The translations under genes and the position numbers were made by a program. The notes under the pieces are model-generated. The model was not told the origin of the DNA and ran no database searches. It saw nothing but the letters and a program-made list of their open reading frames with translations. From Blastocatellia bacterium (GTDB taxonomy: Bacteria; Acidobacteriota; Blastocatellia; UBA7656), in assembly GCA_035575515.1 (NCBI GenBank), contig DATLXU010000091.1, positions 1,638 through 65,637 on the forward strand: a DNA stretch of 64,000 nucleotides, read 5' to 3'. Of this stretch, positions 1 to 64,000 are shown piece after piece (the first letter of the stretch is position 1; each line of letters opens with the position of its first letter).

Positions 1-474
1 GATGATGATCTTGCCGAGTTGCGAGAGCGGTTTATCTCCAGACTCTTTCTGAAAGCTCTGAGACTGAGGAACGATTCAAAGATAGTCATCGCGCAGCCTA
101 GCGCGATTGCCGAGACGTAAAAGAACAACGACAGCAGCGGCGAGTACCACAGCGGGTGCAGTTTGTGCGGAACTATCAAGCAGAGCGAGCCTAATGACGA
201 TTGATGAAGCGTCGAAAGAATCACGCCCAGAATCACGAGCGGAATTGTCGCGGCTTTCATCACCTTGAGGGCTTTTTGAAATCTGAATCGCTCAAGCACA
301 ACGGGCGAGAATTCCAGCGCGAGCACGGTGAAATAGAGCATTACGCACCACGCCACTTCAAACATAACCGAGTGCGGGTTCCACATCACGAGCGGATGCC
401 ATATTCGATAGGGCAATCCGAAATCGAACAGCAGCGCGCCAGAATGTCAGCTTCGGTAGTTTGATCTTTGACAT
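1..474 (-). CDS. NrfD/HybB/PsrC-type integral membrane (quinone-interacting) subunit; 3' end outside window, 5' end apparently frameshifted or internally deleted
   Basis: The minus-strand frame is open from 447 to 1. It reads ..LLFDFGLPYRIWHPLVMWNPHSVMFEVAWCVMLYFTVLALEFSP..STLHQSSLGSL..HPLWYSPLLSLFF.., matching the conserved core of HybB/NrfD proteins as I remember them. A GGAGG plus ATG start at 474 opens a different frame (MSKIKLPKLTFWRAAV..) that stops after 39 codons. It is absent from the ORF track because it has no in-window stop. Confidence 0.6.
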
Positions 475-486
475 AACGCCTCCAAA

Positions 487-575
487 GGCCAGATGTCAGG
501 TGGCAGATGATAGATGTCAGAGGTTAGTAGAGACGTGACCTCGATTCACTGACATCTATACATCTAACATCCTTG
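487..575. repeat. Inverted pair of heptamer-periodic tracts (AGATGNN units) forming an imperfect hairpin
   Basis: AGATGTCAGGTGGCAGATGATAGATGTCAG (about 491-520) faces CTGACATCTATACATCTAACATCC (549-572). The core stem is ATAGATGTCAG/CTGACATCTAT. It lies between the GcvH-like and NrfD-like genes on the same strand. Confidence 0.6.
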
Positions 576-1345
576 TCTTTCTCTTGTTCTTCTCGCTCGC
601 GGCGCAGCTTCTCTTCGCGCGCAGCTCGTTGCACTTCGACGCGCCGATTCGTTATCCACCAGATGCCGCCCATCAGCGCGCCGCCGTCCTGCATCGTCGC
701 TCCGACGCTCGCGTGCGCTTCGGCCAATAATTGATCTACTTCCCGATAAAGCTTTTCGACTTCGCGCTCGCGCGTGGCGCGAGCCTTCTGGCCGTAATAG
801 AGTTGCTTCAAGCACTGCTCAAGATGAACAGGCTCGATAATCATCGCCCAACATTCGCCGTAAGGATCGCGATTGACGAGTGAAGGCTGTTTAATAAGTT
901 TCACATTGAGTTGTTTGACGTAACCCGCAACAGGCGCGGCCAAGTCGCTTTCACCTGCTCGATAAGTGATGCGCCAGCACGGTTGATCTTGAACGACGAT
1001 TGCGCCCGCCGCAGGCAGAGCGATTGAGTAAATGCGGCCCGAAAGGCTCTGGCCGAAGTCATCAAGCCCGACGCGCACCAGCCCTTCATCTTCGACGTGC
1101 GCCCAGACGTGGCCGGGATGATAAAAGGGGCTACCGGCCACGTCCTGCCCTTTGAGGCTTGTCCGATCTGCCGCGAGATGACCAGTCATCACACCTTCAC
1201 GCAATGCAATGTCAAAGGGGCAATGCTCGCAATCGCACTCGCGGTCGCAGAGCTTGTATCCGACTACGCCCGCAAGCATCCAGACGCATTCGACCGGCGC
1301 GGTCGCCGTGCCAAAGTTATGCGATTGTTTCAGCGAGTCTGTCAT
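524..1345 (-). CDS. Glycine-cleavage H-protein-like (lipoyl-carrier fold) domain protein with N-terminal Cys-rich motif, probably not lipoylated
   Basis: A 273-aa ORF. HVWAHVEDEGLVRVGLDDFGQ ... DPYGECWAMII resembles the GcvH fold, but the lipoyl-lysine position reads GESDLAAPVAG (no Lys). The N-terminus has CDRECDCEHC. The C-terminal tail is charged, and the last codons run into repeat 487-575. Confidence 0.55.
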   Translation of the reverse strand: MTDSLKQSHNFGTATAPVECVWMLAGVVGYKLCDRECDCEHCPFDIALREGVMTGHLAADRTSLKGQDVAGSPFYHPGHVWAHVEDEGLVRVGLDDFGQSLSGRIYSIALPAAGAIVVQDQPCWRITYRAGESDLAAPVAGYVKQLNVKLIKQPSLVNRDPYGECWAMIIEPVHLEQCLKQLYYGQKARATREREVEKLYREVDQLLAEAHASVGATMQDGGALMGGIWWITNRRVEVQRAAREEKLRREREEQEKDKDVRCIDVSESRSRLY

Positions 1346-1657
1346 TGTTGTTGCCCTCCGCGCATTGCTCGCTCAGTTATTGGGCAACAGCCGTTCCATC
1401 ACGCGGCTTGTTTCGTTGAACCGCGCAACTGAAACAAATGTGGGAGATGAAGCTCATGTGACGTATTTAACGTTCGAGATTTTCAATATGCCGAAGTTGA
1501 AATACTCAACAGATATTTTCGGCTTGTTAAAGACGATGCGGCGTTTGTCGTTGATTTATTAGGATTGAGACTGGTTGAAGAATTCAACAGCCTTTGTTGA
1601 AAAGCTGAACAGGATTGCGACGAGCAAAAGATGAGCGCAAAGCGTCGCGCGCGGCAA

Positions 1658-2029
1658 TCAAAAGCTTTTGCCTTGCGCATATCGCTCTCGCCTGTAGTAG
1701 CGGCCTCGCCCCCTGTTTTTTCCTTTGTAAGTCGCAGTCTGCGCGTGGCAGTTGGGGCAGATCAACCTGATGTTATCGAGAGCGTTGTTCGACGAGTCAC
1801 CGTCTTTATGATCAAGCTCAAGCGGCGCGGGCCTGTCCATCCATTCCGTGATGCCGCAAACTTCACAACGCCTGCCACGCACACCAGCCAAATAGTTTCT
1901 TAACGAAGGCGCATAGACATTGAATCGTTCACTCTCATATTTCTGTCTGCGCCTGAATTGGAAATGGCAAGCTATAGAGCAATATATGTTCGGGCTTCGT
2001 TTAATTATCGCTCCACAATTCTTGCACAA
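1658..2029 (-). CDS. HNH (His-Me finger) endonuclease
   Basis: CEVCG ... LELDHKDGDSSNNALDNIRLICPNCH, with an additional N-terminal CxxC...C..C. TTG start as given in the ORF track. One sampled 60-nt stretch is about 43% GC. Confidence 0.75.
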   Translation of the reverse strand: MCKNCGAIIKRSPNIYCSIACHFQFRRRQKYESERFNVYAPSLRNYLAGVRGRRCEVCGITEWMDRPAPLELDHKDGDSSNNALDNIRLICPNCHAQTATYKGKNRGRGRYYRRERYAQGKSF

Positions 2030-2033
2030 AGGT

Positions 2034-2174
2034 CTATTTCTTCTTAGGTTGGTCTTCAGCCCAAAATCTTTTGAGCCGGTAGCGAACGGTAGTAAAGGAC
2101 ACTCCCAAACAGGCAGCGATCTTTCTGATGCTAAGACCTTCTTCGAAAATATTCTTTAGCTTTTCTCGATCCAA
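2034..2174 (-). CDS. Small helix-turn-helix protein (46 aa, TTG start) directly upstream of the HNH gene; possibly a split N-terminal domain of it
   Basis: Hand translation gives LDREKLKNIFEEGLSIRKIAACLGVSFTTVRYRLKRFWAEDQPKKK, where GLSIRKIAACLGVSFTTVRYRL is a typical HTH. It is below the ORF-track size cut-off, has no ATG, and opens two codons after an in-frame stop. Confidence 0.35.
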   Translation of the reverse strand: MDREKLKNIFEEGLSIRKIAACLGVSFTTVRYRLKRFWAEDQPKKK

Positions 2175-2206
2175 TTTCTAAAGCTCTGATTAATGGAGAT
2201 GAGAAA

Positions 2207-2278
2207 AGCCGGTGAGGAGACTCGAACTCCTGGTCTACTGATTACAAGTCAGTCGCTTTACCACTAAGCTACACCGGC
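2207..2278 (-). tRNA. tRNA-Thr (anticodon UGU)
   Basis: The reverse complement GCCGGTGTAGCTTAGTGGTAAAGCGACTGACTTGTAATCAGTAGACCAGGAGTTCGAGTCTCCTCACCGGCT folds as a cloverleaf. The acceptor is GCCGGTG/CACCGGC, the anticodon loop is CTTGTAA, and the T-loop is GTTCGAGTC. Confidence 0.9.
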
Positions 2279-2313
2279 TCATTTTCAAGAACATCTTTCG
2301 CGTTGCAGAAAAA

Positions 2314-2343
2314 ATATTAAGCAATCCGCTATCGAAATTGCAA
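2314..2343 (-). promoter_or_regulatory. Possible sigma70-type promoter for tRNA-Thr
   Basis: On the minus strand: TTGCAA (2343-2338), an 18-nt spacer, then TAATAT (2319-2314), about 35 nt upstream of the mature tRNA 5' end. Confidence 0.35.
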
Positions 2344-2409
2344 GCGCGACGACGACGCAACCATAGCAAGTTGGCGCGCGTGAAATGGCTTTGATACACT
2401 AGAGCCACT

Positions 2410-3414
2410 ATGCGAGGACTTGCATTGGCAGTCGCGCGACGTTTGTTAATAATCATCCCGGTCCTGTGGGCCGTCGTCACGATGGTCTTTCTTCTCATCC
2501 GCATAGTGCCGGGCGACCCGGCGCGCAACCTGGTCGGCGAGACGGCTTCGCCCGAAGATTATCAAAGAGCGCGCGTGGAACTCGGACTCGATAAGCCATG
2601 GTTTGAGCCTCGCACGTTCAGAATTCCGCTGACAAGCATAGACTTCACAATCGGCAAATTCCCGACCAAAGCTATCTTTCAACAATATGGCGATTACTGG
2701 GCGGGCCTTGTTCGCGGCGACTGGGGCACGAATCCGCGAACCAAACAACCCGTTCTCAACCGAATAATATCGCGCTACCCGGCGACGATAAGGCTCGCGC
2801 TGGCTGCGATGTTCATCGCCATACTGATTTCGATACCGCTCGGCGTTACTGCGGCGACTCATCGAGGCAGCGCCATTGACAGCCTTTCGACGCTCGTCGC
2901 GCTGCTTGGCATATCGCTTCCGAGCTTCGCTCTTGGGCCGCTGCTCGTTCTTTTATTCTCAGTCCAGCTTGGCATCACGCCGGTTGCTGGCACGGGCAGC
3001 CTCGTCAATTTGATTCTTCCTGCCGTAACGCTCGGCGCGGCGCTTTCGGCGATACTCACTCGCATAGTTCGTTCAAGCGTGCTGGAAGAACTGGGCGAAG
3101 ATTACGTGCGAACGGCTCGCGCTAAGGGCTTGCCGGAAAGGCGGGTCATCTACAAGCACGTTTTGAAAAACGGATTAATACCTGTCGTCACCGTTCTTGG
3201 GCTTCAATTCGGCGTGCTGCTCGCAGGCGCAATCATAACCGAGCGAGTCTTTGCATGGCCGGGCATCGGCAGCCTGCTCGTCGACAGCATCAGCGAGCGC
3301 GACTACAAGATGACGCAAGGCTGCATTCTGGTCATCGCGGTGACTTACGTTTTAGTCAACACCGCGACCGACATCGTTTATCGCTTCCTCGACCCGAGGA
3401 TAAAGGTAGATTGA
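2410..3414 (+). CDS. ABC transporter permease, DppB/OppB type
   Basis: The N-terminus RRLLIIIPVLWAVVTMVFLLIRIVPGDP and the EAA-loop region EDYVRTARAKGLPERRV are typical of peptide/nickel ABC permeases. Confidence 0.9.
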   Translation: MRGLALAVARRLLIIIPVLWAVVTMVFLLIRIVPGDPARNLVGETASPEDYQRARVELGLDKPWFEPRTFRIPLTSIDFTIGKFPTKAIFQQYGDYWAGLVRGDWGTNPRTKQPVLNRIISRYPATIRLALAAMFIAILISIPLGVTAATHRGSAIDSLSTLVALLGISLPSFALGPLLVLLFSVQLGITPVAGTGSLVNLILPAVTLGAALSAILTRIVRSSVLEELGEDYVRTARAKGLPERRVIYKHVLKNGLIPVVTVLGLQFGVLLAGAIITERVFAWPGIGSLLVDSISERDYKMTQGCILVIAVTYVLVNTATDIVYRFLDPRIKVD

Positions 3415-3415
3415 A

Positions 3416-3480
3416 GTTGTCCTTTGTCCTTGGTCACTTGTTTTCTATAAGCAAAAGACCAATGACCAATGACTAATGAC
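3416..3480. repeat. Inverted heptamer tracts (GTCNTTN units; right arm is TGACCAA/TGACTAA repeats)
   Basis: GTTGTCCTTTGTCCTTGGTCACTTGTTTT (3416-3444) faces AAAAGACCAATGACCAATGACTAATGAC (3453-3480). It lies between the two permease genes, and its right arm supplies three ATGs including the 3476 start. Confidence 0.6.
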
Positions 3481-4297
3481 GAGTATGAATCGCGTAGCTA
3501 AATTCGGATTAGCTGTGGCAGCAGTAATCGTGCTGCTGGCTATCCTGTCGCCGCTTTTGGCTTCCGAAGAAAGGGTTCAGAGTCTCGATCTCAGCGCGCG
3601 GCTCGAACCACCAACGAGAGAGCACCCGCTTGGACGCGATCAACTCGGGCGCGACGTTGCTGCGCGCATCATTTACGGCGCGCGAGTCTCGATGATGGTC
3701 GGCATATCGGTTGTCGCGCTGTCGTCAGTCGTCGGGATAATCATCGGAGCATTCGCGGGCTATCGCGGCGGGTGGATTGACAGACTCGTTTCAGGCTTCC
3801 TCTTCAACATCTTTCTTGCGTTTCCGGGAATACTTCTTGCCATTGCAATGGTCGCCTTCTTAGGGCCGAGCCTTGTGAATTTAATCGTTGCGCTGTCGGT
3901 CATCGGCTGGGTCGGTTACGCGCGATTGATGCGGGCGCAGGTCTTGAAAGTGCGCGAACTTGATTTTGTCACCGCTGCCCGCGCGCTCGGAGCGAGCGAC
4001 ACAAGGGTTTTAATTAAACATGTCTTGCCGAATTCGATTCAACCGCTGATCGTTCAAGCGTCGCTTGGAATGGCTGGCGCGATACTGGCCGAAGCTGGCA
4101 TGAGTTTTTTGGGTTTGGGAGTCGGTGAAGGAACGCCTTCATGGGGCAAGATGATTGATGATTCGCGCGAGTTCTGGTTTACGGCCCCGCACTTGTTTAT
4201 CTTTCCCGGAATAATGATTGCGCTCTCGGTGCTGGCGTTCAACTTCATCGGCGATGGACTGCGCGAGCGACTGGACCCGCGTCAACGTCCTAGATGA
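3476..4297 (+). CDS. ABC transporter permease, DppC/OppC type
   Basis: A multi-TM ORF with the EAA-loop FVTAARALGASDTRVLIKHVLPN. No ATPase or binding-protein gene is adjacent. Confidence 0.9.
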   Translation: MTSMNRVAKFGLAVAAVIVLLAILSPLLASEERVQSLDLSARLEPPTREHPLGRDQLGRDVAARIIYGARVSMMVGISVVALSSVVGIIIGAFAGYRGGWIDRLVSGFLFNIFLAFPGILLAIAMVAFLGPSLVNLIVALSVIGWVGYARLMRAQVLKVRELDFVTAARALGASDTRVLIKHVLPNSIQPLIVQASLGMAGAILAEAGMSFLGLGVGEGTPSWGKMIDDSREFWFTAPHLFIFPGIMIALSVLAFNFIGDGLRERLDPRQRPR

Positions 4298-5402
4298 ATG
4301 CCTCTTTGTTGACGACAAAAGGCATCCGCGACGGGGCGCCACCATATCGGCCTTCAATCACGTCAATCACTGCTTGAACTGTGCGGCCTGCCATGCCGAT
4401 GTCAGGGTCGGGCGAAAGCCGCGTCTCGCGTGTGCCCGACGCGAAATGATGAAACAGCCGCAATCGGCCTTTCAATCTCTCATCCCGCAACGGGCTATCT
4501 GCTGGCAACGGCTCTTTCTCGAATACATCGAGCGCCGCGCCCGCAATCTTGTTATCGATCAAAGCATCATAAAGCGCGCGCTCGTCAATCACAGGCCCGC
4601 GCGATGTGTTAATAAGATAAGCCGTCGGCTTCATCAGATTAAACGCCGCTTCATTCATCAGGTGATAAGTCGGCTCGCCCTCTTCGCCCGGCATTATGAG
4701 CGGCACGTGAAGGCTCACGTAATCGCCGCGCTCAATTGCTTCTTCAAACGAGACGTAAGCTACCTCGTTACGCCTGCGCGAAAAACCTGCTTCGTGTCTG
4801 ATCTGCATCTGGCGCGAAACCGCCTCGATGAATCTCTCATCACGCGAAGTCGCGTCATACAATAGTATGTCCATGTCGAGGCCTACGCATTTTTTGGCAA
4901 ACGCTTTGCCAATGCGCCCTGCCCCGATGACCGCAACTGCTTTGCCCGTCACCTGGTCGCCTAAAAATGGATGATAAGGATGCCACGAACCCCAATGATT
5001 TTCGCGCACCAGTTCTTCCGATGAGTAGAGCTTGCGCGAGACTGCGCCCATCATGAAGAAAGCAAACTCAGCCGTCGCTTCCGTCAGTACATCAGCCGTG
5101 TTCGTAAACGGTATCTGGTAGCGATTGGCCGCCGCGCGGTCAATGTTGTCGAAACCTACGGCGTATTGCGCCACCACGCGCAAAGTCTCTTTGCCTGCCG
5201 CGAAGACTTCTTCATCAATCTTATCGCGCAAGGTCGTGATGAGCGCATCAATACCGCTGCGAACCTTTTCGATGATGAATGACTTCGGCGGCGGCTCTGT
5301 GTCCGTGTAAACTTCAACCTCGTAGCCGCGCTCGCGCAATCGGTCTAAAGCCTCGCCGCCAATATCCGCCGTCGCAAAGATTCTGATTTTGTCCTTGGTC
5401 AT
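4290..5402 (-). CDS. D-isomer-specific 2-hydroxyacid dehydrogenase (glyoxylate/hydroxypyruvate reductase-like)
   Basis: AVIGAGRIGKAFAKK (GxGxxG) and LINTSRGPVIDERAL. The start is moved to MTKDKIRIF (ATG at 5402) because the longer ORF-track N-terminus reads through repeat 5391-5501. The 3' end overlaps the convergent permease gene by 8 bp. Confidence 0.85.
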   Translation of the reverse strand: MTKDKIRIFATADIGGEALDRLRERGYEVEVYTDTEPPPKSFIIEKVRSGIDALITTLRDKIDEEVFAAGKETLRVVAQYAVGFDNIDRAAANRYQIPFTNTADVLTEATAEFAFFMMGAVSRKLYSSEELVRENHWGSWHPYHPFLGDQVTGKAVAVIGAGRIGKAFAKKCVGLDMDILLYDATSRDERFIEAVSRQMQIRHEAGFSRRRNEVAYVSFEEAIERGDYVSLHVPLIMPGEEGEPTYHLMNEAAFNLMKPTAYLINTSRGPVIDERALYDALIDNKIAGAALDVFEKEPLPADSPLRDERLKGRLRLFHHFASGTRETRLSPDPDIGMAGRTVQAVIDVIEGRYGGAPSRMPFVVNKEAFI

Positions 5403-5501
5403 TTGTCCTTTGTCACTTGCACTTTGTTGTAGCGTCCGGACAGGCATCAGATTACCGCCATCAAATGACGAATGACAAATAACTAAGGGCGAATGACCAG
5501 T
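5391..5501. repeat. Inverted heptamer tracts (GTCNTTN units)
   Basis: GTCCTTGGTCATTTGTCCTTTGTCACTTGCACTTTG (5391-5426) faces CAAATGACGAATGACAAATAACTAAGGGCGAATGACCAG (about 5462-5500). The left arm overlaps the dehydrogenase start codon. Confidence 0.55.
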
Positions 5502-5578
5502 ATCAATATATTGAACCCATGCGGCGAAGCCATCGCTATTAGTTGTGGAATTTTATCTGCGCTCAGTTCACTTTTTCC

Positions 5579-5607
5579 TTGACAGCGGATGGCCTTGCGC
5601 ATACTAT
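5579..5607 (+). promoter_or_regulatory. Near-consensus sigma70 promoter
   Basis: TTGACA (5579-5584), a 17-nt spacer, then TACTAT (5602-5607), inside a 540-bp region with no credible ORF. Confidence 0.55.
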
Positions 5608-5613
5608 GCCGGT

Positions 5614-5864
5614 AACACCGGAAAGGAGGTGGTCCAGAGCAATGATAAGTTTTAGACCAGGTGAGGTGGCTGAGGCCTGAGCGTGGCCAGCCGCGTGCGT
5701 GCGGCTGACTGTGGGCGCGTTGAGCGTTCAATCATAAAGTTGCTGATTGCAGGAGCAGCACGCTCATTCCAGTATTTGCGGATAGGCCACGGGCCAATCC
5801 CAACAGTCCACCGCAAGCCCCGACGCAGAGCGCCATCGAGCCGCCGCGTCGGGGCTTGTTGTTG
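5614..5864 (+). ncRNA. Candidate ~250-nt small RNA or regulatory leader, family unknown
   Basis: It is bounded by the promoter above and a GC-rich hairpin CCCCGACGC(5818-5826)/GCGTCGGGG(5846-5854) followed by CTTGTTGTTG. Several internal short hairpins are present (CCGG-taaca-CCGG, GGCC-tgagcgt-GGCC, GCCGC-gtgcgt-GCGGC). Only a 12-codon ORF (5642-5680) follows the GGAGG at 5625. Confidence 0.3.
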
Positions 5865-5989
5865 CTACACATACAACTGCCTCAAGCCCGTTCTTTTGAA
5901 ACATATTCGAAAATCCCGCGTTGTAATTTAGGCTCGAAGTGAGATAATTCCTCAAGCAAAGATTTCACCCTCATAGAAAGTGAGCGACG

Positions 5990-7471
5990 ATGAGATTCAA
6001 GTTGTTCCGGCTTCTTTTCCTGCTTGCGTGCGTTGCGGCTGTCAGCGCGCGCGCCAACAAGCCCGCCGCAATTGATTGGCACGACACGACGCGTGACGTT
6101 TACATTGCAAACGAGATTGATCGCGCCGCTCAGGTGCTCGCTAGCGATTCGCCATCGCGCCTTGCGCTCGTTTCATCGAAGCTTGACCGCGCCATCGTGC
6201 TCAACATAAACGAGCAGACCATTAGCGCCGTCTCAAAAGATGCTTTTCATTTTTCGGCTGACCGCACATCTGCGACATCAGATGGCGACGCGAAGATGGA
6301 AGCTATCGGCAAATTCACGCGCCTCGATGGGCCAATATATTTTTTCGCTGTTGACGGAAAGCCTATCTTGATTCGCGCGCATCCGGGACTGACGGGCGAG
6401 ATGACTATGGAGAAGCTCTGGGAGACAGTTCCCGTGTGGCGCGCGGAGATGGAGAACTATCAGCCGAGCGCGGAAGCCGTCGCCGCTATCAAAGCCAGCG
6501 ATAAAGACGCGAACGTGACGCTCATCTACGGAACGTGGTGCCCCGACAGCAAAAACTATATGCCGCGATTGATTAAAGCTCTACAGGCCGCAGGCAACAC
6601 TCACGTGCATCTGAAGCTCATCGGCGTGGACAATCAATTCCACGAGCCGGTTGATACGGTTCAGCCGCGCGCGATTACTAATGTGCCGACGGTGATCGTC
6701 GAGCGCGACGGGCGCGAGATTGGCCGCATAGTCGAAACGCCTGCGGCGAAGACTATCGAAGAAGATTTGGCGGCCATACTCAGTGGTAAAGCAATTGTTC
6801 ACAACGGCAGGTGGGAGCGCGGGCCGATGCTTGCGCGCGGCGCGTACTCATATCGAGATGCGAATGGCAAAGAGGTCGGCAGCGAAACGTGGGAGTTGTT
6901 CAGCACTACGTCGGGCGGGTTGCTCGCGCACAGCCGCGTGACTATGAATGATGTGACAACGGAAGTTTTTCATGAAGTGGAAGCGAACCGGCGGCCAAAA
7001 TTTGTTGAAGTGACGAAGCAGCACGGGCCGGAGCGCACGCGCACGCGCCACACGGTTGACAGGCGCACAATGACAGCGCGAATGCGCGGCAGCAACTCAG
7101 GCGTGATACTGCAAACCGTCGAAGTGCCTGAGCAGTTTTTTCTGTCATCGCCAGCGGTCGTGGCACAGGGCTGGCTCCCAGAGCCGGTTTCAAGCCATTC
7201 CGGTAAAAATGTGACAGCAAGCTATGCCGCTCCCGCCGAGTTTAATCGCGCGATGGGAACGCTCGCACAGATGAGCTTTGAAACAAAGAATGACGAATCG
7301 GTTAAAGTTCCCTGCGGAGAGTTTCGCGCGCGGCACATCACGCGCAAAATGGAAAACCAAATTTCGGAGTGGTGGCTGCACCCGCAGCTCGGCATCCCTG
7401 TGCGCGGGCAAGTACCGGGCGGGGTGCAGTTCATACTTACGTCTTTGGAGATTGCGCCGCCGAATAAATAG
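5990..7471 (+). CDS. Secreted thioredoxin-fold domain protein (CxxS-type active site) with N- and C-terminal domains of unknown function
   Basis: Signal peptide MRFKLFRLLFLLACVAAVSARA. The thioredoxin-like block is VTLIYGTWCPDSKNYMPRL ... VPTVIVERDGREIGRIVE. Confidence 0.7.
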   Translation: MRFKLFRLLFLLACVAAVSARANKPAAIDWHDTTRDVYIANEIDRAAQVLASDSPSRLALVSSKLDRAIVLNINEQTISAVSKDAFHFSADRTSATSDGDAKMEAIGKFTRLDGPIYFFAVDGKPILIRAHPGLTGEMTMEKLWETVPVWRAEMENYQPSAEAVAAIKASDKDANVTLIYGTWCPDSKNYMPRLIKALQAAGNTHVHLKLIGVDNQFHEPVDTVQPRAITNVPTVIVERDGREIGRIVETPAAKTIEEDLAAILSGKAIVHNGRWERGPMLARGAYSYRDANGKEVGSETWELFSTTSGGLLAHSRVTMNDVTTEVFHEVEANRRPKFVEVTKQHGPERTRTRHTVDRRTMTARMRGSNSGVILQTVEVPEQFFLSSPAVVAQGWLPEPVSSHSGKNVTASYAAPAEFNRAMGTLAQMSFETKNDESVKVPCGEFRARHITRKMENQISEWWLHPQLGIPVRGQVPGGVQFILTSLEIAPPNK

Positions 7472-7571
7472 ACGGGCCGAATACAACAGGTTTGGGCGAG
7501 AGGGAGCAGGTTGATAGTGAATGCGCCGTCTGGCTGAATCTGAAATGATTGCGATGACTTTTGCAATGGGG

Positions 7572-7949
7572 TTATCGCTCAATGAATTTCTTGAAAGCCG
7601 GGTATCGCTCGAACATTTCCAGAAGCATTCGATCACCTAACTCAGCGGCTTTTACGGCGCATCGGCCTGCGCGTTCGTAATCGTCCAGGGCAACATAGAC
7701 CTCACCGAGCTTGCGGTATGCAGGAGCAAACTGCGGGTCGCTCTCGATGGCTGATTCAAACTCTCGGATTGACTCTTGCACGCGGCGCTGGCTGTAATAC
7801 AACACCGCCAGATCAAAATGCGCTTTCGCGTTGCATGGATTCTCTTTAAGGATGGCTTGCTGGCGGGCTATCTCTTGATTCACGTCTTCGTCGAGCGCAA
7901 ATTCGACAACTTCGCGCAGCCAGCTTTTTTGCTTGTCGGTTTTGCCCAT
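7572..7949 (-). CDS. TPR-repeat protein
   Basis: AKAHFDLAVLYYSQRRVQESIREFESAIESDPQFAPAYRKLGEVYVALDDYERA is TPR-like. The start is moved to MGKTDKQ (ATG at 7949), 4 nt after the stop of the upstream gene. Confidence 0.65.
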   Translation of the reverse strand: MGKTDKQKSWLREVVEFALDEDVNQEIARQQAILKENPCNAKAHFDLAVLYYSQRRVQESIREFESAIESDPQFAPAYRKLGEVYVALDDYERAGRCAVKAAELGDRMLLEMFERYPAFKKFIER

Positions 7950-7953
7950 CGTC

Positions 7954-8232
7954 TCAGGCAAGATATTGAGCCAGTTCGCGGGCAAGCTCTTCGGGGCGCA
8001 CCGCTTCGCCATCGTTTAATCGCTCAAGCGTGCGGTCAATTATCGCTTTCGCTTCGTCCTTTTTCGATTCTTTCAAAAAGCCGTCGAAGAAATGGTCGCC
8101 CGCAAGCGCCCGGTTGATCTCTGTCTCTTTATTGTGCTCGTTCAATTCCGTAAAGTAGACGACCTTGTAGCGACGGTTATAGCTGCCCTCACGATAAATC
8201 TCAAACATTATCTTGCTTGACGGTTGCATCAA
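7954..8232 (-). CDS. Hypothetical small protein (92 aa)
   Basis: An ORF tightly coupled to the TPR gene. No motif recognised. Confidence 0.45.
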   Translation of the reverse strand: MMQPSSKIMFEIYREGSYNRRYKVVYFTELNEHNKETEINRALAGDHFFDGFLKESKKDEAKAIIDRTLERLNDGEAVRPEELARELAQYLA

Positions 8233-8313
8233 CTACTCCCCTTTATAATGAGCTTTAATTGTCGGGCCACCGACTTTTCACTTATAGCTTTAGCTGAGCG
8301 CGGATAAAAAATC

Positions 8314-8395
8314 AACCACAGAGACACCGCAGGCACGGAGAATTTACATAGAGTTGTCTCCGTGTATTCTCCGTGCCTGCGGTGCTTTCGTGGTT
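8314..8395. repeat. REP-like palindromic element (CACAGAGAC...GGAGA family), probable terminator of the upstream operon
   Basis: A perfect 19-bp stem, CACCGCAGGCACGGAGAAT (8325-8343) / ATTCTCCGTGCCTGCGGTG (8366-8384), with an outer AACCAC/GTGGTT pair. It lies just 3' of the stop at 8406. Related copies sit at 36627-36691 and 54355-54405. Confidence 0.75.
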
Positions 8396-8405
8396 TCTCT
8401 CTGAA

Positions 8406-11400
8406 TCAATCGCCGCTTGCGCCCATGCCTTGATCTACGGCCACGCTCGCGCTCAAGACCGGCAGAGGTATCCCGCGCGCCTCTTTCGCCATCTCTTCGG
8501 CTTCGAGCTGAAGCCTTAGCATGCGCTCGTACTCGGCCAACCTCTCTTCAAGGGTCTTGATCTTGCCCTTGTTCTTGATCATGTCTTCGCGATAACGCTT
8601 CAGGAAGTAACCAATCGTTTCGACGCGAATCTTGATCGAACCCGTTGGCTTGTTCTCATCAATGTCCTTGAAGCAGAAGTAAGGCGTGCCCGCGTTCTGC
8701 ACTATCTCTTCAACCACCGTGTAAATCGGCGCGTCGTGGCCGCACTTGAACGACGACAGCTCAAGCGCGACGAGATTCGGATGGCGCGCGGTGTACTTCG
8801 CTGCCCAGACTTTCCGGCTCGTGTTTTCGGAATAGGAATTCTTCCACACGTCGGAAATATCCATCGGATGCTTGATGATTCCGGCGCGCACCTCATCGCC
8901 GAACAGCCGCCACAAGATGTCGTCATCAATCGGCAAGCTATCCATAGTGAATACGGGGTAGCCGATCTTCTGGAACTCTTCGAGTATCTCGTGATTGATG
9001 CCGGGATCGTTGTGGTACGGCCTGCCGAGCAGAACAATCCCTAAACGATCTTCGGCTTCCAATTGATTCAAGACCTCGCGCGCAGCCCCCCGCATTGTCA
9101 CATTGTAAAAGGTGTCCAATGCTTTGTAGGCTTCCACAGTCGCGCGATGGTTCTCTTCAATCGTCAGCCCAAGGATGTCTTTGAACGATTCATAAACCTG
9201 CTTTTCAAACAGGTTCGGCTCGTCAACGTTGATGATGGGATTCAGGTACTTAATTCCCATCTCCGCGAACAGATCGCCTTCTTTGATGAACGCAGCCTTG
9301 ACGGCTTCAGGCGTCGCCGTCACCGTAGGGCACGCGCGGCTGCCCTGCGTGTTCACCAAATCAGACGGCAGCGCGTCAATCATCGGGAAGAAGATTATGT
9401 CGAGCGGCTTCTTCTTGTGATGCACGTAGAGCAGATTATGAACGTGCGGAATGCCGACCTTTGACGGGAAGCACGGGTCAATCGCGCCGCGCTTCGCGCC
9501 CTCTTTGTAAAGCTGCTCCGTAGTGAAATCCGAATAGACGATGTTGTTCGGCTTGATGCCTAGACTCTCAAAGTAAGCCGAGAAGAACGGATTGACTGAG
9601 TATTGATTGAGCACGCGCGGGATGCCTATGCGCAAGCTCTCGCGCCGCTTCAACAGCTCGTTGCGCTCCTTCTGCGCTCTGGTGATTGCGAACTTCGCGG
9701 GCGGGTCGGCGACGAACTTAGGGTTGAAGCTGCGCCACGCCGCCTTCGCGGAAATCTCAACGAAGTTCGGATTGGCGGCCTTGACCGAATCGAGTCCCTT
9801 CTTGATGACTCGCATATCGTTCACGTCTTCGACAAGACCCTTTTCGCACGAGTTGCCGACTATCAATCGCTTCACGCCAGGAAGGATCGGAATCTTCGAT
9901 TTGCGCGGCGGCTCTTCTTCCTGCTGCTCGCCGTTCGACACCTTCACGTCAATGAAGGTGCGCAGGCATTTGTTCTTGCAGAAGTAGCAGCGCGTATCTT
10001 CGTTGCGGTGTGTTTGGTAGGTTATCTCCTGCACGCGGTCGAGGCCGATGAACGAACTCTGCTTGCCGTTCTCCCACAGACGCACGGCTTCGATTGCCGC
10101 GCCGATTGCGCCCGACTCGCCGCAGTGCTCATGCACGATGATTCGCGGCTGCTGCGATTTGCCTTTGAAGCGCGATTCGATGAAATCAACCTGCGCTTTG
10201 ACCGCAGCGAGGTTGTGCTGCGTGCCGCCTTGAAGGACGAAGTTCGTGCCGAGCGCGGCGATGTTCGGAATCTGCGAGACGTAGAGCCAGATGTTTTTCG
10301 GCAGCACCGCAGCAAGTCCCGCCATGATCTCTTCGGGCTTCCACCCTTGCCGCTGGAAATCAACTATGTCCGATTGCATAAAGACCGCGCAGCCGTAACC
10401 GAACGTAGGCATCGCCTGCGCGCTGAATGCCACATCGGCGTACTGTTCAACGGGGATGCCGAAGCCTTCCGCCGTTGATTGCAAAAAGTAGCCGTTGCCC
10501 GCCGAGCATTGCGTGTTCAGCTTGAAGTCTTTCACCTGACGGTTCTTCAGGATGATGAGCTTGATGTCCTGCCCACCAACGTCAACTATCACGTCAACCT
10601 CGTTGTAAAACTGCAAGGCTGATTCTGTATGCGCGACCGTCTCAACGAGCGCAACGTCTGCCGCAAGCACATCTTTCAAAATATCTTTCGCATAGCCCGT
10701 TGTGCCCACGCCGAGAACTTTCAAGAACGCGCCCTGATCCGCGACCTGCTTTTCGAGCTTCGCAAAAACCTCTTTCGTGTCTTCGATGGGATTGCCTTTC
10801 GACAACTGATAAGTCTTCACTAGCACGTTGCGGTCTTTGTCAATCAGCACAGCTTTCGTTGAAGTCGAGCCGCCATCGAGTCCGATGAACCCTTCAACGA
10901 TCTGGCCCGGCTCGAACCTTGCAGGCGTGAACTTCTTGCGCTTGTAACGCTCTTTGAACGCTTCAAGCTCCTGCTCGCTTTCCGAAAGTCCTTTGCCACC
11001 GGCTTTGGCTTTCTCTTCAAGCCGCCCGTAATGGATGTAATGCTCAAGGTCTGCGTAGCCGCGATAGACGCCGACGTTGTCTTCTTCTGATTTGCCGAAC
11101 TCGACCGCGCCGATGGCGGCGAAGTACTGCGCATTCTGCGGAACCTGAATCAACTCTTTCGGGTCAATGCCTTCGGGCAGCGGGTAGTTGCGCTCTTCCC
11201 AGACCTTCGGAATGTTGTAGCGCCACGCCTCGACCATTCCGCGAATGTAAGTGTTCGGTCCGCCCAACAACAAAACGTGAGGCCGCAGTGTGTTTCCACG
11301 CGTCAGCACGGCCAGGTTCTGGCCGACGATTGCTTCAAACAACGAAGCCATCAATTCATTCGGCGGCACGCCCATCTTTTGAAGCGAGTTGATGTCGGTT

Positions 11401-11945
11401 TCGGCAAACACGCCGCACTTGCCCGCGACCGGGTGAAGCTTCAATCCGTAATAACCCATGTCGCAGAGCTTGTCGGCGGGGATTCTGAGTTTCGCGTTTA
11501 TCTTGTCAATGACCGCGCCGGTTCCGCCCGCGCACTTGTCATTCATCGAAGGGATTTTCTTCTTCTTGCCGGTCTCAGGGTCTTCTTTGAAGATGATGAT
11601 CTTCGCGTCCTGTCCGCCAAGCTCGATCACGGAACCCGCTTCGGGGTAGAGTTTCTCGACGGCAAGCGAGACGGCGTTGACCTCTTGCACGAACTTCGCG
11701 CCGATGCGCGGAGCAATGCCGCTGCCGCCTGACCCCGTTATGAATATGCGGACGTTTTCGTGCGGGATGGGGAATTCCTCTTCGATGCGCTTGAGAAATT
11801 CAAGCACCTTTTCCGGCTGCTTGGTGTCGTGGCGCTGATAGTCCTGCCAAAGAATCTCGTCTTTCACGGGGTCAACGACAACTGCCTTCACTGTCGTCGA
11901 ACCAACATCCAATCCGATGTATAGCTTTTCGTAAGTTTGGCTCAT
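8406..11945 (-). CDS. Fusion protein with two BcrAD/BadFG-type (ASKHA) ATPase activase domains plus a C-terminal DUF2229-like domain (CoA-substrate-specific enzyme activase family)
   Basis: LYIGLDVGSTTVKAVVVD and FIGLDGGSTSTKAVLID phosphate-1 motifs, each followed by GGQDAK/GGQDIK and CAGGTG/CSAGNG. A CYFCKNKC motif is present. The C-terminal block is LRIGIPRVLNQYSVNPFFSAYFESLG. The start is moved to MSQTYEK (ATG at 11945) because the ORF-track extension reads through repeat 11964-12063. Confidence 0.85.
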   Translation of the reverse strand: MSQTYEKLYIGLDVGSTTVKAVVVDPVKDEILWQDYQRHDTKQPEKVLEFLKRIEEEFPIPHENVRIFITGSGGSGIAPRIGAKFVQEVNAVSLAVEKLYPEAGSVIELGGQDAKIIIFKEDPETGKKKKIPSMNDKCAGGTGAVIDKINAKLRIPADKLCDMGYYGLKLHPVAGKCGVFAETDINSLQKMGVPPNELMASLFEAIVGQNLAVLTRGNTLRPHVLLLGGPNTYIRGMVEAWRYNIPKVWEERNYPLPEGIDPKELIQVPQNAQYFAAIGAVEFGKSEEDNVGVYRGYADLEHYIHYGRLEEKAKAGGKGLSESEQELEAFKERYKRKKFTPARFEPGQIVEGFIGLDGGSTSTKAVLIDKDRNVLVKTYQLSKGNPIEDTKEVFAKLEKQVADQGAFLKVLGVGTTGYAKDILKDVLAADVALVETVAHTESALQFYNEVDVIVDVGGQDIKLIILKNRQVKDFKLNTQCSAGNGYFLQSTAEGFGIPVEQYADVAFSAQAMPTFGYGCAVFMQSDIVDFQRQGWKPEEIMAGLAAVLPKNIWLYVSQIPNIAALGTNFVLQGGTQHNLAAVKAQVDFIESRFKGKSQQPRIIVHEHCGESGAIGAAIEAVRLWENGKQSSFIGLDRVQEITYQTHRNEDTRCYFCKNKCLRTFIDVKVSNGEQQEEEPPRKSKIPILPGVKRLIVGNSCEKGLVEDVNDMRVIKKGLDSVKAANPNFVEISAKAAWRSFNPKFVADPPAKFAITRAQKERNELLKRRESLRIGIPRVLNQYSVNPFFSAYFESLGIKPNNIVYSDFTTEQLYKEGAKRGAIDPCFPSKVGIPHVHNLLYVHHKKKPLDIIFFPMIDALPSDLVNTQGSRACPTVTATPEAVKAAFIKEGDLFAEMGIKYLNPIINVDEPNLFEKQVYESFKDILGLTIEENHRATVEAYKALDTFYNVTMRGAAREVLNQLEAEDRLGIVLLGRPYHNDPGINHEILEEFQKIGYPVFTMDSLPIDDDILWRLFGDEVRAGIIKHPMDISDVWKNSYSENTSRKVWAAKYTARHPNLVALELSSFKCGHDAPIYTVVEEIVQNAGTPYFCFKDIDENKPTGSIKIRVETIGYFLKRYREDMIKNKGKIKTLEERLAEYERMLRLQLEAEEMAKEARGIPLPVLSASVAVDQGMGASGD

Positions 11946-11963
11946 TGCTCTATCCCAATTTCC

Positions 11964-12063
11964 TGTAGGGGGCAGGGCTTGTCCCTGCCCGGATTGTGCG
12001 AAGCACAATGATTGCCATCGCGCCTTGCGCGCGATTCGGGCAGCCTTCGTGGCCGCCCCTACA
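11964..12063. repeat. Intercistronic multi-hairpin element framed by GTAGGGG / CCCCTAC arms
   Basis: The outer arms are TGTAGGGGG (11964-11972) and GCCCCTACA (12055-12063). The inner stems are CAGGG/CCCTG (11973-11987), CTGCCCG/CGGGCAG (11985-11991 / 12037-12043), ATTGTGC/GCACAAT (11993-12009) and ATCGCGC/GCGCGAT (12017-12035). Confidence 0.65.
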
Positions 12064-12073
12064 AATGGCGCAA

Positions 12074-13867
12074 TCAATCTGCCGCGTAATTCGAGACGCG
12101 CGACCGGCTCTCTTTCTTCATCAACTCCGAAACGTGCTTGACGAAGTTCGCAGCCGCGCCGATGATTCCCTTCGTATGCGGCACGTTGTAGAGTCCGCTC
12201 TGAAGCTCAGGATGCTCTTCGGCGTATTCGCGCACCTCGTCGAGCGTCAGGCCGGTCTCTTCGAGCACGCGCGCCATCTCCTGCTTGGCTTTCACCTTCG
12301 CTTCGCCAAGCGCCATCTGCACGCGGCTGTGAGCGTTTATCTCGCCTTCGCCCGATGTCTCAATCGGCAGATAGATCATGTCTTTGTAGAGATTGACGAC
12401 TGCCGACTGCGCGCCGTCCGATTGCGTTGAAGGCATGCAACCGAATGGTTTAAGTGACAGGACCATGTGAGCCAAGTCTTTGTTAGAGTAGTAAATGTTC
12501 TTCGCGACTTCGAGGTGGCCTTCGCCGCCGCCCGCGCGCGAGTTGTAGAACGGATGGCCAAGTCGCTGAAGTTCGTACTGATCAGTCAACCCGTGTGGGA
12601 TATTGTTCAGAGCTTCGCGCAGACGATTCCATTCGCGCTTGAAGATCGCTTCGGCAAGCGTCAGCTTGGCAGTTGATTTCTTGACCTTCAAAGTGTTTTT
12701 GATGCGCTTATCAATTCGCCACGCGGCGGGCATCGCTTCGTCTTCGCTCACGCCTTTGCGGTCGTTGTGCTTCTGCTTGGCCTGATGAATCATGTACATG
12801 ATCCACGTGCCGATAGGCTCAACCAGAACCTGTGCGCCTTCGCGCTCAAGGAACTTGAACATATTGAAGTTGCCATCGCCTTCCGTAGTCTGCGCCCAGA
12901 ACTCGCCCGTGATCTTGACGATTGGCTTGACGCGAGTGCGATCAACCTTGACTTTCGCCAGTCGCGCGCCGACCTCTCTAAGCGCGTCGGTGTAGGCCGT
13001 GCCGTAAAGCTGATCGAGGAACTTGCCTATGTACTCAGCCGTGTCGCCTATGGGTAGGTTCTTGACGAACTTGCCGAGTTTGCCTTCAAGCTCGAAGTTG
13101 CGGTGCGTCTTCATCACTTCGTGCAGATAGTCCATGCAATCGGCGATGGCCGCATCGGTTGCGCCTTTTTCAAGCTCGAACGGGCGAATCTGATAGCCGA
13201 CATCCGTGACGAGGTCGCCCATGTTCATCGCATTGAGGATTGCGAGGAAGAAGTCCACGTTCATGTCGAGACCGGCTTCAGCTTCGGATTGATCGAGTCC
13301 ACCCGACTGCTGGAACAAGAGCACGCGGAACCCGTCAAAGCCTGAATTGCGAAGCGCGAGACGGTATTCGGCTTCGTACATTCCGAAGCGGCACGGGCCG
13401 CACGCGCCTGCGGTGAAGAAGACGTAGTTGTCAATTATCTCCTGCCGCGAGAGACCACGCGCTTCGAGGCTCTGAAGATACTGAACCAGATTGCCGACGG
13501 TGAAATACGTCGGGTTGCACTGGCCGTTGTTGCCGTACTCTTTGCCGATCTGGAAAGCGGCGACGTTCGGGGTCGGCACGGCCTCGCACTTGTAGCCCAA
13601 TCCTTCGAGCGCGCCGTGAATCAGGTATTCGTGCTTCCACGTCAAGCCGCCGAATAGCAGCGTCGTGTGCGCGCGCTGGTCTTTGGTGAAAGGTCTTTCA
13701 ACAGGCCGGAAGAACTGCTGCCGCTGCTGAGTCTCAATGCCCATCTCGCGAGCTAATCGCGCGCGCTCCTGTTCGAGCTTCTCGCGGATTATCTCTTCTT
13801 TCGATTTGATGTTGACCAGATTCACTGGCGGTTTCGGTGCGGAATTGTCATGCAGATTTGTGGACAT
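12074..13867 (-). CDS. DUF2229-like / acyl-CoA dehydratase-activase-related protein (partner of the ATPase fusion)
   Basis: TTLLFGGLTWKHEYLIHGALEGLGYKCEAVP ... NNGQCNPTYFTVGNL ... GACGPCRFGMY parallels the C-terminal domain of the downstream protein. The two genes share a strand and are 128 bp apart. Confidence 0.75.
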   Translation of the reverse strand: MSTNLHDNSAPKPPVNLVNIKSKEEIIREKLEQERARLAREMGIETQQRQQFFRPVERPFTKDQRAHTTLLFGGLTWKHEYLIHGALEGLGYKCEAVPTPNVAAFQIGKEYGNNGQCNPTYFTVGNLVQYLQSLEARGLSRQEIIDNYVFFTAGACGPCRFGMYEAEYRLALRNSGFDGFRVLLFQQSGGLDQSEAEAGLDMNVDFFLAILNAMNMGDLVTDVGYQIRPFELEKGATDAAIADCMDYLHEVMKTHRNFELEGKLGKFVKNLPIGDTAEYIGKFLDQLYGTAYTDALREVGARLAKVKVDRTRVKPIVKITGEFWAQTTEGDGNFNMFKFLEREGAQVLVEPIGTWIMYMIHQAKQKHNDRKGVSEDEAMPAAWRIDKRIKNTLKVKKSTAKLTLAEAIFKREWNRLREALNNIPHGLTDQYELQRLGHPFYNSRAGGGEGHLEVAKNIYYSNKDLAHMVLSLKPFGCMPSTQSDGAQSAVVNLYKDMIYLPIETSGEGEINAHSRVQMALGEAKVKAKQEMARVLEETGLTLDEVREYAEEHPELQSGLYNVPHTKGIIGAAANFVKHVSELMKKESRSRVSNYAAD

Positions 13868-14230
13868 CGCTTCACCTCGCTAAGATTTATTTTTTCAATC
13901 CGAACAATTGCCTGTTTTTAGCAACGGAAATTAAACCAATTCACTAACCGATCTCGCCGCAACAGCCGGGCAATAAAATGGCTACCACATTATCCAGCAA
14001 ATGCGACTTAAGAGACTGTCATAAGAGCTAAACCGCTATGAATAAAAACAATTTGAATTGGCCTTGAAATCCCCGTTTCCCTTAGCTACAGCTACACCGC
14101 GTCCTCAACTGTAGTGCCGCACTATAACAGGCGAGGGATGCCCGGTCTGTACGGTCGCGAACATAGATGATTGCAGAATGCGGATTTCGGGTTGCGGTTT
14201 TTTTTCACTTTCTTCAACCCGCAATCCCTT

Positions 14231-15298
14231 TCAGGCGGTCAGCCGATCATAGACCTGCTTGACGACTTGGTAGCATTCGCAGGAAGCCGCTTCCAGAGCT
14301 TTTCTATCAAGCACAGTGATAAGACCGCGACGGTATTGAATCAATCCTGCTTGCTGAAGCGAGGCTGCGGCAACGCTCACGCCCGCGCGTCGCGCGCCAA
14401 TCATGTTGGACATTAAATCGTGCGTGAGCAACAGAGTGTCTGATTCGCTGCGGTCGTGCATCATCAACAGCCACCGAACCAATTTTTGCTCTACTGAATG
14501 AAACTGGTTGCAGGCCGCGAGTTGCGAAATCTGCGTCAGCATCCCTTGCGTGTAATCGAGCAAAAAAACCTGCAGTCTGTTTGCGATGCGCGCCCCTTCG
14601 CGCAAGAAAGGCGCTTTGATTCTTAGCGCCGTTCCCGCTTTCTGCACGACTGCGTGATATGGAATCGTCAATGTTTCCGAAAGCACGCGGATGCCGACGA
14701 TGCCTTCGTTGCCAATCATCCCTACGCCTACGGTCGAGCCGTTCTCCAGAATTGAAAAGAGCGACACGATGGCTGTCTCTGGAAAATAGACGTACTGAAA
14801 ATCCTCGTCGTTTTGATAGAGCACCTGCGCAAGGCTGAGCGATACGCGCTCCATGTTCGCGGTCAGGGCTTCGCGCTCCGTTTCCGGCAGCTTTGCGATA
14901 ATTCTGTTTTCTGGAACTGGCGAAGGGCCGGACGAAATCTCTTCTTTCCTGGAAAGCGCGAGAGCTTTTTTAATCAGTTCCTGCGATTTGTTTATCTGAA
15001 GCGCCATCTCTTTCTTGTGGCTGTTAATCAGTCGCATCTGACGACCGAGATTGCGGCGCAGCCTTCGTCGCTGCTCGTCACTTGCCGTAGCATCATCGAG
15101 CTTCTCGGCAATCTCGCGCGCGTTCTTGAACAGCTTGATGATTTCGTTTAAGGCCGTTACGTCAGGCTCAATCTCTTCGAGCGAGTGAGGTCTGATTAGT
15201 ATTGTCGCGAGGCTGTGCAAATGAGCGATGATAAGCTCTTCGAGTCCGCTGATCTCTTTTAAGGCGCGTTTAGGCTGGCTCATCGTTGCTACGCTCAT
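14231..15298 (-). CDS. Crp/Fnr-family transcriptional regulator with ~130-aa N-terminal coiled-coil extension
   Basis: The cNMP-binding-like beta-barrel region is FQYVYFPETAIVSLFSILENGSTVGVGMIGNEGIVG. The C-terminal HTH is LLLTHDLMSNMIGARRAGVSVAAASLQQAGLIQYRRGLITVLD. Confidence 0.8.
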   Translation of the reverse strand: MSVATMSQPKRALKEISGLEELIIAHLHSLATILIRPHSLEEIEPDVTALNEIIKLFKNAREIAEKLDDATASDEQRRRLRRNLGRQMRLINSHKKEMALQINKSQELIKKALALSRKEEISSGPSPVPENRIIAKLPETEREALTANMERVSLSLAQVLYQNDEDFQYVYFPETAIVSLFSILENGSTVGVGMIGNEGIVGIRVLSETLTIPYHAVVQKAGTALRIKAPFLREGARIANRLQVFLLDYTQGMLTQISQLAACNQFHSVEQKLVRWLLMMHDRSESDTLLLTHDLMSNMIGARRAGVSVAAASLQQAGLIQYRRGLITVLDRKALEAASCECYQVVKQVYDRLTA

Positions 15299-15299
15299 A

Positions 15300-15536
15300 T
15301 CAAATCTGCTTCGTGTTTATTGAACTCCAGCAGGAGGCGCAAAGCTGAGGGTCGTTTTTAACGATGATGCGATGCTGCTGGCAGCGCGAGCAAATGCCCT
15401 TCGACGATGACTTTGCGCCGCTTGATGACAGTTCGGCCTGCTTCCGTTTGTTGCTTTTAAGTTGAAAATAAAAGAATCCAACGATGCTTAATACAACAAT
15501 TAGTATCAAAGCTATCAGCAAAACCAAAAGCATCAA
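15300..15536 (-). CDS. Small membrane-anchored protein with C-terminal CxxC..CxxC zinc-ribbon
   Basis: N-terminal TM LLVLLIALILIVVLSIVGFFYF, then CSRCQQH...CASCW. It lies 1 nt upstream of the Crp/Fnr-family regulator gene start. Confidence 0.45.
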   Translation of the reverse strand: MMLLVLLIALILIVVLSIVGFFYFQLKSNKRKQAELSSSGAKSSSKGICSRCQQHRIIVKNDPQLCASCWSSINTKQI

Positions 15537-15556
15537 TCTTCAGCCTCCCGGATCAT

Positions 15557-15877
15557 CTATGCTGGCGAAAACTCCAGCGCGAGCAGCGCGCGGCACTTAG
15601 CGCACGCGAGTTTTTGAACCGAAGATTTTTCATCCTTCAATTGGTAAACGTCAAGGCTCGAACACCGAGCGCATTGAACGGTAGGCGCGCATGAATCTTT
15701 TTCTTCGGCTCGCAGACCGAAGGTCGGCAAGGTTTCGCCCGAATCTTTCGTCGCAAGTTCAAAGTTGCTCAGACAATTGCTGCAAACGTGATTGAAGCAG
15801 CAATCAGGGTGGCAACTGTAGACGACATCCGGCGAGCCGCAACCGGGACAGGCAATTGTTAAAGGTTCAAATTCCAT
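15557..15877 (-). CDS. Cys-rich (multiple CxxC) small protein
   Basis: CPGCGSPD, CSNC, CARC and CAKC pairs. The start is moved to MEFEPL (ATG at 15877). Confidence 0.5.
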   Translation of the reverse strand: MEFEPLTIACPGCGSPDVVYSCHPDCCFNHVCSNCLSNFELATKDSGETLPTFGLRAEEKDSCAPTVQCARCSSLDVYQLKDEKSSVQKLACAKCRALLALEFSPA

Positions 15878-16000
15878 AGCTCTCAAGATTTCATAACGCC
15901 ATAAAGAATCTTCAATCGTATAATCCTACTTCGCGCTATTCACTTGCAGCAACCGAAGGCGCGATGGTTTCAAACTCAATTTCAATTCAATGCTTATCTG

Positions 16001-17425
16001 ATGAACCAAAGCGAATATGATGCAGTAGTGGTCGGCGCGGGGCCGAACGGACTGAGCGCGGCAATCGAGCTTGCGCGAGCGGGCCTGCGGATCTGCCTCA
16101 TCGAAGCGAAAGAGACCGTCGGCGGCGGCGCGCGCTCGGCTGAACTCACCGAACTGGGATTCATTCACGATGTGTGCTCAACCATTCATCCGATGGGATT
16201 TGCGTCGCCTTTTTTCCGCTCGCTCAATCTGGAGCGGTGGGGCGTTGAATGGGTTCATGCGGAGGCCGCGCTTGCGCATCCTTTCGATGATGGAACGGCC
16301 GCGCTGTTGTTTGAATCACTAGACGCAACCTGCGAAACGCTTGGCCGCGATGCTGCGGCCTATCGCGATTTGATGAAGCCGCTCGCCGATCACGCAGATG
16401 AGTTGTTCGAAGATATATTGCGCCCTGTTCGATTGCCGCGACACCCGCTTGTAATGCTGCGCTTCGGATTGTCGGCAGTTTGTTCTTGCGTGGGGCTTGC
16501 CAATCTGCGCTTTCAAGGCGAAAAGGCGAAAGCTTTACTTGCCGGGTGCGCTGCTCATCAAGTCGTTCCGCTCGATAGATTAGGAACCGCATCGTTCGGT
16601 CTTGTGTTAATGCTCGTCGCTCACAAATCGGGCTGGCCCTTTGCGGGCGGCGGCTCGCAAAAGATTGCCGATGCGCTCGCCGAATGCTTGAAAAGTTACG
16701 GCGGAGAGATTCGCTTAAATTCTCCGATTCGCTCGATGCGCGACCTGCCACGCTCGCGCGCGGTGCTGTTCGATTTAACTCCGAGGCAAATTGTCGAAAT
16801 CGCAGGCGACGAGCTGCCTCCGAGCTATCGCAGCCGTCTTTCAAGATTTCGATACGGGCCGGGCGTGTTCAAGGTTGATTGGGCATTGAATGGGCCAATC
16901 CCTTGGCGCGCATCAGAGTGCACTCGCGCGGCGACGGTTCACGTCGGCGGAAGCATTAATGAAATCGCCGCGAGCGAAGATGAAGCATGGAATGGAAAAA
17001 TCTCAGACCGGCCATTTGTTATTGTCGCTCAACAGAGCTTGTTCGATTCATCGCGCGCGCCCGCTGGTAAACATACCGCGTGGGCTTATTGTCACGTGCC
17101 GCACAGTTCAAGCGCCGATATGACTGAAAGAATCGAGAATCAAATCGAACGATTCGCGCCAGGCTTTCGTGAAATAATCATCGCGCGGCATACAATGAAC
17201 GCAAGCGAGCTTCAACATCACAATGAAAACTTCATCGGCGGAGACATCGGCGGCGGCGCGAATAATCTTCGGCAATTCATAGCGCGTCCTGTGATGAAGC
17301 TCGACCCTTATTCGACTCCAAACGAAAAGATATTCATCTGCTCAAGCTCAACGCCGCCCGGCGGCGGAGTTCACGGCATGTGCGGCTACAACGCCGCTCG
17401 CTCCGCGCTGCGACGATTGGTTTGA
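16001..17425 (+). CDS. Phytoene desaturase (CrtI)-family NAD(P)/FAD-dependent oxidoreductase
   Basis: The dinucleotide-binding N-terminus is YDAVVVGAGPNGLSAAIELARAG. The size and C-terminal STPPGGGVHGMCG are typical. The start is set at the ATG at 16001. Confidence 0.8.
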   Translation: MNQSEYDAVVVGAGPNGLSAAIELARAGLRICLIEAKETVGGGARSAELTELGFIHDVCSTIHPMGFASPFFRSLNLERWGVEWVHAEAALAHPFDDGTAALLFESLDATCETLGRDAAAYRDLMKPLADHADELFEDILRPVRLPRHPLVMLRFGLSAVCSCVGLANLRFQGEKAKALLAGCAAHQVVPLDRLGTASFGLVLMLVAHKSGWPFAGGGSQKIADALAECLKSYGGEIRLNSPIRSMRDLPRSRAVLFDLTPRQIVEIAGDELPPSYRSRLSRFRYGPGVFKVDWALNGPIPWRASECTRAATVHVGGSINEIAASEDEAWNGKISDRPFVIVAQQSLFDSSRAPAGKHTAWAYCHVPHSSSADMTERIENQIERFAPGFREIIIARHTMNASELQHHNENFIGGDIGGGANNLRQFIARPVMKLDPYSTPNEKIFICSSSTPPGGGVHGMCGYNAARSALRRLV

Positions 17426-17485
17426 ACGAGCCGATTTTTAATCAATACAAAGCCATTGTTGTAAGCACAAACTCGAACGTGTGCT

Positions 17486-18073
17486 TCATGTGCTTTTCTT
17501 GTTTATCGAGACAAATTCATTGTACTTGAAGATGCGGCCAAAGACGCGCGGGAATGGAAATGAATACTGCTTCACGGTATCCAGTCCTGCGCTGCGGGCA
17601 ATCTCTTTGAGAGTTTGAAAATCCATGAACTGAACGTGAGTTTCATCTGAACGATAGCCCCGCTCCTGAGGCGCGATTATCACTACCTGCCCTTCAGCTT
17701 TCAAGAGATATAAATAACTGGCCAGCAACTCTACAGCTTCTCCCTTTGCCATGTGCTCAACGACGTGAGAGAGCAGAATCGAATCGAACGAAGCCGGAAC
17801 GTTGAACGCAGAGCGTTGAAACTCATCGGGCGTGAAGACTTGAAGGCCGCGCGACCTTGCGACTTCAACCGAGTGCGGATTGTGGTCTATTCCGACGCCG
17901 TTGCCATCGAGGTGAATGAGATTGCGGCCAAGCCCGCAGCCTATATCGAGCGTAAATCCCATATTCAAGCGGCGAAGGTTCCAGCGATAGGGAGCCTGCA
18001 CGTCAAGCGCTCGCTTCCACCACGCCGACTGCTCAATCAATCTTTTGGTATATGCTTCTTGATCTGTGTCCAC
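17486..18073 (-). CDS. Class I SAM-dependent methyltransferase
   Basis: Motif I is LDIGCGLGRN, with SILLSHVVEHM downstream. Confidence 0.8.
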   Translation of the reverse strand: MDTDQEAYTKRLIEQSAWWKRALDVQAPYRWNLRRLNMGFTLDIGCGLGRNLIHLDGNGVGIDHNPHSVEVARSRGLQVFTPDEFQRSAFNVPASFDSILLSHVVEHMAKGEAVELLASYLYLLKAEGQVVIIAPQERGYRSDETHVQFMDFQTLKEIARSAGLDTVKQYSFPFPRVFGRIFKYNEFVSINKKST

Positions 18074-18082
18074 CGTTGAGCA

Positions 18083-19216
18083 TCACCACCAGACAATCGC
18101 CATCGTTATATTTTTCAGCACGAAGAATATTGGGTTGAATACAAATCGCGCAAGCTTCGCAGCCACGCCGCTCGCTGCCTGATCGAAGTCCAGATTATAG
18201 GTCGTATGCTGAAGCAGTTCGCGGTCTGTCGCTTTTCTGAGCGATTGAACCGCTTTGCGCTTTTTCATGATCAAGCGCCGGTTGGAAAGTATCCAGCCGT
18301 AAGCGCGCAGCTTGTTTCGGAAGTTCGCGCGGTCGCGCAGCACGACGAAGCTCCACGTTATCGCTTCTGCAAGAACGAGCGCGGGCGCGAGAATAACAAG
18401 CGTCGGCCATCTGAGATTTTTCAACAGCATAAGGTAGCGATTGCGCTCCTGATAGAAAATTTTCTTCGGAGTGATGCGAAGCGAGTATTCATGAAGGACT
18501 ATGCTTTCAGGCGCGTAAACGCATCGCCATCCTGAAAGTCGCGCCCGCCATGATAAATCGGTGTCTTCCATATAAAGAAACGTGTCTTCATCAAATCCAC
18601 CGAGCGAGGCGAACAGTTCGCGCCGAATGGCGAAAGCTGCGCCCGATACCGCGCCCACTTCTTCCGGCTCGTCGAATTGCTCGCGCGAGCGTCCCAGACC
18701 GCGACACAGAGTCAAACCTGTAAAGTGAACGTCATTGCCGCAGGCGTTGATGCGGCTGGGATCATCCACCAACAATATCTTTGCCGTCGTGAGTCCTGCG
18801 CGCGCGTCAAGATCGAGCGGCGCAAGCAGAGCCTCTATCCAGCCGCGCTCAACAACAGTGTCAGGATTGAGGAATATGATGTAGTCGCCTCGCGCATGCT
18901 TTACGCCTAAATTACTGCCCGCGCCGAACCCTGCGTTCACGCCGGAGCGGACGAGAATCACTTGCGGGAAGTCGCGTCCAATGATGTCGGCAATGCCATC
19001 CGTCGAGGCATTGTCGACAACTACGATCTCGCAATCTTCATCCGCAGAGCGCGTGACAGATTCGAGGCAGCGCAGGAGCTTTTCTCCGGCGTTGTAATTG
19101 ACTATGACGACGCTTGCGCGCAATGGAGCGATGGGGTCGGATTGATGAACAGGCAGCGCGATTGAATCAATAGCGGTTTCCATTGTACGCAAGGCTCGCG
19201 TTCTTTCGGCGCGCAA
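18083..19216 (-). CDS. Family 2 glycosyltransferase
   Basis: SVVIVNYNAGEKLLRCLESV, VVDNASTDG, FLNPDT and a C-terminal TM region. Confidence 0.85.
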   Translation of the reverse strand: MRAERTRALRTMETAIDSIALPVHQSDPIAPLRASVVIVNYNAGEKLLRCLESVTRSADEDCEIVVVDNASTDGIADIIGRDFPQVILVRSGVNAGFGAGSNLGVKHARGDYIIFLNPDTVVERGWIEALLAPLDLDARAGLTTAKILLVDDPSRINACGNDVHFTGLTLCRGLGRSREQFDEPEEVGAVSGAAFAIRRELFASLGGFDEDTFLYMEDTDLSWRARLSGWRCVYAPESIVLHEYSLRITPKKIFYQERNRYLMLLKNLRWPTLVILAPALVLAEAITWSFVVLRDRANFRNKLRAYGWILSNRRLIMKKRKAVQSLRKATDRELLQHTTYNLDFDQAASGVAAKLARFVFNPIFFVLKNITMAIVWW

Positions 19217-19463
19217 AGCCGGAGTAGAATCGAGCGGTAAATAATATGTTCCCCTTTCGTAGCGAACAGCAAGATAATTATCTCAGCCACGAAATGTCAA
19301 AGAGAAACTTTTTTGCATTATCCGGCAGGCCTTTCGCGTCATAGGTAATGAGCGGCCTTGCAGGTTCATCGCAGCAGCTCGCTTTTTCTGCGGAAAATCA
19401 CCCCTGGGTTTAGAAAGTAATCAAGCAATCGCAAGCGGAAAGCCGCCTTGCCGGAGATTCACA

Positions 19464-22400
19464 ATGATGAAAAGAAGATTTGTCCCGCTGCTGAGCGTTT
19501 GGCTTCTGGTTTTTAGTTTCTGGTTTCTGGTTTCCGGTTCAATGGCGAAAAAGCAGAGAGCGGAAGCTAACAACCTGAAACAAGAACTTGCGCCTCAAGC
19601 GGTTTCGCTCGTTATTAATGAGTATCTGGCCGATCCTCCCGCCGGTTCGGCGGGCGATGCCAATGGCGACGGCACGCGCGACGCGGCGCAGGACGAATTC
19701 GTTGAGGTAGTTAACACCAGCTCAACGCCGCTCAACGTCGGCGGATTCACCATCAGCGACTCGACGCAGATAAGATTCACTTTTCCTGCGGGAACAACGA
19801 TTCCGGGCGGCGAAGCCTCTGTTGTTTTCGGTGGCGGTAGTCCTATGGGATCATTCGGCAACGCGGCTGCAAACGGATTGGTTTTCAAAACTGGCAGCGG
19901 AGGCTTATCGCTCAATAACGGCGGCGACACCATTACTATAAAAGACAACTCGAGCGCGACCATAGCAACACTCACCTACAGCGCGGTTGAGGGCGGCGCG
20001 CACCAGTCAATCACTCGAAGCCCTGACATCACAGGCGCATTCGTCACACATTCGTCAGCAGCGGGAAGCGGCGGGACGTTGTTCTCGCCCGGCGCGCGAG
20101 TCAACGGCAGCCCGTTCACAACTACTGACCCTGTTATCAATTCAATCTCGCCCGACGCTGCGATTGCTGGAAGCGGGCCGGTCGCGCTCACCGTCACAGG
20201 CCAGAATTTTCAAAACGGCTCGCGCATCCGCGTTGATGGCTCGCCTTTGACAACAACCTTTTTCGACTCGACGCAACTCGGCGCAGAACTGCCTGATTCA
20301 GTAACCAACTCGCCGGGCGCGCACTCAATCACGGTGCAGAATCCTGATTTAACCGTGTCGAACGCTCTCACATTCACAGTGCTCGGCGCAGTCGGAATAA
20401 ACGAGTTTCTGGCCGACCCGCCCGACGGTCCCTCAGGCGACGCAAACGGCGATGGCGTGCGCGATTCGTCGCAGGACGAATTCATAGAGATAATCAATCG
20501 CTCGGACGCGCCCTTCAACATCGGCGGCTTCGCTGTTAGAGACGCCGACGCCGTGCGATTCACCTTTCCCGGAGGCACAATCATTCCTGCGGGCGAGGTC
20601 GCAGTCATCTTCGGCGGCGGTCATCCTCAAGGTGATTTTGGCAACGCTCGATTCAACGGTCTGGTCTTCACCGCAGCTTTGTCATTGAACAACACGGGCG
20701 ACACGATCACGCTGCTCAGCGGGGGCAGCCCTGTTGAATCAATCACCTATGGCGCGACGGAAGGCAGCGCGAACCAGTCAATCAATCGCAATCCCGATGC
20801 GACAGGGACAACCTTCGCGCCGCATGCATCAATCAACGGAAGCGGAGGGCGACCCTTTTCGCCCGGCGTGCAGGTCAACGGCGCGGCCTTCACCGTCGGC
20901 CCGCGCATCACCGAAATCGCGCCCGACCGCGTGCCGCAAAACAGCCCGCCTTTCGATCTTATAGTTCGAGGCAGCGGCTTCGACGGCGACTCAACTGTCT
21001 TCATTGACTTCGCGCCCGTAAGCTCGATTATTGCAGGCTCAGACCTGATAGCTCATGTGCCAGCGAGCGTGACCGCCGCCTCCGGCCCTCACACGGTTCT
21101 GGTCATTAATGAAAACGGCAATCGCTCGAACGCGCTGACGCTCACAGTAATTCCGCCGCCGCCAGCAATCGAAATTCTGCTGCCCAGATTCGTTCAGGCT
21201 GGCTCAGGCGATCTCACGCTCATCGTGCTTGGCAAGAACTTCGACGCTGCGGCTTCGGTGTTAGTCGAAGGCTCGCCTGTTGCGACAATGTTCACGAGCG
21301 CAGGCCAGTTGAAAGCGACCGTGCCTGCATCGGTCGCTGCGACTATTGGGACTCGCCGCGTGAGAGTGCGAAACGGCGATGGGCAGGAGTCGAACGATTT
21401 TCCTCTTGAGATAATTCCGGCAACGACGCGCATCACGCGAATTTCGCCCGCGCAAGTAATCGCTGGCAATCCGGGTTTCAAGCTCACGGTCACAGGCGCA
21501 AATTTCAAAAGCGGCGCAGTCGTGATGTTCGACGGCTCTGCGCTCGACACCTCGTTCATATCATCAACAGAGTTGCTTGCGGACATTCCTGCATCGCTCG
21601 TGGCAACGCCCGGCTCTCATGGCATAATCGAGTTCAATTCGGACGGCGGCGGTTCGAACGAAGTTGTCTTCAATGTCTTCCCTGACCCGCCCGTTGTGTT
21701 TTCGATTGACCCGGCTGGCGTGATTGAAGGCAGCGGCGACATTACGATCACAATCACGGGCGATAAGTTTCAGCGCGGCGCGTCCGTTCGCGTCATCGAG
21801 AATAATCAAGCATCAGCGCGGCTCGACACAAAGTTCATCACAAGCCAGCGGCTCGAAGCCTTGCTGCCTGCCGCGTTCGTCCAAACGGCGGGCGCGGTCT
21901 TAATCAGAGTCGAGAATCCCGATCTCGGAGCATCAGGCAATGCAAGGCTCAAAGTCTTGATTCGCGATCCACTCGTCATAAACGAATACCTTGCGGACCC
22001 GCCTGATGACCTGTCAGGCGACGCGAACGGCGATGGCTCGCGCAGCTCATCGCAAGATGAGTTCATCGAGATAGTCAATCGCACCGGCGAGCCGATTGAT
22101 ATCTCAGGTTACACTTTGTCAGATGCGGATGAAATTCGCCACGTCTTCGCAACCGGGACAATCATTCCGCCGTTTGAAGCGGCGGTCGTGTTCGGCGGCG
22201 GCGCACCCGCTGGAAGATTCGGCAACGCGGCTGAAAATCATCTGGTGTTCAAAGCATCATCGGGCGGATTGTCCTTAAACAACGGCGGCGACACGATAAA
22301 GCTGCGCGACGCTGCGGGCCGCATCCTTCAAGAGATAAAATTCACAGCGGCAGAAGGCGGCGCGAATCAATCAATCAACCGCGATCCTGACATTGACGGC

Positions 22401-23279
22401 GCGGTCTTCACGCTCCACACGCGCGTTGCCGAAGACGAAAGCCATCTGTTTTCGCCCGGCGCAAAAGCCAATGGCGCAGCCTTCACCGTTAAGCCTGCGA
22501 TTCTTGCGCTCGCGCCCGCAAGCGTTCGCATACGCTCGGCTGAGTTCACGCTTATCGTAACCGGAAGCGATTTTCTGCCGGGCGCGGCGGTGATATTCAA
22601 TCAATCGGAGCTTGCTACGGTCTTTCATTCAAGCAGCGAGCTTCAGGCGCGGGTGCGAAGCGAATTAATCGGCGAAGGCGGCGCGGTTGAAGTGCGCGCG
22701 CGAAATCCGAAAGGCGAGCTTTCATCGCCTGCGAAGTTCTTAATCACAGACGACCCGCCGCGCCTTGTGACTATCAATCCGCAGAAGGTTGGAACAGGCG
22801 CGGAGAACGTTGAGATTGCGATTGCAGGCGAGCGGTTTCAGCGCGGCGCAGTCGCGATGATTGCAAGCGAAAAACTTGAGACGCGATTTGTCAGCTCAAG
22901 CTCGCTTGTAGCTGTTGCGCCCGCGAAGTTCTTCAATCGAGCGAGCGAGCTTGAAATCCGCGTGCTGAATGCCGACGGCAACCAGTCGAACGCGTTGACG
23001 CTCGCGGTTGAAAACGGCCCGCTCATCACGAGACTTTCACGCGCGCGAATAAAGGCCGGGCGCGGCGCAGTTGAGTTAACAATCGGCGGCGTGGCGTTCA
23101 AGCCCAATGCTGTCATCTACGTCAACGACCGGGCGGTTGCGACATCTTTTGTGAGCGACACCGAATTGACCGCGCGCATACCTGCAGAGATGACCGCCGC
23201 GCCCGGCGTGCTCACGATTCAAGCGCGGCACTCAGACGGTGGCAGATCAAACAAGGCTCAGGTCAAAGTGGTTGAATAA
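19464..23279 (+). CDS. Large secreted/cell-surface protein with three lamin-tail-domain (LTD) modules interleaved with many IPT/TIG-like Ig repeats
   Basis: A signal peptide. INEYLADPP..GDANGDG.RD..QDEF(V/I)E(V/I)(V/I)N occurs three times (starting near 19608, 20391 and 21971). Between them are repeated ~80-aa units of the type I(S/T)P...G....LT(V/I)TG.NF..G..V..DG. Confidence 0.85.
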   Translation: MMKRRFVPLLSVWLLVFSFWFLVSGSMAKKQRAEANNLKQELAPQAVSLVINEYLADPPAGSAGDANGDGTRDAAQDEFVEVVNTSSTPLNVGGFTISDSTQIRFTFPAGTTIPGGEASVVFGGGSPMGSFGNAAANGLVFKTGSGGLSLNNGGDTITIKDNSSATIATLTYSAVEGGAHQSITRSPDITGAFVTHSSAAGSGGTLFSPGARVNGSPFTTTDPVINSISPDAAIAGSGPVALTVTGQNFQNGSRIRVDGSPLTTTFFDSTQLGAELPDSVTNSPGAHSITVQNPDLTVSNALTFTVLGAVGINEFLADPPDGPSGDANGDGVRDSSQDEFIEIINRSDAPFNIGGFAVRDADAVRFTFPGGTIIPAGEVAVIFGGGHPQGDFGNARFNGLVFTAALSLNNTGDTITLLSGGSPVESITYGATEGSANQSINRNPDATGTTFAPHASINGSGGRPFSPGVQVNGAAFTVGPRITEIAPDRVPQNSPPFDLIVRGSGFDGDSTVFIDFAPVSSIIAGSDLIAHVPASVTAASGPHTVLVINENGNRSNALTLTVIPPPPAIEILLPRFVQAGSGDLTLIVLGKNFDAAASVLVEGSPVATMFTSAGQLKATVPASVAATIGTRRVRVRNGDGQESNDFPLEIIPATTRITRISPAQVIAGNPGFKLTVTGANFKSGAVVMFDGSALDTSFISSTELLADIPASLVATPGSHGIIEFNSDGGGSNEVVFNVFPDPPVVFSIDPAGVIEGSGDITITITGDKFQRGASVRVIENNQASARLDTKFITSQRLEALLPAAFVQTAGAVLIRVENPDLGASGNARLKVLIRDPLVINEYLADPPDDLSGDANGDGSRSSSQDEFIEIVNRTGEPIDISGYTLSDADEIRHVFATGTIIPPFEAAVVFGGGAPAGRFGNAAENHLVFKASSGGLSLNNGGDTIKLRDAAGRILQEIKFTAAEGGANQSINRDPDIDGAVFTLHTRVAEDESHLFSPGAKANGAAFTVKPAILALAPASVRIRSAEFTLIVTGSDFLPGAAVIFNQSELATVFHSSSELQARVRSELIGEGGAVEVRARNPKGELSSPAKFLITDDPPRLVTINPQKVGTGAENVEIAIAGERFQRGAVAMIASEKLETRFVSSSSLVAVAPAKFFNRASELEIRVLNADGNQSNALTLAVENGPLITRLSRARIKAGRGAVELTIGGVAFKPNAVIYVNDRAVATSFVSDTELTARIPAEMTAAPGVLTIQARHSDGGRSNKAQVKVVE

Positions 23280-23288
23280 CGAAATAGC

Positions 23289-23366
23289 TGGGAGCGCGGA
23301 CATCTCGACCGCCTGAACTCGAAAACTTTTAATTCGAAATAGTGCTGTCGAGATGTCCGCGCTGCC
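23289..23366 (+). terminator. Long perfect hairpin downstream of the LTD gene
   Basis: GCGCGGACATCTCGAC (23294-23309) pairs perfectly with GTCGAGATGTCCGCGC (23347-23362). It starts 10 nt after the stop. Confidence 0.65.
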
Positions 23367-23496
23367 AATAAACAGCGTCATCTCTTGCAACGCTTCAATC
23401 CGCTTCCTTCATCTACCCTTCGGCTTATCCGTAACAACGCGCAGTGCTAAAATCTTTCTTGGCAGATAGACCTGCTCTTTATTAAGGACACAAAAA

Positions 23497-24669
23497 ATGC
23501 TCAATACCAGACTCGCCTTTGTTTCAGTCCTGACCGCGATGCTGCTCGTCGCCGCATGCTCAAGCTCAAAGACGCCGGGCAAGTGGACGGCTTTTAATTT
23601 CTACACAAACCCTGATGCGCAGATTAATGTCTTCAGCATCAACTTCGTCAACGACAGCGTTGGCTGGATAAACGGCTACCGCGCGCCTAACCCTTCGCCA
23701 GCAGGCAACGCGAACGCCAATGCCAATGTGAGCGCGGGCAAAAAAGCCAGGCCAAAGAATGCAAATGAGCAAGCCGACCAGACTAATGAAACCAACGGAG
23801 GGTTCGTCGTGCTTGAGACGAAAGATGGCGGCGAGAACTGGCGGCCTGTGCCTGATATGGTCAAGAACCGCATTCGCTCTGTCTGGTTCATCGCTCCGCA
23901 GCGGGGCTGGGCCGTCACGCTCGATCACGACATACTCAACACTACGGACGGCGGACAGACGTGGACGATGCAGCGAAAAGCGGAACTCGTCAACACTCAA
24001 ATAGCTGAAGGCAAGTTCATGGATATGCCTGAGCAGATCGAGCAGGTGCGATTCCTCGACGACCAGCACGGCTACGCGTGGGGCGGCGGCCAGAAGATGG
24101 AGATAGAAAAGCAGGGCGGCGTTAAAGTCATCGCGCACGAATATCCCGGCATTTTTCTTATGACCTTTGACGGCGGCGCGAACTGGAAGAAAGCCAATCC
24201 TTACCCCTTCGACGGGCACATTGAGAAGACGTTCTTTCTGGATTTGCTGCACGCATGGGCGCACACGCAGGACAACTTCTACGCGACGACGGACGGCGGG
24301 CTTAACTGGACTAAGGTTGAAACGAAGCTGCCGCAGCCTGTGCTTGATTCGATATTTTTCATTGATGAAAAGACGGGCTGGGTCGTGACTGACGGACGCA
24401 TAGCGAAGACCGCAGACGGCGGGCAGACGTGGCGAAAGATATGGGAGATAAAAGACGTATTCAAGATGCGCGACATTGCCTTCACGGACGCAAGTCACGG
24501 CTGGGCAGTAGGCGATAACGGCGTGATACTCTACACAACCGACGGCGAAACCAAATGGACAGTTGTGTCCTCGCCCGTCACGGCGAAGCTCACGCGGCTC
24601 ACGTTCGTCGGCAATCGCGGTTGGGCCGTTGGGCAGGGCGGCGTCGGTCTGCGATACGAAGCGGAATGA
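23497..24669 (+). CDS. BNR/Ycf48-like beta-propeller lipoprotein
   Basis: Lipobox LLVAAC. (T/K)DGG.(T/N)W motifs recur (TKDGGENW, TTDGGQTW, TFDGGANW, TTDGGLNW, TADGGQTW, TTDGETKW). Confidence 0.8.
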   Translation: MLNTRLAFVSVLTAMLLVAACSSSKTPGKWTAFNFYTNPDAQINVFSINFVNDSVGWINGYRAPNPSPAGNANANANVSAGKKARPKNANEQADQTNETNGGFVVLETKDGGENWRPVPDMVKNRIRSVWFIAPQRGWAVTLDHDILNTTDGGQTWTMQRKAELVNTQIAEGKFMDMPEQIEQVRFLDDQHGYAWGGGQKMEIEKQGGVKVIAHEYPGIFLMTFDGGANWKKANPYPFDGHIEKTFFLDLLHAWAHTQDNFYATTDGGLNWTKVETKLPQPVLDSIFFIDEKTGWVVTDGRIAKTADGGQTWRKIWEIKDVFKMRDIAFTDASHGWAVGDNGVILYTTDGETKWTVVSSPVTAKLTRLTFVGNRGWAVGQGGVGLRYEAE

Positions 24670-25049
24670 CAATAGGCGGGCATCTTTCGCGCACGCTTGA
24701 GGCACTAAGCATTTGGCGGTGGTGCGCCGCAAACTAATCTGCAAGCCGCGCGGCCCGCAATCATTCTACAAGTGGTAGGGAGTCACGCGAGCGCGGCAGG
24801 CCGGTTTAGATGAGCGTGCCACAGCGCCCGGTCGAAGCAAGTCATCACAGAATCACAACAGATTGAAAGCGAAAGTTCTTGACACCATTGAGAGCGGCAA
24901 TGGAAAATATATTAAGCCGTTTCAGACTATTTGCAAAGAAGACGGCGCAGGGACAGAATGGGTAGAGGGGACCGCTCCCTCTTTGAATCTTCTGAGCCTC
25001 GATCAAGTTTGGACCGTGCCACCCGATCAGGCTTTTGGAGAAGAGGAAG

Positions 25050-26066
25050 ATGCAAGAAAAAGCTTTATTCAGCGACGCATTCCTTCGTCAGCCGCCGTTA
25101 ATCAAGCGGTTGTTTGTCGAATTCATCGAATCGAGCCGGGAGTTCCGGCACAGCCCGAAGGCGTACCTGGCCGCGGCTTTCCGCGATGACAGCCTCGGCT
25201 CGCACCGCCGCAAAGAGCTTCTCCGATTCGGCATGGCCATTGGCGTTCTGGTCTTCTCGACCGCTTTCTTTTTCGTTGTGGTCTTCCCGCAGTTGTTCGG
25301 CACTGCGCAGGCGCAAGACCCTTATGAGCAAGCCAAGCAGCTCGAAGACGTGCCTGACATTGAAGACCTCGCAGACGCGGTTAAGATAGAAGCGGTCAAG
25401 GCCGACACGCATGCGGGCGGCGGCGGCGGCGGCGGTCGCCAGATGGAGCAGCCCGTTTCGCGCGGCGATCTGCCTCCGGCTTCGCTGCTGGAATCGCCCG
25501 TAACGCCGACGACGATGCCTCTTCCCAGACCACCTGCCTTGCCCGTCCCGGCGACGATGCAGGTTCAGCCTGAGCTTGTGCCTCAGACTAACTTTGGAAA
25601 TATCGGCATGCCGAATGCTCTGCCCGGCCCGCCTTCTGACGGTCCTGGCACAGGCGGCGGATTCGGAACCGGCTCAGGCGGAGGCGTAGGCTCCGGCGAT
25701 GGAACGGGACTTGGTCCGGGTCACGGAATGAACACTGGCGGTGGTGGTACGGAATTCGGCGGTGGAGACCGCAACCCAGACGGCTCGGCCCGCGTTGTTG
25801 ATTCGAAGCCGATATTGATCTATCAGGTGCGACCGAACTACACCGAAGAGGCGCGCAAGAACAAGATTCAAGGCGTAATCAGATTGCGCGTGCTGGTCGG
25901 CGCGGACGGCTCGGTTAAGAACGTTCAACTCCGAAGCCACCTGCCGGATGGGCTTGATGAGCAGGCCATAGCCGCCGGGTACAAGTTGAGATTCAAACCG
26001 GCGATGAAGGGCGGTCAGCCCGTCGCCTACTGGGTTCCGGTAGAATCAGAGTTCACTCTCAGATAA
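25050..26066 (+). CDS. TonB-family energy transducer (paralog 1)
   Basis: An N-terminal cytoplasmic segment, one TM, a poly-Gly then Pro-rich linker, and a C-terminal TonB domain (YTEEARKNKIQGVIRLRVLVGADGSVKNV...FKPAMKGGQPV). The start is moved to the ATG at 25050, preceded by GGAGAAGAGGAAG. Confidence 0.75.
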   Translation: MQEKALFSDAFLRQPPLIKRLFVEFIESSREFRHSPKAYLAAAFRDDSLGSHRRKELLRFGMAIGVLVFSTAFFFVVVFPQLFGTAQAQDPYEQAKQLEDVPDIEDLADAVKIEAVKADTHAGGGGGGGRQMEQPVSRGDLPPASLLESPVTPTTMPLPRPPALPVPATMQVQPELVPQTNFGNIGMPNALPGPPSDGPGTGGGFGTGSGGGVGSGDGTGLGPGHGMNTGGGGTEFGGGDRNPDGSARVVDSKPILIYQVRPNYTEEARKNKIQGVIRLRVLVGADGSVKNVQLRSHLPDGLDEQAIAAGYKLRFKPAMKGGQPVAYWVPVESEFTLR

Positions 26067-26162
26067 GAGTTTTAATCGGCTGAGGGTCACGGTTGTTGTT
26101 CGATCAATCGTGGCCCTCGCGTGTTTAACGAATGCCCTTCCGTTCAGGCGGCTCACCTTCTT

Positions 26163-27221
26163 ATGGCTTCAACCGTGACAAGCGAGTTCGTTAAAGCGGG
26201 CAATCGCGCGCCGGATGCGCCTTTTTCGATGATCGAGCGCAAGGGGCTGCTCGCGCGACTCGCGGAAGAACTCGCGCTCGCCTGGCATGAGATAGCCCGC
26301 GACCCTCGCGGCTTCATCCGCGACCTGACAGCATCCGACACTCGCGACGGCAAACGCCGCCGATTGGTTTACATCGGACTTGCGACAGCCGTCGTCACGC
26401 ACGCCGCGCTCTTCGTTTTGATAATAACTCTCGGCTGGCCTCGCATACTCGCCCCGAATGAAGGCGAGCCTGAGTTGAAAGTTGATCAGTGGGTCAAGCT
26501 CAATGACCAGCCTGAGATTGCAAAGGCGGAAGAGCCGCGCGGCGATAACGGAGGCGGCGGGGGCGGCGGCCAGCAAAGCGAGCTTTCTGCGTCACACGGC
26601 GCAGCGCCTCAGATGTTGCCTACGCCATCGCCTGTTGACGCAGCTCCTCCGCTGCTGACGGCTCCTTCGTTGCCGGTTCCTTCTAACATAATCGGGCCTG
26701 AGAGCCTGCCGCCTCCGCCTGATGTTCCGGTGGGCGTGCCTGACGCGAAAGGCGATACGCTTTCTCCTGGACCGGGCACAGGCGGCGGACTTGGCGCTGG
26801 CACGGGCGGCGGCGTGGGCAGCGGCACAGGTCCAGGCGCGGGACTAGGTAGCGGCGGCGGTCCAGGCAAAGACCGTAAGCTCGGTTCGCCCAATTCAGCC
26901 GACGCGAATACGTCAGGTCCGATTGATTGGAACAGGCTCCGAGAGATTCCAGGTAACACGCAGGTTAGCTGGATCTACCGGCCAAGACCGGTTGTTACTC
27001 CAGAAGCGACGGCCAAAAAAGTTGTCGGAGAAGTTTTGCTTCGAGCGACCTTCAATGCCGATGGCACAATAAGCGACATTGAGGTCATTCGATCCGATGT
27101 TCCTGAGATGACCGAATCGGCTATTCAGTCACTTGAGCACTCAAAGTTTCGTCCCGCCACCATCGAAGGCAAGCCGGTGACCGTGCGCAGAGTCCCCGTG
27201 CGCGTCGCCGTCCATTACTGA
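26163..27221 (+). CDS. TonB-family energy transducer (paralog 2)
   Basis: Same architecture as paralog 1, with C-terminal VTPEATAKKVVGEVLLRATFNADGTISDI...FRPATIEGKPV. The start is set at the ATG at 26163. Confidence 0.75.
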   Translation: MASTVTSEFVKAGNRAPDAPFSMIERKGLLARLAEELALAWHEIARDPRGFIRDLTASDTRDGKRRRLVYIGLATAVVTHAALFVLIITLGWPRILAPNEGEPELKVDQWVKLNDQPEIAKAEEPRGDNGGGGGGGQQSELSASHGAAPQMLPTPSPVDAAPPLLTAPSLPVPSNIIGPESLPPPPDVPVGVPDAKGDTLSPGPGTGGGLGAGTGGGVGSGTGPGAGLGSGGGPGKDRKLGSPNSADANTSGPIDWNRLREIPGNTQVSWIYRPRPVVTPEATAKKVVGEVLLRATFNADGTISDIEVIRSDVPEMTESAIQSLEHSKFRPATIEGKPVTVRRVPVRVAVHY

Positions 27222-27261
27222 TTCAAACGGACGTTGATTAGCGTGATTGCAAACGCGGCTG

Positions 27262-27630
27262 TCATGCCGCTATCGCGCGGCGAAGAGTTGCGACGGCTGG
27301 ACGGATGCGGTGAAGCGCCTGCCCTATGTTTGCCGATGGTGACAGCTCAAGCAGAAGGAAGTATGCGCCATCAAGCTCCTCGGTGATGAAGCTCGCGCCG
27401 TCGTATTGCAGGATCAAACATTTGATTTCGCCGAGATTCATTCGCCCAGTCAGCGCGCGACTCTGTTGCATCGTAACTGCGATGTAAGCCGCTCTCAGGC
27501 GCAATCGCTCTTCGTCATTGAGCGCGTACCACTGAACGGCTTCGCCGTCGCCTTCCAACACCATAGCGCCCGTTGCGCCCTCTACGCTTGAGACTAACTC
27601 GTTGAGCAAAGCTCTGAACGGCACTCGCAC
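27262..27630 (-). CDS. Roadblock/LC7 (MglB-like) domain protein
   Basis: Size and pattern LLNELVSSVEGATGAMVLEGDGEAV ... ILQYDGASFITEELDGAYFLLLEL. Confidence 0.65.
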   Translation of the reverse strand: MRVPFRALLNELVSSVEGATGAMVLEGDGEAVQWYALNDEERLRLRAAYIAVTMQQSRALTGRMNLGEIKCLILQYDGASFITEELDGAYFLLLELSPSANIGQALHRIRPAVATLRRAIAA

Positions 27631-27792
27631 ACCTGCCTTCCTTCTGATTCAGTTTTCGCCACGCGGATTATAAATCACGCCGATTTGCGCTGCCATAGAT
27701 TATAATGGCGAGCCTGGCAGCCCGCTTTATTTCCAGCCCCGAACGGCGCGGCAAATAATCCGACTTTTCGCCGCGCGCGAGAGTCTATAGTA

Positions 27793-28404
27793 ATGAAGCG
27801 GATGGAGGGACTATCTTCGGATAGGTGGCGCGATAGCGAATTGGAATTGAGCGACACGCAAATCATTGAGCGCACGCTGGGCGGCGAGCCTGACGCATTC
27901 AATATGCTCGTGCGGCGCTGGGAGCGGCAGATTTACGGGCTGACGCTTCGCATGCTTGGGCGCGATGACGAGGCAAAAGACGCGACTCAGGAAACCTTCC
28001 TGTCGGCTTATCGCAACCTGTCGAAGTTTCGAGGCGAGGCGAAATTCTCCTCGTGGATTTATCGCATCGCGCTCAACATCTGCAATACGAAGCTCAGAGG
28101 CCGCGCTAAACAGGTCGTCTCGCTCGATGAGCAGAGAGAAGAAAGCGGATTCGAGATAGCAGCCGACCTTGAAGAGCTAGGCAGCAATATTCAACAGGAG
28201 CAAGTGGCGCGGCACGTGCGGCGCGCATTGCAAGGGCTTCCGGCAGAGATGCGGCAGGTCATCATAATGAAAGAGTACGAAGGGCTGAAATTTTCCGAGA
28301 TTGCCGAGATACTCGGCATACCGCTGTCGACCGTAAAGACGCGAATGTACACGGGGCTGGCGGAGTTAAGAAAACGGCTTGAGCACCTGCGCACGGCAGT
28401 ATGA
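27793..28404 (+). CDS. ECF-type RNA polymerase sigma-70 factor
   Basis: Region 2 is [33 protein letters not shown]. Region 4 is [32 protein letters not shown]. Confidence 0.9.
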
Positions 28405-28528
28405 AGCTATCAGCCGGAGCGCTAAAGTTTGAATTGAACATAGTGTCATAAGAATCAATTGCGATTATTGAATTAAAATGTGGGAACGAGCTGAACGCTG
28501 ATAGCTGACAGCTTATGAGGTAGTAAAA

Positions 28529-29287
28529 ATGACGGACACAAACAAAACCCCAAATTGCAATATGCACGAGGCGCTTGTCTCGTATCTCTACAATGAAGCG
28601 ACGGCGGAAGAGAGCCGCCGCGTTGAATCTCACATCGCTGAGTGCCGCGCGTGCGCTGAAGAGATGGCCGCGTTTGAGCGCGTTCGCGGGATGCTTCAAC
28701 AGTGGCAGCTTGACGATATGCCCATCGTGCGAGTTGTGGCCAGTCCGCCACGCCGCTCGGCGCTCGCTGTGCTGAAAGAATTATTCTCGATAACGCCGCT
28801 GTGGGCGAAAGCTCTTGGCGCTATGGCGATGGCAATGCTCGTGCTTGCGGTGATGGGAACGGAGATAAGCGTGGGCCGGGATGGATTTTCGATGCGCGCA
28901 GACCTGCTGCGCCGCAACCAGCCAGCACAGGCCGTGAGCGCAGGCGATACCAGGATTGCAGACAATGCTATGAGCAGCGTTAATGTTGAGCAGGTGCGCG
29001 CTGATCTGCGAGCCTACGTCAACGATTTGATACTTGCGAGCGAGCGGCAGCAGAAGGAAGAGTTGAATGCGCAGTTAGTGAGCCTCGAATCGCAGCTTCA
29101 AAATATGCACGCGGCTGACCTGGCGAAGCTGGCCACGCGGATTCAAGAGCATCAAGCGCGGCTTAAGACGATTGAGCGCGACATTGACCGCCGCGAAGGA
29201 AGCGACCTGACGGATATACTTTTCAGCGATGTGTTGAGCAAACCGGATGCTCGCTCGAACGTGCTGGCTGAAAAAGGGAGCGATTAA
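28529..29287 (+). CDS. Anti-sigma factor (zf-HC2 type) with one TM
   Basis: The HIAECRACAEEM (HxxxCxxC) motif, a central TM WAKALGAMAMAMLVLAVMG, and a position downstream of the ECF sigma gene. Confidence 0.75.
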   Translation: MTDTNKTPNCNMHEALVSYLYNEATAEESRRVESHIAECRACAEEMAAFERVRGMLQQWQLDDMPIVRVVASPPRRSALAVLKELFSITPLWAKALGAMAMAMLVLAVMGTEISVGRDGFSMRADLLRRNQPAQAVSAGDTRIADNAMSSVNVEQVRADLRAYVNDLILASERQQKEELNAQLVSLESQLQNMHAADLAKLATRIQEHQARLKTIERDIDRREGSDLTDILFSDVLSKPDARSNVLAEKGSD

Positions 29288-29564
29288 TTTCGAGTTTTTG
29301 CGGGATACCACAGCGTCCGCTGGCCAGCGACAAGACAACGCCCCGCGCGAGTTGGGGAGAGCTCGCGCGGGGCTGCGCGGAAAAGGGGAGAGTTCACGCG
29401 CATTGATCCTAGTCGCTCGCCACAGACGCTGTGGTTGTTTTTTAGCTGTTAGCTTTAAGCAATCAACGATCAGCCGGAGGAGTTGTCGTCAATTACGATT
29501 CGGCGCTTTTGCCTCAATCTGAATCTGTGGTGAATCCCTCAAATCTGCAAACCGATTTGAAATC

Positions 29565-30077
29565 TTATTTGAGCAAGTCCGGGTTCTTCGGGCGCATCGC
29601 CGTTCCTATTAAATCAATAATGGCGCGCTCAACTGCGCTGGCGATTTCTTCAGTTGCCTGCTGCTCGTAAATTGGAAACAGTTGCCGCTCTTCCTTTCTG
29701 ATGTGCGATTCAAGCAGGTCAGCAAACACGGAAAGCAACGAAGGAAGCTCATCTTGTTTCGCGTCGCGCAACGTCTCAACAACCAATCTCATCTTGTCGT
29801 GCTCAAAGAGCAATTCGCTGATAAGCCCGCTTGCGCCTGCGAAGGTTTGCATCGAAGGGAAGAGTATTTCCTCTTCTGCCTTGAAGTGCGGCAGCAGGTC
29901 GCTTTCAAAAAACTGAATCGCCTGCTCGCGCTTGCGCTCAAGCCATAGACGGTCGTCTCTGTGGATGGGCAGGCCGCGATGAATGCGCAGGCAGACCATC
30001 AGGCCATAATGATGCTCGCGCGAAAGTGGAACGAGGCTGTCGTGCCGTCGCGATGATTTCATAACCTTATCGTTCAC
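29565..30077 (-). CDS. Hemerythrin HHE cation-binding domain protein
   Basis: LSREHHYG..., HFKAEEEILFP, FEHDKM and HIRKEERQLFP His/Glu motifs. Confidence 0.8.
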   Translation of the reverse strand: MNDKVMKSSRRHDSLVPLSREHHYGLMVCLRIHRGLPIHRDDRLWLERKREQAIQFFESDLLPHFKAEEEILFPSMQTFAGASGLISELLFEHDKMRLVVETLRDAKQDELPSLLSVFADLLESHIRKEERQLFPIYEQQATEEIASAVERAIIDLIGTAMRPKNPDLLK

Positions 30078-30162
30078 GAAGGGCGCGAGGGTAACGAAAC
30101 ATCAAACGAAGAGTGCATGGTCGGATCAAGCATCCTCTGGTTTTCGCGCCCTCCGTGAATCT

Positions 30163-31362
30163 TCAAATCTGAGATTGCGCCAGCTTTCTTGAGGGTGAGA
30201 TGCCAAGTCTCCAAATCACAAGCAAACAGATCAAAGCGAACAGCGATAGAAAAACAAAGCCGAGCGTGAACGCGCCCGTCACCTGCTTCACTCCGCCTAC
30301 CACAAGCGGTGGAAAAAATCCGCCAAGCCCGCCCGCTGCTCCGACAAGCCCCGTCACCGCGCCGACCGATTGCGGAAAGTGCTCAGGAACTAACTTGAAG
30401 ACCGCGCCGTTGCCTAATCCGATGGCGGCAGCCATTCCGAGCGCGCCAATCGTGAACGTAGACATCAAAGGGCAAGCAAGAAAAATCGCCATCGCAGCGA
30501 CGGCAGGAAAGACCCATAACAGAATTGCCCGCCCGCCTACTTTGTCAGCGAGCGCGCCGCCTACGGGCCGCATCAAGGTCGCAAGCACAACAAAGCCCGC
30601 CGTGCGAAAGCCTGCGTCCTTCGCCGTGAGGTTGAACATCTCTGTCAAAAAGGTCGGCAGGTAGATGCTCATCGCAACGAACCCGCCGAACGTTAAAAAA
30701 TAATAAAGCGAAAGCACCCAGCTCATCTTGTGCTTCAGCGGGCGCGCAATGTCCGCCAGTGTCTTGGCGGGGCCGCGTCGCGGAGCGTTGCGCGCTTTGA
30801 GAAAGAAGACTGCAAGCCACACGGCGAGCAACACCGCAAATGTCCAGAAGCCCCACTCGAATCCAAACGCAGCGGCAATCACGGGCGAGCCATACGCTGC
30901 GAGCGACTGTCCAATATTTCCCGCGCCGTAAACCCCGAGCGCCATGCCCTGACGCGCTGGCGGGAACCATCCGCTCACGAATGCGACGCCAACCGAAAAA
31001 CTTGCGAGCGCGATGCCGATGAAGAATCCGCACACGAGCAGTTGCCAGTACGCGCTAACAAATCCCATCAGCACAGCAGGGATGATTGCGAAAGCCATCA
31101 CGATTGAAAAGACCACGCGCCCGCCATAGCGGTCTGTGAGTATGCCAAGCGGGATACGGCCAAGGCTGCCGAGCAGAACGGGCAGCGCGAGCGCTATGCT
31201 CACTTGAAGCGGGCTGAGCTGGAAATTTTTTTTCAGTATCGGCATCATCGCTGAAACTGATCCGAAGACCGCGAAGCAAATCGCGAAGGCTCCGGTCGCG
31301 AGCGCCAACTGAAGATTATTGCCTCGAATCGAAGATTGCGCCGAAGGATTGTCCATAATCAC
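30163..31362 (-). CDS. narK: MFS nitrate/nitrite porter (NNP family, NarK/NasA-like)
   Basis: 12-TM MFS with [10 protein letters not shown] and the two NNP signatures YGAGNIGQS and [15 protein letters not shown]. Confidence 0.85.
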
Positions 31363-31580
31363 TTCTCCATCGCGTAAAGGTATCTGAGCAGTCCCGCGTT
31401 GAGTAAAAAACAGACGAGGCTTGCAATCGCCGCAGGCCAGATGACCGATTCGTCGCCGCCCAAGTAAGCGTTCATCGTAGCCACGAGCAGCCAGAGTTGC
31501 AAAATGACAAGCACGACGACTATGCAGAGTATGCCATAGATTATCGTTGTCTTTTGCTCGCGTGTGAATCGTTTCTTCAT
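31359..31580 (-). CDS. Small two-TM membrane protein of unknown function
   Basis: A 73-aa ORF with 4-bp overlaps to both neighbours (31577-31580 and 31359-31362). Confidence 0.5.
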
Positions 31581-32134
31581 ACCGTTCTTAACTCAACGCC
31601 AGTCGCATAAATCGCCCGCGAGTCTTTGTTGATTTCGAGCTTCACCTGCGCGAGCGGCCTTCGCGGAGGCCCTGCAATCGGGCGGCCAGTTGCAATATCA
31701 AATAATCCTTCGTGGCACGGGCAGCGAAAGCACTTGCTTTCAGGATCGGGCACGACGGCGCACGAAAGATGCGTGCACTGCTGGCTGAAAGCCGTGAAGG
31801 TGTTTTCATCCAGTCGCACAAGCACGCATTTGTCGTGAGCTTCGGGATAAGCAAACGTCTTCGAGCCGCCGACTTCGATCTCGTCAATGCGAGCGATGAG
31901 TTGTTTCGCAGGCTCGCCGCGCCGCTTGCGAAAGAAGTTCTGAACTCCAATCCAGAACTGCCCGACGGCGAACGCGAGACTCGTCAGCACAAGAAACTTT
32001 GTGAAGTCGCGCCGCGCGACGTAATGGTCTTCGGGCCAGTCAATCGGAAAATCTTTGCGCCAGCGGGGCTGCTCCGACACGGGGCGACCATCGGGCGCGA
32101 GGCTCAGTTGTTCTTTGTCGCGTTCATTCATCAA
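31577..32134 (-). CDS. Membrane-anchored Rieske [2Fe-2S] protein
   Basis: CTHLSCAV ... CPCHEGLF Rieske boxes. They are preceded by [19 protein letters not shown], a twin-arginine-like signal-anchor as in bc-type Rieske subunits. Confidence 0.85.
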
Positions 32135-32778
32135 TCCGCTTCTCCCGCATAAACTGCATCCATCAAAACCGTAAGCGTCAGGTCCTTGCCTATCGCCTGC
32201 TCGCTCATCGCCGCAGTCACGTCAATGTATTCTGTGCGTCCCACGCGCGGCACCATCATATTCACTTTCGTTGTAATAGTCTGCTCTCCGAATTGAAAGC
32301 GATTCACAGGCACAGCGCGCGGGCGAAGGGCTTCAATCTCTTCGCGCGTGCCGAATGCGAGCGCCTGACTTGGGCAAACGGTCGCGCACATCGGTTTCTT
32401 GCCGACTGATGTGCGGTCGTAGCACATATCGCACTTCATCATCAGCTTGAGTTCGGTCGCCATCTTCGGCACGCCGAACGGGCAGGCCAGCACGCAGTTG
32501 TTGCAGGCGATACAGCGCGGCTTGCGCGCCGACTGCACAACTCCATCATCGGTCTTCTTAATCGCATCAGCCGGACAGACTTCAGCGCACGTCGGCGAGT
32601 CGCAATGCATGCAGACGACGGGCGCGGTCTGAACCGAGTGCGCGCGGTCAACATATTCGAGGTGAATCATCGAATAGCCTTTGTGCGTGTCGCACTCGCT
32701 GCAAGCCTGCACGCACGCCTGGCATCCGATGCACCGCGTCGCGTCTATGAAGAACTCCATGTTCGCTGGAACTGACAT
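32131..32778 (-). CDS. 4Fe-4S ferredoxin-type subunit (NrfC/HybA/DmsB-like multi-cluster protein)
   Basis: [37 protein letters not shown] and CDMC...CATVCP cluster motifs. No signal peptide. Confidence 0.9.
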
Positions 32779-32786
32779 ACTTTTTT

Positions 32787-32873
32787 AGCAGGCAGTAGGC
32801 AGTTATATGGACGCATTGAATATGCGAACTGTTTATTCAATGCGCAGAATCTATCTTTTGACTGCCTACTGCT
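32787..32873. repeat. Nested hairpin built on GTAGGCA heptamers, between the molybdoenzyme and Fe-S genes
   Basis: The outer stem is GCAGTAGGCAGT (32792-32803) / ACTGCCTACTGC (32861-32872). The inner perfect stem is GCATTGAATA (32813-32822) / TATTCAATGC (32834-32843). The right half overlaps the last codons of the molybdoenzyme ORF. Confidence 0.65.
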
Positions 32874-35071
32874 TTCTTCACCCGTACCGCGCAGACTTTG
32901 TATTCGGGTATCTTCGAGATTGGGTCCTGCGCGGAGATGGTCAACTGGTTGGCGCTTTGTCGGCCAGCCCAGTGATAAGGAATAAAGATCGTATCGGGGC
33001 GAATCGTTGTAACGACCTGCGCCCGCAGCGTCACGCTCCCGCGACGCGATTCGACCGTCACTAGCTCGCCGTCGCGAATGGCGTATCGCTCAGCCAATAT
33101 CGGATGCATCTCGATTCGCGGCTCAGGGTACTGATCAACGAGCGGCCCGATGCGTCTCGTCTGCGTGCCCGAAAGATACTGGCTGACGACGCGGCCCGTC
33201 GTGAGAATTATCGGGTACTCTTCATCCGTGTCTTCTGCGGGCGGCGTGTACTCGGCGACGTTGAATCGAGCGCGGCCATCGGGAAAATAGAACGGCCCCG
33301 CGCCTTTCGCTATCGGGTTCCACGAGCCTGCTTCAAACAGTCTCGGCGTGCCTGCGTGATCGTCGCTCGGACACGGCCAGAAGACTCCGTTCTGCCTATC
33401 AATCTTTTCATAAGTGACGCCGGAATAATCCACGACCGCGCCGCGCGTAGCTTCGCGCAGCTCGTTGAAAATCTCTCGCGGCTCGTTGAACGTGAACCCA
33501 CGCTCGCGCCCGAGCGCGCGGGCGATGTCTTGAATGATTCGCCAGTCCTGACGCGCATCGCCCGGCGGGTCAACCGCTTTGTTAATTTTGATGACGCGCC
33601 CTTCAATCTGCGTGACCGTGCCTTCGTCCTCTTCCTGAAGCGAGCCGGGCAGAACTATGTCGGCGTGATGCGCCGTTTCGCTCAGAAAGAAATCAATCGC
33701 GACGTAGAACTCTAACTTCTCAAGCACACGCGTGACGAAAGCGTTGTCGGGCAGCGAGACTTTCGGGTTGAAACAGATTGAAAGCAGCCCCCTTATTTCG
33801 CCTCTATCAATGCGGCGCATCATCTCGTAGCAATCAACACCCGCGCCGGGCAGGTCGTCCGCGTTGACGCCCCACACTTTTGCGACCGCAGCGCGATGCT
33901 CAGGGTTTGTGATGTCGCGCCCGCCCGGAAGCTGATCGCATTTCTGCCCGTGCTCGCGCCCGCCCTGCCCGTTGGCCTGCCCCGTGATCGTAGCGTAGCC
34001 GCAGCCCTCGCGCCCGATGCGTCCAGACGCAAGCACTATGTTGATTGCTGAGAGCACGTTCTGCACGCCGTGCGAGTGATGCTCAAGCCCGCGCGCGTGC
34101 AAAAGAAAACTTGTTCGCGCCGTGCCCCAAAGCTCGGCGGCCTGACGAATCGCTTTTTCAGTTATGCCCGTGACCTGCGCCGTGCGCGACGGAGTCCACT
34201 GTTTGACGTGCTCGGCTACGGCATCGAATCCAACTGTGTGCTTTTCAATAAAGTCGTGATCGAGCCAGTCGTTTTCGATCATCAAATGAAGTATGCCGTT
34301 GAACAGAGCGACATCGCGGCCCGGCTTGACGGGCAGGAACAAATCGCACGTTCGCGCGATGGGCGTGATGCGCGGGTCAACGACGATTATCTTCGCGCCG
34401 TACTCGCGGGCCTGCCAGACATAGTTTGTCGTTATCGGCGAACACTCCGCGACGTTCGATCCGGCTATCCAGATGACTTCGGCCTTTGGAATATCGCTCC
34501 ATGGATTTGCGGCGCGGTCAACGCCGAACGCTTTTTTGTTTCCCGCCGCCGCGCTCACCATGCAGAGCCTGCCGTTGTAATCAATGTTCGATGTGCGCAG
34601 GCAAACGCGCGCGAACTTGCCCATCAGGTATGCCTTCTCGGTTGTGAGGCTTGCGCCGGTCAGCACGCCGAACGCATCCGCGCCATATTGTGATTGAATG
34701 CGCTCGATCTCTGCGGCTACGCGCTTGATGGCTTCTTCATAATTAACAGCGCGAAAGCCGCCCGCGATTGATGTGTCGCGCTCAAGCGCAGTCGTCAACC
34801 TATCGGGATGCGAGCCTTGCAGGTAACGCTTCACGCCTTTGGGGCAGAGCATCCCGCGATTGAACGGAAAGTCTTCGCGCGGCTCGAACCCGATTACCTC
34901 GTTGTCTTTGACCTTGAGATTGATGCCGCACTGCTGGCCGCAGAAGCAGCAATGCGTCGGCACTATGCGATCAGGCTCGATGCCCGTTTCAAGCCGCGCG
35001 CCGCTTGAATAAGCCAGGTGCGGGCCGAATCGTTCGATTATGTCTTGCGCTTCGTCCGGTATTGCTGCCAT
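32837..35071 (-). CDS. Molybdopterin (bis-MGD) oxidoreductase, NarB/NasA-type nitrate reductase catalytic subunit
   Basis: The N-terminal Fe-S motif is [13 protein letters not shown]...MLCPKG. The [18 protein letters not shown] block carries a Cys Mo-ligand, as in assimilatory/Nap-type nitrate reductases. There is no twin-arginine signal, and the gene is co-operonic with the NarK-type porter. Confidence 0.85.
34907..34978. repeat. Left copy of a perfect 72-bp inverted repeat (codons 32-55 of the nitrate reductase gene)
   Basis: The reverse complement of 34907-34978 is identical (72/72, aligned by hand) to 36522-36593. It encodes [24 protein letters not shown]. Confidence 0.9.
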
Positions 35072-35090
35072 TGAAATAAATCCTCATGCT

Positions 35091-36236
35091 TCACGGATGA
35101 AAATTCTTTCGGTCTTCTTCGCCGAGTGGGCCGAAGCCTTGCTGCGGATTGCCGAAGCTCGGTTGCGGCAAAGTCACAGCATCGGTCTGAATCAACTCGC
35201 CGCGTCGCGGAAGCCACGCGCGGCCTTGAGCAATCACAAGCATCGCTCGTCGGCAGCGCGGGCATATCCATTGATAATGTTCTGCCGATCCTTTAATCTC
35301 GTAGCTGTAGCCCAGTTGCTTTTCAACGCGAATCAAATCCTCAACTTTCAAGCGCGACGTGAACTCCGCGCCGCAGCGACGGCACGCGGCTCGTTCTTCC
35401 CGCTCGCCGATGTCTTTATAGAAGCTCACGCCAAGTTGCGCGGGCCGCTGAAAGATGTGAAAGAACTTTCCGAACGGCAGCCACAGGAGCGTAAAGATGA
35501 CCGTTATCGCATGAAGTATCGCGAGAAAATCGAACGCATAACCTTTAAGCCACGAATAACTCGCCGTCAGCATCAATCCCGTGACGCTCACGGCGAACAG
35601 AAGAATCAGCGGGAAGAAATCTTCGCCGAACTGTTGGAGCGCAGCGGCTCCGTGATCGCGCATTCTTCGGCGCATCGCAAGCATCACGCCCGCGATTACA
35701 AGAAATGACGCCCACACAAGTCCATGAAAAACTATGAAGCCGAAGAGCGAATGAATCGGAAAGGAGAACGTCGGAAAGCCGAACAGATAAGCGCGATACC
35801 AGTTCAGATCGTCGGGCAACGTCTCGAAGTGAATCCAGCCGAAGACGAGCGGGAACGTGATTGCAATCGCGATGATGCAGCCCCACATAATCAAAAAGTG
35901 CGCGCCGCCGCGCAACAGGCTGCGCCTGAAGATGAAAAGGTTCAGCGCGAACTCTCTCGTCAAACGCGCAAACCATACGCGCATGTTGTGAGCGAGATAT
36001 CGAGGCTTGAAAAAGACCTGCCAGCCGCGCTTCCAGTACAAGGCAGTCGGAGGGCGTTGCAACCACATCGCATAGCGATAAGTGATGGCGAAGGCCGCAA
36101 ACAAAACTGCGAACGTGTAGCCCACGAGCGCAGCATCGAAGTGCGACAGGTTGCGCGAGCCGACCCAAATCATCGCCGCGAGCGCGACGGTGACAATCAA
36201 GCCCCAGAAAGCCGCTTTGCGTGTTTCCCTGTTCAT
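35091..36236 (-). CDS. NarI/DsrM/HdrE-like polytopic membrane protein with C-terminal CxxC...CxxC zinc-ribbon/rubredoxin-like tail
   Basis: Multiple TM helices with conserved His candidates, and [14 protein letters not shown] resembling the NarI-family C-terminal motif. The tail is CRRCGAEF...CPRCRR. The gene ends 19 bp before the molybdoenzyme start. Confidence 0.7.
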
Positions 36237-36521
36237 TCCGCGTATCGTGAATGTCGCTCTGAACGGTCAGGCTCGCTCTCTCAATCGAGCCGACGCGCGA
36301 GGACAGACCGCCTCTAATACCCGCACTTGATAAAGGCAATCATCGTTCCATCGTCGCAAGTGTTGATGGCGCGTCGCAGCGCGCGAAAACTCTCGCAACT
36401 TGTTGTCACAGCAGCGAACTTTTTCGCCCATCAATGTGATAATCGTGCGATTTTTCGCAGTCAATGATGCGGCTCGCGGTTGGGCAATTGCAAGTTGACA
36501 ACGGCTGTGTGATTGTGCGCA

Positions 36522-36593
36522 GAGCCTGATCGCATAGTGCCGACGCATTGCTGCTTCTGCGGCCAGCAGTGCGGCATCAATCTCAAGGTCAAA
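36522..36593. repeat. Right copy of the perfect 72-bp inverted repeat (non-coding context)
   Basis: Identical to the reverse complement of 34907-34978, with identity ending abruptly on both sides. The ORF-track entry 36513-36698 ([27 protein letters not shown]..) is this copy read in frame from a TTG. Confidence 0.9.
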
Positions 36594-36626
36594 ATAGGAT
36601 TACAGCGTGAAGGCTTTGAGACTATT

Positions 36627-36691
36627 AACCGCAGAGACGCCGCAGAACAGAGAGGGCGCGCAGAGATTCGCAAAACCTCTCCGCTGCGGTT
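36627..36691. repeat. REP-like element (CGCAGAGAC family), probable terminator of the hemerythrin gene
   Basis: AACCGCAGAGACGCCGCAGAACAGAGAGG ... CCTCTCCGCTGCGGTT. The outer stem is AACCGCAG/CTGCGGTT. It lies directly 3' of the stop at 36708. Confidence 0.6.
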
Positions 36692-36707
36692 GTTCTGATG
36701 AGGCGGC

Positions 36708-37277
36708 TTAAAGCGTGCGACGGCTCGGATCAACTCCGCGACGCGCGGCCATCTCGTGGCCCATGGCTTCAAGTTCAGGTTGAGAAAGAATCTTTCCCGC
36801 GAGCGGAAAGATTTCATTGTCTTCAATGGCGATGTGGCGGCGATAAATCTCCGCAAGGTCTTCGAGCATCCCTTCGAGCCGGTGCGCTTCGCCTTCCGAA
36901 AGCTGGCCTTCATCAAGCCAGCGGCGCGCGAGCGCATCAACCTCTTTGTGAGTTTCATCGGCGATGGTGTGATCGCGGTGCAACGCATTGAGCACGGCCA
37001 CAGCAGATTGAGCCAGCACGTCGCCCGACGCACGCATTCGTGGAAAGAGCGATTCTTCTTCATCGAGCGTGTGCTTCGGCGCGGCCTGCTTGAAATACCT
37101 GAGCGCAGCTTCGAGGGCTTCGCGCTCGTCGCTATGCAACTTGCGGCCACGCGCGCGGCGAGCAACGGTCACAAGCAGGCTTAGAAAATATTCGATGCGG
37201 CGGTGGCAATCGTTGAGCAATCCCAGAGGATTCGTGAAATCGCTCTCCGCTTTTTTGCCAATCGTGACAGCCATCAA
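36708..37277 (-). CDS. Hemerythrin domain protein
   Basis: NDCHRRIEYFL, HTLDEEESLFP, LHRDHTIADETH and HIAIEDNEIFP motifs. Confidence 0.8.
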   Translation of the reverse strand: MMAVTIGKKAESDFTNPLGLLNDCHRRIEYFLSLLVTVARRARGRKLHSDEREALEAALRYFKQAAPKHTLDEEESLFPRMRASGDVLAQSAVAVLNALHRDHTIADETHKEVDALARRWLDEGQLSEGEAHRLEGMLEDLAEIYRRHIAIEDNEIFPLAGKILSQPELEAMGHEMAARRGVDPSRRTL

Positions 37278-37486
37278 ATCTATCCTAACTCTAAGAGTGT
37301 GATTTTAGAAAAGCCTTTTGCCGCAAAGCGATTTATAAAAGGTGGCCAGACGTGTAACGTCTGGAATGCGGCGACAGAACATCCGCGCTCTGAAGGAGCG
37401 CCAGAAAAACTTTATTTGCGCTTAATCCAGATGTTTCACATTTGGCTACCTTCTTTGTGCGCCTTTGGCGCTGTCGGAGACTCTGG

Positions 37487-38206
37487 CTAACCTTCCATCT
37501 CGACAGCGCGAGGGAAGAGTATGTTGTTTTCGAGATGAATGTGCTGGTGCAGATCGGCTTCAAACTCTTCAAGCGCATGATAGAGCGTCTGGTAGCTGAT
37601 GCAAGCATCATCCGGCAGCGTGAAGTCTTTCGTAAGACTTCGAATCGCGCGCAGCATATCGCCCGCCGCGTCGTGCTCGATCATCATCATGCGAACAGGG
37701 TTGCGCACGGTCCCGAAGAACGGCATCGGCGGAGGCGCGTTGCGATTCGCAGCCTCTTCAAGCTGCTCGACGTAAGGAAAGAGTATCTGTTCTTCTTTGA
37801 GCATGTGATTTATCAATTCACGTTTCAATTCAAAAAACAGCCCCTGAACGCGCAGCAGCTCAGGATGATTCTGGCCGTGCACAGAGCAGACTTTCGCAAT
37901 CAGCGGATCGAGCCGGTCAAGCTCGTCGCGCGTGAAGACGTGATGCTTGTCGAGAATGTAAGAGATCAATTCTGTGAGCGGCTCATTCTGCCAGTTTTTG
38001 AGCGCGCCGATTTCGCCACCGGCTTGAACAGATTGCTCAAGCGACTGCACGACTTCTTCGACCTTCACGCCAGCCGAAGCGCAGGCTTCCGTGAGCGATT
38101 TGCCGCCGCCGCAGCAATAATCAATTCCGAGTTTTTCAAACAGCCGCGTCGCGCTCGGAACCTCAAGCGCCAGCTCCCGCACCGTCTTAGTTGCATTGAT
38201 AGCCAT
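37487..38206 (-). CDS. ytfE: Iron-sulfur cluster repair di-iron protein (RIC; YtfE/ScdA family)
   Basis: The ScdA_N-type N-terminus is LFEKLGIDYCCGGGKSL, followed by two hemerythrin-like halves (HHVFTRDEL..., HMLKEEQILFP, EHDAAGDML, HIHLENNILFP). The start is set at MAINATK (ATG at 38206), 7 nt after GGAGG. Confidence 0.9.
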   Translation of the reverse strand: MAINATKTVRELALEVPSATRLFEKLGIDYCCGGGKSLTEACASAGVKVEEVVQSLEQSVQAGGEIGALKNWQNEPLTELISYILDKHHVFTRDELDRLDPLIAKVCSVHGQNHPELLRVQGLFFELKRELINHMLKEEQILFPYVEQLEEAANRNAPPPMPFFGTVRNPVRMMMIEHDAAGDMLRAIRSLTKDFTLPDDACISYQTLYHALEEFEADLHQHIHLENNILFPRAVEMEG

Positions 38207-38275
38207 AAAGCGTCCTCCGATCAAATTCTTTAATGCTTCGATTCAGAGTTTACGCCCGGCTGATTTGCAATGCAG

Positions 38276-38287
38276 TGACTTAAGTCA
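38276..38287. promoter_or_regulatory. Perfect 12-bp palindrome TGACTTAAGTCA upstream of the RIC gene (possible operator)
   Basis: A palindrome 70-80 nt upstream of the 38206 start. I cannot match it to a known regulator consensus. Confidence 0.2.
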
Positions 38288-38293
38288 TAGTTG

Positions 38294-38384
38294 GATGTTG
38301 GGTGTCAGGGGGGTGATGATTGCTATCGCCGGTAATCTATGAGGCTTCAATTCAAGCAGCAACCCGGCACCTGACACCCAACAC
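38294..38384. repeat. Hairpin built from GGTGTCA-type heptamers
   Basis: TGTTGGGTGTCAGG (38296-38309) pairs with CCTGACACCCAACA (38370-38383). It lies between the RIC gene and the Opp/Dpp operon end. Confidence 0.65.
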
Positions 38385-38391
38385 ATGACAC

Positions 38392-39510
38392 CTAATCTGC
38401 CTGCTGCACACGGATGCCTTTTTCGACGACGCGTTCAATGTCAGGCTCGGCGGGGCCGATTCTTATGCAGGCAGCGAAATGATTCAGCGTTATCTCGCGC
38501 AGGCGCGGCTTAATCTCAGCGCACTCTTTAATCGCATACGGGCAGCGCGTGTGAAAGCGGCAGGCCGAAGGCGGATTGATTGGCGAAGGCACGTCTCCCG
38601 TTAAAACAATTCGCTCGCGCTTGCTCTCAACCTGCGGGTCGGGAACCGGCACGGCTGAAATCAACGCGCGAGTATAGGGCATCAAGGGGCGGTCATAGAC
38701 TTCACGCGCCGCGCCAAGCTCGACTATCTCTCCGATATACATCACCGCGATGCGGTCAGCGATGTGACGCACGGCGCGCAGGTCGTGCGAGATGAACAGG
38801 TACGTCAGCCCGAACTCTTTTTGCAAATGTTCGAGCAGGTTGATTATCTGCGCCTGAATCGAAACGTCGAGCGCCGAGATAGGCTCATCGCACACGATGA
38901 AATCAGGCTCGACCGCCAGAGCGCGCGCAATGCCAATGCGCTGTCGCTGCCCGCCTGAAAATTCATGCGGATAGCGTTTAATGAATCGCGGGCTTAGTCC
39001 GACAATCTTCATCAACTCCTGCACGCGGCGGTCAACATCTTTGCCCTGCCTGAGTCCGAACGTCTTTATCGGTTCAGCGATGATTGAACCGACGGTCATT
39101 CGCGGATTCAGCGAGGCATACGGGTCCTGAAAGATCATCTGAAGGTGACGGCGAAACGGGCGCATCTCGCCGCCCGAGAGTTTCGCCAGATCAACAAAGG
39201 ACGGGGAACCTGCTTGCGGGTCGCGAGCCTCGCGCGGCGCGCGCTGTTTGTCGCCGTTCGCGCCGTGATAGAGCAACTCGCCATCGGTTGGCTCGACCAA
39301 TCTAATGAGCGCGCGGCCCGTCGTAGTTTTTCCGCAGCCTGATTCGCCCACGAGGCCGAGCGTTTCGCCCTTGGAGATGTCGAGTGATATGCCATCAACT
39401 GCGCGCACTACTTTTTCAGTTTCACGCCCAAGCATGCGCGCAACAACGCCGCGCGTCGAAAGATCGAAGTGAACTTTCAGATTGCGAATTGAAATCAATG
39501 GCTCATTCAT
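38392..39510 (-). CDS. Oligopeptide/dipeptide ABC transporter ATP-binding protein (OppF/DppF type, with an insertion)
   Basis: Walker A is GESGCGKTT, the signature is [15 protein letters not shown], and Walker B is [11 protein letters not shown]. The C-terminal oligopeptide-ABC Cys motif is [13 protein letters not shown]. Confidence 0.9.
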
Positions 39511-39520
39511 TTTTGCCCTG

Positions 39521-40501
39521 TTACCTCACCCAGCAAAGCGTCCAATGGCCTTCGCTTACTTCGTGATAAGGCGGGAACGCTTCGCGGCATTTATCAATCA
39601 CCTCCGGGCAGCGATCCGCGAACGGGCAGCGGTTCGCAGGCAGCCGCGCAAGATCGGGCGGCAGTCCCGGAATCTGAAACAACTCCGCTTGTTCCGCAGT
39701 CGGGTCGGGCACAGAGCGAAGCAGCGCGCGCGTGTACGGGTTCTGCGGGTTGGCGAATAATTCATCGGTGCGCGCTGATTCGAATATGTGCCCGGCGTAC
39801 ATAACGACAACGTGATCGGTCATCCCGGCGACAAGCCCAAGATCGTGCGTTATGAGTATGACCGACGTGCCCGTCTCTTCTTTCATCTGTTTGATGAGTT
39901 CGAGTATTTGCGCCTGAATCGTCACGTCGAGCGCAGTCGTCGGCTCGTCTGCAATTAAGAGTTTCGGCTTGCACGACAATGCCATTGCAATCATCACGCG
40001 CTGCCGCATTCCGCCTGAGAACTGATGTGGATAATCATCAACGCGCGAGCGCGCATCAGGAATGCCGACAAGCTCAAGCATCTTGATCGCGTGATTGTAA
40101 GCCTGCTCTTTCGTGTAGCCGAGATGCAGCCGTGTCATCTCCATCAGTTGAGTCGAGACTCGCAGGAACGGGTTGAGCGAAGTCATCGGGTCTTGAAAGA
40201 TCATGGCAATCTGCCCGCCGCGAATTCTTCGCAGATCATCTTCAGGCAGCTTTAACAAATCTCTATTCTCAAAGATGACCTCGCCGCCGGCGATCTCGCC
40301 GGGCGGGCGCGGAATCAATCGAACGATTGAAAGGTTCGTGACCGATTTGCCCGAACCCGATTCGCCTACGATGCCGAGCGTCTCGCCGCGCTTCAAATCG
40401 AAGCTCACGCCGTCAACCGCTTTCACGGTCCCCTCTTCAGTGCGAAAGTACGTCTTCAAATCTCGCACCGACAGCAATGTGTTGTTTCCGTTTGTGGTCA
40501 T
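39521..40501 (-). CDS. Oligopeptide/dipeptide ABC transporter ATP-binding protein (OppD/DppD type)
   Basis: [24 protein letters not shown] and [11 protein letters not shown], with C-terminal RCPFADRCP. Confidence 0.9.
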
Positions 40502-40536
40502 ACAATTTTCAAATTTGAAATCTCAAATTTGCGATT

Positions 40537-41550
40537 TCAAACCTTCCTCATCTGCGGGTCGAGCGCGTCGCGCAACCCGTCGCCCAAAAAGTTCAGGCTG
40601 AACAAAGTTAATGCCATCATCGCGCCCGGCACTATTAACAACAGCGGATGAACGGCTATCGCCTGCGTGCCTTCGTTGGCGAGCACGCCCCACGAAGGCG
40701 TTGGCGGCTGCACGCCCAATCCCAAGAAGCTTAAAAATGCTTCCTGCAAAATCACTGACGGAACCGTCAGCGTCGCATAGACAATCACAGGCCCAAGCGT
40801 GTTCGGCACGATGTGGCGAAAGATTATCTTCCAGTTCGATACGCCAATGGCGCGGGCGGCTTCGATGAACTGCTCGTTCTTGATGCTCATCACCTGCCCG
40901 CGAACTATTCGCGCCATCGTCAGCCACGACACTGCGCCGAGCGCCGCAAAGAGCAAGAACAGACTGCGCTCAAAAAGCGCGAGCAGAATGACGACCAGAA
41001 TGATATAGGGCAGCGAGTAGAGCACATCAACTATGCGCATCATCACGTCGTCAACGCGCCCGCCGAAATAACCCGCTATCGCGCCGTATGCCACGCCGAT
41101 GACGAGCGACACGAGCGTCGCCACCAGCCCGACCATAAGGCTTATGCGGCTGCCGTAGAGCAATCGCGCAAGCAAATCGCGCCCCAGTATGTCAGTGCCA
41201 AGCGGGTGCAAACGGCCAGGCTCGGCAAGTCTGATCGTGAGGTCTTGTGTCTGATACGTGAAGCCGTTGTATTGATAGACAAGCCAAGGACCGATGAGCG
41301 CAAGCAACACGACGATAAGAACGATGATGCCGCCCGCAACGGCGAGCTTGTTTCGGCGGAGGCGTCTCCACGCGTCTTGCCAGAGGCTCACGCCTTCGAC
41401 AACACCGGCTTCTTCCATACGCACGACGTTGTTGCCTGAGCCGAAATCGCCGCCTACGATTCCTTCGGGAACCGCAACCACGCGGTCGCGCGCGTCGGGC
41501 GGCGAGTCGTCTTTAATAATATCTTTTGGTCTTCGCATAGTGCTCCGCAT
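40537..41550 (-). CDS. Oligopeptide ABC transporter permease (OppC/DppC type)
   Basis: The OppC-type N-terminal extension and EAA-loop FIEAARAIGVSNWKIIFRHIVPN. An alternative start, the ATG at 41538, has a better-placed GGAG. Confidence 0.9.
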   Translation of the reverse strand: MRSTMRRPKDIIKDDSPPDARDRVVAVPEGIVGGDFGSGNNVVRMEEAGVVEGVSLWQDAWRRLRRNKLAVAGGIIVLIVVLLALIGPWLVYQYNGFTYQTQDLTIRLAEPGRLHPLGTDILGRDLLARLLYGSRISLMVGLVATLVSLVIGVAYGAIAGYFGGRVDDVMMRIVDVLYSLPYIILVVILLALFERSLFLLFAALGAVSWLTMARIVRGQVMSIKNEQFIEAARAIGVSNWKIIFRHIVPNTLGPVIVYATLTVPSVILQEAFLSFLGLGVQPPTPSWGVLANEGTQAIAVHPLLLIVPGAMMALTLFSLNFLGDGLRDALDPQMRKV

Positions 41551-41625
41551 GGGTGTCTGGTGTCGGGTGCCAGGTTCCGGTTAAAAGGAGAAGCAACCGG
41601 CATCTGACACCCGGAACCCGGCACC
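41551..41625. repeat. Intercistronic hairpin built from GGTGYCN heptamers
   Basis: GGTGCCAGGTTCCGG (41566-41580) pairs with CCGGAACCCGGCACC (41611-41625) with one mismatch. It is preceded by GGTGTCTGGTGTCGGGTGCC heptamer units and lies between the two permease genes. Confidence 0.65.
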
Positions 41626-42620
41626 TACTCATATCTGATTCTCGGATCAATGTAGGCATAAGCAATGTCAACCAGCAGGTTGAATATCATCAGCGCAACC
41701 GAGACGAACGCCGTTATGCCTAGCAACAAAAAATGATCGCGGTTGTTCGCCGCTTCGACGAAGTAGCGACCCAAACCCGGCACGGCGAATATCGTTTCAA
41801 CCACAATCGTCCCGCTAATCAAAAACGCGAGCGCGGGTCCGGTGAAGCTCACAACGGGAAGTATCCCGCCGCGCAGCGCGTGGCCTAACACTACGCGCCG
41901 CTCTGATAAACCCTTCGCACGCGCGGTTCGGATGTAGTCTTGCCTGAGCGTTTCGAGCATCCCGCTGCGCGTCATTCGCGCGATATAGGCGACGTAAAGC
42001 GCCGCGAGCGTCAGCGCAGGCAGTATTAATGTCTTGAGCGTCGGGATTCGCAGGTAGCCCCACTCGGCGGCCCACTCCATTCGCGCGGGCGGCAGCCAGT
42101 ACAGCGTCAGGCTGAAGACAATCACGAGCAGCGGCCCCAGCACGAAGTTCGGTATCGAAACTCCCAACATCGCGCCTGACATCGTTAAATAATCGAGCCA
42201 CGAGTTCTGCTTGAGCGATGAAAGTATGCCTGTCGTCAGTCCTACGAAGAGCGCGATTAGATAAGCCGTGAGTCCCAGTATTGCCGACACGGGCAGCGCT
42301 TCTTTGATGATGTCATTGACGCGCCGGTCTTTGTATTTCGTGGAATCGCCGAAGTCCGGGTATGGATGCCACGCATAACTTTTAGTTTCGGTGTTGTAAG
42401 TGAAGCCGAACAATCGGCCCATGAAACGAAAGTATTGAATATGTCGCGGCTGATCGAATCCGTACTTCGCGTTGAGGTTCGCTTCAATCTCAGGCGGCAG
42501 CTTGCGCTCTTTGCTGAATGGCGAGCCGGGCGCGAGGCTCACCATGAAAAACGTGATCGTCAGCACGACGAGCACCAGCGGTATCATCACTATCAGTCTT
42601 CTTAAAACAAATCTCGCCAT
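41625..42620 (-). CDS. Oligopeptide ABC transporter permease (OppB/DppB type)
   Basis: RRLIVMIPLVLVVLTITFFMVSLAPGSP and the EAA-loop QDYIRTARAKGLSERRV. Confidence 0.9.
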   Translation of the reverse strand: MARFVLRRLIVMIPLVLVVLTITFFMVSLAPGSPFSKERKLPPEIEANLNAKYGFDQPRHIQYFRFMGRLFGFTYNTETKSYAWHPYPDFGDSTKYKDRRVNDIIKEALPVSAILGLTAYLIALFVGLTTGILSSLKQNSWLDYLTMSGAMLGVSIPNFVLGPLLVIVFSLTLYWLPPARMEWAAEWGYLRIPTLKTLILPALTLAALYVAYIARMTRSGMLETLRQDYIRTARAKGLSERRVVLGHALRGGILPVVSFTGPALAFLISGTIVVETIFAVPGLGRYFVEAANNRDHFLLLGITAFVSVALMIFNLLVDIAYAYIDPRIRYE

Positions 42621-42626
42621 CGCGCT

Positions 42627-44585
42627 TCACCTCATCGCTATCTGAGTCCGGTCGGACTCCGCAGTCCAGCCGGTATCAATCCAGATGTACTTGAACGGAT
42701 GCTGGTCGAGTATGTTTTCTTCGATGCCGCGCACGTAGGGTTTCTGAAGATAGAACCATGTGTAGATGTAAAGCGGCACAAAGGGCATATTCTTGAGCAG
42801 GTACGTTTCGCACTCGCTCAGTTTTTTCATGCGAAGCGCCGCATCGGTTGTCGCGTTCGCTTCCTTGAGCATCCGGTCGTATTTTTCATCGGTCCAGCCT
42901 GAGCCGTTGTTGACCGAGCCTGTGACGAACATATCGAGAAACGTGTTCGGGTCAACATAGTCGCCGTTCCACGCGCGCCGCGCCGCGCCCGCGTAGTGCA
43001 GGTTGTCGAGCGTTTCCAGATAAACTTTCCATTCCTGATTCACGAGCGTCACATCAATGTTAAGGTTCTTGCGCCATTGCTGCTGTACTATCTCGGCAAT
43101 CTGCTTGTGCGCTTCGAGCGTGTTGAAAAGTATCTCGACGTTCAAGCGGCGACCGTCGCGGCCCACGCCGTTCGCAAAACCTGCTTTCGCTAACAGCTCG
43201 CGCGCCGCATCAACATTGAAAGACAAAACATCATAACTCTTGCCGTCAACGTTCACGGTTAAGCTCTTCGGCGTTTCGTAGCCTTCAATCGGCGGCACAA
43301 GATTCAGAGCGGGAATCTGACCCGCGCTCAGAAAATCGGTTATCGCTTTTTTGTCGGTCGCCATGTTGAGCGCGTAGCGCAGCAGGACATTATCGAACGG
43401 CGGCTTCGTCGTGTTCAGCAGATAGTAGTAACTCGTGAAGGCGGGCGTGATGTGAAAATCCGCTTTCTGCCGCAACACGGTAATGAAAGGCTGCGGGACG
43501 GCGTTGGCCTGCATCATGTCGGCTTCGCCCGCTTTGTATATGTTCACGTTCGTCGTGTTGTCGTTTATTGGCAGTATCGTGATCTCGTCGAGCGCGACCA
43601 GATCGGCTTCGTAATAATTCGGATTCTTGACGAGCACGATCTTGTCGTAAGGCCGCCACTCTTTCATCGTGAACGCGCCGCTCGTGACGATGTTGGCGGG
43701 CTGCGTCCACGCGGATTCAAGTCCGTTTGCGCGAGCCGCTTCGATTGCCTGACGGGGAACAGGAAAGAAGATGTGATGCGATTGCATCTTTACGAAGAAA
43801 GCCGTAGGCGCTCGCATATCAACCTGAAACGTGAAATCGTCGAGCGCGCGAACGGCGAGGTCTTCGGGCGTGAATTTGACAAGCTCGGATTTCGCGGCGA
43901 GCGCAGAGAGCTTCTCATCTTTTTCAATCTCTTTCTCAGTCGCGGTAATCTCTTCTCCGGTTTCGGGATCAACTCGAAATCGGCCCGTCGCCGGATCGCG
44001 AAAACGCAGCTTGCCTGAATTAATCTCTTCGGCGTTCTTCACGTAGTAGAGCAGGCTCGCGTAATCGGCTGCCGTCGCCGGGTCAACTACGCGCCGCCAC
44101 GAATAGACAAAATCATACGCGGTGATTATTCGGCCATCGCTCCAGCGCGCGGGCACGTTGTCGGGCGGGGCCGCAATTCCGCGCGAAAAATCTTCTTTCA
44201 ATTTGCCCGCCGCGTATTCTTCGCGCAGCGTGTCCGTGTTCGGCAGTTTTATCCCTCGCGGAGCCGGGTGGCCGCGCAGGTAAAAGGTGAATTGCGTGTT
44301 ATCGGCGTTCGTTTCGTAGTGAGTTGCGAGCGCGGCCATCGGCTCAAGCGTCTTCGGGTGATACTTGGTCAGGCCCTCGAACAACGCATCAATGACATGG
44401 CTTTCGGGCACTCCGGTTGATTTCTGCGGATCGAGCGTTTCAGGCTCGGCGGCGTTTTCAAAAATTAATCGCTGCCCGTCGGGCGGCGTCGTCCTGCCGA
44501 AGTAGCTGCCGCTTGATGTGCAGGCAGAAATGATAATGAGGCTCGACAGCGCGAGCGATAATACGGCTTTGTGCCGAAGCTTCAT
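42627..44585 (-). CDS. Family-5 extracellular solute-binding lipoprotein (OppA type, 652 aa)
   Basis: Lipobox IIISAC. Size and position at the head of the permease/ATPase operon fit, as does the typical ENAAEPETLDP start of the mature domain. Confidence 0.85.
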   Translation of the reverse strand: MKLRHKAVLSLALSSLIIISACTSSGSYFGRTTPPDGQRLIFENAAEPETLDPQKSTGVPESHVIDALFEGLTKYHPKTLEPMAALATHYETNADNTQFTFYLRGHPAPRGIKLPNTDTLREEYAAGKLKEDFSRGIAAPPDNVPARWSDGRIITAYDFVYSWRRVVDPATAADYASLLYYVKNAEEINSGKLRFRDPATGRFRVDPETGEEITATEKEIEKDEKLSALAAKSELVKFTPEDLAVRALDDFTFQVDMRAPTAFFVKMQSHHIFFPVPRQAIEAARANGLESAWTQPANIVTSGAFTMKEWRPYDKIVLVKNPNYYEADLVALDEITILPINDNTTNVNIYKAGEADMMQANAVPQPFITVLRQKADFHITPAFTSYYYLLNTTKPPFDNVLLRYALNMATDKKAITDFLSAGQIPALNLVPPIEGYETPKSLTVNVDGKSYDVLSFNVDAARELLAKAGFANGVGRDGRRLNVEILFNTLEAHKQIAEIVQQQWRKNLNIDVTLVNQEWKVYLETLDNLHYAGAARRAWNGDYVDPNTFLDMFVTGSVNNGSGWTDEKYDRMLKEANATTDAALRMKKLSECETYLLKNMPFVPLYIYTWFYLQKPYVRGIEENILDQHPFKYIWIDTGWTAESDRTQIAMR

Positions 44586-44820
44586 TCACGACTCCATAAA
44601 GAGACAAATTTCACAAACGCAGTCGAGGCTGCGCCTGACAATTCGTTGACGCAAATCAACTCGCTCGCGTCCACGAATTAAGGGGAGGAGCAGTCCGTAT
44701 AGGCAGATTGTTTTTGAGTTCGGCTCAGGTTTATGCTTACAAACACCGTGCCGCTTTCGTCCTCTTCTAATTGATGAAATCGGTTAAAGTTATGTTGGCC
44801 CATTTGCGGTTATGAGAGTT

Positions 44821-44835
44821 TTGATCCCGGATCAA
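44821..44835. promoter_or_regulatory. Perfect 15-bp palindrome TTGATCCCGGATCAA in the divergent intergenic region (possible Crp/Fnr-family-like operator)
   Basis: TTGAT/ATCAA half-sites as in FNR/Dnr boxes, but with a 5-nt rather than 4-nt spacer. It lies about 230 nt from both flanking start codons. Confidence 0.3.
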
Positions 44836-45059
44836 TAAAAAAAACAGAGATGCCCGCAGAGGTGAAATTGCCTGTTTTTTCGGCCGTTTATCGGGCAATA
44901 TAATCACAATAATTATGGCGATTTGGTGGTGGTATAATAAAATCGTGTTGAAGAGATAAAGCCGATGAAGGGGGTTGCAACCTTCGGAGGCAGCAGCGAA
45001 TCACACATTCGCAATCAGCAAACACATTTTAACGAACCAGAGGGTAAGGGGATTTAAGG

Positions 45060-45677
45060 ATGAAAATGATAGCTCGCCAAACGTTCAAAAGAGTGCAGGC
45101 CGTCGCGCTTGCGCTGGTATTCGGTCTTTCAATCGTTGCTTCGGCAAGCGCACGGTCAAGCAACGCAACACAATTTCCAAACATAAGGATTAAAAACTTC
45201 GGCCAGATGGATGATCGCTTCTTCCGCGGCGGTCAGCCCAAAGAGAGCGACTACAAGGCGCTGGCCGATCTCGGCATCAAGACGATCATTGACCTGCGCG
45301 ACGACCCGACAAGGTACGAGAAGCGAATAGCTGAATCGTTGGGAATGCGCTACGTCAACATTCCCATGAGCGATTCGCGGTATCCGAGCGATGCGCAGAT
45401 TGACGAGTTTTTGAAGTTAGTCGCTGATCCGGCAACGGGCAAGTTCTTCGTCCACTGCGCGGGCGGTCGCCATCGCACGGGAGTTATGGGCGCTGTTTAT
45501 CGCTACAACTTCTACGGCTGGGATTACGACCGCGTTTATAAAGAGATGAAGGATTACGACTTCTACACTCGCTGGGGTCACGGCGCAATGAAAGACTACG
45601 TGCAGGATTACTACCAGCGCATTCAAGCAGGCCAGATTCACACTCAAGTGAGCGCAGCAGCTGGCGCGAGCCGCTAA
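45060..45677 (+). CDS. Secreted protein-tyrosine/dual-specificity phosphatase-like protein
   Basis: Signal peptide ending ASASA, and the CX5R P-loop HCAGGRHRTG. Confidence 0.8.
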   Translation: MKMIARQTFKRVQAVALALVFGLSIVASASARSSNATQFPNIRIKNFGQMDDRFFRGGQPKESDYKALADLGIKTIIDLRDDPTRYEKRIAESLGMRYVNIPMSDSRYPSDAQIDEFLKLVADPATGKFFVHCAGGRHRTGVMGAVYRYNFYGWDYDRVYKEMKDYDFYTRWGHGAMKDYVQDYYQRIQAGQIHTQVSAAAGASR

Positions 45678-45710
45678 TTTCGCAAGCATAGTCCTCCTTT
45701 CGTCGAAGAC

Positions 45711-45746
45711 AAAAGGCCGCTTCCACGCGGGCGGCCTTTTGCTTTT
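45711..45746. terminator. Bidirectional rho-independent terminator between convergent genes
   Basis: AAAAGGCCGC (45711-45720), a 10-nt loop, GCGGCCTTTT (45731-45740), then GCTTTT. Confidence 0.8.
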
Positions 45747-45772
45747 GAAAATAGAGAAGCTCCACGCACAGT

Positions 45773-46783
45773 TTATAATCGAGCGAGCTGATTGATTCGC
45801 TGACGCAGCGCCCTCACGTAGCCGTCAGCAGTTTCTTCATCGTAGCGCGCAGCGCGGAATGCGTCGCGCAACTGACTATCGGTCAACTGCGCAAGCAGTC
45901 GCCCTATCCATCGCGCGTGAGCTACGGGGATGCCGCGCATGTCTTTCTCTTTTTTCACCTCGCCGAAATAATAAGGCGGATAGAGGATGGAAACGACGCC
46001 TAATCCCGTCGGGCGCGTGTCGTAATCAAATTCAACAACGCCTTTCTTCACTCCGCGAACGAAATCCGTAGAAAGAAAATCTTCAAGGTTGTTCTTCGAC
46101 CGATTGCCGCCGAACCCATCTGCCTTGCCTAAGGTCGCGCCCAGATCTGCCACCACGTACCGGGCTTCCATTCGATTGCCGTTTCGCATAATCAGGATGC
46201 GGTTGTTGTTCTTCCGCGCGTCGTAGTTGTTCAGCAGGATCATCAGCGCCTTCAATCCGTTCAGCTCGCGCGTTCCCGCAAATGGGTTCTTGTTCCAGTC
46301 CCACGTCGGGCCGCGCACGACGTTTTTGCGGCGAGGCTCGAATCGCGCGCCGACCACAACATCCTTTCCAATTATGTATTCGTTGCCTCGCGACAAATGC
46401 TTCAATCCTTCTATTCTCACGCGCTCCAGGTAGTACGCTTCTTCGACAAAATAGCCAACCGCCCACAGCAATCGAGTCGCTACGGTTTCGGTCTGCGCTT
46501 CGGTTCCCAGTTTCACCTGCCACTCAACTCCGCGCGCGTCTTTGACTCTGAACTTGGGAGACTCGCCGCTTTTGTCTTCCTTGATGAACTTGAAAGGCGG
46601 CACAGGCGCGCGGCTCGGCAGGGCAGGCCCTGTGAAAAGGTCGCGCGACGCGATGCGACCCGGATTTCGCCAGATGACGGCGCGAGTTTTTATGCGATGT
46701 GGCGACTCTCCGCCTACAGGAAGCGTCGCAGCAAAAAGAACGCACAAGAGCAATATCGCGCAAAACAGTTTCGATCTCTGCAT
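45773..46783 (-). CDS. Secreted protein-kinase-like fold protein (paralog A)
   Basis: A signal peptide. EWQVKLG (beta3 Lys), TETVATRLLWAVGY (alphaC Glu), LLNNYDARKNNN (catalytic-loop D...N) and VADLGATLG (DFG-like DLG). Confidence 0.55.
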   Translation of the reverse strand: MQRSKLFCAILLLCVLFAATLPVGGESPHRIKTRAVIWRNPGRIASRDLFTGPALPSRAPVPPFKFIKEDKSGESPKFRVKDARGVEWQVKLGTEAQTETVATRLLWAVGYFVEEAYYLERVRIEGLKHLSRGNEYIIGKDVVVGARFEPRRKNVVRGPTWDWNKNPFAGTRELNGLKALMILLNNYDARKNNNRILIMRNGNRMEARYVVADLGATLGKADGFGGNRSKNNLEDFLSTDFVRGVKKGVVEFDYDTRPTGLGVVSILYPPYYFGEVKKEKDMRGIPVAHARWIGRLLAQLTDSQLRDAFRAARYDEETADGYVRALRQRINQLARL

Positions 46784-46837
46784 AAGGCGACTCCTCGCCC
46801 GATTTTATCGCGCGAGCGCGGCAATCATCACAGACCA

Positions 46838-47083
46838 TCACACTAATCTTGTAGGCTCGTCAGGTTTGGGATCGCCAATCGGCGGAGGGTCAGGTTGAGT
46901 GTCGGGCTTGCCGGGTTGATCGGGCGGCGTTTCAACCGGCGGCTGCGGCTCGCGGTCAGGTGGAATCGGCGGTATTTCGCGTTCACCGCCTGAGCCAGTG
47001 CCGGGCGGCGTATCAACGTCGGGATTCTGAGGTCTTCCGCCGCCCGTTGTGGGATCTTCGATGTTCGGGTTTCTACTCATCAA
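46838..47083 (-). CDS. Small Pro/Asp-rich protein
   Basis: An 81-aa low-complexity ORF immediately downstream of the stress-protein gene on the same strand. Coding status is uncertain. Confidence 0.35.
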   Translation of the reverse strand: MMSRNPNIEDPTTGGGRPQNPDVDTPPGTGSGGEREIPPIPPDREPQPPVETPPDQPGKPDTQPDPPPIGDPKPDEPTRLV

Positions 47084-47137
47084 TTGAATCTTCGATTCCA
47101 GCCCTCTTCTAAAACAATCGGCGCGAATCTGAATTCA

Positions 47138-47626
47138 TCACTTCACTTTTTCAGCGCCCGCCGCATCGAGCACTTTGCGCGCTTGATCAGCCCGGTCATC
47201 GTGCGTATAGACGCCGACAAGTATCCCTCCGCGTTCAATCTCTTCGTTATAAAACTTTGCTTCATGTTCCGGCAGTCCGAGTCCTATCAACGCGCCGGTC
47301 AATCCTCCCGCTGCTGCGCCCGCGCCCAATCCGGCGAGCGTTGCCACTATCGGCCCGGCTGCTACGAGTCCCAATCCCGGCACTGCGATTATTCCGAGCG
47401 ATACAAGCCCTGCGGCAACCGCGCCTAACACGCCGCCGATTGTCGCGCCGGTCGCTGCGCCCTCGGGCGCTTTCGTCGCCATCGCCAACCCGAACTCGCG
47501 CCCGCGCGTCGCGTCGCTCATTAATAAACTGATGTCATCGCGCGACCATCCGAAATGAACAAGGTCTTCGACTGCTCGCTCCGCATCCGCGCGCGTTTTG
47601 AATAATCCGGTCACCAGCGTTGCCAT
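47138..47626 (-). CDS. General-stress-type membrane protein (YflT-like N-terminal domain plus Gly-zipper TM region)
   Basis: GLFKTRADAERAVEDLVHFGWSRDDISLLM, then GATIGGVLGAVAAGLVSLG..GLGAGAAAGGLTGALIGLG. Confidence 0.6.
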   Translation of the reverse strand: MATLVTGLFKTRADAERAVEDLVHFGWSRDDISLLMSDATRGREFGLAMATKAPEGAATGATIGGVLGAVAAGLVSLGIIAVPGLGLVAAGPIVATLAGLGAGAAAGGLTGALIGLGLPEHEAKFYNEEIERGGILVGVYTHDDRADQARKVLDAAGAEKVK

Positions 47627-47875
47627 AAATTTTCCTCCTTAATCAATCGGTCAATTAGCCAGCGCGTGATTGTAGAGCAATGCTGATGCCAGCGAGCCTT
47701 TGGTTGTTTTTACTCAAGCCGCGCGCGCTCGCCTTATGCCTGCGCTGGCGGTAGCGCGTTGACTCCATTCGACTTTTTCAAACGCGCTCCGCTAAACAAA
47801 AAAGACGCGCTTTCGACACAATCGAACACACGTCTTTTTTTGGTACAAGCAGCCTTCGCGTGATGTATTGAATTA

Positions 47876-47974
47876 GTAGGCGGTAGGCAGTTAGTCCTCG
47901 ATAGCTGAAACAAATCGGTAATCGTCAATAGATCATCGCTCACAACTTGACTGCCTACTGCCTACTGCCTACTG
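47876..47974. repeat. Inverted GTAGGCA heptamer tracts
   Basis: GTAGGCGGTAGGCAGT (47876-47891) faces ACTGCCTACTGCCTACTGCCTACTG (47950-47974, three tandem units). The right arm overlaps the stop of the 47969 gene. Confidence 0.7.
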
Positions 47975-48916
47975 TTTTTGCGGGAGTGATGTAAGTTCGG
48001 CGATTCGATTCTTGACGGCTTCGGTGAGCATTTGAATCTCTTCCTGACTGTAGTTGGCCGCGCGGAATGCGTCGCTGATTTGCCGGTCGCTCAGCTTTGA
48101 CAGCCAGTTGCCTATCCATCGAGCTTGCTCGACCGTGATGTCTTTGAACAACTCTGTGCGCTTGCCGCTGTAACGAAACTCGACCGTGTTGTTCTTGACG
48201 CCAGTGATGAATTTGGCTTTGACAAAATCTTCAGGCTTGTTGCGGCTGCGCGAAAAGACGCCGCCCGTCTTTCCGAGCGTGCCGCCAAGGTCGCTGATGA
48301 TATAGCGCAATTCATGCTCGCCCGTCTGCTCATTCTTCACTCGCAGAATCTTGTTGTTGTCGTCTTTGATGTCCCAGTTTTCGAGCAGCACCATCATCAC
48401 CTTCAAGCCCTGAAACTCATTCGTGCCGATGAACGGGTTGCTGTCCCATTTCCAAATGCCGAGCCGCTTGACATGCTCAGGTCGCGCTTCAAACTTGACG
48501 TTCTCGAAATCGCCCTTGCCTTCGATGTGAGCTTTCGGAACAAGGTAGCAAATCTCTGTGAAATATCCTACTGCCCAAAGCAATCGCGTCGCGGCAGTTT
48601 CGGATTGAGATTCCTTGCCGAGCTTTGCGACCCACTCGTGGCCCGCGCCGTCGCGCACGCGGTATTTTTTAGAATACCCTCCGGTCTCTTCCTCAATAAA
48701 AGTAACCTTGCTCAAATCGGGTTTCATCGCTTCGCCGCCTGAGCCTAAGAACAGATCGCGCGAGGCGATGTCGGTCGGCTCCTGCCAGAGTATCGGCGTG
48801 CCTTCAGTCTTCGATTTCTTCTCTTTTGAGTTCTTATGCTGCGCGTAGGAAGAAAAGGCAAGCAAGGCGACGACTGCGAGGCAGAGCAGTTTTCTGAATC
48901 TCTCTTGTAAGAACAT
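47969..48916 (-). CDS. Secreted protein-kinase-like fold protein (paralog B)
   Basis: Signal peptide ..AFSSYAQ. EWVAKLG (VAxK), SETAATRLLWAVGY, LLENWDIKDDN (DxKxxN) and ISDLGGTLG (DLG). Collinear with paralog A. Confidence 0.6.
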   Translation of the reverse strand: MFLQERFRKLLCLAVVALLAFSSYAQHKNSKEKKSKTEGTPILWQEPTDIASRDLFLGSGGEAMKPDLSKVTFIEEETGGYSKKYRVRDGAGHEWVAKLGKESQSETAATRLLWAVGYFTEICYLVPKAHIEGKGDFENVKFEARPEHVKRLGIWKWDSNPFIGTNEFQGLKVMMVLLENWDIKDDNNKILRVKNEQTGEHELRYIISDLGGTLGKTGGVFSRSRNKPEDFVKAKFITGVKNNTVEFRYSGKRTELFKDITVEQARWIGNWLSKLSDRQISDAFRAANYSQEEIQMLTEAVKNRIAELTSLPQKQ

Positions 48917-49004
48917 GGCTCATCCTCTTTTAACTAAATTAGATCAGGCGCGCGTCGGTGAATGCTCTAAAAGCGCGCCTGACGTTTTGGCGCCCAGCGG
49001 TGGC

Positions 49005-49148
49005 TCAGAGTAGCACCACAAGAATCAATATCAGCAAAATCAGCCCGATCAGTCCGCTAGGATAATAACCCCATCCTCGGCTGTAAGGCCATGCGGGAAT
49101 CGCGCCTAAAAACATGAGCACAAGCAAGATTATCAGGATCGTCAACAT
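49005..49148 (-). CDS. DUF3309-like small membrane protein (47 aa)
   Basis: Hand translation gives MLTILIILLVLMFLGAIPAWPYSRGWGYYPSGLIGLILLILILVVLL, preceded by AGGAGGGAAGCGAT. It is below the ORF-track size cut-off. Confidence 0.65.
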   Translation of the reverse strand: MLTILIILLVLMFLGAIPAWPYSRGWGYYPSGLIGLILLILILVVLL

Positions 49149-49424
49149 ATCGCTTCCCTCCTAGATTGCTCTCGTCCAGCAATGAGTTCGCCAATACTAA
49201 TTCGGCAAACGCTATGCCAGCTTGAGCAGCGACGCGATGTTTGATGACGATACGCTTCGGATCCTTGCTCGTACAAAAGTTAAATCAGCGCGGCAAAAGA
49301 AAAACGGTCGGTTTTGAGCGAAACGGGTGAGTAATCCTAATCAAACAATACAGCCCTGCGATTGTACGAGTGCGCGCCATTGACTCGATTCAAAACTATC
49401 GAGGGCGCTCGCTGACGTATAGTT

Positions 49425-50789
49425 CTACTTCACCAGATGATATTCAGTCTGCCGCTTGAGCACCCACGAGATGTGGCCCGCGTCATCAATCGCTGCGTCT
49501 TCTTCCTGACCGACCCAGAGTTCCTTGCCGCCCCATTCCGGTATTGGCGTTGTCGCCTGAAGTTCAATCGAAAACCATGTGCCCGGAAGTATCAACACGT
49601 CGCCGCGACCGGGCACGCCCTGCTGGCGATCCCACAGACCAATTAATGGGCCTGCGCCGTGACCGTGATCGCCTATCGGGTGAGTATAGATTGATCCATT
49701 AATCTTTTCTGCTTTCATCTGAGCGAGCGCATCGGCGAGGACTTCGTTGCCGCTGCGGCCCGGTTGCATTCGCTCCATTAAAATATCCTGAAGCCGGTTG
49801 GCGTTCTTGAGCGCCTGCTTGATTCCTGCGGGAACGTCGCGCTCGCCTTCGCGCAGCACGTAGCCCATGTGCTGAGTGTCTGTGTTCAACCGCATCGCCG
49901 TTATGCCGAAATCAACGTGAAGCACATCGCCGCGCTCGATTATGACGGGCGCATCTTCGGCCAAAAGGTTCACGCCCGACTTGCCCGGCTTTTGAACTCG
50001 CACTGAAGGCTGAAACCAGGTGCCAAGTCCAAGATTATTCACCTGTTGACGAAGCCACCAGACAACATCCTGATCAGTGGTCTTGCCGGGCGTGATGACT
50101 TCATTTGAAAACGCGCGGCTGATGAGCGAGTGAACCGTCTCCATAATCTGGCGATAGATGGAAAGCTGTTCGGGCAATCTCAACTCAATGTATTCGAGCG
50201 CGAGGTTTTCAGCGCGCACGATTCGCTTCAAGTATTCAGGGCCGAGTGTTGATTCGAGCTTTTCGCGCTCGCCTGATGAAAGCCCATCAGCGAATGCGTG
50301 CGTGTGCGAGACGTTAATCGCTATGGTCGCGGGCTTGCGCTCTTCGATTAATCTCCGAAGCAACAGCCACTGGCCTTCGCCGTAAATCTCGCGGCCTTCG
50401 GCTTCCGGGTCGCGATATACGGTGTAGAGTCCTCCGTTCGAGCCTCCGCCTAAAGCCAATCGCTCAACGCCGCGCTCTTCGCCGCGATCAAAGAAGACGT
50501 AGATGGTCCGACGTCGCGCGGCGAAAACAGTTGGCGAGACGAGCGAAAAGAAGACGGGGTCTTCGTTGTACTCGCGGCAGATCACAAGCCACATCTGAAC
50601 GCCGTGCTTGCGCATCAGTTTTGGAAGCACTCGTTCAAGCCTCAGCTTCAGCCATTGCTGCTGGATTTCGGCCTGCTCGCGCAGCGGCGGCAGCGGTCGC
50701 GGCGTTTGCGCGAAGGCTGAAGCTGAAATTATGAGGGTCGCGCACAGTGCAAGCGCCGCCGCATGGCGCAGGCAAGAAATGATTCTCAT
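49425..50789 (-). CDS. Secreted M24-family (Xaa-Pro/creatinase-type) metallopeptidase
   Basis: A signal peptide and pita-bread metal-ligand pattern (VLHVDFGITAMRLNTD, THPIGDHGHG, FSIEL). Confidence 0.7.
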   Translation of the reverse strand: MRIISCLRHAAALALCATLIISASAFAQTPRPLPPLREQAEIQQQWLKLRLERVLPKLMRKHGVQMWLVICREYNEDPVFFSLVSPTVFAARRRTIYVFFDRGEERGVERLALGGGSNGGLYTVYRDPEAEGREIYGEGQWLLLRRLIEERKPATIAINVSHTHAFADGLSSGEREKLESTLGPEYLKRIVRAENLALEYIELRLPEQLSIYRQIMETVHSLISRAFSNEVITPGKTTDQDVVWWLRQQVNNLGLGTWFQPSVRVQKPGKSGVNLLAEDAPVIIERGDVLHVDFGITAMRLNTDTQHMGYVLREGERDVPAGIKQALKNANRLQDILMERMQPGRSGNEVLADALAQMKAEKINGSIYTHPIGDHGHGAGPLIGLWDRQQGVPGRGDVLILPGTWFSIELQATTPIPEWGGKELWVGQEEDAAIDDAGHISWVLKRQTEYHLVK

Positions 50790-50914
50790 TATTTAAGCCT
50801 CCGGTTGAGTGTGTCGCGCGTAGTAACAAAAGAACGCGATTAGTTTGCCGCTTGACAGCCTCGACTTCAAGCCATAACTTCGCATCTGACTGAATCGAAA
50901 TCTCTGGAGGTGTG

Positions 50915-52039
50915 ATGATGCACTACCGAGCTTTGCGCCTTGCTTCATTGATTGTAATTCTAATTTTGATTTCGGCTGCGCAAGCGCAACAACCGACGGG
51001 ACTGCCTGCCGACAAGCGGGAAAAGATAGAGAAAGCCATCACGGCTGAGATGTCGCGGCAGAACATTCCCGGCCTGTCGGTCGCCGTAGTCGTTGACCAC
51101 AAGCTCGTTTGGTCGAACGGCTACGGCCTGGCTGACCTTGAGAATTTCATTCCGGCAAAAGCCACAACTGCTTACCGGCTCGGTTCAATATCAAAACCGA
51201 TAACGGCAGCCGCAGTCATGCAGCTTGTCGAGCGGGGCAAGATTGATCTCGACGCGCCGATTCAAAGATACTGTCCCGCATTTCCTGAAAAGCAATGGCC
51301 TGTCACGGCCCGGCAACTGCTTGGACACACGAGCGGGGTTCGCCACTACAAAGATGAAACCGAGTTCGCCAGCACACGCCATTACGCAAGCATAGTTGAA
51401 GGATTGGAGATGTTCAAAAACGATCCGCTGCTATTCGAGCCGGGCACGAAGTACAGCTACACAACTCATGGCTATTCGATTCTTGGCTGCGCCGTCGAAG
51501 GCGCTTCGGGCATGAAGTTTGACGAGTATGTGCGCGAGAATGTTTTCAAGCCCGCACGGATGGATCGCATCCGAGTGGATAACGTCTTCGACATCATCCC
51601 GAATCGCGCCCAGGGTTATCAAAAAGCTCAGAGCGGAGAGCTTAGAAACTCAGGGCTTGCCGATACAAGCTACAAGATTCCGGGCGGCGGATTCATCTCA
51701 ACGGTCGAAGACCTTGCGAAGTTTGCAATCGCAATGCAGACCGGCGCGCTTGTCAAGAAAGACACGCTCGATAAGATGTGGACCAGTCAAACTCTGAAAG
51801 ACGGCAAGCCGACTTCGTATGGATTGGGATGGGGCATCACGAACCGGAACGGCCTGAAGGAAGTGTCGCACGGCGGCGCACAGCAGCGCGTCAGCACGCA
51901 GCTTTATATGATTCCCGAAAAGGGACTGGCCGTTGTGTTGATGACGAACCTAGAAGGGATTGGCGGCGCGCTGAATAATCTCTCAAGACAGATCGCCGAC
52001 ATTCTTCTCCAAGTGGACACATCTCCGGCAAAGAATTAG
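50915..52039 (+). CDS. Secreted serine hydrolase (class C beta-lactamase / PBP-like family)
   Basis: A signal peptide. SxxK motif GSISKPITAAAVMQLV, YSYTTHGY, and C-terminal HGGAQ. Confidence 0.85.
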   Translation: MMHYRALRLASLIVILILISAAQAQQPTGLPADKREKIEKAITAEMSRQNIPGLSVAVVVDHKLVWSNGYGLADLENFIPAKATTAYRLGSISKPITAAAVMQLVERGKIDLDAPIQRYCPAFPEKQWPVTARQLLGHTSGVRHYKDETEFASTRHYASIVEGLEMFKNDPLLFEPGTKYSYTTHGYSILGCAVEGASGMKFDEYVRENVFKPARMDRIRVDNVFDIIPNRAQGYQKAQSGELRNSGLADTSYKIPGGGFISTVEDLAKFAIAMQTGALVKKDTLDKMWTSQTLKDGKPTSYGLGWGITNRNGLKEVSHGGAQQRVSTQLYMIPEKGLAVVLMTNLEGIGGALNNLSRQIADILLQVDTSPAKN

Positions 52040-52084
52040 TCAATGCAAAGAGACAGAAAAGCCGTGGGATCACGTTTAATCGGT

Positions 52085-52116
52085 TGTAGGGGCGACCCTC
52101 TGTGGTCGCCCCTACA
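52085..52116. terminator. GTAGGGGCGACC hairpin between convergent genes
   Basis: TGTAGGGGCGACC (52085-52097), a 6-nt loop, GGTCGCCCCTACA (52104-52116). The arm sequence matches the outer arms of element 11964-12063. Confidence 0.7.
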
Positions 52117-52133
52117 AGAGGCCAGGACTTATT

Positions 52134-54305
52134 CTAATTGCCTCGCGCCTGGTTCGCCGCCGCCACGTTCATGTTCAAAGCGCGAACGAGGAACGCCCAG
52201 CGGTCGGCAATCTCTTCGATCTGCTTCGACGTAGGCTTGCCCGCGCCGTGACCGGCTTTCGTCTCGATGCGAATCAAGACGGGCGCATCGCCCGCCTGAA
52301 CTTCTTGCAGTCGAGCCGCGAACTTGAAGCTGTGACCGGGCACCACGCGATCATCGTGATCCGCCGTCGTCACAAGCGTCGGCGGGTACTTCACGCCCGG
52401 CTTCAGATTGTGATAAGGCGAATACTTGTAGAGCGCCTTGAACTCTTCCGCGTTGTCCGACGAGCCGTAATCCGAGACCCACGCCCAGCCGATTGTGAAT
52501 TTGTGAAAGCGCAGCATGTCCATCACGCCCACAGCCGGGAGCGCCGCGCCGAACAACTCAGGCCGCTGAGTCATCGCCGCACCGACGAGCAAGCCGCCAT
52601 TCGAGCCGCCGTGAATAGCAAGCTTCGCGCTCGACGTGTACTTGTTGGCGATCAGCCATTCGGCTGCGGCTATGAAGTCGTCAAAGACATTTTGCTTTTG
52701 CAGCTTCGTGCCTGCCTTGTGCCACTCTTCGCCGTACTCGCTGCCGCCGCGAAGATTAGCAACGGCATAAACGCCTCCCATCTCCATCCACACGAGGTTG
52801 CCGACGGAAAAGCCCGGCGTCTGCGGAATGTTGAATCCGCCATAGCCGTAAAGCAGCGTCGGGTTGTTGCCGTCGAGCTTCAGCCCCTTCTTGTGCGTGA
52901 TGAACATCGGGACGCGCGTGCCGTCTTTGCTCGTGTAGAAGACCTGCTTCGTCTCGTAATCAGCCGGATTGAAATCAACCTTCGGCTGGCGAAAGACCTC
53001 GCTTTTGCCAGTCACCATGTCCAGACGATAGATGGTTGCAGGCGTTGTGTAGCTCGTAAACGAATAAAACGTTTCGCGGTCTTTGCGCTTGCCGCCAAAG
53101 CCGCTTGCGCTGCCGATGCCGGGAAGCTCGATTTCGCGCACAAGCTTTCCGTTCAAATCGAAGACCTTCACCTGCGTGTGCGCATCTTTGAGGTAAGAAG
53201 CAATGAACTTATCGTTAATGACGCCCACATTGCCGAGCGTCTCTTTCGCTTCGGGGATAATAACTTTCCAGTTCGCGCGCTCAGGCTTGCGCGCGTCAAT
53301 CGCAACGAGTTTGCCGCGCGGCGCGTCGAGGTTCGTGCGCACCCAGAAGACGGGTCCGTCGTTATCAATCACATCGTAATTAGCGTCGTTCGTGTCAAGG
53401 AGCTTTACGACCTGCGCGTCTTTCGCCGTCAGGTCTTTGTAGTAGACACGGTTCTTGTCGCTGCTGCCCGCCGAGATGTTTATGATGAGGTAATGCCCGT
53501 CGTCAGTTACGCCGCCATTGATGAGCCACTCTTTATGCTGAGGGTCGTCGTAGATCAGAACGTCTTCCGACTGCGGCGTGCCGAGTTTGTGATAGTAGAG
53601 CTTCTGGAAATAATTCGTCCCGACCATCTTGGTCGTCTCTTTCGGCTCGTCGTAGCGGCTGTAGAAAAATCCTTTGCCATCGCTTGTCCACGACGCGCGG
53701 GAAAACTTCACCCATTTAATCACATCGGGCAAGTCTTTGCCCGTCTCGACATCGCGAACGTGCCACTCCTGCCAGTCAGAACCCGACGCGGCGAGTCCAT
53801 AAGCCATCAGCTTTCCGTCATCAGTGAAAGATGTGCCGCTGAGCGCGACGGTTCCGTCCGACGAGAGCGTGTTCGGATCAATCAGCACTTTGCCTTCTGC
53901 GGCAAGCGAGTCGGTCCAGTACAGCACGCTTTGATTCTGCAACCCGTTGTTCTTTGAATAGAAGTAACGGCTGCCCCGCTTGAACGGCGTGCTGTAGCGC
54001 TCGAAGTTCCATAGCTTCGTGAGCCGCTGCCGTATCTGCTCGCGCGCGGGAATCTCGCTGAGGTAAGCGAAGGTCACTTTATTTTCGGCCTCGACCCACG
54101 CTTTGGTTTCGGGCGAGTCGACGTCTTCGAGCCAGCGATACGGGTCGGCCACCTTCGTGCCGTGATAATCGTCAACCACGTCAACCTTTTTCGCTTGAGG
54201 GTAAGCGAGCCGCTTTGAATCTTGCGCGACGGCGGGCGCGACTTGCATGAGCGTTATGCTCAACAGCGTCACCGCTGCTGCGATTGAACGGAGTTTGTTA
54301 AACAT
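52134..54305 (-). CDS. Prolyl oligopeptidase (S9A family), secreted
   Basis: A signal peptide. The N-terminal propeller begins DPYRWLED. The catalytic block is IHGGSNGGLLVGA, followed by ADHDDRVVP and AGHGAG. Confidence 0.9.
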   Translation of the reverse strand: MFNKLRSIAAAVTLLSITLMQVAPAVAQDSKRLAYPQAKKVDVVDDYHGTKVADPYRWLEDVDSPETKAWVEAENKVTFAYLSEIPAREQIRQRLTKLWNFERYSTPFKRGSRYFYSKNNGLQNQSVLYWTDSLAAEGKVLIDPNTLSSDGTVALSGTSFTDDGKLMAYGLAASGSDWQEWHVRDVETGKDLPDVIKWVKFSRASWTSDGKGFFYSRYDEPKETTKMVGTNYFQKLYYHKLGTPQSEDVLIYDDPQHKEWLINGGVTDDGHYLIINISAGSSDKNRVYYKDLTAKDAQVVKLLDTNDANYDVIDNDGPVFWVRTNLDAPRGKLVAIDARKPERANWKVIIPEAKETLGNVGVINDKFIASYLKDAHTQVKVFDLNGKLVREIELPGIGSASGFGGKRKDRETFYSFTSYTTPATIYRLDMVTGKSEVFRQPKVDFNPADYETKQVFYTSKDGTRVPMFITHKKGLKLDGNNPTLLYGYGGFNIPQTPGFSVGNLVWMEMGGVYAVANLRGGSEYGEEWHKAGTKLQKQNVFDDFIAAAEWLIANKYTSSAKLAIHGGSNGGLLVGAAMTQRPELFGAALPAVGVMDMLRFHKFTIGWAWVSDYGSSDNAEEFKALYKYSPYHNLKPGVKYPPTLVTTADHDDRVVPGHSFKFAARLQEVQAGDAPVLIRIETKAGHGAGKPTSKQIEEIADRWAFLVRALNMNVAAANQARGN

Positions 54306-54354
54306 AGTCGTGCTACTCTCCTGATGAATTTCTGAATTGATGTGAAGAAAGATT

Positions 54355-54405
54355 CAACACAGGGGCACGGAGATTATCTGTAAACGTCTCCATATCTCTG
54401 TGGTG
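54355..54405. repeat. REP-like element (CACAG..GGAGA family)
   Basis: CAACACAGGGGCACGGAGAT ... GTCTCCATATCTCTGTGGTG, just 3' of the M28 peptidase stop. Confidence 0.5.
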
Positions 54406-54416
54406 AACTATCCGCT

Positions 54417-56615
54417 CTACTTCCCTTCGAGCATGCGTGTCGCCGCGTCAATCTGCGAAGCAAGCGCGCTGATGGCCGCGCTCGCATTTCGCATCTGAGG
54501 CTCAACCTCGCTCCACTGTTTCTGCTCTATTGCTTCGCGCACGCCCGGTATCGTCTTCACGCCGTAGCCGGTGTAAAAACCGGGCGCGTAAATCTGATGC
54601 TTGAACCACGGCCTTCGCGGCAACCCTTCATCGCGCGTCAGCCGCCGCTCTGATTGATAGATCAACTGATTGAGCGCGGCCACTTGCTTCACGTTTTGAA
54701 AACCATTCGCGGAAGATTTCGCAAGCGCGTCTTCGTAACGTCGCGCGCTATCGGCGAGCGTGCGCGCGGCTGATTTCAATGGCGCGAAGTCAATCGGCTT
54801 TGCCGCGCCCGATTTGCCCGCTAGCTTTTCAATCTCGTCAATGTAGCGATTGATAGTCTCCGCAAGGTTCGTGAATTCAAACGGCAACACGTCGGCGTCG
54901 GCCAGTCTCATCAAGATTGTTCCGTTTACCTGAGCGAGCGCGCGGCCATGCTCGAACGTTCCATCTGAAAATCTAGTGTACCACGCGAACGAGTCGTAAA
55001 TCGAATGGTAAACGCCGCCGCCGCCTTCGCCTCCGAAGCCGGTATTGAGCGACGCGATGCCCAGATGCTGAATGAACGGCGTGTAATCGGAGCCTGAACC
55101 TAACGCGCCGATTCTCAGGTCTGCGCGCTCGTTTAACTCTTTCTTGTCCTCGTCCGTGCGCGCCTGCTTCACGCGCTGGTCTTTCCACGCCTGCCAGGCT
55201 GATTTGTTCGTCTTTGGCTGCTCGACGTCGCGCGCGACTTCGTTGATGAATCGCTCAAGCGAATGCGAGCCGCCCACACCTAAAACGCCTTTGCCAGTGC
55301 TGTCGGAGTTCAAATAGACGACAGCCTTCTTGCTCAGCTCATCGGCGTGAGTTTCGACCCATTCAGTCGAGCCGAGCAGCGCGGGTTCTTCGCCGTCCCA
55401 CGCGCAAAGAATAATGGTGCGCTTTGGTCGCCAGCCTGCTTTCAATAACTCACCGAGCGCGCGAGCCTCTTCCATAACCGTGACCATCCCGCTCACGGGG
55501 TCGCTCGCGCCGTTTACCCACGCGTCGTGATGATTACCGCTAATGACCCACTCGTCTGGATAGGCGCTGCCTTCGATCTTCGCGATGACGTCGTAGAGGG
55601 TCTTGATTGACCAGTCGAAAGAGAGTTTCAAATGCACGCGCGCCGGTCCCGCGCCGACGTGATAAGTGACGGGGAGCGCGCCTCGCCACGACTCGGGCGC
55701 GACAGGCCCTTTGAGAGCCTTCAACAGCGGCAGCGCATCTCCATAAGAGATCGGGAGCACAGGAATCTTCATTATGACTTCGGCCTCTTCGCGCGGGATT
55801 CGCTTCGCGCCTTTCGTCGCGCCTATGCCGGGCGTGAGCGGGTCGCCCGGATGAATTGGCATATCCATCACCGAGCCGCGCTGAACGCCCTGTTCGGGCC
55901 GGTACGCGCCTTCGGGATAAACGTCGCCCTGATAATAACCGTCATCTTTCGGGTCTGAGTAGATCAGGCATCCAATCGCGCCGTGCTCGTAAGCGACTTT
56001 GGGCTTGATGCCGCGCCAGCTCGCGCCGTAGCGGGCGATGACTATCTTGCCTTTAACATCAACGCCCATCTTCGCCAGTTCTTCGTAATCAGCAGGCACA
56101 CCGTAATTGACGTAAACGAGTTCGCCCGTCACGTCGCCGTCGGCTGAATAAGCGTTGTAAGTCGGAAGCTGATTTGCGTCGTCGGAATCAGGGTCTTCTT
56201 TTACGACAGGCTCTTTCAAAACGGCGCGATACTTCACAGGCTCTATCATCTCAAGCACGCGCTCACGCGGAGTCGGGAATAAAACGTCGAACTCTTCGAT
56301 ATGAGCGTCGAGTCCGAATGATTTGAATTTATCGCGGATGTATTCGGCGTTCTGCTTGTCGTAAGCGGAGCCGACGTGATGCGGCTCGGCTGACAGGTGC
56401 TTCATGTACTCGCGCAGAAGCTCAGGCTTAGGGACAGCGCGCATTCGCTCTTCCCAATCGTGTTGAGCTTTTGCGCTTGCTTGCGTGTAGCCGCGCATCG
56501 GGTGCGCGCCGTCTTTGCCGTTCGATTGGGCAAACGACACGGATGCGACTAGATTTATAACGACGATGAGACACAAAGATATTCTTGCAATCTTTTTAAT
56601 CATCCAGCGGTGCAT
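54417..56615 (-). CDS. M28-family metallopeptidase with PA and transferrin-receptor-like dimerisation domains (glutamate carboxypeptidase II / NAALADase-like)
   Basis: GNHHDAWVNGASDPVSG and CAWDGEEPALLGSTEW zinc-ligand blocks, with a C-terminal TFR-dimer-like region. The start is set at the ATG at 56615 (GGAGG 6 nt upstream); the ORF-track start at 56714 is unlikely. Confidence 0.85.
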   Translation of the reverse strand: MHRWMIKKIARISLCLIVVINLVASVSFAQSNGKDGAHPMRGYTQASAKAQHDWEERMRAVPKPELLREYMKHLSAEPHHVGSAYDKQNAEYIRDKFKSFGLDAHIEEFDVLFPTPRERVLEMIEPVKYRAVLKEPVVKEDPDSDDANQLPTYNAYSADGDVTGELVYVNYGVPADYEELAKMGVDVKGKIVIARYGASWRGIKPKVAYEHGAIGCLIYSDPKDDGYYQGDVYPEGAYRPEQGVQRGSVMDMPIHPGDPLTPGIGATKGAKRIPREEAEVIMKIPVLPISYGDALPLLKALKGPVAPESWRGALPVTYHVGAGPARVHLKLSFDWSIKTLYDVIAKIEGSAYPDEWVISGNHHDAWVNGASDPVSGMVTVMEEARALGELLKAGWRPKRTIILCAWDGEEPALLGSTEWVETHADELSKKAVVYLNSDSTGKGVLGVGGSHSLERFINEVARDVEQPKTNKSAWQAWKDQRVKQARTDEDKKELNERADLRIGALGSGSDYTPFIQHLGIASLNTGFGGEGGGGVYHSIYDSFAWYTRFSDGTFEHGRALAQVNGTILMRLADADVLPFEFTNLAETINRYIDEIEKLAGKSGAAKPIDFAPLKSAARTLADSARRYEDALAKSSANGFQNVKQVAALNQLIYQSERRLTRDEGLPRRPWFKHQIYAPGFYTGYGVKTIPGVREAIEQKQWSEVEPQMRNASAAISALASQIDAATRMLEGK

Positions 56616-56755
56616 AATCATCCTCCTGTAGGTTGGACGGAAAGTATATACACCGCGCGAAGGGTGGCGCAATCCGCGCAGGGCTTGACTCGCGGCGCGC
56701 TTTCCGATATTCAACTCGCCTGCGCTTCAAAAATCCAAATCGAAGGTGAACAGTT

Positions 56756-58060
56756 ATGCTCAACATTCGCGCGTTCAAAGCAATCGCAGTTGCAGTCCTT
56801 ATTTCCTTTTCTATTTCATCTATCGCGCTGGCGCAATCAAATGCGGTCACGGCGATTCGCTGCGGGCGACTCATCAACCCTGCGGATGGCTCCGTGACGC
56901 AAAACGCCGTAATCATCGTTCGCGGCGAAAGAATTGAGCAGGTCGGCGCTAATCTAAAAATTCCAGACGGCGCGCGCGTGATTGATCTGTCTAACTACAC
57001 AGTGCTGCCGGGACTGATTGATTGCCACACGCACGTGATGCTTCAGCCGGAAGACGAGCGGGGCGCGCCGCCCGTCATCACAAAATCGCAAGCCTTTCGC
57101 ACGGTTCAGGCAGTCGCCGCCGCAAAGCGCGATCTTGAAGCGGGCTTCACGACTATGCGTGATGTTGACAGTGAAGGCGCGGGCTTTGCCGATGTGGCGA
57201 TTCGCGACGGCATCAATCGCGGAATCATACAGGGACCGCGCCTGCTTGTCTCGACGCTCGCGCTCACGATCACGGGCGGGCACATGAACAACGCAGGGCT
57301 TAATCCCGATATTCAAATACCTGAGCCTGCGACGCTCACGGATTCGCGCGACGCGATGATTGCGGAAGTTCGCCGCGAAGTGAAATATGGAGCCGACTGG
57401 ATAAAGCTCTACGCGACGGGGACGCTGCGCCACGTTGATCCTGTGACGCTCGAACCCTTGAGCCAGGTTTCGCTTGAAGACGTGAAAGCAGTTGTCGCGG
57501 AAGCGGCGCGGTGGCACAGAGACGTGGCGGCGCACGCTTATGGTGGCGATGGCGCTAAGAACGCGATTCGCGGCGGCGTGCGCTCAATCGAGCATGGGAT
57601 GATGCTTGATGATGAAGCGTTGAAGATGATGGTCGAGCACGGCACGTTCTGGTGCCCTACATTGAGCGTTTATCTGCCTGAGACTCAGGAAGACGACACG
57701 GAGATGCGTCGTCGCATAGTCGCGCACCACAAGGAAGTTTTTCAAAAAGCGATGCAGATGGGCGTGAAGATTTGCTTTGGCACTGACGTTGGGGCATTCG
57801 ATCACGGAACATCTGCGCGCGAGTTTGTGAAGATGGTCGAATATGGAATGAAGCCGATTGAAGCGATTCGCTCGGCCACGACTCGCGCTGCGGAATTATT
57901 AAGGATGGAAAAACAGATCGGCGCAATTGAGCCGGGCAAATACGCGGACGTGATAGCAGTCGAGGGCAATCCGCTCGATGACATTCGCGCACTCACTCAC
58001 GTCGCGTTCGTGATGAAAGCCGGGCAGGTCTATAAAACGCCTCATCTGAGCGCGCACTAG
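56756..58060 (+). CDS. Secreted amidohydrolase-superfamily metallohydrolase
   Basis: A signal peptide. LPGLIDCHTHV (HxH), with later HAYG and SIEHG motifs. Confidence 0.85.
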   Translation: MLNIRAFKAIAVAVLISFSISSIALAQSNAVTAIRCGRLINPADGSVTQNAVIIVRGERIEQVGANLKIPDGARVIDLSNYTVLPGLIDCHTHVMLQPEDERGAPPVITKSQAFRTVQAVAAAKRDLEAGFTTMRDVDSEGAGFADVAIRDGINRGIIQGPRLLVSTLALTITGGHMNNAGLNPDIQIPEPATLTDSRDAMIAEVRREVKYGADWIKLYATGTLRHVDPVTLEPLSQVSLEDVKAVVAEAARWHRDVAAHAYGGDGAKNAIRGGVRSIEHGMMLDDEALKMMVEHGTFWCPTLSVYLPETQEDDTEMRRRIVAHHKEVFQKAMQMGVKICFGTDVGAFDHGTSAREFVKMVEYGMKPIEAIRSATTRAAELLRMEKQIGAIEPGKYADVIAVEGNPLDDIRALTHVAFVMKAGQVYKTPHLSAH

Positions 58061-58117
58061 AGAGCAATGGCGAGAAAAAAGAGATAATGGCCATCGTTGC
58101 AACCAGAAGTTGGCAAA

Positions 58118-58595
58118 TCAGGCGGCCAACTTCTCAACCTTCGGCTTCGGCACAATTATATCCAGCCGATCATTTAGCACTGCCACTCGTAATGATACTA
58201 TCTGGTCACATCCTCCATATCCCCATCTCCTCCCGCAGCCATTCGTCCTGTGACCTATTAATCGGCATCCTCCCTCTACTGCTCCACTGCCCAGTGGCAA
58301 TCCCTCCTGCTTGTACTTATTGTAGTCCATCACGTCGAGGCGAGTAGCGATGAAACTTGGCCTTCTTGCCACAGGATTTGCAATCGAGGTAGCTGCCCTG
58401 ATAGCCGCCTGCGAACAGTAGCTTTATCAACCCGGCCATGATTTTGACGGCGAATGCGGCAATCATAATCCAGACGGTCAATTCGATCCAGTAGAAGTTA
58501 ATCTTTGATTTGCCCTGTTTTTCAATCGAGTTATTGAGTTGATTGATAAGATCGTCAGCTAGAGGCAAAATAAGCTCACGGAGTTGATTCTCCAC
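58118..58595 (-). pseudogene. ISKra4-like transposase remnant (internally deleted, frames broken)
   Basis: The C-terminal piece YKQEGLPLGSGAVEGGCRLIGHRTNGCGRRW...VSLRVAVLN resembles the conserved end of ISKra4-family transposases. The upstream piece has the CxxCG zinc-finger segment YLDCKSCGKKAKF. The two overlapping ORFs are in different frames. Confidence 0.55.
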
Positions 58596-58692
58596 GGGGT
58601 AACCTCCTGATAAAGTTTGGATTTGCTTAAATCAGCAGCTTACCGTTTTCTTTACCAACTTCCAGTTGCCGCACCGCAAATAATCATGAGGA

Positions 58693-58722
58693 TTGACAGC
58701 GGGCAAACGCCGTAAGTAGAAT
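58693..58722 (+). promoter_or_regulatory. Sigma70-type promoter of tRNA-Lys
   Basis: TTGACA (58693-58698), an 18-nt spacer, TAGAAT (58717-58722), 9 nt before the tRNA 5' end. Confidence 0.6.
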
Positions 58723-58731
58723 CATTCTTGC

Positions 58732-58804
<73 letters not shown>

Positions 58805-58901
58805 CTTTTAGAATCTGTTATTTAGAGGCAACCAATAAGTTGCCTTTTTCTTTTTGGTGTATCAGCGGTGTGTCAGCCTTCGAGAACAATAAATTCTCAA
58901 G

Positions 58902-59015
58902 CTAATCTGATGCCGCTTTCTGCATAGATGGTAAGACATGCGCGTATGTGTCGAGCGTAAGCGTAATGCTGGCATGGCCTAGCAGCCTGTCGGAGAGAAA
59001 ATCCGCACGGCCTCT
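58902..59015 (-). pseudogene. C-terminal fragment of a tyrosine recombinase (phage-type integrase)
   Basis: Hand translation gives ..GRADFLSDRLLGHASITLTLDTYAHVLPSMQKAASD*, which carries the LGHxSIxxTxDxYxH catalytic-Tyr box. No intact upstream ORF exists. It begins 98 nt after the tRNA-Lys 3' end. Confidence 0.6.
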
Positions 59016-59121
59016 GAAGCACCGTTTTCGAGCAAATTCAGCTTCAATCGAACTTTTTCAGTGGCCTTTTTGGTTCTTTTTATCCTCTTTTTCAGCCTCC
59101 AGACACACTTATCCCAGTATG

Positions 59122-59651
59122 CTATGAAGCCGCTTTACATTGAATGCCAAGCAGGCCAGATTCCATTCTCCTCCTGCTCCCTCTATCCCTCTCAAGGAAA
59201 ACTGTCGAAATCCCCATCACCTCTTTGATTATCCCTATCACTGGCTCTACGGTGCTCTTGCCTAATCGGTAGATTGCCTTGCCTATCCCGGTTCTCAGCT
59301 TCGCGGCCTTCTTCTCTGCGGGCGCTCGCCTCCTCTTCAGGCGGTTGCTCATGCTGAAGGAAAAACCCTTGCCAGCTTCTATGATGCATCTGTCGCCCGG
59401 TTGCTATGTAAGGAGCGACCCCTCTGGCTTCCACTCCTTCTATGTTTGTTGGGCTGAAGTATCCACAGTCGAGTGCCGCTCGCCTCAGGCTTGCCTACTC
59501 GATGGTCTATCGCATCTACTGTTGGCAGGGCTTCCCTCTGATCATTGGCGTGATTTGACAGACTGTTTGATACTACAAGCACGCTCTCCTGATCTACTGC
59601 CACCGGCACGTTGTAATGCTGATCGAATCCGTCATCTGTGCTGTTTTTCAT
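59122..59651 (-). pseudogene. DDE transposase remnant (IS1182/IS5-like C-terminal half, at least two frameshifts)
   Basis: Three overlapping frames read ..YNVPVAVDQESVLVV..ANDQREALP.., ..GVAPYIATGR.. and ..KAIYRLGKSTVEPVIGIIKEVMG.., in the order expected for one DDE transposase. Confidence 0.6.
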
Positions 59652-59848
59652 AATGCCAGACTCCGGGTCGGTGAAGTTATGGCCTCAGTCTCTTTGGCAT
59701 CGTCTAGCGTAAAAGGCGGCGGCTCCAGAGTTTGTGATTGTATCCCGCTATCTGGAAGATCAGCCAAGAAATGGAATAAGTCACTACGATCTTCGGGCGA
59801 GAGTTGTTGAGCGAGCTTCTTTACTTGATCCAAAGATACTTTCGACAT
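59648..59848 (-). CDS. Small ORF resembling an addiction-module antitoxin component, 3' end abutting the IS remnant
   Basis: VSLDQVKKLAQQLSPEDRSDLFHFLADL resembles the N-terminal helix of small antitoxin-type proteins. No partner toxin ORF is visible. Confidence 0.3.
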   Translation of the reverse strand: MSKVSLDQVKKLAQQLSPEDRSDLFHFLADLPDSGIQSQTLEPPPFTLDDAKETEAITSPTRSLAL

Positions 59849-60188
59849 ACTGGCTCCCTGTATCTATCTCTAATATTTCTTTGACTGATCCGGCGCATTG
59901 AGGGACTCGCAGCCCAGCTATCTAAGAGTCACTCCAAAAATGATTCAAACACACGAGAACATACCACAACAGCAGAAACATTAAACAACTGGTTTCCTTG
60001 AGAGTTTAGCCAATAATCATTACAATGCGTCCGGCATCCTCATCAAAGGGAAAGCTGCGAATTATGCCAGTCCGCAAAGCATTGCCATTGCAACTGGCAT
60101 CTGCACGGATTGTTAAGGTTTTGAAAAGTATAGAAAGTGGCCGACGTTGTGTCGCTCACCTTCACGGTTGAAACGTGGAAAAATCTGT

Positions 60189-63100
60189 ATGCCAATAACT
60201 ATAGGTCAAATCGTTAAGAATCTAATTCCCTCCGAGCCGATTATCATTAACCAGATTCGGGAATTAGGCAGAATGGTATCAATCAGCTATACCGGAGTAA
60301 ATTCAAACGTCTCAAGCAACAAAGTAATTCCGCGAGATGAATTTGAAAGATTAGAAGTCTTGACATCGCAAGGGACTTTCAACTTCACAGGCGACCCCAA
60401 GAAATTTTCTCTCTTTGCCGAAGCTGAAAGAATCAATTCGGCTTACCAGTTCGATCCGCTCTTTGCTGTCAATTGCAGCATCGTTGATCCTCTGCCGCAT
60501 CAAGTCGAAGCTGTCTATAAATTTTTGTTGCCACTGCCAAAGATTCGATTTCTATTGGCGGATGATACCGGCGCGGGAAAGACGATTATGACCGGGTTGC
60601 TCCTAAAAGAGTTGATGATGCGCGGGGTCATCGAAAGAATCCTAATCATTACGCCGGGCGGCTTGACCAAGCAATGGCAGGAAGACGAGTTAGGCGTAAA
60701 GTTCAATCTACATTTTACGTTGGTAAATAGAAGTCTCTTCTCAGCAGACCCCAATATATTTCATACGGCAAATCGAATAGTTACTTCTATTGATTTCATC
60801 AGCCGCGAGGACGTGCTTACGGTTGCCGGAAATTCCCACTGGGATTTGATCGTATTCGACGAGGCGCACAAACTCTCCGCTTACGCCTATGGCTCGAAAG
60901 TTTACTTCTCACAGCGATACAAAGCAGCGCAAAAATTATCTCAGCAGTGCGAACACATCCTGCTGCTGACGGCAACACCACATCGCGGGCGACGCGACAC
61001 TTTCAAGATGCTTCTTCAGCTTTTGGACGAAGATATTTTCGCAACCGAAGAGATAGCCAGCGCTCGAATTAAAGAACTCGAACGCAACGGCGTTAATAAA
61101 TTCTTCATTCGCCGGTTGAAAGAGGACATGAAAGATTGGCAGGGCAAGCCGCTCTTCAAAGACCGGTTCACAAAGACAACATCCTATGAACTCACACCCG
61201 AAGAAAAGAATCTCTACGACTCCGTCACCAAGTATTTAACAACCAAGAAGGCTGAAGCTTCACAGTCGAAAAATATCCACGTTTCGCTCGCGCTTGCCGT
61301 AATGCAACGCAGACTGGTCAGCTCAATCTTTGCCATCAAGAATACGCTTGAGCGCAGATGGAATGCCTTGCAGGGGATTCTCGATGAGGTCAATCGGAAT
61401 CCGAATCTCTGGAATCAGCGGCACAAGCTCGAAATCTTCGATATAGACAGCATCGAAGGCTACGATGAGCTGGATGACGAAGAAAGAGACGCGCTCGAAA
61501 ACATCCTATCCGACCCGAAGAAATTCAAGCTCTTTACCACAGCCAAAAGCCCGCAGGAAATACAGGCGGAAGCGCAGGAAGTAAAGCGGCTCTTTCAAAT
61601 GGCCGATGCGCTTTATAAGAGCAACCTTGAAGAGCAGAAGTTCAAAAAGCTCCGCGAGTTGTTGACCTCAGAAAATGTCATCAATGGCGAAAAGCTTGTC
61701 ATCTTCACCGAGCATAAAGACACGCTCTTGTACCTCGAAGAACGCCTCAGGAACACCGGCTATACCATAACAACTATTCACGGCGGGAAGTCTGTTGATG
61801 AGCGCAGGCAGGCGCAATGGGATTTTGCCAAACCGGAGACTCAAATTCTGATTGCCACAGATGCCGCAGGCGAGGGCATCAATTTGCAGTTCTGCCGTTT
61901 GCTCATCAACTGGGACATCCCATGGAACCCCAATCGTCTGGAACAGCGAATGGGGCGCATTCATCGCTATGGGCAAAAGCAGGATGTGCTTGTCTTCAAT
62001 ATGGTCGCTAGCAATACCAAAGAAGGTCAGGTATTGCAGCGACTCCTGCAAAAACTCGACATCATACGCGACAGCATGGGAGATGACCGTGTTTATGATG
62101 TCATTCAGGATGTGCTCGAAGAAGTGCGGCTCGAAGACATAATCAACTCGGTCCTTAACGGGCAGAAAACTTCTCTTGATAGTTTCCTCGAAGATGATGA
62201 GCAACTAAGAATGCGGTTCTCTGAAAAGATTCAATCGCAGAGAGACAAGCTATCTCACAGCACGGTTGACTACCGCGATGCGCGCCAGTTGAAAGAAGAT
62301 TCCGACGAAAAGCGATTGCAGCCCATTTATATTCGCCTGTTTTTCGAGAAGGCTTTCAAGCTTCTCGGAGGCGAGTTCACCGAACTGCGCAAGTCAATCT
62401 ACCGGATTGACAAACTGCCCGATGCCATCGCAGAAACCCTGCGCAAAGACTACAACATCTTTGCCGATGTCATTCGCCAGCTTCTATTCTGTTTCGATAA
62501 GCAGGTCTTCCTCGATTATCAAAATGTCGGCGATCTCGGAAAAGTCCATTACATCAATCCGGGCAATCCGCTCTTTGACGCGGTTATTAAAGTCATCCGC
62601 CAAACTTGCCGCGAAGATATGCTCAAAGGGACAATCCTTGTTTCGCCCGATGACAGTGAGGATTATTTGGCCTTCTTCGTCAAGAGCCAGATTGTGGATA
62701 ATCGTCAGAGCAAGCAGAATGAAAGCATCGCGGATGAGCAGCTTGTTCTGGTCAAGCAGGATAAGACCGGCGCGTTCCAGCAAACATCTGCGGCGAAGTT
62801 CATTGATCTTCATCCTCCGACCGAGTTTGCCAAACTGCTTGAGCCGCCAGATGTGGTCAGTAATGACGAGGTGATTAGCTGGAGCTTCGAGAACATCACA
62901 GAACGGCAGCTTGAAGATACGCACAAACGAGTTCTTGAAGACACGACCAAACGCAAAGAGTATCTTGAAACAGCCTTCACCCATGTCATCGTGGATTTGC
63001 AGTCGCAGATTCAGGACTTACAAGGCCGGGTGCTGCTCGGCGATACCAGCGTGCAGGAAAAGATTCTGAAAAAGCAGGAGCGCATCAATGAGCTTCTGCG

Positions 63101-63611
63101 CAAGAAGCATCAGAGAATCGAAGACCTTGAATTGATGATGCAGGTCGCGCCGAAGCTGCCGGAAGTACTCGGCTGCGCCTATGTCGTGCCGCTCACGCAG
63201 GTAGAGTATCGCGGCCATTACGGGATGAGCCGCGACGACGAGGCAGAAGCTATTGCGATGCAAGTGGCGATGGATTACGAGAGGGCGCAGGGCTGGAAGC
63301 CGCTCGATGTTTCGGCAAACAACGAAGGTTATGATATTCGCAGCGTCAGCCCGGAAGAATTGAAACGCTATATCGAAGTGAAAGGCCGCAGCGGCGCGGA
63401 CGGCTCCGTGATGCTATCGGAAAACGAGATGAACCGGCTGGCGCAGCTTGGCGATTCGGCATGGCTTTACATCGTGACGAATTGTAAGAGCGAGCCGGAG
63501 CTTCACCGCATTCAGAACCCGGCAAACACGCTCAGGTTTGAACAGAAATCGAAAGGCATTCAATTCTTTCTGCCGATGCAGGAATGGAAAGACAAGATCA
63601 AACAATTATGA
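60189..63611 (+). CDS. SNF2-family helicase fused to a C-terminal DUF3883 / restriction-endonuclease-like domain
   Basis: [10 protein letters not shown] (Walker A), VFDEAHKL (motif II), [10 protein letters not shown] (motif III) and the helicase-C block [13 protein letters not shown]...[18 protein letters not shown]. The C-terminus is GYDIRS...YIEVKG...LSENEMNRL...WLYIVTNC. The start is set at the ATG at 60189 (MPITIGQ). Confidence 0.9.
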
Positions 63612-64000
63612 CCCAAGCAAAAAAACTCATCGAAGTGGCGATGCCTATCAAAGAAATCTCGGCTGAGAGCGTTCGCGACAAGTCCATCCGTCACGGGCAT
63701 ATCTCGACCTTGCATCTGTGGTGGGCGCGAAGGCCGCTGCCGGTCTGCCGCGCTGTTGTCTTTGCTTCGCTCGTGCCTGACCCGTTGGATGAAAATTGCC
63801 CGCAAGCGTTTCGTGATGCGGTTGAGTCATTGCTCGGCCCGAAAGCCAATCCGGGCGATCCCTACAAGCCTTATGAAGATGTGCCTTACACAAGCGCAAT
63901 TGATCCGCAGGAAGACAACCTGCGAAACCGTTTGCTTATGTTCATCGGCAAATTCTCTGACGCCTATATCGAAAACGAGAAGAAGGGAAAGCCCACGCCC
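63608..64000 (+). CDS. DUF1156-type (COG1743) DNA methyltransferase, N-terminal 131 codons only (runs off window)
   Basis: Hand translation gives [59 protein letters not shown]... The frame is open to 64000. The ATG overlaps the helicase TGA (ATGA). It is not in the ORF track because it has no stop in the window. Confidence 0.85.

Follow-up and report, generated by a model that had tools for sequence, protein, structure and literature searches.

In the window (the whole 64-kb stretch of Blastocatellia bacterium DNA that was analysed), a gene encoding a NasC/NarB-like molybdopterin oxidoreductase, referred to here as the Mo-enzyme, lies next to a gene for a polytopic membrane protein (Table 1). 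The Mo-enzyme has the Pfam domains Molybdop_Fe4S4 (residues 36-80), Molybdopterin and Molydop_binding. Its top NCBIfam match is NasC (E 1e-244), with a score of 814 bits that falls under the 1100-bit equivalog cutoff. One haplotype carries a nonsense codon in this gene, indicating that part of the population is not under stringent selection at this locus.

The neighbouring gene was called 'narI-like' in a first-pass annotation of the sequence. It does encode a membrane protein, although the likeness to NarI is weaker than was claimed: the protein had no match in Pfam, and only weak, sub-threshold matches to the TcuB/QmoC membrane domains were obtained. No match was found among solved structures either. 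The next gene upstream encodes a hemerythrin-domain protein, and a RIC/YtfE gene is also present in the hemerythrin neighbourhood (Pfam/NCBIfam).

Table 1. Genes, repeat arms and sequence features of the locus, in positions of the window.
Feature	Position	Strand	Size	Remarks
NasC/NarB-like molybdopterin oxidoreductase (Mo-enzyme) gene	32837..35071	-	744 aa	
'NarI-like' polytopic membrane protein gene	35091..36236	-	381 aa	first gene of conserved cluster
Hemerythrin-domain gene	36708..37277	-		directly upstream
Arm 1 (donor)	34907..34978	-	72 nt	Mo-enzyme codons 32-55, with the CxxCxxxC portion of the Fe4S4 motif
Arm 2 (inverted copy)	36522..36593	+	72 nt	codons 32-55 in sense on the plus strand; in the hemerythrin/NarI-like spacer
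Enclosed segment	34979..36521		1543 nt	between the arms
ORF created by arm 2	36513..36698	+	61 codons	TTG start; nowhere called as a gene
Promoter-like site (predicted)	36436..36464	-		TTGACT, 17-nt spacer, TATCAC
Palindrome array	36383..36458			three GCGA-N4-6-TCGC, at 36383, 36414 and 36447

A segment of the Mo-enzyme gene is repeated, in inverted orientation, upstream of the membrane-protein gene. Exactly two copies of the 72-mer are present in the window, as judged by a repeat search and by a pattern search allowing three mismatches, and they are perfect reverse complements of each other (72/72, 100% complementary). Both searches bear out the perfect inverted duplicate of codons 32-55 described in the first-pass annotation. 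No repeat of this length is expected by chance (100 shuffles), and the pair is the sole long perfect repeat within the 64 kb. The arms are 1543 nt apart; the enclosed segment is made up of Mo-enzyme codons 1-31, the whole membrane-protein gene and 285 nt upstream of the latter. Identity had been said to end abruptly at both arms, and local alignment of the 200-nt flanks was indeed no better than that of shuffled sequences (p 0.23 and 0.17).

Arm 2 is located in a 471-nt spacer between the hemerythrin gene and the NarI-like gene. The hemerythrin terminator that had been placed beside it was not recovered: no terminator-like site was found on the minus strand from the hemerythrin stop codon up to arm 2. 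An in-frame TTG had been reported just outside arm 2; it is present in the sequence and shares its frame with the arm. The short ORF that begins there is probably meaningless.

In the operon direction, the only promoter-like site comes 58 nt after arm 2. It was missed by a consensus scan because its -10 hexamer ends in C. The three palindromes are 31-33 nt apart and the last of them occupies the promoter spacer; the array is a probable operator region. With the predicted promoter downstream of arm 2, the arm is probably absent from the operon's own mRNA. RNA folding in the spacer was not significantly unusual (z -0.46 and -1.26), and there was no match to Rfam families in positions 34700-37400.

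The repeat recurs in metagenomes of the Centralia coal-fire soil, for which per-sample metaSPAdes assemblies of 2x150 ThruPLEX libraries, made with no MDA, are available (PMC11237453). Besides the window, it was found in six assemblies (L001, L002/L006, L004, L007, L008 and L179), with arm 2 itself present in L001, L002, L004 and L179. The same two arm-2 junctions were seen in independent per-sample assemblies from 2015-2021 and from two sites. Nine k=31 Logan contigs with the repeat came from eight runs (SRR24677604, -607 to -611, -613 and SRR7882662, one run being from a different accession series). Eight Logan contigs all end exactly 30 nt into arm 2, and contig L003 consists of the enclosed segment with 30 nt of each arm. 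The repeat is common to at least three SNP haplotypes, with zero divergence between the arms in all haplotypes, and none of the haplotypes or samples of this population lacks the copy. The exact 72-mer had no match in JGI metagenome contigs.

It is clear that the repeat is genuine DNA and not an assembly artefact. The largest k-mer was 127, as inferred from contig overlap; as this exceeds 72 nt, k-mers from single reads span the whole arm and the assembled orientation is read-supported. Inverted joins are a known class of artefact, yet a chimeric or fold-back join made in assembly or library preparation is extremely improbable, given identical arm-2 junctions across years, sites and the Logan graphs of eight runs, libraries made without MDA, and unique sequence on both sides of arm 2. 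Contig breaks at 35058/35184 were considered as a sign of rearrangement; they coincide with a segregating SNP at 35185 and a 127-nt k-mer overlap, and not with the repeat.

The repeat is confined to one population or lineage. It was absent from all 160 related loci with the same cluster (80 from species genomes and 80 from JGI metagenomes), in which complementarity of at least 22-24 nt was sought between the upstream region and the 5' end of the Mo-enzyme gene. The closest relative (84% identity) is represented by two contigs, and in each of them only 5 nt separate the end of the upstream gene from the membrane-protein gene. Intergenic alignment with L009, the closest hemerythrin-linked relative, gave nothing alignable, and the pre-insertion site was not reconstructable. 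Unrelated intergenic elements were seen at other loci, namely REP-like copies (L061), a 320-nt inverted repeat (L059) and a 25-nt hairpin (L060).

We consider it likely that arm 2 arose recently, in this lineage only, as a templated inverted insertion, and that it has since become fixed and is probably neutral. That the repeat might be the relic of a recent rearrangement was one of three readings originally put forward, and it is the one that accords with perfect identity, lack of flank homology, occurrence in all haplotypes and samples, and absence from the 160 loci. A single lineage and a single orientation argue for a recent copying accident and not for a switch. One mutational event would have copied codons 32-55 of the Mo-enzyme gene, inverted, into the spacer 1.5 kb upstream. 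Probably a polymerase engaged in replication or repair jumped for a short time to the opposite strand as its template, at a distance no greater than an Okazaki fragment, before returning; such an origin is inferred from established knowledge of replication template switching. The insertion would then have become fixed in the local Blastocatellia-like population. Lying upstream of the probable promoter/operator and leaving both genes intact, it would most likely be selectively neutral.

Quasipalindrome-associated and short-range template-switch mutations have been described in E. coli by Lovett and colleagues (PMC6357072, PMC7202029) and in great apes (PMC7954356). Arm 2 resembles them in being a perfect, sharp-edged inverted copy of nearby sequence, as expected of a single recent event, with no homology in the flanks and a donor within about one Okazaki fragment length. 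It differs in showing neither microhomology at the junctions nor a quasipalindrome setting, and the case for a template-switch origin is to that extent indirect. On either side of the arms the adjoining bases do not match; a microhomology, if there was one, would now lie concealed within the ends of the arm. Size and distance count against it as well, since described switches mostly involve a few to tens of nucleotides at tens to hundreds of nucleotides from the donor, whereas here 72 nt were placed 1.5 kb away.

A further point against this explanation is that both edges of arm 2 fall on codon boundaries (a 1-in-9 coincidence) and that the copy includes the functionally critical Fe-S motif. 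As for neutrality, the 7 years over which the copy has persisted and its fixation in all haplotypes are compatible with drift or selection alike.

Arm 2 could instead act through RNA. It would be included in minus-strand RNA, either as hemerythrin read-through or 3' UTR or within a long leader of the operon, and would pair with the Mo-enzyme mRNA. The resulting 72-bp duplex with codons 32-55, formed in cis or in trans, would block translation or recruit RNase III, so that hemerythrin expression is coupled to silencing of the reductase or read-through transcripts are destroyed. On the strand of the hemerythrin gene, the arm follows the stop codon after 114 nt in which no terminator-like site was found, and the predicted duplex energy is -157.7 kcal/mol. 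Hemerythrin and RIC/YtfE as neighbours suggest a link to nitrosative stress. Nevertheless, regulation of this kind is unlikely. The sole promoter-like site and the palindrome array are downstream of arm 2, the local fold is ordinary and without an Rfam match, and the repeat occurs in none of the relatives, in whose loci complementarity (at least 22-24 nt) was neither conserved nor co-varying. Perfect identity free of any sign of age is equally expected of a new neutral insertion. By the predicted pairing, a 72-bp duplex would arise in any read-through transcript of the hemerythrin gene.

In phage lambda, sib retroregulation of int is an example of RNase III control by a duplex formed only in read-through transcripts. 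The arm duplex would likewise form only in transcripts starting upstream of arm 2, thereby marking read-through as opposed to promoter-proximal mRNA. The sib element is a local, conserved hairpin; here the predicted partners are 1.5 kb apart, one of them is in a translated ORF, and the pairing is not conserved. It is very unlikely that arm 2 is a newborn regulatory antisense RNA, which arose from a single templated insertion and has been caught just after its origin. If it were, stress-linked expression of hemerythrin would silence nitrate reduction, or RNase III would destroy the read-through transcript.

The arms were also proposed to be the substrate of an ON/OFF switch, in which exchange by RecA or a recombinase flips the enclosed segment, so that the body of the Mo-enzyme gene and the genes downstream of it lose their start and promoter. 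An arm of 72 bp is longer than the minimum that RecA needs for recombination, and the nonsense allele shows that loss of function is tolerated at the locus. Inverted repeats flank the segment, and 72-bp arms with a 1543-nt spacing fit the geometry of gene-overlapping invertons, some of which are known without a nearby recombinase (PMC9881135). Milman et al. (2023) found that repeats of at least 44 bp separated by at most 2588 bp are enriched among candidates with intra-species variation (PMC9881135), and the present arms are thus within the range tied to programmed inversions. Gene-altering or partial-intergenic invertons and shufflons (Milman PMC9881135; Chanin bioRxiv 10.1101/2023.03.11.532203) likewise have only one of their two arms within a coding sequence.

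Against a switch, only one orientation was observed. Arm 1 was spanned in seven assemblies and arm 2 in five, and all 12 arm junctions were parental at the sensitivity that assembly gives. Contigs of 2016, 2017 and 2019 cross both arms, as does the window, and contigs break elsewhere than at the arms. None of the four chimeric proteins predicted for the inverted haplotype was present in a collection of 15 billion proteins (exact-sequence look-up). Recombinase, resolvase and transposase domains were absent from 40 ORFs of the window searched with Pfam and NCBIfam, which represent nearly all of those that do not overlap and reach 150 aa or more; the Pfam scan did not extend to shorter ORFs, to ORF 4218-4865 or to ORF 29565-30077, the last of which was searched with NCBIfam alone. 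There is also no meaningful product in each orientation. Once inverted, the Mo-enzyme gene would start from a TTG that immediately follows a TGA and lacks a Shine-Dalgarno-like sequence, an 89-aa fusion stub would be produced, and no alternative cassette would be supplied. Unlike gene-altering invertons, the locus has no nearby recombinase among the ORFs searched and no alternative in-frame cassette, its repeat does not recur in the 160 relatives, and a redox enzyme is an atypical target gene family. The switch reading is accordingly quite improbable. A very rare RecA-dependent inversion, inactivating the Mo-enzyme gene, could occur as a by-product of the arms. Neither such an inversion nor the read-through duplex appears to be a maintained function.

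Gene conversion offers a different account of the identity of the arms, in which arm 2 belongs to an old, inverted piece of a pseudogene and its central 72 nt were recently made identical to the resident gene. A short, confined tract of perfect identity does resemble a conversion tract. However, the flanks of arm 2 retain no residual similarity to the resident gene and do not resemble the genes of the 160 relatives; 66 of 76 blast alignments of arm 2 to relatives go no further than the arm, and only four continue beyond its left edge, by 5-22 nt. An inverted fragment upstream was seen in none of the relatives. The lack of homology beyond 72 nt, to the resident gene or to those of relatives, indicates that the patch is isolated and is not what remains of a decayed gene, so that a decayed pseudogene was rejected and conversion has only the slightest probability. 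A diversity-generating retroelement, CRISPR, IS or MITE was rejected too, there being no reverse transcriptase or transposase in the ORFs searched, no further copies, and no differences between the arms.

If arm 2 is a templated insertion, as appears likely, the locus is a clear-cut case, found in nature, of templated inverted micro-duplication and not a new mechanism, with the same repeat present in metagenomes over seven years (2015-2021) at one soil site. Its importance would be greater only if reversible inversion or antisense silencing of the reductase were true. The locus is a caution that a striking perfect repeat inside an operon is not necessarily a switch, and it would illustrate the birth of inverted repeats, which are the raw material for invertons and antisense RNAs.

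The two 72-nt arms are reverse complements over their whole length (72/72), separated by 1543 nt, and they lie where the first-pass annotation had placed them (see table). As that annotation also held, arm 1 corresponds to codons 32-55 (24 residues) of the molybdoenzyme gene, an ORF of 744 aa; arm 2 lies between a hemerythrin-domain gene and a membrane-protein gene, in a spacer of 471 nt, and the TTG reported in frame with it is present. A search tolerating ≤ 3 mismatches found only these two copies of the 72-mer in the window, with none expected in shuffled sequence, and there were no other long perfect repeats across the 64 kb. Similarity between the 200-nt flanks of the arms was no higher than in shuffled sequence.

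Coordinates of the repeat arms, neighbouring genes and other features (window positions unless another locus is named)
Feature	Position	Strand	Remark
Arm 1 (donor, left)	34907-34978		
Arm 2 (right, inverted copy)	36522-36593		
In-frame TTG	36513		
NasC-like enzyme ORF	32837-35071	minus	744 aa
Membrane-protein gene	35091-36236	minus	381 aa; adjoins 471-nt spacer
Hemerythrin-domain gene	36708-37277	minus	adjoins 471-nt spacer
Second hemerythrin-domain gene	29565-30077		
RIC/YtfE-type gene	37487-38224		
Conserved gene cluster	30163-36236		
GCGA-N4-6-TCGC palindromes	36383, 36414, 36447 (36383-36458)		spacing 31-33 nt; between arm 2 and membrane-protein start
Promoter-like site TTGACT/TATCAC	36464-36436	minus	inferred; 17-nt spacer
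1271-aa ORF	19464-23279		
Hairpin-type inverted repeats	8314-8395, 23289-23367		
Repeat copies, locus L061	3308-3360, 4543-4648, 6883-6974		
Inverted repeat, locus L059	818-1136, 3032-3351		

Elsewhere in the window, the 1271-aa ORF, with Lamin-tail and IPT/TIG domains, carries several diverged families of internal direct repeats (about 63-83% identical, about 770-1590 nt apart). Two compact hairpins adjoining the ends of large ORFs, one with 39-nt arms and a 4-nt loop and the other with 35-nt arms and a 9-nt loop, are probably terminators.

The enzyme ORF has Molybdop_Fe4S4, Molybdopterin and Molydop_binding domains, and its top NCBIfam match is the assimilatory nitrate reductase NasC (E 1e-244, under the equivalog cutoff). 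The label 'narI-like', given earlier to the membrane protein, is softer than it appeared: there was no Pfam match, and similarity to the TcuB and QmoC membrane domains was sub-threshold only. No relative of this subunit with a solved structure was found, and NCBI names it 'MFS transporter'. Among named homologues, the closest belong to MAGs of Blastocatellia and Pyrinomonadaceae (Acidobacteriota); identity to the nearest relative is only 84%. On the minus strand the order is membrane protein, NasC-like enzyme, 4Fe-4S protein, Rieske protein, DUF6755, NarK-type transporter and hemerythrin; upstream are hemerythrin, a RIC/YtfE-type di-iron protein and an Opp ABC transporter. The genes from membrane protein to NarK-type transporter recur as a conserved set in many phyla (Acidobacteriota, Chloroflexota, Armatimonadota, Planctomycetota, Herpetosiphon and others), as seen in the window and at loci L009-L088 and L099-L178. 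They look like a complex of the cytoplasmic nitrate-reductase type that is quinol-linked and under-described. The cluster is flanked by genes for two hemerythrin-domain proteins and a RIC/YtfE-type di-iron protein of Fe-S repair, which suggests a link of the locus to the handling of nitrosative or oxidative stress.

The same sequence was present, at 99.93-100% identity, in per-sample soil assemblies from the coal-seam fire at Centralia, Pennsylvania, made from ThruPLEX libraries by 2x150 sequencing and metaSPAdes without whole-genome amplification (PMC11237453). Both arms were spanned by the window and by contigs from Cen14-2019 (L001), Cen14-2017 (L004) and Cen15-2016 (L179), arm 2 alone by Cen14-2015 (L002) and arm 1 alone by L006, L007 and L008. 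The 127-nt overlap of neighbouring contigs suggests that the largest assembly k-mer was 127; as this exceeds 72, each assembled junction is backed by single-read k-mers crossing the whole arm. Independently of these assemblies, each of eight k=31 Logan contigs, drawn from eight runs of which one (SRR7882662) is in a separate accession series, terminated exactly 30 nt into arm 2 (36564), and Logan contig L003 ran across the interval between the arms and reached 30 nt into each. This is the exact behaviour of a true two-copy repeat in a k=31 graph.

On the simplest account, the repeat probably stems from a single recent event, neutral by default, that would have placed an inverted copy of 72 nt of the enzyme gene in the spacer, at a distance of 1.5 kb, the copy then becoming fixed in the local population. 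The comparison with related genomes proposed in the first-pass annotation covered 80 species genomes and 80 metagenome loci, and in none of them did an inverted repeat join the upstream region to the enzyme gene. The closest relative, represented by two contigs, has in each only 5 nt between the end of the upstream gene and the membrane-protein gene, which makes the spacer a lineage-specific feature as well. When the spacer was compared with all relatives by BLAST, significant matches were obtained for arm 2 only, to enzyme genes (80-95% identity), and 66 of 76 alignments terminated at or within the arm. Since the flanks lack homology and matches are confined to the arm, the copy is an isolated 72-nt patch from a resident gene; the flanks and alignment ends also led to rejection of a decayed gene fragment. 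Among the three earlier readings, this perfect, lineage-specific patch supports only that of a relic of recent rearrangement.

The favoured origin, inferred from general knowledge of template switching (PMC6357072, PMC7954356), is a change of template across the fork during replication or repair: donor and copy are no farther apart than roughly one Okazaki fragment, and the product boundaries are sharp. No junction microhomology is visible; it would show only against the pre-insertion allele. Template-switch insertions are the closest known events in origin, although the repeat here is longer and farther from its donor than usual. Neutrality is the default because both genes are intact and the insertion is probably outside the transcript.

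Unrelated repeats occur at two of the compared loci. Another acidobacterial MAG (L061) has a repeat of ~50-90 nt (79-86% identity, mixed orientation) in three intergenic spacers of the same cluster, which looks like a REP/MITE element, and L059 has a 320-nt inverted repeat (93%) upstream of the cluster.

An antisense or dsRNA mechanism is biologically attractive given the nearby hemerythrin and RIC genes; however, it is unlikely, as the repeat is not conserved and promoter prediction speaks against it. The palindromes upstream of the membrane-protein gene probably serve the operon as an array of repressor operators, and in a few relatives one palindrome of this kind occurs at about -166 to -207. 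In the window, the 17 nt separating the two hexamers of the promoter-like site are taken up by the last palindrome; the site is absent from the output of the consensus promoter scan because its -10 hexamer ends in C. Should this site, read from sequence, be the operon promoter, arm 2 would precede the transcription start by about 93-164 nt and fall outside the operon's own mRNA. Both arms would then be carried only by hemerythrin read-through transcripts, where a modelled arm 1/arm 2 duplex of about -158 kcal/mol could form. No terminator-like site was detectable from the hemerythrin stop to arm 2, where a hemerythrin terminator had been described. Rfam gave no family matches in 34700-37400, and the stability of spacer RNA folds was not unusual.

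Inversion between the arms as a switch has the right geometry, but is very unlikely, since three of the four defining features of programmed invertons testable here are missing: a recombinase close by, the occurrence of both orientations, and alternative states that are meaningful and recur in relatives. Recombinase, invertase or transposase domains were found in none of 40 ORFs (nearly all non-overlapping ORFs ≥ 150 aa), all 12 arm junctions from seven assemblies were in the window's orientation, and the repeat was seen in 0 of 160 relatives. In an inverted haplotype constructed in silico, the enzyme body was left with only the TTG as a start, three codons ahead of Glu32, immediately after an in-frame TGA and without a purine-rich ribosome-binding sequence, and codons 1-55 acquired a tail of 34 residues. 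The predicted products (716, 708, 89 and 61 aa) were all absent from a collection of 15 billion proteins that does hold the normal protein from the same Centralia assemblies. Inversion is not a common state, and rare inverted molecules are compatible with the data. Although alike in form, the repeat is not classed with the 'partial intergenic' or gene-altering invertons of Milman et al. (PMC9881135) and Chanin et al., owing to the missing features.

Gene conversion of an old fragment would call for flank homology, of which there is none, and is highly improbable. An assembly or library artefact has a negligible chance and is excluded for practical purposes, being contradicted by independent assemblies and graphs; the repeat is real DNA.

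Contigs of two independent assemblies begin at 35184 and another stops at 35058. Rearrangement was rejected here, since what coincides with these ends is not an arm but a G/T SNP that segregates at 35185, within the membrane-protein gene, together with the 127-nt k-mer overlap; the breaks reflect strain heterogeneity. The repeat occurs on at least three SNP haplotypes (variable sites 31516, 32885, 34607, 35185 and 37032), with no differences among them within either arm. In Cen15-2016 (L179, region 5948-5950; contig JBAIGS010001731.1), C>A at 33124 changes codon 650 of the enzyme gene from GAG to TAG (Glu650 to stop; called as 649 + 90 aa), so a loss-of-function allele segregates in the population. 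This nonsense haplotype suggests that part of the population is under no strict selection at the locus.

The copy placed in the spacer is a fresh instance of a known mutation type, and its general interest is low; interest would rise if reads revealed reversible inversion or transcripts revealed antisense silencing.

Follow-up and report, generated by a model that had tools for sequence, protein, structure and literature searches.

The last 3.8 kb of the window, by which we mean the whole 64,000-nucleotide stretch of DNA analysed here, hold the start of a three-gene Hma system that is intact as far as it is visible: a complete gene, hmaA, is followed by the first 131 codons of hmaB, where the window ends. 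Using PADLOC profiles, we found that the product of the first gene matches HmaA (PDLC00659) with E 1.6e-213 and 710 bits, residues 4-1097 aligning to profile positions 8-1131 of 1176, and that the 131 codons of the second match HmaB (E 5e-25). Profile searches for SNF2, Helicase_C, DUF3883/NOV_C and DUF1156, which the initial annotation had proposed, were all positive, and PADLOC names the pair HmaA and HmaB. An exact-protein look-up for HmaA returned two contigs, each ending within hmaB, and a 100% identical protein is present in GCA_037024475.1; the locus L001 aligns to the window with 99.95% identity (BLAST) and one 1-nt indel. The features of the locus and of the region upstream are listed by window position.

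58118..58372, minus strand: C-terminal fragment of an ISKra4-family transposase, upstream of the tRNA (NCBIfam NF033572, E 1.1e-15, profile 358-422 of 422)
58732..58805, plus strand: tRNA-Lys (anticodon CTT), left island boundary (ARAGORN; Rfam RF00005, 69 bits)
58824-58847: terminator-like hairpin near the tRNA-Lys
about 58902..59057, minus strand: remains of the C-terminus of a tyrosine recombinase/integrase, some 50 codons that include box II and the catalytic Tyr (LGH...Y motif, by eye)
59122-59352, minus strand: IS1182-family transposase fragment (NCBIfam NF033551, E 3.7e-5, profile 418-459)
59379-59651, minus strand: IS1182-family transposase fragment (NCBIfam NF033551, E 2.5e-5, profile 257-312)
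59998..60026, plus strand: weak sigma-70-like promoter candidate, TTGAGA-17-TACAAT, 10/12, about 160 nt upstream of hmaA
60189..63611, plus strand: hmaA, complete, 1140-aa Swi2/Snf2 helicase-nuclease effector (PADLOC, Pfam, identical protein in GCA_037024475.1)
60189..60368, plus strand: HmaA residues 1-60, predicted N-terminal five-stranded β-barrel, possibly Tudor/SH3-like (AlphaFold2)
60492..61976, plus strand: HmaA residues 102-596, Swi2/Snf2 ATPase core, motifs Q to VI (motifs, Pfam, RapA match)
61668-62204, minus strand: ORF of 178 aa within hmaA (ORF list)
62109..63140, plus strand: HmaA residues 641-984, predicted RapA-like C-terminal region (AlphaFold2 and Foldseek)
62484-62984, minus strand: ORF of 166 aa within hmaA (ORF list)
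63141..63608, plus strand: HmaA residues 985-1140, predicted PD-(D/E)xK nuclease, NOV_C/DUF3883 (Pfam, Foldseek)
63608..64000, plus strand: hmaB, its first 131 codons, encoding the DUF1156 N-terminal domain; the window ends within the gene (Pfam, PADLOC)

The tRNA-Lys, integrase remnant and IS debris that had been reported upstream of the module are all present, as seen with ARAGORN and Rfam, by eye, and with NCBIfam, respectively. The integrase remnant translates on the minus strand as LLGHASITLTLDTYAHVLPSMQ, and the minus frame ends in RADFLSDRLLGHASITLTLDTYAHVLPSMQKAASD followed by a stop. Pfam gave essentially no matches on the small upstream ORFs, and NCBIfam models were needed to recognise the IS fragments, with a weak match to Pfam DDE_Tnp_1_6 in the IS1182 region as well; the IS1182 scores lie far under the NCBIfam cut-offs, as expected, because these are fragments. 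Sigma-70-like sites such as the promoter candidate are no more numerous in the region than in shuffled sequence. No att repeat of the tRNA-Lys marking the right end of the island was found in the window or in L001. In L163, a sister locus from a metagenome-assembled genome, an exact 17-nt copy of the tRNA anticodon stem-loop lies 144 nt after hmaC; no tRNA 3' half stands behind it, and we treat this repeat as a lead only, not as an established attR. The GC dip that had been noted over the module is real, at about 4 sd, but the contrast of about 40% against about 65% was overstated: hmaA has 48.8% GC and the hmaB fragment 53.9%, versus a mean of 55.2% in 3.4-kb windows elsewhere (sd 1.6, minimum 52.4%). 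GC3 is nearly equal, at 59% in the locus versus 63%.

The start of hmaA is the ATG at 60189; an alternative TTG lies upstream at 60147, and homologues begin at ATG. SNF2 helicase motifs had been read in order along the 1140-aa ORF, and both their positions and Pfam agree: Walker A (DDTGAGKT) occupies residues 125-132, DEAH 224-227, motif III 258-264, motif V 553-567 and a further motif 586-596, together with matches to SNF2-rel_dom (121-387), ResIII and Helicase_C (483-595, E 2e-26). The closest solved structure by sequence is RapA (E 2e-38), the match beginning at residue 34. Two regions of the protein that the initial annotation left unassigned can be given predicted folds. AlphaFold2 places five strands in residues 1-60 (7-10, 18-25, 29-36, 42-48 and 56-60; pLDDT 78-91), and the best fold matches, which are weak (E at least 0.04), are domain I of EF-P/eIF5A, the C-terminal Tudor domain of UvrD, and CarD, suggesting a Tudor/SH3-like β-barrel. 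The other region, of some 400 residues, is modelled (mean pLDDT 75) as a putative RapA-like C-terminal region with a coiled coil, consisting of a helical part, an α+β domain (about 729-866) and a long coiled-coil hairpin (about 892-984); Foldseek matches it to RapA (8spg/6bog, E 2e-6 to 3e-6, about 390 columns). An "inactive REase" domain described between the Snf2 core and the α+β domain (PMC12839542) was not resolved in HmaA, where Foldseek gave whole-model matches only.

The C-terminal block that had been recognised as DUF3883 / PD-(D/E)xK matches Pfam NOV_C (PF13020, formerly DUF3883) at residues 1019-1108 with E 1e-20, and its Foldseek matches include Hjc (4tkd, E 1.7e-3, TM to target 0.59), I-Ssp6803I and EcoRV. 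The predicted catalytic residues D1049, E1063-V-K1065 and E1080, positioned on predicted strands β2 and β3 (D1049, E1063, K1065 and E1080), are invariant among 84 homologues. Judging from these sequence features, the domain is predicted to be an active PD-(D/E)xK nuclease, and every ATPase motif and putative catalytic residue of HmaA is intact in a full-length open frame. The two minus-strand ORFs inside hmaA we assume to be shadow ORFs of a conserved coding region.

As had been observed, the TGA of hmaA overlaps the ATG of the next ORF, in an ATGA at 63608-63611, and the 131 codons of that ORF indeed encode DUF1156 (Pfam E 4e-24), with the expected N-terminal motif; hmaB is a predicted N6-adenine methyltransferase gene. 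In L001, 444 codons of it are present, among them those for AdoMet motif I (DPFTGGG, 229) and for CPCC (414). The DPPY of HmaB is seen only in the relatives L163, L054, L003 and L164. By comparison with relatives, the full gene would encode about 1000 residues, with a target-recognition insert of some 400 residues between motif I and DPPY, and the next gene would be hmaC, for an ORC/Cdc6-type AAA+ ATPase with DUF499, whose N-terminus is probably a HEPN domain like that of the L163 protein. The catalytic half of hmaB lies outside the sequence available for this genome, and we infer hmaC rather than see it, because both exact-match contigs stop within hmaB and scans gave nothing closer than 85%: when metagenomes were scanned with the 444-aa HmaB fragment, no match exceeded 85%, and a genome-collection scan had a best match of 85%. 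Sequence searches returned no solved structures for relatives of HmaB and HmaC.

The module of helicase, DUF1156 methylase and DUF499 ATPase that the initial annotation predicted is borne out by related loci, since hmaA, hmaB and hmaC follow one another on the same strand in 47 of the 50 that have at least 9.5 kb of downstream sequence. HmaA is the most conserved of the three Hma proteins in all of the loci compared (48/48). In L054 and L003, both Pfam and PADLOC recognise HmaB and HmaC (DUF499 E 1e-53, HmaC E 5e-148); the relatives' HmaB carries DPF.GGG and DPPY, and their HmaC carries GGGKTH and hhDEL. The module is also complete in L163, which is 99.05% identical to the window from tRNA-Lys through hmaA and whose hmaB has 94.6% nucleotide identity to the window's copy. 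There, hmaB and hmaC are full-length, hmaC encodes HEPN_Swt1 and DUF499, and an IS1595 transposase gene lies 3' of hmaC. Over its 444 visible codons, hmaB is an open frame whose product shares 94% identity with the intact protein of L163.

The window and L163 differ by a whole GmrSD gene, absent from the former and present in the latter exactly between the hmaA stop and the start of the next gene; in L163 its codon 35 is an in-frame stop. Along with this gene, the final few codons of hmaA have been exchanged, and a stop/start overlap has formed anew. Across relatives, the junction after hmaA holds at least ten different defence cassettes. It seems to us very unlikely that this junction is a site dedicated to cassette exchange, served by a recombination mechanism of its own that preserves translational coupling; alternatively, homologous recombination between the conserved flanks would make it a passive hotspot. 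As a recent presence/absence pair, the two loci could reveal the recombination breakpoints and would suit studies of defence-gene exchange in the hma operon.

What lies at the 3' end of the window is very probably the beginning of an Hma operon for a helicase, a methylase and an ATPase, the cargo of an island that integrated beside tRNA-Lys and has since decayed. Hma was defined and named in 2021 (PMC8565338) and reclassified in 2026 (NAR) as the Type-1 DUF499-centred BREX-related (BR) system, with an architecture and an RM-like model (PMC12839542); these are two names for one system, of which the locus is a further instance, probably acidobacterial. The initial reading as an R-M-like anti-phage module is supported by the profiles, but its description as an unnamed candidate was wrong, as the module is the published Hma / Type-1 BR system (PMC8565338, PMC11232893, PMC12839542). 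Mechanistic knowledge is also less sparse than had been stated: nickase activity and T4 defence are published for HmaA, and the mechanism of the sister system MANTIS was dissected in a 2026 preprint, according to which restriction requires all components and the MTase sets specificity (bioRxiv 10.64898/2026.09.23.753747). HmaA of Halomonas meridiana (2024) alone defends E. coli against T4 and requires motif VI and the D/ExK/E residues for this, and its C-terminal domain nicks supercoiled plasmid with Mn2+ (PMC11232893). Based on the published work on Halomonas HmaA and MANTIS, HmaC would load HmaB onto DNA, and HmaB would methylate a single strand of short asymmetric sites in host DNA; HmaA would then be recruited by unmodified sites on incoming DNA and translocate via its Snf2 motor, while its C-terminal nuclease would nick or cut. 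The transfer of the MANTIS mechanism is an analogy, because nothing in Hma corresponds to the MANTIS co-activator MtsB.

In an alternative reading, HmaA is the effector and works largely by itself: the helicase-nickase would slow down infected cells, much as in abortive infection, HmaB and HmaC being dispensable or purely regulatory, with no self/non-self methylation. With Halomonas hmaA on its own, protection against T4 was about 100-fold and there was no toxicity, a phenotype that the authors interpret as non-canonical Abi; overexpressed HmaB left T4 sensitivity unchanged, and only 85% and 81% of hmaA loci have hmaB and hmaC, respectively (PMC11232893). The null effect of HmaB and the non-toxic protection by hmaA alone do not fit simple R-M logic; we found no HmaB with demonstrated DNA methylation in the literature, which counts against a methylation-based reading, and the greater conservation of HmaA throughout the 48 loci points the same way. 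We nevertheless consider that HmaA is unlikely to act alone, since hmaB is coupled to hmaA by the overlapping stop and start, the triad is kept in nearly all of the 50 relatives, and restriction by MANTIS needs all components, the MTase giving specificity. T4 DNA is heavily modified, making it a poor test of protection by adenine methylation, and the T4 result was obtained with a single susceptible phage in a single heterologous host. Decay of the locus, with the integrase lost, the island hit by IS elements and the operon past 64000 maybe truncated or inactivated, would account for an integrase of about 50 codons, two IS families present as fragments only, the termination inside hmaB of each contig found with the exact hmaA, and, in L163, the GmrSD stop codon and the IS1595 gene after hmaC. 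Yet hmaA is full-length with all putative catalytic residues, the 444 hmaB codons are open and close to those of the intact L163 protein, full-length hmaB and hmaC are retained in L163, and the contig breaks are more simply due to strain-level cassette variation at the hotspot; we regard a decaying remnant as distinctly improbable.

It is barely conceivable that, instead of Hma, the two genes represent part of DISARM (DrmD with its methylase) or of Type-3 BREX (BrxHII with PglXI). HmaA does match the homologous helicases DrmD (E 3e-131), BrxHI (E 9e-110) and BrxHII (E 9e-93) in PADLOC, and NCBIfam DISARM_DrmD with 400 bits, but the HmaA profile scores 710 bits versus 437 for DrmD and spans the nuclease domain too, and ORF2 is DUF1156/HmaB, its PglXI match being negligible. 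DISARM was rejected because the 400 bits of NF038317 (DrmD) fall below the curated cut-off of 610 and DrmA/DrmB (DUF1998) domains were not recorded in related loci, and Type-3 BR / Type-3 BREX because the helicase carries a nuclease and no PglZ domain was recorded or found among genes next to the operon in L163, L164, L054 and L003. Pfam domains of DrmA/B/C, PglZ and BrxA were found neither among the genes of L163 and L164 nor in the downstream ORFs that were scanned, three from L054 and one from L003; BrxF, which has no domain model, lay outside this partner-gene screen. Type-2 BR / MANTIS (Gao_RL) was likewise set aside, as HmaA has no PLD domain in Pfam and a DUF3780/MtsB gene was called in neither L163 nor L164. 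NCBIfam phospholipD_antiphage matches only the helicase part of HmaA, with 148 bits versus a cut-off of 1100.

With Hma already catalogued in thousands of taxa, the locus matters little beyond annotation; PADLOC profiles recognise the HmaA and HmaB genes outright, and a three-gene system call would require hmaC. It has modest value as a clean, insert-free example in which hmaA is coupled straight to hmaB, with a near-identical, cassette-bearing sister locus, and could be used as a minimal Type-1 BR operon to ask whether MANTIS-type ATPase-loaded hemimethylation holds without MtsB.

Among known proteins, E. coli RapA, an RNA-polymerase-associated Swi2/Snf2 ATPase, is the closest solved structure to HmaA and the closest fold after the ATPase core (E 2e-6), but it is a housekeeping transcription factor with no nuclease domain and no methyltransferase partner. 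DrmD of DISARM and BrxHII of Type-3 BREX are homologous Snf2 helicases of methylation-based defence but lack the C-terminal NOV_C nuclease. MANTIS / Gao_RL (Type-2 BR) shares a homologous DUF499 AAA+ ATPase, a DUF1156-type N6-MTase and a Swi2/Snf2-type motor-nuclease fusion, and three NCBIfam "antiphage" models of Gao_RL were matched, all under cut-off. By analogy, MANTIS is probably the best mechanistic template, with ATPase-loaded hemimethylation of asymmetric 6-bp sites and restriction by a motor-nuclease, although its effector begins with a PLD/HKD nuclease where HmaA has the putative Tudor-like domain and lacks the C-terminal PD-(D/E)xK, and MANTIS requires MtsB, a fourth small protein that Hma lacks. 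The likeness to Hma itself is much closer: HmaA here has the same three-domain Pfam signature (SNF2-rel_dom, Helicase_C, NOV_C) with a near full-length profile match and adjoins a DUF1156 HmaB. D1084, E1104, K1106 and E1121 of Halomonas HmaA correspond to D1049, E1063, K1065 and E1080, and an island context with integrase and IS elements is common to both. In Halomonas, a Septu pair lies between hmaA and hmaB, whereas here the two overlap directly by 4 nt; moreover, Halomonas is a gammaproteobacterium and the host here is probably an acidobacterium. In Type-1 BR (PMC12839542), the helicase likewise has a Swi2/Snf2 core, followed by a RapA-like region and an active PD-(D/E)xK nuclease at the C-terminus, and it starts with a Tudor domain, of which the barrel of HmaA is a candidate counterpart. 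Its MTase has a DUF1156 N-terminus and, between motif I and DPPY, a large insert, the HEPN-fused DUF499 of the sister locus agrees as well, and we see no substantive difference between Type-1 BR and the locus described here.

Searching the PADLOC defense-protein profiles, we found that the first open reading frame, ORF1, matches HmaA (E 1.6e-213; residues 4–1097 against positions 8–1131 of the 1176-position profile) and that the 131 codons of ORF2 match HmaB (E 5e-25). ORF1 matches the DrmD, BrxHI/BrxHII, and DpdE profiles of the same collection far more weakly than that of HmaA, and an identity as DrmD was rejected, since the NCBIfam equivalog score of 400 bits falls below the cut-off of 610. 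The initial annotation of a 1140-aa ORF with SNF2-type helicase motifs in order and a C-terminal DUF3883 domain, joined by an ATGA overlap to a DUF1156 protein, holds in every one of these points, as do the tRNA-Lys, integrase remnant, and insertion sequence (IS) debris that it placed upstream. The features are as follows.

58118–58595 (−): ISKra4 transposase debris, between an amidohydrolase gene and tRNA-Lys, on the chromosomal side
58732–58805: tRNA-Lys(CTT), upstream of hmaA
~58902–59057 (−): tyrosine recombinase remnant reading LLGHASITLTLDTYAHVLPSMQ, identified by eye
59648–59848 (−): 66-aa ORF between IS1182 debris and hmaA, likewise predicted as a gene in Logan contig L002
60189–63611 (+): hmaA, ATG to stop, 1140 aa
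63608–63611: ATGA, overlap of the hmaA stop codon and hmaB start
HmaA 121–387: Pfam SNF2-rel_dom (Pfam ResIII also matches HmaA)
HmaA 125–132: helicase motif DDTGAGKT
HmaA, within 222–229: helicase motif DEAH
HmaA 258–264: helicase motif LLLTATP
HmaA 483–595: Pfam Helicase_C, E 2e-26
HmaA 553–567: helicase motif V
HmaA 586–596: last helicase motif
HmaA 641–1140, first part: helical stretch, predicted
HmaA ~729–866: α+β domain, predicted
HmaA ~892–984: long coiled-coil hairpin, predicted
HmaA 1019–1108: Pfam NOV_C PF13020 (formerly DUF3883), E 1e-20
HmaA, C-terminal end: αβββαβ nuclease core, predicted
HmaB, 131 codons inside the window: Pfam DUF1156, E 4e-24

An alternative start, TTG at 60147, would lengthen hmaA by 14 codons, yet 83 homologues start at the ATG instead.

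The regions of HmaA left unassigned in the initial annotation were modeled from alignments of 84 homologues. Residues 1–60 are predicted with confidence to form a five-stranded β-barrel (pLDDT 78–91) with weak fold matches (E ≥0.04) to SH3/Tudor-like barrels, among them EF-P domain I, the UvrD C-terminal Tudor domain, and CarD; the modeled barrel agrees with the published “Tudor” label for the N terminus, without proving it. In Foldseek searches with the model of residues 641–1140 (mean pLDDT 75), its first part aligns with RapA (E 2e-6, ~390 columns), which is also the nearest solved structure to HmaA by sequence (E 2e-38), and the ~130 residues at its end align with Hjc (E 1.7e-3, TM to target 0.59) as well as with I-Ssp6803I, EcoRV, and the SPARDA nuclease domain. 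The predicted nuclease places D1049 on one β-strand, E1063-V-K1065 on the next, and E1080 on the helix after; D1049, E1063, K1065, and E1080 are invariant throughout the 84-homologue alignment.

The contig L001 of MAG GCA_037024475.1, 99.95% identical to the window, carries hmaB on to codon 444, where the contig ends, and a metagenome scan for a closer continuation of this strain's hmaB gave a best match of 85%. Three lines of evidence, all from relatives, support a complete operon. The DUF499 ATPase predicted to follow helicase and methylase is found in relatives only: among 50 related loci with HmaA identity of 62–85% and at least 9.5 kb of downstream sequence, hmaB and then hmaC follow hmaA on one strand in 47. 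Of the full loci, L054 and L003 come closest; their downstream genes encode, according to Pfam and PADLOC, a DUF1156 methyltransferase (MTase) of ~1010 aa together with a DUF499 ATPase (HmaC, E about 1e-146), which in L003 bears an N-terminal Swt1-like HEPN domain. Across the proxy loci, HmaB shows motif I (DPF.GGG) at about residue 229, CPCC at about 415, and DPPY at about 630, which implies a target-recognition insert of ~400 aa; HmaC has GGGKTH and hhDEL, and RHKIAH lies in the HEPN domain. Right after hmaC, L054 carries a gene pair (19294–20526) with HATPase_c/STAS-like and DUF4325 (STAS-like) domains, the first of which also weakly matches a segment of the DrmA profile. The sister locus L163 (MAG GCA_037024415.1), which matches the window at 99.05% identity over the stretch that begins before tRNA-Lys and runs through hmaA and at 94.6% nucleotide identity in hmaB, has the order hmaA, GmrSD, hmaB, DUF1016/YhcG nuclease, and HEPN-DUF499 hmaC.

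In L163, a 1.7-kb GmrSD gene (DUF262/DUF1524; compared stretch 4949–6661) occupies the precise junction of hmaA and hmaB that in the window is a direct ATGA overlap with no such cassette (63590–63611), and the final ~6 hmaA codons of the two differ. Codon 35 of this GmrSD, within the DUF262 “QRPFVW” motif (L163 4969–5073), is an in-frame TGA, so that the gene is probably a pseudogene or encodes a protein truncated at its N terminus. In about half of the relatives, 1.2 to 3.6 kb is inserted at this junction (L006, L009, L010, L012, L018, L023, L059, and others), and the inserts belong to at least 10 families that include GmrSD (12 loci), AbiEi with AbiEii (two types), AAA_21 ATPase with HNH, DUF1016-AAA_21, YhcG nuclease, and AIPR. 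The last few HmaA residues vary along with the adjoining gene, and stop/start overlaps after hmaA are common regardless of which gene follows. The junction has already been described as a hotspot (Liu et al. 2024).

Upstream, two IS1182 fragments lie between tRNA-Lys and hmaA, and with the ISKra4 debris on the chromosomal side, the tRNA has mobile-element remnants on both sides. Read by eye, LLGHASITLTLDTYAHVLPSMQ is the box II/catalytic-Tyr end of a tyrosine recombinase; the 66-aa ORF has no Pfam or NCBIfam match. A second tRNA gene in the window, at 2207–2278 (−) (Rfam RF00005, 77.5 bits), is unrelated to hma. The GC contrast originally put at ~38 to 43% versus ~65% was overstated, as hmaA has 48.8% and the hmaB fragment 53.9% against a mean of 55.2% (sd 1.6, 3.4-kb windows) in the remaining window, with almost no difference in GC3 between the hmaA region and the rest. 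Of 39 loci scanned, 7 have a tRNA gene upstream of hmaA at a distance of no more than ~6 kb: L163, with the same tRNA-Lys as the window, and six others with tRNAs 0.3 to 6 kb away (L018, L042, L036, L037, L013, and L003; Pro, Ser, SeC, Met, Asp, and Ala/Asn). The differences among these tRNAs are consistent with Hma-carrying islands having integrated at tRNA genes repeatedly and independently. At L163 14260–14276, 144 nt past the hmaC stop, is an exact 17-nt copy of the tRNA-Lys anticodon stem-loop (GACTCTTAATCAGCGGG), expected by chance at roughly 1e-4 per 15-kb locus. This copy may mark where a ~14-kb island ends on the right; it is followed by a terminator-like hairpin in place of the tRNA 3′ half.

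In each of the 48 comparable loci (L003–L081), HmaA exceeds both HmaB and HmaC in conservation, with mean identities to L054 of 71.5%, 60.4%, and 57.3%, respectively, and is 62 to 85% identical across Acidobacteriota, Bacteroidota, Desulfobacterota, Chloroflexota, and Chlorobi-type MAGs. This pattern of sequence identity points to recent interphylum transfer and to specificity and sensor proteins that change faster.

The window's locus is already known in kind and does not depart from the described Hma family. The system, its domain architecture, the HEPN-fused variant, the association with integrases, and the insertion of other defense genes between hmaA, hmaB, and hmaC are all in print; public assemblies include the exact HmaA protein, and its close relatives there bear the annotation “DUF3883 domain-containing protein” or “helicase-related protein”. 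Hma (helicase, methylase, ATPase) was proposed by the PADLOC authors in 2021 as a three-gene operon with 1,638 occurrences in 26 phyla (PMC8565338). Halomonas meridiana hmaA without its partners reduces T4 plating in E. coli, defense is abolished by R610A (motif VI) and by the quadruple nuclease mutant D1084A, E1104A, K1106A, E1121A, and the isolated C-terminal domain with Mn2+ nicks supercoiled plasmid (PMC11232893). The residues needed for defense have equivalents in the window's HmaA.

A 2026 comparative study classes Hma as a Type-1 DUF499-centered BREX-related system and proposes a restriction-modification-like scheme, in which the MTase marks self, the DUF499 ATPase is scanner and scaffold, and the helicase-nuclease restricts (PMC12839542). 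In MANTIS, the sister system of Type-2, the MTase is loaded by the DUF499 ATPase together with a small coactivator and hemimethylates asymmetric 6-bp sites; restriction requires the four proteins together and is most pronounced with inverted sites (September 2026 preprint, bioRxiv 10.64898/2026.09.23.753747). Although MANTIS has the coactivator MtsB, which is without counterpart in Hma, and although HmaA by itself is protective and nontoxic in E. coli (PMC11232893), the best account of the window's locus is that it would work as MANTIS does, with HmaC as the putative loader of the MTase, HmaB as the putative DNA methylase, and HmaA as the motor-nuclease that would carry out restriction.
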